A stretch of 32,036 nt of DNA, taken from assembly GCA_048885525.1 (NCBI GenBank), contig JBHLLP010000039.1, positions 1 through 32,036 of the forward strand, read 5' to 3'. The stretch is from Candidatus Hermodarchaeota archaeon (GTDB lineage Archaea; Asgardarchaeota; Lokiarchaeia; Sigyniarchaeales; SOKP01). Both the position numbers and the translations under genes were made by a program. This document shows, in pieces, positions 1 through 32,036 of the stretch (positions within the stretch are counted from its first letter, which is position 1; each line of letters opens with the position of its first letter). The notes beneath the pieces were generated by a model. The model was not told where the DNA came from, searched no databases, and worked only from the letters and a program-made list of their open reading frames with translations.

Positions 1-495
1 TTTGCTAGACATACAAGTCATAGCAGCATTTTTTAATCCTTCTTCATCATCAATACCGCTTTTAACTGAAATTTCATCAAGAATTTCTACTGCTTTCTCT
101 GCTGCTTTTCGAAAACCCTCAGTAATTACAGTAGGATGTATCTTCTGTTCTAAAAGTTTCTTAGCTCTTTTTAATAACTCACCTGCAAGAATTACTGATG
201 TGGTAGTTCCATCACCAACTTCAGAGTCTTGCGTTTTAGCAACTTCCACCATCATTTTGGCAGCAGGATGTTGTACATCAATTTCTTTTAAGATTGTAGC
301 ACCATCGTTAGTAATCACTACATCTCCGAATTGGTCTACGAGCATTTTATCCATACCCCTAGGTCCTAGTGATGTTCTGACAGCTTCAGCGATCACTATT
401 GCGGCAGCGATGTTATTTTGCATAGCATCTCTTCCACGTTGTCTTTCAGTGCCTTCCTTCATAATTAATACAGGTGTTCCGCCTAATTGTGCCAT
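1..495 (-). CDS. ths: Thermosome (group II chaperonin) subunit, 5' part; truncated at window edge
   Basis: Manual minus-strand translation from ATG at 495: [32 protein letters not shown]...[15 protein letters not shown]...[39 protein letters not shown] (TCP-1 signatures). Not in the ORF track. Confidence 0.97.
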
Positions 496-724
496 TTTTT
501 TCACTCTTAGTTAATATAATTATTGAATATTTTTTTGAAATAATAATTTTATTTATATAGATCTCTAAGTCATAAAATTAAAAAAGTTTACGAATTTTGA
601 ATTCTAATATATAATTCACTAAAAATTGTCAATATCTAATTTTATGAATTAATATTATAAAGGAAAATCGATTCTTTTTATAATATTTTAATTAGTACAT
701 CCATTATACAAATAATTGATTTGA

Positions 725-1063
725 ATGGAAAGTGATAAAAATACTAAAATAAACTGCCCTAATTGCGGTAAGGTTAATGTAAAAGGTGATAAAGTTTGCT
801 TTAAATGTGGTTATACTTTCACCGAAAAACCTCAAGAATTATCTGAACTTACTGAAAATAAGCAATCTATACCAAGTTTTAGCGTCTGTTGTGTTTCTTG
901 TGTGCTTATTGTTTTGTTTATGGTTTCTATAGGAATATTTCTCGAATTTGGTGTCATTCAAGGTTTAATAGGGCTTCTAGTTATAGGGATCGGGATATTC
1001 CTAATAATATTATATATAAAATCCTTGACACCCGAGGAAGTAAAATCAGAAATTTCATTATAA
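725..1063 (+). CDS. Zinc-ribbon protein with two C-terminal transmembrane helices
   Basis: CPNC...CFKC zinc ribbon followed by two hydrophobic segments. Confidence 0.75.
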   Translation: MESDKNTKINCPNCGKVNVKGDKVCFKCGYTFTEKPQELSELTENKQSIPSFSVCCVSCVLIVLFMVSIGIFLEFGVIQGLIGLLVIGIGIFLIILYIKSLTPEEVKSEISL

Positions 1064-1274
1064 TAAATGAATCTATTGAAATAAATTAACTTTCTAGCTC
1101 TTTTTTTCAATTTTTTGATTTGAATTTAGCACAATTAAAGTTAATCCTTACATTAAGAAAATCTGTATTTAACGAAAAAGATTATCGTCTTTGGATATGA
1201 AAAAATGATAAAGAAGCTAAAACCAGCTCTTAAAAACATGAAATTACAAAATAAAAGTGATATTCAAATTTATA

Positions 1275-1439
1275 TTATTTAGTAAGTTCTCTTCTTTTTA
1301 AACGCAGGTCTTTTCCATGGCATCTACGACATTTCTTTGCTTTAAGTGGATTAAGAGCTCCGCATCTTCTACAGACTGTTTTTTCTAATAAATGATATCT
1401 GGCTATTCTCCTCTTCACTGGATCGTCTATAGGACTCAT
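1275..1439 (-). CDS. rpl40e: 50S ribosomal protein L40e (eL40), 54 aa
   Basis: Manual translation MSPIDDPVKRRIARYHLLEKTVCRRCGALNPLKAKKCRRCHGKDLRLKRRELTK; CRRC-GALNP-CRRC-LRLK pattern. Absent from the ORF track. Confidence 0.95.
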   Translation of the reverse strand: MSPIDDPVKRRIARYHLLEKTVCRRCGALNPLKAKKCRRCHGKDLRLKRRELTK

Positions 1440-1628
1440 TTTTATTCAATCAACACTCAATTCTAAAAAAAATTTTAACTTTTGTCAAAAAGTTATAAGA
1501 ATAATTTCTAAAACACATGATTTAAAATAAAATTTTTGTTTAGAATATGGTAAAATATGATAAAATTAAAATTCTATAAATAATAGATCTATTTATTGTT
1601 TATATTAAGTAAGATTAGTTGAGTTTAC

Positions 1629-1823
1629 ATGCCAAGAGAAATTTTTGACGAAGGTAAGTTCATAGAAATCTCAGAATATGCGATTCATTGTAGAGTTAAA
1701 CGTTTAAAAGATATAGTGAAACTGAAATTAAGAACTAAGAAAATTCTTTATACATATAAAACAGATCCTGCAACAGCAGAAAGATTACTAAGAAATATTA
1801 ATTGTGATATTATAGAATTGTAA
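1629..1823 (+). CDS. rpl38e: 50S ribosomal protein L38e (eL38)
   Basis: MPREI...CRVKR...VKLKLRTKKILYT matches the eL38 pattern (MP.EI...K.K.R..r.LYT). Confidence 0.85.
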   Translation: MPREIFDEGKFIEISEYAIHCRVKRLKDIVKLKLRTKKILYTYKTDPATAERLLRNINCDIIEL

Positions 1824-2016
1824 AATTTGCTTAAATAAAACGCAAATATTTTACTCCACTAAACAAGTTAGAGAATACCTTGCTTTAAAGGTTATTATCA
1901 AAAACATGTAGAAATAGTTTAATTATTTTTGAATCTTTATTTTAAAATAAGTTAATTATATATTAAAATATCATTTAGTTAATTTTAAACTGGATGATGA
2001 CTTAGTTGATTTAAAG

Positions 2017-2937
2017 ATGATTCAAGCATTATATATTTTTCAAAGTAGTACTAAGAACCTTATGTACAATAAGAATTTTCAAAGCGATGAAAAATTAGAA
2101 ATGTTTGATTCATTTTTTTCAGCATTACAAACCTTCGTTTCAGAACTTACTGAAAGCAGTAAAGAATCACTAAATACGATTGAATTAGGAGAGTATTTCG
2201 TATTAATTACACAGATTCATGAAATCTTATCCGATTTGGTTATTATTACTGATAAGGCAGATATAAAAGAAGTCCAAAAATTAATCCCCAAAATTAGTGA
2301 AATTATATTACATCATCGAGATTTATTTGTTGACTGGGATGGTGAACCAGAACAACTCGAAATGTTTGATTTAAAAATTATACAGTTAATTCTTTCAGAT
2401 AAAAAACTTATAGGTGGTTCATCTCTAATTTCTGACCAGAGCTCGATCTTAAAATCGATCTGGGAACAGAAAGGGGCTTTATCTGAACAATTAAGAGAAG
2501 ATTTATTAAATGAAAGGGAAGAATATAGAGTAAAATATCTAACCGAAGACAATTTTATCAAAAGATATGAAATTTCAAAGAAACTAATTGAGATCTCTGA
2601 AAAACTTCGAGATGACGAGAAATTTATCGAATACCAAACAGAAGCTAAATCTCTTAAAGATGAAATAAAAGATCGAAAATTACGACTTCAATATTATTTG
2701 GATAAAGTAAAAGAATCTCTAAAATATTCAAAATATGCAGAGACTTATTCCTATCTGTATTCTTTTTGTATAAAACTTGAAAATTTTGCTGAGGCTCAAA
2801 TGATAGAAAAATATAAGACTCTTGCTAGAACCATACTTAATAAAACTAAAGTATCTAGGGAGGAGTTTAAAGAAGCATTAAAAGAAATATCAGAAATAGA
2901 TCAAGAAATCAATGAATATCTGTCTTTAAGTGTTTAA
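2017..2937 (+). CDS. Longin-like domain protein with C-terminal helical/coiled-coil region
   Basis: N-terminal MIQALYIF...FFSALQTFVSEL...LNTIELG...LVIITD is typical of Asgard longin/sedlin-like domains; charged helical C-terminus. Confidence 0.7.
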   Translation: MIQALYIFQSSTKNLMYNKNFQSDEKLEMFDSFFSALQTFVSELTESSKESLNTIELGEYFVLITQIHEILSDLVIITDKADIKEVQKLIPKISEIILHHRDLFVDWDGEPEQLEMFDLKIIQLILSDKKLIGGSSLISDQSSILKSIWEQKGALSEQLREDLLNEREEYRVKYLTEDNFIKRYEISKKLIEISEKLRDDEKFIEYQTEAKSLKDEIKDRKLRLQYYLDKVKESLKYSKYAETYSYLYSFCIKLENFAEAQMIEKYKTLARTILNKTKVSREEFKEALKEISEIDQEINEYLSLSV

Positions 2938-3161
2938 GAACTAACTCTAAAATAAAAATTTATAATGTTTTACTTAACAATTTTATTTTTAACAATGATT
3001 TATGTAATTAACAGAATATATTTCTATTAAAATATTAAATTTGAGAAACCTTATAATAAAATTAATTAACCATTTTTAATAGATATCAATCACATTATTA
3101 CTATTCAATACTATTTAATAGAAATAATTAAAATTAGATTAATTAACCCGGTTTTGAGTTA

Positions 3162-3674
3162 ATGAGAGTTTTACCAGCAGATAAAACATGTATAAATTCT
3201 GGATTTTTATGTACTAATTGTCAGACTAGGCTAGATGCTGGAGAAATAACAGAATTTGAAATCGATTTAGCAAAGGATTTAATTCAATTAGAGGAAAAAG
3301 AAGAACAATTTTCTTTTCTTAGAGATATTTCATTTTATAAGGCCATAGATTATGAAGATGTAGTAATATTAGTAGTTGGGAAAAAAGATAAATTAAAAAT
3401 AACTCCCGATTTGATAGCATGGATCAAAGAAACTTATGAGATAGATGAACTAATATTTATTGAAAAAACAAATAAACCTCGTCCAGTAGTGGAAGCCTTA
3501 ATTGCACCATACAAACTTTTATCCCTTAATGAAATATTTTTAGCTACGGGAGATGTTCAGTTTAGGGCGGTACTTTGGGAAGATGATAAAGATAAAATTT
3601 TGTTTACTAAAGAAGAACTTGAAGAATTGATTTATGAATTAACTGGAAATATTACACGGGTAGAATTTCAATAA
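3162..3674 (+). CDS. Archaeal NusA-like protein (Zn-knuckle + KH-like)
   Basis: N-terminal C-x5-LCxxC followed by GEITEFEI; this family commonly lies upstream of pth2-truD in archaea. Confidence 0.7.
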   Translation: MRVLPADKTCINSGFLCTNCQTRLDAGEITEFEIDLAKDLIQLEEKEEQFSFLRDISFYKAIDYEDVVILVVGKKDKLKITPDLIAWIKETYEIDELIFIEKTNKPRPVVEALIAPYKLLSLNEIFLATGDVQFRAVLWEDDKDKILFTKEELEELIYELTGNITRVEFQ

Positions 3675-3721
3675 TTAATAAGGTTTAATTAGCTAAATTT
3701 CTAATATTTAATAGATTTACT

Positions 3722-4078
3722 GTGGAAGAATATAAACAAGTAATTTTAGTAAGAACTGATCTTAAAATGGGCACTGGAAAAAAATGTGCGCAATCATGTC
3801 ACGCAAGTGTTTCTGCTTCAGATTTAGTACGAATTCAAAATAAAACAACTTGGAAAAATTGGAAAAATACTGGACAGAAAAAAGTTGTTCTAAAAATCCA
3901 AAATATGGACCAATTAAAAGAATTAGTTGTTAAATTTGAATCGAATAAACTTCCATATTTTATTGTTAATGATGCGGGATTAACTCAACTAACCCCAGGT
4001 ACTATAACTGCAATTGGAATTGGACCTTTGTTATCGAAGGATATAGATAAAATTACTGGAGATTTAAAACTTTTATAA
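3722..4078 (+). CDS. pth2: Peptidyl-tRNA hydrolase Pth2
   Basis: [57 protein letters not shown]; GTG start. Confidence 0.96.
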
Positions 4079-4102
4079 TTCTATGAGTGTAGGCTAAAAA
4101 AA

Positions 4103-5494
4103 TTGTCTGATCAAGAAGCTGATACTTACATTTTTATGAAAGATGATGAAAATGAAGTAGAAAGGTTTGTAGGTATTGAGACATATGCTACATCCAAAAT
4201 TAGAGGAATTGGGGGAGAAATTAAGAAAAATTTTAAAGATTTTATAGTCAAAGAGATAGATATTAATGGAAAAGTCCTTGATATTTGGGAGGATTATAAA
4301 ACTCAAGCCTTTTCTGAAGAATTAGGGGATCGATATACAAGGTTTAATTTAATAAAAGTTAATAGAGATACATTTGAAGCCTTAAGACAGATAAGTAAAG
4401 CTTTGAAAATTAATTATGATAAAATTAAATATTCGGGATTAAAAGATAAGCATTCCATTTCAGTTCAAAAAATTTCAATAAAAGGAGATTATATTGCTAA
4501 TTTAAAAAAATTAAATCTAAAAGACATATTCATTAGAAATATACAACCCGCTAAGAAATCAGTTAAATTAGGAAGTCATTGGGGAAATAATTTTACAGTT
4601 ATAATAAGGAATGTAGAAAATAACAAAAATTTAAAAATTAGATTGTTAAAACTAACAAATTTTTTAAGTAAATATGGCTTTCCAAATTATTTCGGACTGC
4701 AAAGATTTGGTAGTTATAGACCTAATTCTCATATTGTTGGACGATATATTCTGGAAGGCAATTTTAAGAAAGCATTTGAGGAATTTGTTTCCACCACTTA
4801 TACTACTGAGTCTAATGAATCAAAAACAGTGAGGCGAGAATTCAGAATTAATAGAGATTATGAGAAGGCTTATGTAAATTTTCCAAAAAACTTAAAGTAC
4901 GAAAGAAATATGATCCATTATCTGATTGAAAATCCAAAAGATTATGAAGGTAGTATTAATACATTGCCCATTGATTTGAAAAAATTATTAATTAGTTCCT
5001 TTCAATCATATCTTTTCAATAAAATGCTTTCTCTGAGAGTTAAGAAAGGTTTTCCCCTGTTTAAACCAATAAAAGGTGATGTTATTAATATTTTAGATGA
5101 CTATAATGGAAATCTCACTTATGTGAAATACATTTATAGAGGTTTTTATGAAAAATTTTTGAAAAAAGCATTAAATTTAAATCGAGCAGTTATAATCATG
5201 CCTATTATTGGTAATACTACTAATTTAGAGTTATTTCCATTAGTAAAATCATTATTTAAAGAAATTATTACATTGGAGAGGATTAATAAAAACATTTTAT
5301 TTAATAATTTGAATACTGAACTAGATATGAAGGGCTCTATTAGAGCTATAACTGCTAAACCTACTGCATTAAAAATACTAGAATTCACCGATGATGATCT
5401 TAATCCTGGAAAGAAGAAAGTTAAGTTTGATTTTTCCTTACAAAAAGGAAGCTACGCTACGATGTTGATTAGAGAACTTATTAATCCACCTTAA
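4103..5494 (+). CDS. truD: tRNA pseudouridine(13) synthase TruD/Pus7
   Basis: DFIVKE, GLKDK (catalytic Asp), GNNF, GFPNYFGLQRFG, SFQSYLFN, LQKGSYATMLIRE; TTG start. Confidence 0.96.
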   Translation: MSDQEADTYIFMKDDENEVERFVGIETYATSKIRGIGGEIKKNFKDFIVKEIDINGKVLDIWEDYKTQAFSEELGDRYTRFNLIKVNRDTFEALRQISKALKINYDKIKYSGLKDKHSISVQKISIKGDYIANLKKLNLKDIFIRNIQPAKKSVKLGSHWGNNFTVIIRNVENNKNLKIRLLKLTNFLSKYGFPNYFGLQRFGSYRPNSHIVGRYILEGNFKKAFEEFVSTTYTTESNESKTVRREFRINRDYEKAYVNFPKNLKYERNMIHYLIENPKDYEGSINTLPIDLKKLLISSFQSYLFNKMLSLRVKKGFPLFKPIKGDVINILDDYNGNLTYVKYIYRGFYEKFLKKALNLNRAVIIMPIIGNTTNLELFPLVKSLFKEIITLERINKNILFNNLNTELDMKGSIRAITAKPTALKILEFTDDDLNPGKKKVKFDFSLQKGSYATMLIRELINPP

Positions 5495-6968
5495 TTTCAT
5501 ATGATACTATAGTCTCAATCCCAAAAATATCAATTATTTTCACTAAAACCTTATAATTGCCTGGTTTATCATAATTATGAACATCTGATTTTATAGACAA
5601 ATTTCTAAATTTCGGAGTTCTATAAGAAAACCACATATTGTTAAAAATTTTATTTTTAGAATTAAAATCAATAGCCCAGTAGTCAATCCAATCTGAGAAA
5701 GATTTTATATTTTCTATTACTTTCTCTGATATTTTATTAATAAATGGAATTTTATAACCTATTAACTCAATTATAACTCTATTACCATTTTGATGGATTT
5801 TAGTTTTAAATTCAGGACTTTCCTTTATATTCATATCCTCATTATTCACAATTTCTCTCTTTAGAAATGTATTTAAAACTAAATCTGCTTGATCCCTTTT
5901 ATCTAAAGATTGTATTTTAAAAGGTTTAGGACTTTTATTATAGTTTTTATTCCAATTTATCATGTCATTGCTATGACCTATGTTTAAAATCCTTTTCCTC
6001 GTCATGTGAATTGCATGCTTATTTGAATCACATCCAATCCAATATCTTCCTAACTTTTCTGCTACAGCTAGTGTGGTACCAGTACCGCAAAAAAAATCTG
6101 CTACAATATCATTTTCATTTGTTGATGATAAAATTACCCTTTTTACAAGTCGTTCTGGTTTTTGTGTGGAAAAACCCTGATATTCTAGCGTATTTGCTCT
6201 TATATAGGGAATATCATTCCAAACATCTCTCGGGAAAATTCCTTCTTTTTTTACATAAACTTTCCTTGATAATTTCTTTCCATTGTGACTTCCACCTCTA
6301 TAATAAAATATTCCTTTATCATCTCTTTTCAGTGCATTTTTTACGCGATCTGAAAAATTCTGGTATATATTCGGATCATCATTAAAAACATAATTGTCTG
6401 ATTTTGTATAGAATAATATGGTATCATAGGACCTAATAAAAAAACGTCTTGTTTTCACGGATGCTGCTGGATATGCCCAAATTATCTCGTTCCTAAAGTT
6501 ATCAATTCCAAAAATTTCATCCAGTATTAGTTTTATATAATGAGAAATGTGCCAATCTAAATGTATATAGATAGAGCCTCGATTATTTAACAGTCTCTTC
6601 ATCAAAACTAGGCGCTCATATAAAAAGTTTAAATAAGAATCTAATCCCTCCCCCCATTTATCTATATAGGCGATATTGTCTATGAAGTTTCCTTTTTCTC
6701 CAATTTGAATTTTTAAATTAAAATCTCCACCTGTAGCAAAGGGAGGGTCAATATAAATAAGAGATATTTTATTTTCGAATTGCTTTAATAAAGCATTCAT
6801 AACTAATTTGTTTTCCCCCCAAATTAGTATATTTTCCCAATCTTCTTTCAATTTTAAATCTTGTTTAGGAAAGCAGTAAATATCAATATCTTTAAAAGGT
6901 TTATTTTCATAATCTTCTGAGAAAATATCATTTCTCTCTTTTTTACCTTTCCATTTCAAATTCACCAT
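5481..6968 (-). CDS. Site-specific N6-adenine/N4-cytosine DNA methyltransferase, beta class (Mod-like), orphan
   Basis: IYIDPPF (motif IV) precedes TQKPERL and DFFCGTGTT (motif I); FRNEIIW; C-terminal DWIDYWAIDF...VKIIDIFG. Confidence 0.92.
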   Translation of the reverse strand: MVNLKWKGKKERNDIFSEDYENKPFKDIDIYCFPKQDLKLKEDWENILIWGENKLVMNALLKQFENKISLIYIDPPFATGGDFNLKIQIGEKGNFIDNIAYIDKWGEGLDSYLNFLYERLVLMKRLLNNRGSIYIHLDWHISHYIKLILDEIFGIDNFRNEIIWAYPAASVKTRRFFIRSYDTILFYTKSDNYVFNDDPNIYQNFSDRVKNALKRDDKGIFYYRGGSHNGKKLSRKVYVKKEGIFPRDVWNDIPYIRANTLEYQGFSTQKPERLVKRVILSSTNENDIVADFFCGTGTTLAVAEKLGRYWIGCDSNKHAIHMTRKRILNIGHSNDMINWNKNYNKSPKPFKIQSLDKRDQADLVLNTFLKREIVNNEDMNIKESPEFKTKIHQNGNRVIIELIGYKIPFINKISEKVIENIKSFSDWIDYWAIDFNSKNKIFNNMWFSYRTPKFRNLSIKSDVHNYDKPGNYKVLVKIIDIFGIETIVSYEIKVD

Positions 6969-7058
6969 AATTATTGATAGTAAGGTAAAAATTTTATGTT
7001 TAATTTAATTTTTAAAATTAAATATTTTTTGAAAATTATTACAAGTTGATACGTTTAT

Positions 7059-8378
7059 ATGGTAGATGAATTAGGAAATTGGAGAAAAACTCATTATACT
7101 AGTGAAATTACTCCAGATTTAATCGATAAAGAAGTAATTTTGGGTGGTTGGGTCCGAAATTTTAGGAATCTTGGAGGTTTAAAATTTATCTCACTTCAAG
7201 ACAAATATGGAGAACGTCAAATTACCTTAAAAAAAGGATCTATTTCAGATGAACTATTTGAGAAGGGGAAAGTTGGATATCAATACTGTATCATGGTAAA
7301 AGGTATTGTAAAACAGTTTAAGGAAGCTCCAGGAGGAATTGAAATCATTCCCTCTGAAATAAAAATATTAAATACGACCCCTGAGAAACTTCCAATAGAT
7401 ATGACGGGAGAAACACAATCAGAATTAGATCTTAGATTGAATAACCGAGCTTTGGATCTAAGATCACTCAAAAATCAAGCTATTTTTAAAATTAGAGGGG
7501 CACTACTAAAATCTGTAAGGAAATTTTTACTCGAAAGAAACTTTACTGAAATAACTACTCCCAAAATTATAGCTACTGCAACAGAGGGAGGTACTGAATT
7601 ATTTCCTATTATATATTTTGAAAAAGAGGCATTTCTTACTCAATCTGCCCAATTATATAAAGAACAATTAAGCGGAGTTTATGAAAGAGTATTTGAAATA
7701 AGTGATTGTTTTAGAGCTGAAAAAAGTAGAACAAAAAGACATATATGTGAAATTTTCACTCTAGATGTAGAAATGGCATTCTCTACAATGGAAGATATCC
7801 TTAAACTGTTAGAAGAAATGATTCATAACGCCATTAAGGAAATAAGAGAGAAACAATTATCTGCTTTAAAATATCTAGAGGTGGATAAAATTACAACTAT
7901 ACCAGAAATCCCTTTTCCAAGATTTAATTATGAAGAAATTATTGAATTGATTAATAAAAAATTCTCAATCAACATTGATTTTGGAGAAGATATTTCTACT
8001 GAAGCTTATAGAAAATTAGGTGAACGACTATCTGGATATTATTATATTACTCATTGGCCAATGTCTATTAAACCTTTTTATATTATGCCTTCTAAAAATC
8101 CTAAATATAGTGAATCCTTTGATTTGCAAAAAGGAATGTTAGAATTGACATCAGGAGGTACCAGAGTCCACAATAAGGAACAATTGATAAAAGCACTTGA
8201 AGAAAAAGGACTAAATCCACTTGCATTTAACTCTCATCTTAATTCATTTGACTATGGAATGCCACCGCATGCAGGTTTTGGTTTGGGTATTGATCGATGG
8301 TTAACTATTATATGCGGATTAGATGACATCCGGGAAGCAGTAATGTATCCTAGGACACCAGATCGATTAACTCCTTAG
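7059..8378 (+). CDS. aspS: Aspartate--tRNA ligase, archaeal type (probably non-discriminating)
   Basis: RKTHY, GWV...LGG OB fold, [46 protein letters not shown]. Confidence 0.96.
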
Positions 8379-8407
8379 AATTCTTAAGAATATAAAATTT
8401 TAAGAAA

Positions 8408-9325
8408 ATGATAGATAAGGATATTCAAGATTATATCAAAGCTGGAAAAGGAGTAATAGCTGCAAAAAAACTTGCAAGAAAGTTAGTGGAACCAGGAGCA
8501 TCCTTTTTAGAAATTGCAAATAAATGTGAATTTGAGATAATAAAATCTGGATGTCAACTTTCATTTCCAATTAATATGTCTCTAAATGAAATTGCTGCTC
8601 ATTATAGCCCCCCTATCGATGATCAAACTAAAATACCTGAAAAAGGATTATTAAAAATAGATATTGGTGCGCATTATAATGGATATATCGCAGATTCAGC
8701 ATTCACAATTAATATTGATGAAAATCCCAAACTTCAAAATTACATTGAGGCTGCAAGAGAAGCTCTTGAAGCAGCAATTGAATTATTTAATCCTGGAATT
8801 AAATTGTTTGAGATTGGTGAAGTTATTGCTCGAAAGATTATAAAAAGAGGTTTAAAACCAATTAAAAATCTAGGAGGTCATGAATTAAAACGATATAATT
8901 TACACGCAGGTCCTTTCATTCCAAATTATAAAGATAAGGTGCATAATCAAGAACTTAAACCAGGAGATGCTTATGCCTGTGAACCTTTTTCAACTTCTGG
9001 AGCAGGGAGAGTTGATAATGGAGATCATGCCTATATATTTCGGTTTTTAAAGAAAATGAAAAAAAATATGTCTTATGAGTATTTAGGATTTATGAATAAA
9101 ATTGAAAATAATTTTGGACAACTACCTTTTTCCCCACGATGGATTGAAAAGAATAATATTATCCCTAAGACTAAAATTCAAAGAACTCTTGAATTTTTCA
9201 TAGGAAAAAAAGTTTTAAGTAAATATCCTATTTTGATTGAAGTTCTTAAAAAACCAGTAGCTCAAGAAGAGCATACAATTGTATTAGATAGGAATGGTAA
9301 TAGAATTGTCACTACTAAAGAATAA
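8408..9325 (+). CDS. map: Methionine aminopeptidase type II
   Basis: FPINMSLNEIAAHYSP, KIDIGAH..GYIADSAFT, NLGGH, LHAG, EPF, AQEEHT. Confidence 0.96.
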   Translation: MIDKDIQDYIKAGKGVIAAKKLARKLVEPGASFLEIANKCEFEIIKSGCQLSFPINMSLNEIAAHYSPPIDDQTKIPEKGLLKIDIGAHYNGYIADSAFTINIDENPKLQNYIEAAREALEAAIELFNPGIKLFEIGEVIARKIIKRGLKPIKNLGGHELKRYNLHAGPFIPNYKDKVHNQELKPGDAYACEPFSTSGAGRVDNGDHAYIFRFLKKMKKNMSYEYLGFMNKIENNFGQLPFSPRWIEKNNIIPKTKIQRTLEFFIGKKVLSKYPILIEVLKKPVAQEEHTIVLDRNGNRIVTTKE

Positions 9326-10184
9326 TAATAAAGAAAACCTCTCTATTGTTATTTTATGTGCTGGGAAAGGAACTAGACTTAAGAAAATTATTAAAAAAAT
9401 TCCAAAACCATTAATCAAAGTAGGAAGATTAAATGATATTTCAATTCTCCAACAAACAATTAATAATTTAATAAATTGTGAAATAACCTCTATTGCTATA
9501 GTAATTGGATATTTAGGAAATGTTATTAGTGAATTTATATCTAGATTAATAAAAAATCATCCTAGACTACGAGATAAATTGATAATTATAGATACTGAAA
9601 ATCAATATAAATTAGGTCCTTTATATTCCTTGTTATCAATAACTAAGAATAAGAATTTTTTCGTTAAAAACAAGAATTATATAATAATTCCAGGAGACAC
9701 TATTTTTGATTATAAGATTTTAAAAGAAATAATCAGAATAATATCTAATAATTTTTCTTTAATTCAAAAAAATCCATTTATCTTTTATAGAAATATAGTA
9801 TTAAGACAATTAAAAGAAATATATAATAAAAAAAAAATAATTTCCTACGCTGAAATTGAAATTTTTCAGTCAGAAATTATTTTAAAAAGAATTTCTCAAA
9901 AAAGAGTAGGAGATATTGACTCTAAAAAAGTGGTAAATCAAATAATCCCTATTATCGTGTTAAATTATGACATTATTCATGAGATCTTAAATTTCGAACA
10001 AAAGGATCAAATTGAGACAGTTTGGGAGGTTTTAAACTATATAACTTTAAATGGAAAGAAAGTACTCTGTTTTGAAGTTAACAATGAACTCTATTTTTAT
10101 GATATCGATACTAAAGATGATTTAAAAAAACAAAAAAAAAAAGAAAAGGACAATAGGTGCTCCGATTATTCTAAGAATAATTGA
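9294..10184 (+). CDS. Sugar/choline-phosphate nucleotidyltransferase-fold protein (NTP_transferase)
   Basis: IVILCAGKGTRL...IPKPLI, IIPGD, YDIDTKDDL; true start may be a few codons downstream; 3' end overlaps the candidate ncRNA. Confidence 0.8.
   Translation: MVIELSLLKNNNKENLSIVILCAGKGTRLKKIIKKIPKPLIKVGRLNDISILQQTINNLINCEITSIAIVIGYLGNVISEFISRLIKNHPRLRDKLIIIDTENQYKLGPLYSLLSITKNKNFFVKNKNYIIIPGDTIFDYKILKEIIRIISNNFSLIQKNPFIFYRNIVLRQLKEIYNKKKIISYAEIEIFQSEIILKRISQKRVGDIDSKKVVNQIIPIIVLNYDIIHEILNFEQKDQIETVWEVLNYITLNGKKVLCFEVNNELYFYDIDTKDDLKKQKKKEKDNRCSDYSKNN
10124..10142 (-). terminator. Oligo-T tract (T11-G-T7 on minus strand), putative terminator of the candidate ncRNA
   Basis: Lies directly after the 3' arm of the 12-bp terminal helix; archaeal terminators are oligo-T. 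Confidence 0.5.
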
Positions 10185-10597
10185 TTCGAAGGAACTAAGA
10201 CATAAAAATCCAATGAAGCAATTATGAAATCAAAGCTCCTATTTAATTATTCCGATTTATTGGTTATATGATTTGATGTCTCATGTATCAATAATTCTTA
10301 CTTTATATTCAACAAGAGTTCAAATTTTTTATTGATGCTATAAACCAAAATCGTGTTATAATTGAATATTTAAGTACCTGCTATAAAGTGCTAAATTAGA
10401 TTTGTTTAGATAATTATCAATGTTCTAAAGCACTGCAGGAATAAAAGATTACTTTATAATTGAACAATGTAAATTTGAATCATTTGATTGTGAAAAAAAA
10501 AAATCACAAATAAAGAAATGGGTTATTAGATTGTAACTATATATTCGGTGTAAAAACCGTTATTTTGTATCTAATTCCAATGCAAATTGTCCTTTTC
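10143..10597 (-). ncRNA. Candidate large structured non-coding RNA (~455 nt), family unknown
   Basis: Perfect 12-bp end pairing (10143-10154 with 10586-10597), five internal stem domains, G-U pairs favouring the minus strand, no substantial ORF, upstream TATA and downstream oligo-T. Confidence 0.6.
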
Positions 10598-10620
10598 ACC
10601 TTAATATATGATAATATGAA

Positions 10621-10628
10621 TATTTAAA
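10621..10628 (-). promoter_or_regulatory. Putative TATA box (TTTAAATA) for the candidate ncRNA
   Basis: About 24 nt upstream of the 5' helix arm and preceded by purine-rich AACAAGA (BRE-like); the AT-rich background weakens this call. Confidence 0.4.
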
Positions 10629-10740
10629 TCTTGTTATTAAGATAGATAATATTTTATAGGGTATTTTCGACAAAAATCAAATGGTTTTAAGATTCAATTT
10701 GAAATAGTATAAATATTAGAAATTACATTATTTATAAAAT

Positions 10741-11115
10741 ATGAGTGTTCCTATAAAGATAGTACTATTTGGAATTGGCACCTTAGAAGGTGAAATTATC
10801 CGACATATTGCTCCGCTTACTGCAGATGCGATAATTAATAAATTACCTTTTGTTCTTAGAGGAAGATTTAGTTTTGGCTCAAAAAAGTATTGGACTTTAC
10901 CCGGTGTGGAGATTTACAAAGGCTCTAATCCTAAATCAACAACTACTACAGAAAAGGGTGATATTCTCTACAATCCTAAAACCGATGAATTGATAATATG
11001 TCTTGAAGATATTGAAATGCCAAATAAAGTTAATAAAATAGGTAAAATAAATACTAATCTTGATATTCTATTACAAGCTAGTAATGGACTAAACACTAAA
11101 TTTTTAATGAAGTAA
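10741..11115 (+). CDS. Cyclophilin-like fold protein (DUF369/TM1367-like)
   Basis: APLTADAIINKLP, EKGDILYNP..LII, VNKIGKI pattern. Confidence 0.7.
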   Translation: MSVPIKIVLFGIGTLEGEIIRHIAPLTADAIINKLPFVLRGRFSFGSKKYWTLPGVEIYKGSNPKSTTTTEKGDILYNPKTDELIICLEDIEMPNKVNKIGKINTNLDILLQASNGLNTKFLMK

Positions 11116-11122
11116 CTGAACT

Positions 11123-11944
11123 ATGGCAGTTTCGAAGAAACTTAATGTAGTTTTTACAATTTTTTATTTATCTGTAATTATATACATATTACTCTTTTTA
11201 TATGTACCAGAATTTCAAAATCTCATTATTAACTCAAGGCAAAATATAACTGTGATCACACAAGGAGCGAATTATTTTTGGGCTCTTTTAATTTCCCTTG
11301 GAATATGTTTTTTAGGTTCAGCATCAATAGGGTTTCCAATCCCCTTTCCTTTCGTTTTATTTTCTCTTTCAAATTCAATACTTCTTAAATTTTCTTCTCT
11401 TGGATTAGATATATTACAAATCCTACAATTAGGTCCTTTTTGGCTTGAAATTATCTGCCTTGCATTATTTGGGGGCCTAGGTAGTGCTTTAGGAGAATTT
11501 ACTGGATATGCTGTTGGTTATGGAACAAAAAAATTGGTAGAAGAAAGGGATTCAGAACTTTTACGTAATGTAAATGGATTTGGAAAGTTAATCATGGATA
11601 ATAAAAAACATACTTCCTTATATATATTCATTTTTGCTCTAACACCCCTCCCAGATGATATTTTATTTTTACCCTTAGGAATGATTAAATATCCTTTTTG
11701 GAAGTGTATTATTCCCGGTTGGTTAGGAAAAAATATTACTACATTGTTTTATTGTTGCTGGCCGATCTTTTTAGCACTCGGATTCGTAGCTCAAGGAATT
11801 CAATCCAATGACATATCAAGTATAATAACAGAAGCGATTTTATTGTTAGTTACAATAACAGTTATGTTTTTTATTATGTCTTTTAATTGGACTAAATATC
11901 TCAATAAAAGAAGTCAAAAAAAAATACATAATCCAAGCTCATAA
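11123..11944 (+). CDS. DedA/VTT (SNARE-associated) family membrane protein
   Basis: GGLGSALGEFTGYAVGYG and FALTPLPDDILFLPLG...GWLGK motifs. Confidence 0.85.
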   Translation: MAVSKKLNVVFTIFYLSVIIYILLFLYVPEFQNLIINSRQNITVITQGANYFWALLISLGICFLGSASIGFPIPFPFVLFSLSNSILLKFSSLGLDILQILQLGPFWLEIICLALFGGLGSALGEFTGYAVGYGTKKLVEERDSELLRNVNGFGKLIMDNKKHTSLYIFIFALTPLPDDILFLPLGMIKYPFWKCIIPGWLGKNITTLFYCCWPIFLALGFVAQGIQSNDISSIITEAILLLVTITVMFFIMSFNWTKYLNKRSQKKIHNPSS

Positions 11945-11956
11945 AATAATTTAACT

Positions 11957-12142
11957 CTATTCTACACCATTACTTAAACAATTCTTACAAACAAAAACCG
12001 TTTTCCTTTTTTTCTCTGAGTTTTCATCGTAATAAATACGTTTGTAGATAAAATTTTTACAGATCTCGCATATAGCTGGAGTTCGGACTTCTTCTATTAA
12101 TGGTCCTAAATGCTTAAAATTAGATTTAACTTTCGAATTCAT
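11957..12142 (-). CDS. Small C4 zinc-finger protein (~61 aa)
   Basis: CEIC...CKNC; ATG at 12142 just after the Alba stop is preferred over the track's overlapping start at 12181. Confidence 0.65.
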   Translation of the reverse strand: MNSKVKSNFKHLGPLIEEVRTPAICEICKNFIYKRIYYDENSEKKRKTVFVCKNCLSNGVE

Positions 12143-12146
12143 AAAT

Positions 12147-12473
12147 TTAAGTATTTGTTTTAGTTTGAAGCGTGATTTCAATATTAGAAATTATATCTTT
12201 TTTATTCTTATTAATTTTAGAATTTTTATTATAGTAACCTCGATGCTTATGGGCAAAATAGGGACGACTTCCTAAAGAAACATTTGCAATTTCTATTCTT
12301 GGATACATCCGACTTTTTAGAATTTCAGCGACTTCTACCGCAGTACTAATTTCTTGGCCTTCTCCTTTTATCAATAATGATTTTCTACCTCCAGAGAATG
12401 CAAAAATTGCGTCTTTAATTGACTTATCTTTATCATTTCTGTTTCTAATTATAATTGTATTTTCATTAGTCAT
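12147..12473 (-). CDS. Divergent Alba-family nucleic-acid-binding protein
   Basis: LLIKGEGQEISTAVEVAEILKSR ... VSLGS ... ISNIEITL aligns to the Alba consensus IKARGRAISRAVDVAE ... VSxIEIxL. Confidence 0.8.
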   Translation of the reverse strand: MTNENTIIIRNRNDKDKSIKDAIFAFSGGRKSLLIKGEGQEISTAVEVAEILKSRMYPRIEIANVSLGSRPYFAHKHRGYYNKNSKINKNKKDIISNIEITLQTKTNT

Positions 12474-12635
12474 GAAGTTCGTCTCATTCGCAACAAAATT
12501 TTATACTATATTAAAAAGAAGCTTAGTTTATTTCTTATTAATTTATTAAGTATATAAAATTTTACTAAAATTCCTAAGGAAATAATATTTTTTTATATTT
12601 TTAAAGTTTGATAAATATATACCAAAATGGTTTTA

Positions 12636-13763
12636 TTAATCTATGTTTAAATTTAGTTTTGAACGTTCATTTAACTCATCTAAGATCTTACAATATTCAG
12701 AACTTCTCTCTTCTAAACTTTCAATAACCTTTCTTTCATTAGTGTCTAGATAGGAATAATAAGGAAATACTTTTTCAATTCTTTCAGAGAATTCATTCAT
12801 TAATTTATCATACCATTCATTTGGTGTTTTTAGCATATTTTTTATTTTTTTTCTGAGTTTTTCTTTTCTATTCTCATATTTATCTTTTTCATTTTTTCCA
12901 ATTAACTCATCTAGCTCATCATAAGCAATAGCAATAATTTTTTCTATCTTTTCTCGAAATTTAGGAATCCTGTATGACTTTTTAAAAAACTCAGTGTCCC
13001 ATTCATACAAATAATTCTCATCCTCTTCTGCAGTCTCTTTATCTTTGGTTATAATTATATCTTCCTTAGGTACTAAAATTAAGCCATAATTCCTCTGTAA
13101 TTGAGCTAATGCCTTCTTTTGGAGTACCTCGTCAATATATTTTATTTCATTTAACACTTTTTTCATATTTTTGTTTACGTCTTTTATAACCTTTTCAGCT
13201 TTTTCTACCATTATTTTTTCTTTTAATTCATAATTTAATTCTATTAAATCGTAAGTAGAGGAAATTCCTAATTCTGGGTTTTTAAGTCTTAATCCTGCCA
13301 TTCCTAAAAAGTGTGAGTCAGATTCTTTTTCAGAATGATCAAATATTAACCCAACAGCGTAAGGATTCGGAAGTTGATATCCTAACTGAGTCATACAATC
13401 GATTGGAGAATAAAAGAAACCAAAACCTGGGTGAGTATGGAACCAACCAATTATAAAATCAGTTTTATTATCTTGAATAGAACGTTCGAACACAGATGCA
13501 TCAATTTGAGCCATATCCACATATTGTTTGTTCTCATATTTTACTCCTGCTCGATCTCCTACAACCATTGGAATTGCATCTTTTATAATTACCTTATCAT
13601 AATTTTCTATAGATCCTATTAAAATCCCATAAACTTCGCGCCATTTCTCTGGCTTTAAATCATTACTAGCGTATCTTATTGCGTAACCAACAATTCTCTT
13701 ATATGCTTTTATAGTTAATAATACTGGAGTTTTGAAAGGATCAATTTTTTTACTTTTCATCAT
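12636..13763 (-). CDS. JAMM/MPN+ metalloprotease (Rpn11/Csn5-like) with long helical C-terminus
   Basis: EVYGILIG (catalytic Glu) and GWFHTHPGFGFFYSPID (HxH-x7-S-x2-D). Confidence 0.9.
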   Translation of the reverse strand: MMKSKKIDPFKTPVLLTIKAYKRIVGYAIRYASNDLKPEKWREVYGILIGSIENYDKVIIKDAIPMVVGDRAGVKYENKQYVDMAQIDASVFERSIQDNKTDFIIGWFHTHPGFGFFYSPIDCMTQLGYQLPNPYAVGLIFDHSEKESDSHFLGMAGLRLKNPELGISSTYDLIELNYELKEKIMVEKAEKVIKDVNKNMKKVLNEIKYIDEVLQKKALAQLQRNYGLILVPKEDIIITKDKETAEEDENYLYEWDTEFFKKSYRIPKFREKIEKIIAIAYDELDELIGKNEKDKYENRKEKLRKKIKNMLKTPNEWYDKLMNEFSERIEKVFPYYSYLDTNERKVIESLEERSSEYCKILDELNERSKLNLNID

Positions 13764-13881
13764 AACTTATGCAATTGAAGCCTAATTATGTTATATTTTA
13801 AAAATTTAATTTCTTATTCTATATAGAATTTAAACAAAGTCTAAATATTTAAATTATATTCAAGAAAAAATTTCTTTAAAA

Positions 13882-14424
13882 ATGAAAGTAATAGCAATTA
13901 CAGGACAACCAGGTTCAGGAAAAACCACTGCAATAGATGCTATAAGAGATCTAGGCATAGTAGTTTCAATGGGCGATATTGTTCGAAATGAAGCAAAAAA
14001 AAGAAATTTAATACCTTCTGGGAATAATATAGGCAAAATAGCAAAAGAAATGAGAACAGAATTTGGTCCTGCAATAATAGCTGAAAAATGTGTTGATTTA
14101 ATAAAAAGTCTAAAAGAAGAAGTTATATTTATAGATGGGGTTAGATCTCTCTCTGAGATAAACTTTTTCAAAAGTATCTGGAAATTTCCAATTATTGCTA
14201 TTGTTATTGATAAAGAGATACGATTTAAACGACTTTTTAAAAGAGGCCGTAGTGATGATCCAAAAACTCTTGAAGAATTAAATGAGAGAGATCAAAGAGA
14301 AATTGAATTTGGACTTGATACAGTTTTAGAAAACGCTGATTATATTATTTATAATAATTCTACTATAAAAGAACTAAAAAACAAAACAAGAAAAGTAGTT
14401 ATAGATATTATTAATAACTACTAA
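13882..14424 (+). CDS. UPF0200 / dephospho-CoA-kinase-like P-loop nucleotide kinase
   Basis: GQPGSGKT, SMGDIVR, IDGVRS..E, RGRSDD, RDQREIEFG. Confidence 0.85.
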   Translation: MKVIAITGQPGSGKTTAIDAIRDLGIVVSMGDIVRNEAKKRNLIPSGNNIGKIAKEMRTEFGPAIIAEKCVDLIKSLKEEVIFIDGVRSLSEINFFKSIWKFPIIAIVIDKEIRFKRLFKRGRSDDPKTLEELNERDQREIEFGLDTVLENADYIIYNNSTIKELKNKTRKVVIDIINNY

Positions 14425-14438
14425 AATTCACGATTCCC

Positions 14439-15341
14439 TTATTTTAAGTAATCAGCGATAATTTTTGCTAAAGATATTTTACAAACTTCATTATCAATTG
14501 AATCTGTGCCAATAATTTCATCTGCTCCTGCTTTTATAATCCGATATCTAGCTTGTTGTAGTAGCAATGCATGTGTAGCTACAGTAAAAACTTTTTTAGC
14601 ACCGCTTTCCTTAGCTAATTTTATGGCAGTTGCCATAGTACCCCCCGTAGCAATAATATCATCTGCAATAACAACATCTTTATTATTTAGATTCGAACTT
14701 GCCCTCATTTGTATTTCTCCTGTTTTTACATCTCTTTCTTTTTCAAACACTACAACAGGAACATCCTCACCAAAATGATTTGCAAAAGCAGTGGACCTTT
14801 CTATAGCTCCTTTATCTGGAGCTACTACTACAATATCTTTTGCACCGATAGATTTGATATAATCGGCCAATAATTTCATAGAATCTATATTGATAGCTTT
14901 ACAGGAGCACTCATTTAATATTACTGGAGAATGGATATCAACAGCATATAATTCATTAATACCAAAATAATTGATCATGTTTATAATTGCATTACCAAAT
15001 TGACTTTCTCCAGGTCTAAAAATCTTATCTTGACGTGCGTATGCTAAATAAGGAGCGACCACAATGATTTTTTGAGCACCCATACGTTTTACAGAATCAA
15101 TCATCATAAATAGTTCCATAAGTCTCTTATTTTGATCTGCACTAGCACTAGGGCCTGTTGATTGAACAATAATTACTTCCTTACCAGCAATTAAAGTTTC
15201 ATCTTCAATATTAATTCTAATATATGTTTCCCCGTCGGGAAAATTTTTACATTCTGTATTTATTGATTCAATACCTAATTCTAGTGCGATTTTTACTCCA
15301 AGAATTTGCGATGAAGGTCCACATATTAAAATTTTTTCCAT
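14439..15341 (-). CDS. prs: Ribose-phosphate pyrophosphokinase
   Basis: FPDGETYIRI, PYLAYARQDK.FRPGE, VDIHS, APDKGA, DDIIATGGTM, ATHA, GTDSI. Confidence 0.96.
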   Translation of the reverse strand: MEKILICGPSSQILGVKIALELGIESINTECKNFPDGETYIRINIEDETLIAGKEVIIVQSTGPSASADQNKRLMELFMMIDSVKRMGAQKIIVVAPYLAYARQDKIFRPGESQFGNAIINMINYFGINELYAVDIHSPVILNECSCKAINIDSMKLLADYIKSIGAKDIVVVAPDKGAIERSTAFANHFGEDVPVVVFEKERDVKTGEIQMRASSNLNNKDVVIADDIIATGGTMATAIKLAKESGAKKVFTVATHALLLQQARYRIIKAGADEIIGTDSIDNEVCKISLAKIIADYLK

Positions 15342-15395
15342 AGATATTTCACAAAATATTTTAATCTTTAATATTTTAACAATTAATTTCTTTTC

Positions 15396-16115
15396 TTATA
15401 ATTTTTGCAAGAATTGAATTACTCTTTCAAATAATTCTTCACGATGACCTTCAAATGAATGGCCTCCATTATCATATATTATAACATTCTCATCGCTTAA
15501 ACCTAATTGCTCTTTGATTTGTAGGATATTTTTAAAAGGCATTCTTTGATCATCCTTGCAATGTCCTATTAGAATTCTATTATTATTTTGCATATCATTT
15601 TTCAAAAAATATTTGGGACTCATTTTTTTTATAAGATCTTCTGGGATTTTTATATCAACTGTACTATAATCATAACGGGAACAAAGAGCGATTAAGATTT
15701 TTGCTCTTTGGTCAATGAATCCGTGGGTCAGTATAATTGCTCCGCCATAACTTCTTCCAAAAAGGACAATTTTATCATCTAATAGCTTATTTGATTGTCT
15801 ATCTAATATCCAACTGATTACTTCGTGAATATCCGAAAAAATTTTGGGAGTTGCTTTAATAAAATCTATTCTATCTGTTTGTTTCGCCGTTTCTCCATGT
15901 CCTCGATAATCATAAGCTAATACATAATAACCTGCAAGAGCAAATCTCTCAGAAAAAGCTTTAACAAATTTACTGTCACGATGGGCTAAGAATCCTGATA
16001 AGATAATTATCCATGGAGACTTTAAAGGAGTTTCTGAAGTACTATAAATCGATCCTTTAAGGATAATATTATCTGATATTATAGGGATGTCAATATTTTG
16101 AATTTTTAAGTCCAT
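15396..16115 (-). CDS. Alpha/beta-hydrolase
   Basis: YDYRGHGET, nucleophile elbow GRSYGG, KDD acid, GGHSF His. Confidence 0.88.
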   Translation of the reverse strand: MDLKIQNIDIPIISDNIILKGSIYSTSETPLKSPWIIILSGFLAHRDSKFVKAFSERFALAGYYVLAYDYRGHGETAKQTDRIDFIKATPKIFSDIHEVISWILDRQSNKLLDDKIVLFGRSYGGAIILTHGFIDQRAKILIALCSRYDYSTVDIKIPEDLIKKMSPKYFLKNDMQNNNRILIGHCKDDQRMPFKNILQIKEQLGLSDENVIIYDNGGHSFEGHREELFERVIQFLQKL

Positions 16116-16124
16116 TCTTATAAA

Positions 16125-16568
16125 CTAAAATTTCTTTTCATGTTTATATTTTTTGATAGTTTTTCTAAGAGTGTTAATAGCCAAATCAGTACAATGCTCC
16201 TCATTAGGTGGTATACCCATTAATGCATTACTAATATCTTCCGGTTTTAAATTATTAGCAAATTCAAGAGTTTTGCCTTTGATTAATAATGTTAATTGCG
16301 ATCCTATTGCTACCATAACTCCACACCCATCTGTTATAAAATTAGCTTTAATGATACTATTATTCTCAATTTTTAAATACAATCCTAGAAAATATCTTTT
16401 TGGGCCATTTCTTCTTTCTTCAAATACTGTTATTTCCTTTTTTGGAGGTCTTCCCCAGTTTTTAGGATTGTAAAATAAATTTACAATTTTCTTATTATAT
16501 TCTTCAATATCCTTTTGAAATATTTCATTCTGAAGCTTCTTTGTGAATTTGTCAAAATTCAATGGCAT
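16125..16568 (-). CDS. IscU/NifU N-terminal-like scaffold protein, degenerate
   Basis: FYNPKNWG, FITDGCG, IKGKTLE.A, P..EEHC..LA; the first conserved Cys is absent. Confidence 0.8.
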   Translation of the reverse strand: MPLNFDKFTKKLQNEIFQKDIEEYNKKIVNLFYNPKNWGRPPKKEITVFEERRNGPKRYFLGLYLKIENNSIIKANFITDGCGVMVAIGSQLTLLIKGKTLEFANNLKPEDISNALMGIPPNEEHCTDLAINTLRKTIKKYKHEKKF

Positions 16569-16588
16569 AATATTACTTTTAAAATAGG

Positions 16589-16852
16589 TTATTTATGTTT
16601 TAAAACGTGTTCTTCTAAAACTTTTAAATCATCTGGCTTTTTTTGATATTTATTTAAAATTTCTATGATTTTTTTGTTTAGTTCATGGTGCTCAACTAGA
16701 CAACTTGTTTCATCCAAAAATTCTTCACCTCGTCGAATAGTGGCGGTATTTTCTGTAACTTTAATCAGCTCAGTTGCTATAATTCCATTGATATAAATTA
16801 AATCTGCTAGCATGTTTTTAATATATAAAAGAATTGAAGTTTGTTCAGACAT
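16589..16852 (-). CDS. Hypothetical helical protein (~87 aa)
   Basis: MSEQTSILLYIKNMLADLIYINGIIATELIKVTENT...; ATG at 16852 is more plausible than the track's 16912. Confidence 0.65.
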   Translation of the reverse strand: MSEQTSILLYIKNMLADLIYINGIIATELIKVTENTATIRRGEEFLDETSCLVEHHELNKKIIEILNKYQKKPDDLKVLEEHVLKHK

Positions 16853-16926
16853 AATAATTAAAAGATTACTTAGAATAAAAAGGGCAAATATAATAAAAAA
16901 GAAAATTTGCATGAAGTAATATAACT

Positions 16927-18612
16927 CTACGCAAAAAAAGAAATTAAGGTATAAATTGAATAAAAAAGGGATCCAAGAACTATAATAATTATTACGTATA
17001 TTCTTAGAATAAATGTTCGATATAAACCATCTCTTTTAATTTCTTTAGGAAATCCTTTTAAATTATTATAAAACTTATGAATTAAATTTTTATCTTTCAA
17101 TTTTAAAGTAATACGGATGCGGTATACAATTGAAGATGTTTTAAATTCAATAACATCAATAGGAAGACAAACGTAAAGTATTATAAACATAAACACAATT
17201 CCCATATACACGGTACTTATAATATTGTCACCAATTACAGAAATTGTATCTGCTATTGCCCAACCTTCGATTTGTTGAATTGTTAACATTACTAGCATTG
17301 ATCCAATTCCAAAAATATCAAAAAAGTCCAATCTTCTGAACCACTTTTTTATTTTTATGGCTTCAACTTTATTAGACATAATATAGTGAAATTTATAACT
17401 AAAATTTCTCCTAAATTTAAAAATACCCCTCTCTTTATTATAATAAAATCTATCTCCTCCCTTTTTACTAAAATCAAGGCAAAAGGCTTTAACTAATAAT
17501 ATAAAACCATACATTAAAGCAACCCACCAAAATAATGGTCCAAATAATACCATCTGCGTTAGCATTAAAATCGCAGATATTATTAAAAAAAGACCAAATA
17601 CCAAATCAAATAGCTGAAAATGAGTATTGTTTACTTCAGAAAATGCTACATCACTCCCAGCTTCCCTTTCTATTTCACACCCTAAAAATTTACTAAAATC
17701 TTCTGTCAATTCTGAACGATTTTTTAATTTAATGGGAGAAAACCACATTTCATATAAATGTGTTTTTGAAGCAATTTCAAAGTAGTTTTGTTGGAACATT
17801 ACTAGTAAGATTAAACCGATAATTTCTAATACTGAAATAATTAGAAATACCCATGATACGACATAATCAGGTCCTGCTCTATCAACCATAAACAATGGAA
17901 TTGCTGTCATAAGTTGAAGCACAATAAATGGTAAGATTAACATTATCCAGCCTGGTTTTGGACCTAGATGATTGTTTTGATATCTTATTGCTTCGATATC
18001 TTTTTTCGGAACTTCTGTTAGCCAAGGACAAAAAGGTCGTAATTCATAAAAGAAGTAAAAATTCTTTGAACTTGAAAATCTTCCCCTAAAGGGGCTTAAA
18101 ATAAAATATAGAAATAATCCAAAACCAATACCTAATGCTGGAAGGCCTGTTACGTAAAAAAAAGATGGTCCCCCGAGTACTACAGCACTCCCATATTTTA
18201 TTTGATGTCCTACATCTGTTCCAAAGACTAGAAAAGTTAGAACGCCTATAAATATGAAAATACAAGCAACGATCAATCTAGTCACTGCAATTGAATTAAA
18301 TTTTATATTTATAGCAACAGGTTCTCTTAATTCACTTATTTTTTTTATAGTTAATGAATTTTCTCTTAAATAATATGGTGCGATGAAATATTTCGAAGTA
18401 ATTATCATCCCGAGAATTATTATTAAAACATCGATAATAAAAGATATATTAATATCATCTATGGTTATTCTAAAATCGAATCCATTTAAAATCAATACAA
18501 ATCCTATAATAATGATAAAGATTCCAATAATCAGAAATAACAATCTAATTATCTTCTTAATTGGGTGTGTTTTTTTGAGTCTTTCAATTTCTTCTTCAGT
18601 TAAAAAGCTCAT
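16927..18612 (-). CDS. Polytopic membrane protein with an apparent internal two-fold repeat
   Basis: 561-aa ORF with many TM segments alternating with beta-rich soluble segments. Confidence 0.75.
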   Translation of the reverse strand: MSFLTEEEIERLKKTHPIKKIIRLLFLIIGIFIIIIGFVLILNGFDFRITIDDINISFIIDVLIIILGMIITSKYFIAPYYLRENSLTIKKISELREPVAINIKFNSIAVTRLIVACIFIFIGVLTFLVFGTDVGHQIKYGSAVVLGGPSFFYVTGLPALGIGFGLFLYFILSPFRGRFSSSKNFYFFYELRPFCPWLTEVPKKDIEAIRYQNNHLGPKPGWIMLILPFIVLQLMTAIPLFMVDRAGPDYVVSWVFLIISVLEIIGLILLVMFQQNYFEIASKTHLYEMWFSPIKLKNRSELTEDFSKFLGCEIEREAGSDVAFSEVNNTHFQLFDLVFGLFLIISAILMLTQMVLFGPLFWWVALMYGFILLVKAFCLDFSKKGGDRFYYNKERGIFKFRRNFSYKFHYIMSNKVEAIKIKKWFRRLDFFDIFGIGSMLVMLTIQQIEGWAIADTISVIGDNIISTVYMGIVFMFIILYVCLPIDVIEFKTSSIVYRIRITLKLKDKNLIHKFYNNLKGFPKEIKRDGLYRTFILRIYVIIIIVLGSLFYSIYTLISFFA

Positions 18613-18740
18613 ATCTATCTCGATTTTTCACAGTAAAATCAATTAATATATTGTTAATTTCTTTCTTTAATAAAATTTTAATTTTATAACGATTTAAGCA
18701 AAGGTGCTATAACTTAGATTATAAAGATTTCCATGATGGT

Positions 18741-19199
18741 TTGTTATCATTATCATTGTTAACATTTGTTTTTTCATTAACTCTTATGATTGGGTCAATT
18801 GTATTAAAACCATATATTAGTATAGAACCACAAGAAATAGATCTTATTGTAATCCTTTGCTCATTAAATCTATTATTTTCTTTCTATTATTTATGGAATG
18901 TTTTAAGGTTAGAGAAGATTTTTATGTTAGAAAATAAGAATATAATTAAATTTGGAAAGAAAATTGGAGTTGCAACATTATTTTATATTCCTCATGACAT
19001 TCTATTTGCATCTTTGTTTTTCCAACATTTACATAGCTTAGAAATGATAATGATCTTTCTCATAATTTTAATGGAAACGATGATGATTGGAATAATCCTT
19101 AAAGAAGTATATGATTTAGTATTTTTAGAAGAGTCTCAAAGAGATTTTCAAATAGAAGCACATCGTAAAAAATACCTAGATAAGGAGCAAGAAACATAA
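18741..19199 (+). CDS. Four-TM membrane protein, unknown function
   Basis: Four hydrophobic segments and a charged tail; start uncertain because the frame stays open upstream. Confidence 0.7.
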   Translation: MLSLSLLTFVFSLTLMIGSIVLKPYISIEPQEIDLIVILCSLNLLFSFYYLWNVLRLEKIFMLENKNIIKFGKKIGVATLFYIPHDILFASLFFQHLHSLEMIMIFLIILMETMMIGIILKEVYDLVFLEESQRDFQIEAHRKKYLDKEQET

Positions 19200-19241
19200 A
19201 CATATCAAGAAATTAAAATTTACACATTATAGATTGAAATA

Positions 19242-20474
19242 TTATTTTTTAGCTAGTTTTTCTATAGCTGAATCTATCATTTTTAATTTCGTGGAATATT
19301 TTTCCATTAGTTCAGCATATTTTTCAATTTCTATCTCATTGTTCTCCTTTAAAAGTTTTAATTCATTTATAGTTCTAACTACTCCCGCCTTTTTATCAAT
19401 CAGTTTTTCTTTTTTACTATAGGGGATCTTTTCCTCTAATTTCTTTCTTTGGTATGATTTAAATCGTTTGATGTTTAAATCTTTAGGTACAAATTTAGTT
19501 AAATATATAATACTTTTTGGCACAAAAGGAGCAAGATTCTCTGGAATAATAATTATTGGTTCTGGATCTTGGATTTTTTTTATTTCGTTGTAAGTTAGAT
19601 TTTCTAGATTAATTTCTTTTAAATTATCTTTCACGATAGACAAATTTAACTCAATATTTTCTTTTTCTTCAATTGAAATTGATAAGTTTTTTAACATTTC
19701 TTCCCAAATATCTTCTGCTTTTAAAAAATACCATATAGCTTTCTGTTGTAATTTTTTAACTTTTTCTTGATTAATTGTTGTGATTGATGATTCGATTGAC
19801 GCACGAGCTTTAAGAAAACACGCTTTTCCCATATCATAGTGAAATTGAGCTCTTATTTGTTGTTTCTTTTTCTCTTCGTGTTTTTTTAGATAAAATAATC
19901 TTTTTGATAATAAACTAAGACCGGCATATAATTTTGAAGAAAAATAAATATTATTATTATGCTCTTCTCTGACAGCAGCGATACTTTGTGCAAGAATTCT
20001 TGATTCCTCTGAATTTAGTTCAAGGTTTTCTGAACTGATTGTGGGCCCTATATCTTTTTGATATACGACAGCAGCACTAAAGTAAGCAGCAGTTTTATAT
20101 ATTTTACTACATTCGGTCATTGCTATAATTGCATTTTCCCATTCTTCATCTGCTTCATATTTTTCAGATAAATAAGAGTAGGCTTTACCCATAATCCATA
20201 ATGCACGAGCACATTCAAACATTATATCTTGAATATCAATTTCGTTGTTAGTTATTGGATCATTAAAAACTGGAGTAATATCTAAATCTTTTAATATCTC
20301 GGAATGCCGTTCCTTTCCATAATTAACATTTAAAATCTTGGTATATTCCAATATGAGATTTAGATCATCTAAATTAAAAGTTTCATCTTGACGTTCTAAA
20401 GCATTCTCGATTTTTTTTATTTTATAATGCAGATAACGTATTCTCTGCATTAATTCATCGATAAAAAAAGTCAT
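19242..20474 (-). CDS. Helical repeat protein, probable BRO1-like domain
   Basis: FECARALWIMGKAYSYLS, YKTAAYF, ISSENLE...ILAQ, SKLYAGLS, AQFHYDMGKA occur in the order of BRO1 conserved blocks. Confidence 0.55.
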   Translation of the reverse strand: MTFFIDELMQRIRYLHYKIKKIENALERQDETFNLDDLNLILEYTKILNVNYGKERHSEILKDLDITPVFNDPITNNEIDIQDIMFECARALWIMGKAYSYLSEKYEADEEWENAIIAMTECSKIYKTAAYFSAAVVYQKDIGPTISSENLELNSEESRILAQSIAAVREEHNNNIYFSSKLYAGLSLLSKRLFYLKKHEEKKKQQIRAQFHYDMGKACFLKARASIESSITTINQEKVKKLQQKAIWYFLKAEDIWEEMLKNLSISIEEKENIELNLSIVKDNLKEINLENLTYNEIKKIQDPEPIIIIPENLAPFVPKSIIYLTKFVPKDLNIKRFKSYQRKKLEEKIPYSKKEKLIDKKAGVVRTINELKLLKENNEIEIEKYAELMEKYSTKLKMIDSAIEKLAKK

Positions 20475-20608
20475 AGTAAAATCTTAAAGTTTCTAATTAA
20501 ATTTAGTTAAATTAAATAATTCAAACATCATTTTAAAACTAATCTATCAAAATATTTTTATAAATGACTTATCTAGAAAAATCTGAAAACTGAAGTTTAA
20601 AATTAAAA

Positions 20609-21916
20609 ATGAATCAAAAATTAATTTTTATTTTTGAATTTGTCTCTGGTGGTGGTTTTAATCAAGTTGAAATACCATCTTCACTTTTTTGTGAAGGATT
20701 TGGTATGTTAAGATCTATAATAACAGATTTTAAAGCTTTGGGTTTTGAAATTCACACCCTCTTAGATTCCAGAATTTTCTTTTTATCAAAATTTTTAAAA
20801 GCTGATAATATTAGAAAAGTAAATAAACATGATGATTATTTACAATTCTTTAAAAATTTAGTAAAAAAATGTAATTATATTTTTATTATTGCTCCAGAAA
20901 CCTCAAACATCCTATATAACCTAACTAAAATCTGTAAAAATAGCAAAAAAATCTTACTCAGCACAAATTTATATGGGATTAAGAAAGGTACTTCAAAAAT
21001 AATAACTAACAAATTTTTTGAAAACTATGGAGTCTTAACGCCTAGAACTTACAGAATACCTTATAAAAAGAATCACTTAGATGAAAGTTATATTAGAGAA
21101 AAATTTAGGACATTGAAAAGACGTGTTATTATAAAGCCAGAAGATGGTGTGGGTGCGGAATCAATTCATTATATTGAGGATGAAATCGAAATATCAAATT
21201 TCCTCGAAAATTTTAATGTTAATCTAGAAAAAAATAGAAAATATATTATTCAAGAGTTTATTGAAGGAAAGGATTTGAGTATCTCATTGATAGGATGCCG
21301 TCATTTTAATGAGAGTCCAAAAATTTTAAGCATTAATTCACAAAAAGTTAGTATCAAGAATTTAAAATCTGAGTATCTCGGGGGATGTACCCCCTTAGAA
21401 AATCATAGAGATATTAATAAAAAATTATCCAAAATCATGAAGAGAATAAATTTCTTGAAAATCGAAGGATACTTTGGAATCGACCTTATAGAGAAACATG
21501 ATCATTCTTTCTATTTTATAGAACTTAACCCAAGGTTGACTACCTCATATATAGGAATAAGAAATGTTATTAATCTTAATTTTGCTGAATTATTATTAAA
21601 TTCAAAATTCAAAATTCAAACTGAACCAGAAATAAATATGCATGCTTATTCTTGTTTTACTCGAATTGACTTTTGCTCTAATAAATTTGAAAATTTGGAA
21701 ACCTTCTATGAAAATCTTATGCCTAAGTTAATTAGATTAATACCTGAGATTGTTACACCTCCTATTTCGCTTGATGACTCAAAAAATTTTTCATGTTTTA
21801 TTGCAACTCAAACTAAAGATTTATATTCTTCGAAAATAAGAGTAAATGAGATAATCCAGACTTTACAGAACTTAAATTTCAAAGTTGTTAAGCCAATAAA
21901 AATAAAATTATTGTAA
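20609..21916 (+). CDS. ATP-grasp ligase, MfnD (tyramine--L-glutamate ligase)-like
   Basis: FEFVSGGG...EGFGML, IIAPE, IIKPEDGVGA, IIQEFIEG..LSISL, GYFGIDL, IELNPRLTTSYIG. Confidence 0.8.
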   Translation: MNQKLIFIFEFVSGGGFNQVEIPSSLFCEGFGMLRSIITDFKALGFEIHTLLDSRIFFLSKFLKADNIRKVNKHDDYLQFFKNLVKKCNYIFIIAPETSNILYNLTKICKNSKKILLSTNLYGIKKGTSKIITNKFFENYGVLTPRTYRIPYKKNHLDESYIREKFRTLKRRVIIKPEDGVGAESIHYIEDEIEISNFLENFNVNLEKNRKYIIQEFIEGKDLSISLIGCRHFNESPKILSINSQKVSIKNLKSEYLGGCTPLENHRDINKKLSKIMKRINFLKIEGYFGIDLIEKHDHSFYFIELNPRLTTSYIGIRNVINLNFAELLLNSKFKIQTEPEINMHAYSCFTRIDFCSNKFENLETFYENLMPKLIRLIPEIVTPPISLDDSKNFSCFIATQTKDLYSSKIRVNEIIQTLQNLNFKVVKPIKIKLL

Positions 21917-22778
21917 AGCCACCATAATGGAGTAAAAGAGAAATTATTAGGCTACTTTCAATTTTTAATCCTTTCTTTACACATAGACTATAAGATAATA
22001 ACCATAAAGACCAAACTTGAAATATTATCAATAAGACTTTATCAATTAAATTATATATACTAATATTTAGCAAATCTGACCATTTGAAAATCAAATGAGA
22101 TAAAAGGTAAAATATCATTGGAGATTGAATTAACGCAAATGTTATTAAAAAATTCAATGCATTTTCATTCTTTTTATATATTAGTCGAGAAATTCCCTCA
22201 ACTATAATAAAAAATATAAATGTGTTTATAATAAAACTAAAACTAATCAAAATCCTAAAATATAAATCTAAATCAATTTGTCCACTATCTATAAAAAATA
22301 ATAAAAACGAGTAAAAACCATTTAATCCACTTAAAATTGTTCCTATTATTAATATCCCGATAGATATTATTATAGAATACTTCTTATCTTTTTCTTCAAA
22401 ATTGATAAATCTACTTGAAGTAATCCACATTAATTTACGTAAAATTGGAGATTTAATTTCTCGGTGTATGAAATCTGGGGATTTTATTGTTTCAATATTA
22501 TTTTTTAAAGAGTTATATGCATATACTCCTAATTCTTTTAAATAATATTTTTTATCCTGTTTTTGCTCAATTAATTCTGATAAGGTGTCTAAATGATGAT
22601 ATATTGTACCAGTACTTACTCCAAGATTTTTCTTAAGTTTAGTAAAAGTAGTATATTCATTATCTCCAATGATCTTTATTATTTTTCTACGGATTTCATG
22701 ACCTAGTGCGTAATAATAACTTGATTCAGCGTCATGTTGATTATTTTCCTTTTTTACATTATTAGGTTTTTCAGTAAT
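21888..22778 (-). CDS. ArsR-type winged-HTH fused to a multi-TM domain (~296 aa); apparent ATT start
   Basis: Frame is open for 116 codons upstream of the track's ATG (22430) and encodes YYALGHEIRRKIIKIIG...TFTKLKKNLGVSTGTIYHHLDTLSELIEQKQDKKYYLKELGVYAY. Confidence 0.8.
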   Translation of the reverse strand: MTEKPNNVKKENNQHDAESSYYYALGHEIRRKIIKIIGDNEYTTFTKLKKNLGVSTGTIYHHLDTLSELIEQKQDKKYYLKELGVYAYNSLKNNIETIKSPDFIHREIKSPILRKLMWITSSRFINFEEKDKKYSIIISIGILIIGTILSGLNGFYSFLLFFIDSGQIDLDLYFRILISFSFIINTFIFFIIVEGISRLIYKKNENALNFLITFALIQSPMIFYLLSHLIFKWSDLLNISIYNLIDKVLLIIFQVWSLWLLSYSLCVKKGLKIESSLIISLLLHYGGFTIILFLLA

Positions 22779-22780
22779 TC

Positions 22781-23203
22781 TTAATTACCATCCGTTTGTT
22801 TTTCTTTTGTAATAAGTACATTAATTACATTTAAAAGAACTAAAAGAAATCCTGCAACCCCCAAATAGAAGCCAATCCCGGAATTGGAGATAAATTCAAT
22901 TTCCTGAGAAATATAATCAATAAAAAATATTAACATAAAGCCTAAACCAACAAAAGATAATATAGCTGATTTTACTTTTAGTTCTAATCGATAAATAACT
23001 AAAAAGCTAGCAATTAGACATATAATACCACTTAATAATGGAAATAAAAATAAAAATGAATCTGCTAGCTCTACAGAGGTGGTAATAATATAAATCTCCA
23101 ATAAATTATAACTAGAAAACCATGAAAAGAATTCAGAAATTATTAAGAGTATTGAACCAATAAGACCTATTATAAATGTATTTACGTATTTTTTAAGTTC
23201 CAT
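22781..23203 (-). CDS. Four-TM membrane protein, unknown function
   Basis: GSILLIISEFFSWF...GIGFYLGVAG; co-oriented and abutting the wHTH gene. Confidence 0.75.
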   Translation of the reverse strand: MELKKYVNTFIIGLIGSILLIISEFFSWFSSYNLLEIYIITTSVELADSFLFLFPLLSGIICLIASFLVIYRLELKVKSAILSFVGLGFMLIFFIDYISQEIEFISNSGIGFYLGVAGFLLVLLNVINVLITKEKQTDGN

Positions 23204-23340
23204 TACAAATCATAATAGTTTTTCCATTAAAATTATAAAATTATAAAAATTCAAAAAGAATATTATTAAAATAAATTTTGAAAATATTAATTTATTTGAG
23301 ATTTTAAAAGATAATTAAAACAATAACGACTTGAGATAAA

Positions 23341-24717
23341 ATGTCATCTTCATCTGTATCAGAAATCCAAACTGAATCCCCTCCCCTTTTCAACTATCTT
23401 ATGCAAGAAATTCCTTTAGAGGATATTAGAGATTATGCTTCACCAAGACGAATACAATCTATAGATTTTTTAAAGGGATTTGCGATTATTTTTGTAATTT
23501 TAGCACATACTGCTCAATACTGGCTTGATCCTATCTCTAGATATGTTTATGGCATTCTCTATGCTTTATTAGATATTCTTGGACCTTCCTTATTCGTATT
23601 CCTTTCAGCACTAAGCGTTATATTTAGTATTAAAAGGAAAGAAGGAATTGTTCACCCAAAAATTATTCGAAATCGCATTTTTACACGAGGAATCGTGATG
23701 ATTGTAATAGGTATGCTTACGAATTTAGTTGCAATAGTAGATGGGAGAGTTATTTTAGTCATATTTGGTTGGAATATCATAACTTTTATTGGTTTTTCTC
23801 AAATCTTTTCTTTTTATATTTTAAAACTTAAGAAAAAATGGCGGATAATAATTGGATTACTAATAATAGTTTTTTCACCAGCTTTAAGAGCTATTCTTTA
23901 TGATGGAAAGGAAGCGGGAAACTATATATTAACTTTTTTCCATTATATAGTAACTTCTCCAACTCCTCATCTTACGCTATTACCGTGGGTTTCAATATGT
24001 TTCATTTCTACAATATTTGGTGAATATATTTTTGAAGCAATGAATAAAGGAACAAGTGATGCCTATGTGGGACTTTTTCGTATCTTTTTAGTCTGGGGTG
24101 TTATTTTTGTAATTATTGGGATTTTTATTCCACTCCCTTCTTTCGGTTTTGAGCTACAAACAGCTGATACAATGATTGGAGGATTATCTGAATATCCACA
24201 TATAGAATTATTAGAAATAGCCCAAAATCAGACTTACTATGAGATACCCGGAATGCCGTTATTCTTAATAAGAGGTACTAGTGCAAATATGTTTTATAAC
24301 CAAGGAGCTGCTTTAATTATTATTGCAACATTCTTCTTTTTGATCGATATTAAGAACAAAGAAAACAATTTCACCAGAATGTTAGTTTATTACGGTAAAG
24401 TCTCCCTAAGTTTATTCCTGATACATTTCTTATTTATGCCGCTTTTTTCTCAACAATTAAATATACCTCTATTTCTGGTGATAAGTCTTTCGTATATAGG
24501 GTTTTTAGGAATTTTTATGTATATTTGGATGGAATATGCTAAAGGTGTTGGATCCCCCGAGTGGTTAATGGTTCAGATGGGTAGGATTGGTCAAAAATCA
24601 GGTGAAGCCGTTAAGAAAACTACGAAAAAGATGTATCAAAAAATTAAAAAGCATGAAAAAGTTAAAAAAATGGAAGATTTCATGAAAAAATTAAGTAAAG
24701 ACGACGATAATCCATAA
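23341..24717 (+). CDS. Transmembrane acyl/acetyltransferase, HGSNAT-catalytic/DUF1624-like (paralogue 1)
   Basis: RRIQSIDFLKGFAIIFVILAH, PSLFVFLS, LLPW, YGKVSLSLFLIH. Confidence 0.8.
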   Translation: MSSSSVSEIQTESPPLFNYLMQEIPLEDIRDYASPRRIQSIDFLKGFAIIFVILAHTAQYWLDPISRYVYGILYALLDILGPSLFVFLSALSVIFSIKRKEGIVHPKIIRNRIFTRGIVMIVIGMLTNLVAIVDGRVILVIFGWNIITFIGFSQIFSFYILKLKKKWRIIIGLLIIVFSPALRAILYDGKEAGNYILTFFHYIVTSPTPHLTLLPWVSICFISTIFGEYIFEAMNKGTSDAYVGLFRIFLVWGVIFVIIGIFIPLPSFGFELQTADTMIGGLSEYPHIELLEIAQNQTYYEIPGMPLFLIRGTSANMFYNQGAALIIIATFFFLIDIKNKENNFTRMLVYYGKVSLSLFLIHFLFMPLFSQQLNIPLFLVISLSYIGFLGIFMYIWMEYAKGVGSPEWLMVQMGRIGQKSGEAVKKTTKKMYQKIKKHEKVKKMEDFMKKLSKDDDNP

Positions 24718-24731
24718 AGACAAGGTTTCCA

Positions 24732-26024
24732 ATGTTTAAAACTCGAATATTCTTTCTAATAGCCTGTGGTTTCAATATTTTCTATTTAATTTTAACATTC
24801 ATTTTTTTTTATTTCTTAAGTAGTCCTTTAATGAATATTGAAGAAAATGACTATTTATCATTTTATTATGCAGGCTTAAATATCATAAGAAATTTACCTA
24901 ATTTATACAACTCTTCGCTATCTCCATTTCCTTTTAGATATTTGCCTCCTTCTGCTTACTTTTTTACACCATTTTCAATTTTAGGGTTAGAATTAGGCTA
25001 TTTTTTTTTTCAGATTTTCAATTTCTTTCTAAACGTCTTATTAATTTATCTAATGTATAGAATCATTCAAATTTACAACAAAATTGGCAATGACTCCCAC
25101 TTTTATTTCAAATTAAATAAATTTAGAGATATTTTCGATGAAACTGACAATGATTCTATTCTTCATCAAAATGCTGTTTTTCTAATAATGTTGCCACAAT
25201 TTATGAATTATTTCTTAGGACAAATTAATCTAATAGTGTTATTTTTCATTCTTTCTTCCTTGTTATATTTTTTGAAAGGAGATATTAAGAATGATATAAT
25301 AGGAGGATTCTTAATAGGACTAGGCTTATTATTAAAACCAAATCTAATTCTCATTTTACCATTTTTATTTGTCTTGAATTATAATAGAAAATCTAAGAAA
25401 ATTGTCTTTAATCTAAAGAAAACTATTGCAAGAGTGCTAGGTCCTTTAATTTTAATATTTATCTCAGGGATTTATTTTTTTATTTACCCTCAAATGTTAT
25501 CAGATTTCATTGCTGTTAATCTTACAGGAGAATATACATATACTACAGAAACGGGTATAGAAATTAATCCTTCATTCAGTTTGACTAGAATTGTTTTAAT
25601 TTTTTTGCAATTGATTAGAGTAGATGTTAATGGATTTCTTGTATTTATAGGTATAACCTTAATTATCTTAATTCCAATATATTTTTTTTATATTCAAACT
25701 CCTTATCATCCGAAAAATTTAATCAATGGATACTTAATAGGAATTTTGGTAATGTTAATTGTATATTTTGATTCTTGGCCTCATCATCTTGTCGTTTTGA
25801 CACCATTTTTAATCTTTTTTATTCTATTCAATAAAAAATTCCAATACTATAAACTATTCAAGTATATTCATTACTTAGTAGCGATATTAATGGTTATTTT
25901 TTGGGGGATCTATTACATTACCCATCAATTTTTCCCTTTTAACGCAGGAGGATTAACATTATTGATGTTATTATACTACTGCTTAATTACATATTATTTA
26001 AATCAAGTTAGAGAGAATTTATAA
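24732..26024 (+). CDS. GT87/DUF2029 (GT-C fold) membrane glycosyltransferase
   Basis: DYLSFYYAG, PFRYLPP, LGQIN, LLKP, SWPHH motifs; polytopic. Confidence 0.85.
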   Translation: MFKTRIFFLIACGFNIFYLILTFIFFYFLSSPLMNIEENDYLSFYYAGLNIIRNLPNLYNSSLSPFPFRYLPPSAYFFTPFSILGLELGYFFFQIFNFFLNVLLIYLMYRIIQIYNKIGNDSHFYFKLNKFRDIFDETDNDSILHQNAVFLIMLPQFMNYFLGQINLIVLFFILSSLLYFLKGDIKNDIIGGFLIGLGLLLKPNLILILPFLFVLNYNRKSKKIVFNLKKTIARVLGPLILIFISGIYFFIYPQMLSDFIAVNLTGEYTYTTETGIEINPSFSLTRIVLIFLQLIRVDVNGFLVFIGITLIILIPIYFFYIQTPYHPKNLINGYLIGILVMLIVYFDSWPHHLVVLTPFLIFFILFNKKFQYYKLFKYIHYLVAILMVIFWGIYYITHQFFPFNAGGLTLLMLLYYCLITYYLNQVRENL

Positions 26025-26192
26025 CAGATTTATAAAAATCTTCTTTAAAAAAAGAGCTTTTTCGCTTAAAACGATCAAAAATTAATGATAACAAAAAAGT
26101 TTTAAATAGTTCAATAATAATAATATTAAAATTTTACTTCGGAAATTATCTTTTTCCATTAAAATTATTCGATAAAATGATTAGGATCAATA

Positions 26193-27470
26193 ATGTCAAT
26201 AGCAATTGAAGAAGAATTCAATAATGAACTTACAAATGATAAATCGAAAAGAATTGCTTCAATAGATTATGTTAAAGGATTTGCAATAGTTTGGATAGTT
26301 TTAGCTCATGCAGGTCTCAGCTGGCTTGATAGTGATTGGAAGTATGTGTATGGGCTTGTTTTTGCATTCCTCGACGTTCTTGGACCTTCATTATTCGTAT
26401 TTCTCTCAGCACTTAGTGTGGTTTTCAGTTACAAAAGAAAAAAAGGAAAAATGTCAGAGAAAGCGATTCGTAACGGGATTTTGATAAGAGGAGCGGTAAT
26501 CATTTTTATAGGTGTGTTATTCAATCCAGTTTCCTTATTAACAGAGCGTAAGATAGTTCCTTTCCCTGCAAATTTATGGGGTTGGAATATTCTTATGTTT
26601 ATTGGATTCTCTCAGATTATCTCTTATTATGCGATAAAATTTAATAAGAAGTGGCGTGCTTTAATTGGAATTGTCGTTATTTATTTTTCTCCTTGGATTC
26701 GAGAACTCCTCTATGAATTTAAAGATGGAAATATTGGGGTTTCTATCCTGCATTTCATTATAACTTCTCCACTTCCTCAAGTTCCAATATTACCATACTT
26801 AGCAGTTTGTTTCATGTCTACAATATTTGGTGAGTTTCTTTACGATGCAATGATAAAAGGGACTAAAGAAGCCTACTATAAGTTATTTCGAATATTTTCC
26901 ATTTATGGGATAATATTTGTATTGTTGGGAATATTTTTAATTGTCCCGAGGGGTGTTGCTTTTGATATTTGGGAATTTGGATTATCACGAGTAAATCCTG
27001 CTCAGCCCCCGAACCTCCATTCTGCTCCTGGTATTATTATAAGATCAGAATATTTACATATTGACTTATTGGAGATAGCTAATCGGCAAAATTATGCTCA
27101 TTTTGATGCAATGCCGATTTATATGGTAAGATGTACTGCCCAAAATATGTTCTACAATCTTGGCATTGCTTTTTTACTTATCGCAATATGTTTTTATGTT
27201 ATTGACATAAAAAAGAAAATGAATGATGTCATAAGATTAGTCTTATTTTATGGAAAGACTAGCCTCTCTCTGTTTCTAATTCAATATCTTTTTCTTCCCT
27301 TATATACAGGCCAATTTTCAATAATATTTCTGCCAATTGTTTGGGTTGGCTATTGTGGATTTCTCGGTTTACTTATGTATATGTGGTTGAAATATTTTAA
27401 TGGTGTGGGTACACCAGAATGGATTATGAGAAAAATTGGAGATGTAGGGAAAAAAAAGAAAAATTCATGA
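26193..27470 (+). CDS. Transmembrane acyl/acetyltransferase, HGSNAT-catalytic/DUF1624-like (paralogue 2)
   Basis: KRIASIDYVKGFAIVWIVLAH, LGPSLFVFLSALSV, STIFGE, YGKTSLSLFLI; colinear with 23341-24717. Confidence 0.8.
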   Translation: MSIAIEEEFNNELTNDKSKRIASIDYVKGFAIVWIVLAHAGLSWLDSDWKYVYGLVFAFLDVLGPSLFVFLSALSVVFSYKRKKGKMSEKAIRNGILIRGAVIIFIGVLFNPVSLLTERKIVPFPANLWGWNILMFIGFSQIISYYAIKFNKKWRALIGIVVIYFSPWIRELLYEFKDGNIGVSILHFIITSPLPQVPILPYLAVCFMSTIFGEFLYDAMIKGTKEAYYKLFRIFSIYGIIFVLLGIFLIVPRGVAFDIWEFGLSRVNPAQPPNLHSAPGIIIRSEYLHIDLLEIANRQNYAHFDAMPIYMVRCTAQNMFYNLGIAFLLIAICFYVIDIKKKMNDVIRLVLFYGKTSLSLFLIQYLFLPLYTGQFSIIFLPIVWVGYCGFLGLLMYMWLKYFNGVGTPEWIMRKIGDVGKKKKNS

Positions 27471-27671
27471 GAGAGATCTCATTTAGAGGAACTTAAAAAT
27501 TATAAAAGCGATATTCTAAAGATATAAATATCTTTAAAAGATAATATGAAATAATAATCGATGAATTAATTATTAATATTAATCATTGTAGCAAATTCAA
27601 ATCTTATAATAATTTATCAAAAAAATATAAATAAATACACTATAAATTGAATATATACGAGGAAATTAATT

Positions 27672-28225
27672 ATGAGCTCAGAATCTCAATTTAAGTTTAA
27701 GATAACTCTCTTTGGTCCTGGTGGAGTTGGTAAAACATCTCTTCTATTAAGGTATATTAAAGATTATTTTAGTGATGACCTTAAAAAAACCATAGGGAGC
27801 AATTTTCTTATTAAGGACGTAGAACTCGATGGTAAAAATGTCCGTCTATTATTATGGGATAGCTTTATCTAAAATTCTTAGATTGCCTCAAAATTGGCGG
27901 ACAACCACAATTCCATAAACTCAGAACTATATATTTTAAGGGGAGTAACGCAGCATTGGGTGTTTTTGATTTATCATCTAGTCAAACCCTCCTAAAAATT
28001 CCCGGTTGGATCAGTTCAATTAAGAAGACAGTCAAAAAAACTATACCCATGATATTATTAGGTAATAAGGCAGATTTAGAAAGAGAAGTAGATAGGTCAG
28101 AAGCAGAGGATTTAGCTAAGAGGTTAAATTGTGACTATCTAGAGACCTCAGCAAAGACAGGACATAATGTAGAATTAGCCTTTGAAAAAATAGCGAAAGC
28201 TTGTATTGAGGATATTGGTGTTTAA
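27672..28225 (+). CDS. Rab/Ras-like small GTPase, 173 aa after splicing; join(27672..27860,27893..28225)
   Basis: G1 GPGGVGKT, G2 TIG, G3 WD|IGGQ (split), G4 NKAD, G5 ETSAK; the two ORF-track fragments join in frame when 32 nt are removed. Confidence 0.9.
27861..27892 (+). other. Putative 32-nt BHB-type mRNA intron
   Basis: Central helix UGGG(27855-58)/CUCA(27887-90), 3-nt bulges AUA(27859-61) and AAA(27891-93); cuts after the second bulge nucleotide restore GAT|ATT. Confidence 0.8.
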
Positions 28226-28249
28226 GAACATCAATAGTACTTCTATTAT

Positions 28250-28867
28250 TTAAAAGATTTTTAACTTATTAAATTCTTCAATAAGATTATCTGTGGTGGT
28301 ATATTTTATACCAATTATACCTAATTGTTTAGCAGATCGAATATTATTTAATCCATCATCTATGAAAACTATTTGTTTTGGTTTACAACCAGCTTTCTTA
28401 ATTGCATATTCAAAGGTTTTAGGATCTGGTTTAATCATATGAATTTCATGTGAAAGAATTAGCTCATCGAAATAATCTAGGAAATCCCATTTTTTCTTTA
28501 ATATAAAATTCCAATGACTAGAATTCACATTAGATAAAGCAATTAGCTTGTATCGATTACTATCATGGATCTTTTTGATAATTTCTATCACTTCTAAATT
28601 AATATCAGATATAATGCTATTAAATGCGTTAAAAAATTCAGATTGATTTACCATACAAACTTGGAGTATATCACAAGCAAGCTGATAAAACTCATCATCA
28701 GTCATGTTACCTTGATGATATATATCAGATTGTCTAAAAAATTCTAACATTATTGGTGTTTGGGGTTTGTTTAGAGGAGATTGAGTTATGATGGTATTGT
28801 AAAAGTTTGAGAAATCTAAATCTACAACTACACCCCCTAAATCAAACATAATTGCCTTTACTTTCAT
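28250..28867 (-). CDS. HAD-family phosphatase (YihX-like)
   Basis: FDLGGVVVD, LSN, SHEIHMIKPD, VFIDD...N. Confidence 0.92.
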   Translation of the reverse strand: MKVKAIMFDLGGVVVDLDFSNFYNTIITQSPLNKPQTPIMLEFFRQSDIYHQGNMTDDEFYQLACDILQVCMVNQSEFFNAFNSIISDINLEVIEIIKKIHDSNRYKLIALSNVNSSHWNFILKKKWDFLDYFDELILSHEIHMIKPDPKTFEYAIKKAGCKPKQIVFIDDGLNNIRSAKQLGIIGIKYTTTDNLIEEFNKLKIF

Positions 28868-28944
28868 AATAAAAAAAACAATATATTTATCCTTTAAATA
28901 GCTGATCGAATAAATATTTTATTTAACAGAAAAAAATAGGATTC

Positions 28945-31005
28945 TTAGCGTCTAAAATAAATTCTTGTTGATAACTTTCTAAATGGTACTGGTAATTTAT
29001 ATTTTGGAAAAGTTCTTGTATCATCTTCAAGCATTTCTAACAATTTATCTAACTTTACATCATTAAATTGTTCAGAAGTTTGATTTTTCGTGCCAAATGG
29101 TTTATTTATTAACCTCTTTCTAATAGAAATCGTTTGATTTTGCTGTTCTTTTTTACCAATTACAACCGTGTATGGTATCCACTCAATTTCAGATTGTCTA
29201 ATTTTCTTTCCCACAGTTTCTTCTCGATCATCAAAATCTGCTCTAAATTCTTCTCCATTAATAATATTAAGTACTTTTTCAGCATATTCATTCTGTTCGT
29301 TACTCACAGTTATTATTCTTACTTGTATTGGAGATAACCAAGTTTTAAACCCTGGAACAAGCTTTCCCTTATTTCGGATAGCAGATTCAATTAAACCCCA
29401 TAAAACTCTTTCTATTGCACCAGTTGGTGAATTATGAAGAATTATTGGATGTTTTACTTGACCATCAGTATCGATAAAAGAGATATTGTATTTTTGCCTT
29501 TTAACCCCATCATTATCAAACATATATTCTAAGGAACTTTCTACATCTATTTGATTAGTCGCTAATGTTGCACTCTTACCGTGCGCTGAAAGAACATTTC
29601 TTTCAAATTTCAAAATATAATAATAATATCTATCTTCCCATAGTTCTAATAATGCTGGATGCTGTTCTGATTTGATTAAATCAATGATCCAATTCTTGTT
29701 TTCCTTATAAAATTCTTGAGTAACTCTGAATATGACATAAGTTTTTACTCCCAAATCTTTCTCAAGACTCTTGATTAATTTGTATTGTTTTTTAAATTCA
29801 TCAATAGAAGATTCAACGTCTTTACACAATGTATGCATATCCGGCATTATAAAAGCTCTTAATCTTCTTAAACCGCTTAGTTCACCTTCTAATTCACGTC
29901 TAAACGCATACTGTTCGTATTCGTAGGCTCTTAAAGGAAAATAATGTGGTTTTAAATTCATTTGAGAAAATAAATCGAATAATAGGAAATCACAGGCATA
30001 TCTTAAAAGATACCGATCATTTCCAGACTCAACCCAATAGCTCCTTGCCGGAAAACGAGCTGTTTGTGCTGTCAATTTCTTATTTTTAACAGTATACATA
30101 ACAGGAGTATCAATAAGAATAGCCCCATAATCTATTAGTCTATCTTCTATATAATTCTTTATGAGATTTTTCATAATAATTCCTTTTGTATACCATCTGA
30201 AATTCCCTGCATCAGTATTAGGATCAAAATCTAATAATTCAAATTCTTTCATAACTTTTATATGAGCTGGTTCAAATGATCTCTCCATTAGTCTTGAACC
30301 TAATTCAGAATTAAGAAATGTATGAAAATCTTTATCTTTAATCTCTTTTGGCAGTAAAATCTCCTGATTTTCATCAAAATTTATATTAATTTCTTTTCCT
30401 GAGGTAGTGATTATTTTGAATACTGAATTTTTAACCCGTTCCTCAGGTTTAATAGCTAGTTGAACATCTCTATACATCTCTGCTAATTCATGACCCAAAC
30501 AGTTAATTTTAAATGATTTATACCAACCAAAAGGAGAGAATTTTGCTTCAATACCTCTATCTTCTAAATTTTTAGCTATTTTTGGACAGACTTCCATAGC
30601 ATTTTGATCATTACTAAGAAATTTGCTTAAATGCGCCCATGGATAAACAAGAACTTTATCAACATTATAATAATCTCGACTTTTAATCAATTCTAACAAT
30701 TTTCTTGGTTTTCCTTTAATTTCACCCTTCTCAATCTTATCATTGTGTTCTCTTATTTCTTCATTTTTCTGTCTTAAATTTTCTGGAAATCCCGTAATTT
30801 GTAAAATAGCATTCTCAATTTCTTCTGCTCCTTGTTTGGCAATCAAATCTGTATCATAAGTATCTTGATCTTCAACAGAGACAAAACAAACAAGAATCAA
30901 GCCTTCCATTTTTATAAAATCCTCTGTGAAATCCTGTGGCTTGCTTGTTGCTTCTTTGTTTTTGAACACTTCTACATCCAGAGAATGAATCAGTAAGATT
31001 TTCAT
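28945..31005 (-). CDS. thrS: Threonine--tRNA ligase, archaeal type with N-terminal editing domain
   Basis: MKILLIHS, YPWAHLS, PFGWYKSF..CLGHELAE, FRRE..GELSGLRRLRAF.MPDMHT, LHNSPTGAIER, WLSPIQVR, GKKIR. Confidence 0.96.
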   Translation of the reverse strand: MKILLIHSLDVEVFKNKEATSKPQDFTEDFIKMEGLILVCFVSVEDQDTYDTDLIAKQGAEEIENAILQITGFPENLRQKNEEIREHNDKIEKGEIKGKPRKLLELIKSRDYYNVDKVLVYPWAHLSKFLSNDQNAMEVCPKIAKNLEDRGIEAKFSPFGWYKSFKINCLGHELAEMYRDVQLAIKPEERVKNSVFKIITTSGKEININFDENQEILLPKEIKDKDFHTFLNSELGSRLMERSFEPAHIKVMKEFELLDFDPNTDAGNFRWYTKGIIMKNLIKNYIEDRLIDYGAILIDTPVMYTVKNKKLTAQTARFPARSYWVESGNDRYLLRYACDFLLFDLFSQMNLKPHYFPLRAYEYEQYAFRRELEGELSGLRRLRAFIMPDMHTLCKDVESSIDEFKKQYKLIKSLEKDLGVKTYVIFRVTQEFYKENKNWIIDLIKSEQHPALLELWEDRYYYYILKFERNVLSAHGKSATLATNQIDVESSLEYMFDNDGVKRQKYNISFIDTDGQVKHPIILHNSPTGAIERVLWGLIESAIRNKGKLVPGFKTWLSPIQVRIITVSNEQNEYAEKVLNIINGEEFRADFDDREETVGKKIRQSEIEWIPYTVVIGKKEQQNQTISIRKRLINKPFGTKNQTSEQFNDVKLDKLLEMLEDDTRTFPKYKLPVPFRKLSTRIYFRR

Positions 31006-31130
31006 AATTAATCCTTAAATTTATCTATTAATTAACACCTTATAATAAATTCTAAATATTTTTCTTACTTTTGATATATAATTATATTCAAAATTCAAAT
31101 TAATTATTACTAAAATATAGTTCTATTGTA

Positions 31131-31742
31131 ATGAATCTTAAAAAAGCTTTTTTAGAAATATCTGAGTTATTAGAGATATTATATCAAGACAGAGAAGAAA
31201 TTTTGAAAATTTCACGCGATATTATTAGGGGTTGCAGCGTTGCTATAAAAAATGTTCATAGAAAAGAATTTAATAAATTTCATGAACAAGTAAATATAAT
31301 TAAAACAAATCACCAGAATTTAGTTAGTATTGTTAATAAAAATCCTGGAATTTTCTTTAAATATTTAAAAACTCCAGAGCAAGAAATAACTGAATCAATT
31401 GTTTTCTATTCAATTATTGATAAAAAGGATATTCCATCCCCTAATGAATTAAATATTAATCCTTTAAATTTTCTTTTAGGTTTAGCCGACGTTATTGGGG
31501 AATTACGAAGATACGCATTAGATAATATTAGAAATTCTCGTGTTGAAGATTTAAATTCAATATTGGAAAGTATGGATAAAATATATACCACTTTATTTAC
31601 TATTGACTATCCTGCTGGAATAACTCAAGATTTAAGACATAAAGTAGATGTTGCTCGAAGTATAATAGAAAAAACAAGAGGAGATATATCTCTAGCCATC
31701 CAAATGGATGATTTGAAGAAATGTTTTGAAAATAATAAATAA
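31131..31742 (+). CDS. Translin/TRAX-family (C3PO-like) protein
   Basis: REEILKISRDIIR, QEITES, LLGLADVIGELRR, LRHKVDVAR. Confidence 0.9.
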   Translation: MNLKKAFLEISELLEILYQDREEILKISRDIIRGCSVAIKNVHRKEFNKFHEQVNIIKTNHQNLVSIVNKNPGIFFKYLKTPEQEITESIVFYSIIDKKDIPSPNELNINPLNFLLGLADVIGELRRYALDNIRNSRVEDLNSILESMDKIYTTLFTIDYPAGITQDLRHKVDVARSIIEKTRGDISLAIQMDDLKKCFENNK

Positions 31743-31785
31743 AATCAACTAGAATTATCTGAAATGTATAATTGAGTAGAAAAAA

Positions 31786-32036
31786 ATGAATCAATTAAAG
31801 AAAAAAGTAATGATCGCAGGAACTTTCGATCTTATACATGCAGGTCACATCTACCTTATTAATGAAGCAGCAAAATTAGGAGATGTCTATGTAGTTGTTG
31901 CTACGGATAAAAATCGTGAACTATTCTCTGGAGAACGACCAATTGTTTCCCAAGAACAAAGATTGGAAATTATTAAAAGCTTAAAAAATGTTAAGGATGC
32001 TAGATTAGGAAGGAGTGATAATGATACACTTAAAAC
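31786..32036 (+). CDS. ribL: FAD synthase RibL / cytidylyltransferase-family protein, 5' part; truncated at window edge
   Basis: MNQLKKKVMIAGTFDLIHAGHIYLINEAAKLGDVYVVVATD...RPIVSQEQRLEII (HxGH motif). Confidence 0.8.
   Translation, partial: MNQLKKKVMIAGTFDLIHAGHIYLINEAAKLGDVYVVVATDKNRELFSGERPIVSQEQRLEIIKSLKNVKDARLGRSDNDTLK

Follow-up and report, generated by a model that had tools for sequence, protein, structure and literature searches.

A probable new family of structured RNA with paired ends, encoded beside a cyclophilin-like gene in Lokiarchaeia

To our knowledge, archaea have few well-known large non-coding RNAs that are conserved: ribosomal RNAs, RNase P RNA and SRP RNA. In bacteria, OLE, GOLLD, ROOL and raiA are large orphan non-coding RNAs, all of them in Rfam. 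Asgard archaea are the closest known relatives of eukaryotes. A fourth conserved, covarying archaeal RNA, 350–630 nt long and found in just one family of Lokiarchaeia, would constitute a new class of RNA, and its defined start, end and fold would make it a concrete target for learning which RNP machinery this lineage has. It would also illustrate that searches guided by G+C content can miss structured RNAs that are AU-rich.

The DNA analysed here, called the window, is a stretch of 32,036 nt from an Asgard archaeon (contig JBHLLP010000039.1). It contains a gene-free gap of 556 nt between a sugar-nucleotidyltransferase-like ORF (9294-10184, plus strand; NTP-transferase ORF below) and a cyclophilin-like gene (10741-11115, plus strand). 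We conclude with good confidence that 10597 to about 10132 on the minus strand is a real structured non-coding RNA gene of a new family. The predicted RNA is about 460 nt long, and its five hairpin domains (E, D, C, B and A) lie within a closing helix, P1, formed by the 5' and 3' ends. Judged from its sequence, the gene carries an archaeal promoter of its own, with TTTAAATA 23 nt upstream, and a predicted end in a U-tract. The gene is supported by conservation, single copy, helix covariation, strand bias and the exclusion of known families. Its features, in the order of transcription, were as follows.

10629-10635, minus strand: purine-rich BRE-like stretch, preceding the TATA box
10621-10628, minus strand: TATA box TTTAAATA, ending 23 nt upstream of the 5' arm
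G10597, minus strand: predicted transcription start, the first base of the P1 5' strand
10586-10597, minus strand: P1 5' strand GAAAAGGACAAU, 100% complementary to 10143-10154
10577-10583, minus strand: conserved motif GCAUUGG, just after P1; a second copy of CAUUGG lies in domain A
10519-10579, minus strand: domain E, long irregular hairpin (UGG/CCA, AUUAGAU/AUCUAAU, CGGU/ACCG), in both the MFE and the centroid folds
10488-10509, minus strand: domain D, hairpin UUGUGA/UCACAA with a U-rich loop (U11), in the predicted fold
10377-10439, minus strand: domain C, long hairpin, closed in the window by CCUGC/GCAGG and AGUGCU/AGCACU
10253-10353, minus strand: domain B, with the blocks CUCUUGUUGA (10309-10318), GAUAC (10285-10289) and GAGACA (10277-10282)
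10153-10242, minus strand: domain A, long hairpin, 92% paired within the genus, with helices A1 (AUAGG/CCUAU), A2 (GCUUUGAUU/AAUCGGAGC, two U-G pairs), A3 (AUAAUUG/CAAUUAU), A4 (UUCA/UGAA) and A5 (GGA/UCC)
10143-10154, minus strand: P1 3' strand AUUGUCCUUUUC, complementary to 10586-10597, with covariation
10124-10142, minus strand: U11-G-U7 tract, predicted terminator, shared with the A-rich end of the convergent NTP-transferase ORF

U-tracts are the archaeal termination signal (PMC8716108).

Many of these elements had been proposed in an earlier note written from the letters of the window, and they were checked on the sequence and in relatives. The two arms of the 12-bp end pairing were 100% complementary at 10143-10154 and 10586-10597, and stems C, D and E were found where they had been placed and as they had been described. 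The two U-G pairs assigned to stem A (10152-10167/10228-10243) exist on the minus strand only. Stem B was present in the window and in near relatives but was only partly conserved further out. The TATA-like box said to lie about 24 nt upstream is TTTAAATA at 10628-10621 (minus strand), 23 nt before G10597, and the T11-G-T7 tract said to follow on the minus strand is the U11-G-U7 at 10142-10124. The scarce G and C residues were indeed concentrated in the proposed stems, with 36.5% G+C inside and 19.9% outside (Fisher p 2e-4).

The fold of the window alone gave limited information. The 455 nt folded better than shuffles on both strands, as had been proposed for checking, but with z-scores of -3.69 (plus) and -3.47 (minus) folding failed to separate the strands. 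A perfect 12-nt inverted repeat turned up in 146 of 500 dinucleotide shuffles (29%) of this 1.1-kb AT-rich stretch, and the 12-bp end pairing by itself was therefore not beyond chance. From the window sequence alone the pairing proves little; it is conservation and covariation, in the comparison with relatives, that show it to be real. The RNA has a G+C content of 25%, compared with a window mean of 27.5% and with 46% and 44% in the RNase P and SRP RNAs of the same genome. Such a value is unusual for a tightly folded, stable RNA and counts against reading the element as a non-coding RNA; the difference from 46% and 44% argues for a loosely folded or protein-supported RNA. A pattern scan of metagenomes gave 17 DNA contigs, of kb length, with no transcript-like ends.

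The same build was found in at least nine of the 13 genera of one Lokiarchaeia family. In it a TATA box precedes the 5' arm GGAYAAUAG, and the 3' arm CUAUURUCC, 343–632 nt away, is followed by a U-tract. In 23 genomes of the same genus the gap was alignable at 61–83% identity, with the same synteny. A covariance model built from domain A alone (R1) gave one strong match per genome in 48 of 53 genomes of g1, 32 of 42 of g22, 5 of 10 of g21 and the single genome of g19, and in these four genera the 5' arm lay 343–505 nt upstream of the 3' arm. Three genera missed by R1 (g12, g14 and g16) showed the same build, up to 632 nt long, in the region upstream of the cyclophilin-like gene. The pattern of promoter and 5' arm was present in eight of the 13 genera, which with g12, found by eye, makes at least nine. 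In all relatives examined TTTAWATA stood 22–24 nt before the 5' arm, and a U-tract followed the 3' arm in every one. Promethearchaeum syntrophicum, Harpocratesius and Lokiarchaeum ossiferum have distant cyclophilin-like homologues, and upstream of these the build was absent.

The element was single copy in a genome 99.3% complete, in which the next best match was 28 nt. One relative (G120) carried two near-identical copies of the RNA locus, on contigs C57 (3287-3380) and C117 (912-1005); the second is probably due to a strain mixture rather than duplication, since this assembly has an estimated contamination of 9%.

For covariation, an alignment of 88 sequences (A5) was made with MAFFT and was not fitted to any structure. 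Thirty-six pairs from helices P1, C1, C2, A2, A4 and A5 were counted on it. In total 87.6% of the cells were paired, compared with 83.2 +/- 0.3% in shuffles (0 of 500 reached it). There were 142 double-change cells compared with 62 in shuffles, and the covariation score was 0.162 compared with 0.105, both again at 0 of 500, in a control that ignores relatedness. When the partners were slid along A5, 37–54% of the cells were paired and the covariation score was 0.046–0.098. Changes on both sides were seen in 19 of the 36 pairs. The covariation across relatives that the earlier note had called for was thus found (142 against 62).

P1 was 97.4% paired in these sequences, and its pairing probability in partition functions of 89 sequences was 0.8–1.0. 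Its core GGAYAAU was invariant in 88 sequences, and covariation was seen at positions 4 (C-G 72, U-G 12, U-A 5), 10 (U-A 41, G-C 35, A-U 8) and 11. In one genus P1 was 15 bp long, with an inner part of different sequence. Helix A3 occurred in at least six sequence versions, every one of which pairs. In the GUGC/GCAC helix of domain C all four pairs were changed on both sides, with exchanges from G-C to A-U and from C-G to U-A in separate lineages.

Covariation within the genus alone was not significant, as its helices are too conserved. RNAalifold on the whole MAFFT alignment recovered only a few helices because the variable regions misalign.

The domains differed in how they were conserved. 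CAUUGG was nearly invariant across the 88-sequence alignment and was found in 85 of 89 sequences. The apical CGGU/ACCG of domain E was kept within the genus, and its lower stems varied in sequence between subclades with pairing retained. Pairing was likewise retained in the stem of domain D, the sequence of which is clade-specific (CCGA/UCGG, UCUGG/CCAGA). In most relatives domain C was closed by GUUCC/GGAGC and GUGC/GCAC (RNAalifold consensus). The blocks of domain B (CUCUUGUYGA, GAUAC and GAGACA) were conserved across four genera. Its outer stem showed a compensatory change in near relatives, from GGUU/AACC to GGUA/UACC, and for the family as a whole no common fold of domain B was found.

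The strand was read from the type of pairs. There were 324 G-U cells and 118 A-C cells, and the structure was 87.6% paired on the minus strand compared with 80.8% on the plus strand. The G-U excess, together with the orientation of the promoter and the U-tract, assigns the RNA to the minus strand. Two things generally looked for in a non-coding RNA gene were present here, namely a promoter and a terminator at conserved positions and helices backed by compensatory changes. The earlier proposal of a minus-strand structured RNA of no known class is supported by the covariation, the conserved positions of promoter and U-tract, and the lack of an Rfam match.

Rfam 15, the comparison suggested earlier, gave no family on the window region at gathering score or at E<=10. 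A scan of 11 orthologous loci gave nothing consistent, and a search of the literature found no published description of this RNA. As part of the reading as a minus-strand gene, and with the same good confidence, we take it that the RNA matches no described family and is a new structured RNA family.

RNase P RNA was rejected, as RF00373 matched neither the window region (E<=10) nor the 11 orthologous loci (E<=5). The CR-I signature GGAAAGUCC, which forms the P4 pseudoknot, was found in 1 of 88 sequences with one mismatch, and a shorter form of it in 6 of 88. No P4-type pseudoknot was found. A likeness to RNase P or MRP RNA was rejected on the lack of a model match and of the CR-I motif. The canonical RNase P RNA of the genome lies at C49 (15089-15412), with 123 bits.

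SRP RNA was suspected at first because RF01857 found nothing in the genome of the window. It was rejected in turn, with no model match at the locus and with relatives that carry SRP RNA at another locus beside the element. The SRP RNA of the window's genome is split over two contig ends (C46, 1-229, and C52, 23519-23649), which is why the Rfam model misses it. The remark that RNase P and SRP signatures are missing at the locus thus held, both RNAs being located elsewhere in the genome. In 28 relatives the Archaea_SRP model scored 46–84 bits, below its gathering score of 96.5 bits; this order thus has divergent SRP RNAs, which annotation would miss.

Box C/D sRNA, defined by box C (RUGAUGA) and box D (CUGA) near paired ends, was also rejected. 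UGAUGA (box C) occurred in 5 of 88 sequences only, and the snoRNA matches in Rfam were at chance level, none of them at the locus. No K-turn was found in domains A and C, read by eye. A riboswitch or cis-regulatory leader did not fit either: what comes after the element on the minus strand is the U-tract and, beyond it, the NTP-transferase ORF in antisense. A MITE or other mobile element, named earlier as a reading that dispersed copies would favor, was rejected because the element is single copy, and it occupies the same syntenic site in all genera.

One difficulty for a full-length RNA lies inside it. A run of at least six U was found at a median position of +92 in 78 of 88 relatives, and a second run in 58. 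Archaeal transcription would be expected to stop at a conserved U7-12 run some 92 nt after the start, which counts against the full-length RNA. In the window the U-rich loop of domain D may, from its sequence, be an internal terminator or a site for a U-binding protein; the caveat raised earlier about this loop stands, given that the run is kept in those 78 relatives. The main product could then be a short RNA of some 100 nt, made up of the P1 5' strand, domain E and stem D, that ends at the internal run, the rest being a read-through tail or a second unit and the locus an attenuator or two RNAs. Such a short product would agree with the termination of archaeal transcription at U-tracts (PMC8716108) and with the 5' part (CAUUGG and domain E) being among the best conserved. 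We nevertheless consider it unlikely. The 5' arm covaries with a 3' arm 343–632 nt away, which requires either one molecule or precise pairing in trans. Moreover, domains C and A covary too, and a second promoter was not seen downstream of the U-run.

The neighbouring genes offer a different explanation, namely that the element regulates them in cis or as an antisense RNA. At its 3' end it shares 42 nt (10143-10184) with the end of the convergent NTP-transferase ORF, its promoter stands back to back with that of the cyclophilin-like gene, and the same genes flank it in all genera examined. However, the overlap is not conserved as protein, tblastn matches stopping at residues 277–288 of 296. 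Adjacency is not specific, since synteny extends over the whole 6-kb block, and in one g15 genome the pattern and the cyclophilin-like gene are on different contigs. A covarying fold of 460 nt also exceeds what antisense action needs. Regulation of this kind is very improbable as the main role of the element.

An RNA-free explanation, with inverted protein-binding sites in the DNA, such as origin or recombination boxes, on either side of an AT-rich spacer, would account for the nearly invariant arms GGACAATAG/CTATTGTCC, the third copy of AATAGG inside and the equal fold z-scores of the two strands, but it is hardly credible in view of compensatory changes that extend the helix with clade-specific sequences, the excess of G-U over A-C pairs (324 against 118), covariation of the internal helices, and a TATA box and a U-tract placed exactly at the two arms.

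The surroundings of the RNA gene were also surveyed. The cyclophilin-like gene and those of a VTT-domain membrane protein, a 74-aa ORF (orf74), Alba and a JAB-MPN protein (10741-13763 in the window) form a block that is syntenic beside the RNA in five genera. As the whole block is syntenic, the neighbouring genes say little about the function of the RNA. The distance from the RNA to the Alba gene is about 1.5 kb in four genera and about 3.4 kb in g12. In the g15 genome mentioned above (G051), the promoter and 5' arm are at C75 (47744-47783) and the cyclophilin-like gene is on C211; the adjacency of the two is therefore not universal. By reading through an A-run, the NTP-transferase ORF extends into the 3' domain of the RNA gene (10143-10184). 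Its annotated C-terminus is probably an overlap artefact, since the last 14 or so residues are not conserved in orthologues.

The cyclophilin-like protein has 124 aa. It is 57–84% identical across most genera of the family and 38–43% in g12. It had no NCBIfam match and no significant sequence match in PDB (E 0.39); its Pfam matches, to Cyclophil_like, were weak only. A leaderless mRNA is suggested by the sequence ATAAATAT, which stands about 26 nt ahead of the ATG.

As for how the RNA would work, we tentatively favor action in trans as a protein-binding scaffold; this is pure inference, and the odds are somewhat against it. The strong promoter, paired ends, U-tail and multiple hairpins would suit a stable trans-acting RNA. 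The sequence-invariant P1 (GGAYAAUAG/CUAUURUCC) and the repeated CAUUGG, GAUAC and GAGACA could be contact sites for protein or RNA. The conserved internal U-runs could be sites for Sm-like proteins, or they could form a leaky terminator, which would set the ratio of a form of about 100 nt to the full-length form.

The 3' CCUAU has two alternative partners in most relatives, the 5' arm and the internal AAUAGG (helix A1). If both pairings matter, the near-invariance of the 5' arm, AAUAGG and the 3' CCUAU would follow from a three-strand constraint. The subclade of the window has lost the inner AGG of the 5' arm and has gained GAAAA, which pairs with UUUUC beyond the core. P1 has thereby moved outward, and both P1 and A1 can form together.

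A bolder suggestion is that the RNA is the core of an Asgard-specific RNP, which would be an archaeal counterpart or forerunner of the eukaryotic RNPs of the small nuclear, MRP or 7SK type, or else a new kind of conformational switch. It would draw on the paired ends with a U-tail, the U-rich sites for Sm-like proteins and the three-strand exchange, and we regard it as a long shot. An Sm ring binds single-stranded R-A-U(4-6)-G-R. The motif R-A-U4+-G-R was present in only 38 of 88 sequences, as expected by chance in an AU-rich RNA. Among the runs of at least six U, found in 78 of the 88 sequences, 54 follow A.

Compared with described RNAs, the element shares its terminal stem, made from both ends and followed by a 3' U-tail, with the eukaryotic snRNAs, Y RNA and 7SK, as a resemblance only. 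The internal A-U(n)-G runs resemble the Sm sites of eukaryotic Sm-class RNAs, again as a resemblance only. The element has no sequence or model similarity to Sm-class or Pol III-type RNAs.

Archaeal RNase P RNA (RF00373) and eukaryotic RNase MRP RNA (RF00030) are closer in layout. Like them the element is a single-copy, stand-alone gene of 300–500 nt, the 5' and 3' ends of which pair in a closing P1 around several hairpin domains. It differs from RNase P RNA in having 25% rather than 46% G+C, and it lies in a genome that already has a canonical RNase P RNA. With archaeal SRP RNA (RF01857) it has in common a similar size class, paired ends and one copy per genome. On the other hand, the SRP model does not match it, and SRP RNA is at a separate locus in the relatives.

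The large orphan RNAs of bacteria named at the outset are long, conserved and covarying, of unknown function and each found in one lineage only, which is also a description of this element. Unlike OLE, GOLLD, ROOL and raiA, it has no Rfam match, is much more AU-rich and is archaeal rather than bacterial or phage-borne. It differs from them too in being strictly single copy at a fixed chromosomal site.

What the first reader, a model, noticed from the sequence alone, without database searches (positions are those of the whole stretch)
27839..27903. BHB-type (tRNA-like) intron inside the G3 motif of an Asgard Rab-like GTPase mRNA
Seen: the gene reads LLLWD (ending 27860), then 32 extra nt (agctttatctaaaattcttagattgcctcaaa) carrying an in-frame TAA and a frameshift, then IGGQPQFHKLRTIYFKGSNAALGVFDL. 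All five G motifs are otherwise intact. The junctions fold into BHB geometry. The 4-bp central helix is UGGG(27855-58)/CUCA(27887-90), with 3-nt bulges AUA(27859-61) and AAA(27891-93) on opposite strands. The intron stem is GC/GC plus AUCUAA/UUAGAU. An 8-bp exon-exon helix UGUCCGUC(27839-46)/GGCGGACA(27896-903) closes it, but only 1 bp directly flanks the 3' bulge, so that side is relaxed. Established: archaeal splicing endonuclease EndA cuts after the second nucleotide of each bulge and RtcB ligates. Here that gives cuts after 27860 and 27892, exactly regenerating WD-IGGQ and a 173-aa protein. Archaeal mRNA introns of this type are best known from crenarchaeal cbf5, and I know of no description in an Asgard small GTPase. 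Inference: expression of this eukaryotic-signature protein depends on endonuclease splicing, possibly as an on/off switch reminiscent of HAC1/XBP1 non-spliceosomal splicing.
Basis: partly seen in the sequence, partly recalled or inferred. Interest (0 to 1): 0.95.

Follow-up and report, generated by a model that had tools for sequence, protein, structure and literature searches.

The report
tRNA-type mini-intron in Asgard Rab gene
A 32-base hairpin that breaks a Rab-like GTPase gene of a Lokiarchaeia (Asgard) archaeon is very probably an intron cut out of the messenger RNA by the tRNA-splicing enzymes; the papers I could search confirm this inside an archaeal coding sequence for only one gene (cbf5), and no spliced RNA could be checked here.

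Summary
Observation confirmed. The insert (27861-27892) carries a stop and a frameshift, and removing it restores WD-IGGQ and a 173-aa Rab-like GTPase. It is real DNA: an independent study's contig spans it without differences. Four of 47 congeneric genomes with the gene, plus metagenome contigs, carry it at the same site (12 distinct sequences). Central helix and intron stems pair in every copy; one pair occurs as C-G, A-U, G-C and U-A. Both exons stay under purifying selection (dN/dS mostly 0.03-0.12), so it is no pseudogene. The genome encodes RtcB and two EndA paralogues; one keeps the catalytic triad and the Aeropyrum broad-specificity loop lysine. Splicing itself is inferred (about 0.9); no RNA was available. 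The HAC1/XBP1-like switch is not supported: most orthologues lack the intron, and at least six unrelated genes here carry similar inserts. Carriers are scattered over the gene tree, with hints of short co-transferred flanks, suggesting lateral spread. Papers searched confirm only cbf5 (coding) and one Haloferax 5' UTR intron. This scan has noted such Asgard mRNA introns before on other DNA (45 notes, at least 30 genomes), apparently including this site.

The parts
27659..27663 (+). Shine-Dalgarno-like GAGGA, 8 nt before the ATG
   Evidence: seen in sequence
27672..27860 (+). Exon 1 of the Rab-like small GTPase (aa 1-63: G1 P-loop, G2 Thr, ends at W-D of G3)
   Evidence: Pfam Ras 1-54, E 1.8e-14
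27839..27846 (+). 5' strand of the exon-exon helix (pairs with 27896-27903); about 6 bp conserved
   Evidence: 81% of cells paired in 12 alleles
27854..27854 (+). A pairing with U27894, the one pair closing the 3' bulge; a synonymous Leu third position
   Evidence: 12/12 paired; A in 14/14 intron-bearing vs 12/34 intronless copies
27855..27858 (+). Central helix, exon strand (UGGG)
   Evidence: 100% paired in 12 alleles
27859..27861 (+). 5' bulge AU^A; predicted cut after 27860
   Evidence: cut rule from PMC2738675
27861..27892 (+). 32-nt BHB-type intron with in-frame TAA (27870-72); stems 27862-63/27885-86 and 27867-72/27878-83
27887..27890 (+). Central helix, intron strand (CUCA; CCCA, CCUA, CCCG, CUCG in relatives)
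27891..27893 (+). 3' bulge AA^A; predicted cut after 27892
27893..28225 (+). Exon 2 (aa 64-173: IGGQ, G4 NKAD, G5 ETSAK, stop)
   Evidence: Pfam Ras 57-160, E 8e-27
27896..27903 (+). 3' strand of the exon-exon helix

Best explanation
A genuine bulge-helix-bulge mRNA intron. The pre-mRNA folds into a 4-bp helix flanked by two 3-nt bulges (shown by folding and covariation). The cell's two-subunit EndA cuts after 27860 and 27892, and RtcB joins the exons, giving the mRNA for a 173-aa Rab-like GTPase (inferred from the cbf5 and tRNA pathway; not observed). The intron is one of at least seven such mini-introns in this genome, most sitting in conserved motifs. It is most likely a near-neutral passenger removed constitutively, tolerated because EndA has broad specificity. 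Its patchy spread across the genus is best explained by lateral exchange of the intron with short flanks by recombination, plus losses (inferred, about 0.55).
For: Exact restoration at the bulge-rule cut sites. Same site and same 32-nt length in 4 congeneric genomes and 12 metagenome contigs, 12 distinct alleles. Central helix, 2-bp stem and 6-bp stem 100% paired; one pair seen as C-G 8, A-U 2, G-C 1, U-A 1; 0 of 500 shuffles reach the covariation score; slid controls 29-49% paired vs 93%. Carriers differ at 56-84% of synonymous sites but 4-8% of non-synonymous sites, in both exons; dN/dS 0.042 (G000/G005) and 0.029 (G004/G075), vs median 0.043 for intronless pairs. All 14 carriers keep open frames over aa 6-168 and recognisable G1, G3, G4 and G5 motifs. 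Only copy of this orthologue in a 99%-complete genome; synteny with HAD and ThrRS kept. EndA alpha aligns to Aeropyrum EndA (E 8e-36) with equivalents of Y125, H133, K164, R157, W183 and loop K44/R46 (PMC3241643); second paralogue and RtcB present. JAMM and LOR/scramblase genes show the same presence/absence pattern with the helix kept.
Against: No spliced RNA, circular intron or peptide seen. The 3' bulge is closed by a single pair, so the motif is relaxed. In one allele (G004) an alternative fold is 1.6 kcal/mol more stable than the BHB form. One close carrier pair has dN/dS 0.44 on few changes (L162/L169). Kin are not independent, so the shuffle counts overstate significance. The flank-tract windows were chosen after seeing the data, and one intronless pair also shows a local excess (G011/G072, p 0.007).
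Confidence: 0.9

Rival explanations
1. The intron is spliced and serves as a regulated on/off switch for this GTPase, as HAC1/XBP1 splicing does (a sub-case of the best explanation).
For: The unspliced mRNA yields a dead 66-aa fragment. The relaxed motif could be cut inefficiently. The intron sequence is more conserved than synonymous sites (median 16% differences).
Against: Absent from 43 of 47 congeneric genomes with the gene. At least 5-6 changes on the tree. Similar inserts in unrelated genes (JAMM, LOR, receiver domain, AMP phosphorylase, RNase HII, SelD). A different insert at another site of this same gene in G025. No dedicated nuclease needed.
Confidence: 0.1
2. A dead gene: a chance insertion inactivated this copy.
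For: Stop and frameshift in a family with about 70 Ras-like matches in the genome, one of which does look broken (C41).
Against: Low dN/dS with saturated synonymous sites across 14 carriers, no other lesion in aa 6-168, compensatory pairing inside the insert.
Confidence: 0.02
3. Translational recoding: a -1 frameshift into the insert, or a ribosomal hop over it.
For: The exon-2 frame is open through the insert in 11 of 12 alleles.
Against: A frameshift would put about 10 residues between D and G of the DxxG motif. No slippery site is shared by the alleles on inspection. G005 has a stop at the first codon of that frame. The take-off codon GAT has no matching landing codon (27890-92 is AAA). Neither explains the two 3-nt bulges.
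Confidence: 0.03
4. Two separate polypeptides (66 aa, and 110 aa from an AUU start at 27893) that work as a split GTPase.
For: Public gene calls list both pieces. Earlier scan notes suggest AUH starts in this lineage (unchecked).
Against: No Shine-Dalgarno-like site before 27893. The break lies inside G3. It does not explain the fixed 32-nt length or the covarying BHB.
Confidence: 0.02
5. Assembly artefact.
For: DNA runs hold contigs that skip 27861-27892.
Against: At min_likeness 80, the listed contigs that lack the insert carry many other differences, as intronless relatives do. A contig from an independent study spans 27696-27942 with 0 differences and 0 gaps. Eleven other alleles exist in other assemblies.
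Confidence: 0.005

Closest known systems
BHB intron of the cbf5 pre-mRNA in Desulfurococcales and Sulfolobales (Yokobori 2009, PMC2738675, citing Watanabe 2002 and Yoshinari 2006)
   Same: Short intron inside a coding sequence, at a catalytic Asp motif; relaxed BHB; cuts between the second and third bulge nucleotides; two-subunit EndA; lineage-specific absence.
   Different: Asgard host and a Rab-like GTPase; one of at least seven such inserts in one genome instead of a single gene; carriers are a scattered minority instead of an ancestral intron with a few losses; no cDNA confirmation.
HVO_1309 5' UTR intron of Haloferax volcanii (Schwarz 2020, PMC7714728)
   Same: mRNA substrate of the tRNA splicing endonuclease at BHB sites.
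   Different: Untranslated region there; here the reading frame depends on removal.
Non-canonical tRNA introns of Asgard archaea (bioRxiv 10.64898/2026.10.13.758758)
   Same: Same kind of motif in the same phylum, repeated gains, two EndA paralogues, route of arrival unknown, splicing not yet shown in an Asgard cell.
   Different: That preprint covers tRNA genes only: 'mRNA' and 'cbf5' do not occur in its main text.
HAC1/XBP1 splicing by IRE1 (review PMC13149111)
   Same: Spliceosome-independent; removal shifts or restores the frame; uses a tRNA-type ligase (XBP1 and RtcB from my own knowledge).
   Different: IRE1 cuts two stem-loops on an ER-stress signal. Here the substrate is a BHB, the nuclease is housekeeping EndA, and there is no sign of regulation.

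Membership tests
Archaeal BHB (EndA-spliced) intron | 4-bp central helix between exon and intron | tested here: met
   100% paired in 12 alleles
Archaeal BHB (EndA-spliced) intron | Two 3-nt bulges on opposite strands, flanked by outer helices | tested here: met
   5' bulge closed by 2 covarying pairs; 3' bulge closed by 1 invariant pair plus a 6-8 bp exon helix, i.e. a relaxed form as in cbf5 (PMC2738675)
Archaeal BHB (EndA-spliced) intron | Cuts after bulge nucleotide 2 restore the uninterrupted product | tested here: met
   Gives the WD-IGGQ junction, colinear with the 34 intronless orthologues in the tree
Archaeal BHB (EndA-spliced) intron | Host encodes EndA able to cut non-standard substrates, and RtcB | tested here: met
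   Two EndA paralogues, catalytic triad and K44/R46 loop equivalents, RtcB; sequence evidence only
Archaeal BHB (EndA-spliced) intron | Spliced RNA in vivo or cleavage in vitro | not testable with these tools
   No RNA holder listed
IRE1-type regulated splicing (HAC1/XBP1) | Two separate stem-loop cut sites for a signal-activated nuclease | tested here: not met
   The fold is one BHB with the cuts in bulges
IRE1-type regulated splicing (HAC1/XBP1) | Condition-dependent splicing | not testable with these tools
   Needs RNA from several conditions
Group I / group II self-splicing intron | Catalytic RNA core of hundreds of bases | tested here: not met
   32 nt; no Rfam match at E up to 1
Homing-endonuclease-bearing BHB intron | Endonuclease ORF inside the intron | tested here: not met
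   32 nt in all alleles; a length-free search in the genus found only the four short copies
Rab-like small GTPase (Ras superfamily) | G1-G5 motifs, about 170 aa | tested here: met
   an intronless orthologue's best PDB matches are Rab21, Rab1B and a Thorarchaeota Rab
Eukaryotic Rab proper | C-terminal cysteine prenylation motif | tested here: not met
   No terminal CC, CxC or CaaX; hence 'Rab-like'

The most novel reading that the evidence does not exclude
Lokiarchaeia routinely splice many protein-coding mRNAs with EndA and RtcB, and these 30-32-nt introns, which encode nothing, spread sideways between species into conserved motifs by short-tract recombination. That would be a prokaryotic, spliceosome-free population of mobile mRNA introns in a close relative of eukaryotes.
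Probability: 0.5. Interest if true: 0.9.

Novelty: new variant of a known kind. Interest (0 to 1): 0.77.

Why it matters
In the papers I could search, splicing inside an archaeal coding sequence is confirmed only for cbf5. Multiple such introns in an Asgard genome would mean that exon joining of mRNA is routine in the lineage nearest to eukaryotes, by a route that does not need the spliceosome. It would also mean that gene callers split real genes, including eukaryotic-signature proteins (Rab-like GTPase, JAMM protease), into fragments or pseudogenes; public databases hold this gene as 66-aa and 110-aa pieces. The 12 alleles and close intronless sisters make intron gain, loss and spread directly testable, a question that the 2026 Asgard tRNA-intron preprint leaves open.

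Tried and rejected
RNA evidence: no RNA holder listed; this says nothing on expression or splicing. Joints that skip 32 nt are in DNA runs and are best read as intronless relatives, not splicing. The first genome scan timed out. Codon-score filters lost the known intron and returned gene-gene junctions, so they were dropped; the later scans are incomplete (they missed the RNase HII and SelD cases), so seven is a lower bound. The rpiA candidate on C7 was rejected: relatives have the same length there. The split Ras hit on C19 is two tandem domains, not an intron. Five extra hits of a loose pattern across 400 Asgard genomes are not in Rab genes and are chance; the intron at this site was not found outside the genus among those searched. 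G075's second, intronless copy is identical to G072's over the region compared and is probably bin contamination. No donor copy of the intron elsewhere in the genome (best matches 16 nt, E 0.014). The structure string and alignment A2 were misregistered and redone. The bacterial promoter/terminator scan was uninformative. No structure prediction was run, because the spliced protein is 82-94% identical to intact orthologues.

Full report
Observation. The window is a contig of a 3.58-Mb, 29% GC genome, 99% complete. Two genomes of the same genus carry orthologues identical to records titled Promethearchaeota, so the host is a Lokiarchaeia-type Asgard archaeon. The gene starts at ATG 27672, reads to W-D at 27860 and stops at TAA 27870-72; the rest lies in another frame from 27893 to 28225. 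Removing 27861-27892 gives a 173-aa protein with WD-IGGQ, and no other removal of 14-59 nt does. The halves match Pfam Ras 1-54 and 57-160. The MFE and centroid folds show the central helix and intron stem, and opening both bulges costs 0.3 kcal/mol. One in 10,000 shuffles of the insert matches this at the same junction. In an ORF-blind scan of both strands of the genome it ranks 12th of 114 strong BHB-like folds; several above it look like tRNA introns.

It is real DNA. A contig from a different study spans 27696-27942 with no difference and no gap. Contigs that skip the 32 nt occur in DNA runs, and the listed ones that lack the insert differ at many other positions, as intronless relatives do.

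Relatives. Of 54 genomes of the genus, 47 have the gene and 4 have this insert. A pattern search added 12 metagenome contigs. The insert is 32 nt at the same site in all of them, giving 12 distinct alleles, all with the in-frame stop. Synteny with the HAD hydrolase and ThrRS genes is kept in the congeneric genomes. Over the 12 alleles the central helix, the 2-bp stem and the 6-bp stem are 100% paired. One pair occurs as C-G, A-U, G-C and U-A; slid controls pair at 29-49% against 93%. RNAalifold recovers the same core unaided. The synonymous A that closes the 3' bulge is A in 14 of 14 carriers but 12 of 34 intronless copies. Kinship inflates the shuffle statistics, but four pair types at one position are hard to get without selection on RNA structure.

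Selection on the protein. The four genome carriers differ at 56-84% of synonymous and 4-8% of non-synonymous sites, in both exons. dN/dS is 0.042 and 0.029 where it can be computed, against a median of 0.043 for intronless pairs. Metagenome carrier pairs give 0.05-0.12, with one close pair at 0.44 on 16 changes. No carrier has a second lesion in aa 6-168. A full-length protein must therefore be made from the interrupted gene. Frameshifting would leave about 10 residues inside the DxxG motif, hopping lacks a matched landing codon, and a split two-chain enzyme lacks a ribosome-binding site; none explains the bulges.

Machinery. The genome has two EndA paralogues and RtcB and many intron-bearing tRNAs. 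The C2 paralogue is closest to the Aeropyrum pernix catalytic subunit (E 8e-36). It keeps equivalents of Y125, H133, K164, R157, W183 and of loop residues K44/R46. PMC3241643 shows that this loop gives broad specificity and that K44 is needed for activity. PMC2738675 gives the cut rule and reports relaxed motifs for most cbf5 introns. Cleavage and ligation of this mRNA are inferred from these, not shown; no RNA run was listed.

Not a lone switch. My scans, partly guided by earlier notes, found inserts of the same shape in a JAMM protease (C7, 31 nt), a LOR/scramblase-like gene (C7, 30 nt), a receiver domain (C52, 31 nt), AMP phosphorylase (C6, 30 nt), RNase HII (C4, 30 nt) and SelD (C16, 31 nt). 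For JAMM and LOR, congeners either lack the insert precisely or carry a variant with the central helix kept. The other four rest on motif restoration alone. G025 has a different 30-nt insert, with a stop, just before the P-loop of this same Rab-like gene. With most orthologues intronless and the targets unrelated, constitutive removal of tolerated passengers fits better than a HAC1/XBP1-like switch (about 0.1).

History. On a tree of 48 coding sequences the carriers need 6 changes (5 forced by well-supported branches), and a single clade is rejected (p-AU 2.6e-62). Intron alleles differ by only 3-9 of 32 nt from this one, although synonymous sites are near saturation. Carrier L163 differs from its intronless sister G076 at 7 of 25 positions around the junction and 21 of the other 464 (p 2e-4, window chosen afterwards). 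G005 and G065 show a wider excess (17/90 vs 25/399, p 4e-4). This genome's 24-nt 5' flank differs by one base from the distant L165/L168 group, whose distal exons differ at 84-88 of 399 sites. Lateral transfer with short flanks fits this. Convergent selection on the exon helix, with one old gain and many losses, is not excluded, and an intronless pair also shows a local excess. No homing endonuclease form and no donor copy were found.

Comparison with what is known. It works like the cbf5 intron and meets every testable feature of an archaeal BHB intron; the defining experiment is missing. PMC7714728 (2020) names cbf5 as the only earlier mRNA case and adds a Haloferax 5' UTR intron. PMC2738675 notes that other protein-gene introns were predicted but unconfirmed. 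The 2026 Asgard tRNA-intron preprint does not mention mRNA. Seven literature searches found no report of Asgard mRNA introns, but the library lacks most subscription journals. This scan has noted the phenomenon in at least 30 genomes, and apparently this same site in another genome; those notes are unchecked leads, not support.

Verdict. Real feature; EndA/RtcB-spliced mRNA intron with confidence about 0.9; regulatory switch unlikely; new variant of a known kind (many, polymorphic and possibly mobile introns in an Asgard genome, against one fixed gene in Crenarchaeota); interest 0.77.

Noticed in passing
L027:1467-1496 (G025 orthologue): A different 30-nt insert with a stop in the same Rab-like gene, just before the P-loop; central helix GATA/TATC; removal restores K-I-T-L-F-G.
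   Followed up: partly
G000:C7:62562-62592 (+), L064: 31-nt BHB insert in a JAMM/MPN protease right after the HSHPGF motif; present or precisely absent across the genus, 30-32 nt variants with the central helix kept.
   Followed up: yes
G000:C7 about 103980-104009 (-), L066: 30-nt BHB insert in a zinc-ribbon + LOR/scramblase-like gene, also after a W-D codon pair; 10 of 30 loci examined carry it.
   Followed up: yes
G000:C52 about 11536-11566 (-), L189: 31-nt BHB insert with four Watson-Crick central pairs splitting the DDEP-D motif of a receiver-domain protein; strongest fold in the scan.
   Followed up: partly
G000:C6:109044-109073 (+), C4:36149-36178 (+), C16:19010-19040 (+): 30-31-nt BHB inserts in AMP phosphorylase (DKHS-TGG), RNase HII (DEAGR-G) and SelD (one base after the TGA read as Sec); removal opens the frame in each.
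   Followed up: partly
G000:C41:24346-24837 (-): A Rab-like gene with two in-frame TGA codons, one near the start and one mid-gene; probably a pseudogene.
   Followed up: partly
G000:C71 about 11709 (-), L068: 33-nt BHB-like candidate near the start of an MFS transporter gene; not resolved.
   Followed up: partly
L186 (G075:C313): Intronless copy of the locus identical to G072's over the compared region; likely contamination in that bin.
   Followed up: yes
window 31131-31742 (+): Translin-family gene (Pfam PF01997, E 1e-11) divergent from the ThrRS gene.
   Followed up: no
window 23341-27470 (+): Two HGSNAT-like acyltransferases flanking a GT87 glycosyltransferase, upstream of the GTPase; the nearest one is syntenic across the genus.
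   Followed up: no
L161, L162, L169 (metagenome carriers): A carrier subgroup with more amino-acid change; L162 and L169 have Asn in the P-loop (GPGNVGKT).
   Followed up: no
G000:C8:66342-66434 (-): tRNA-Sec gene; ARAGORN also calls many tRNAs with introns in this genome.
   Followed up: no
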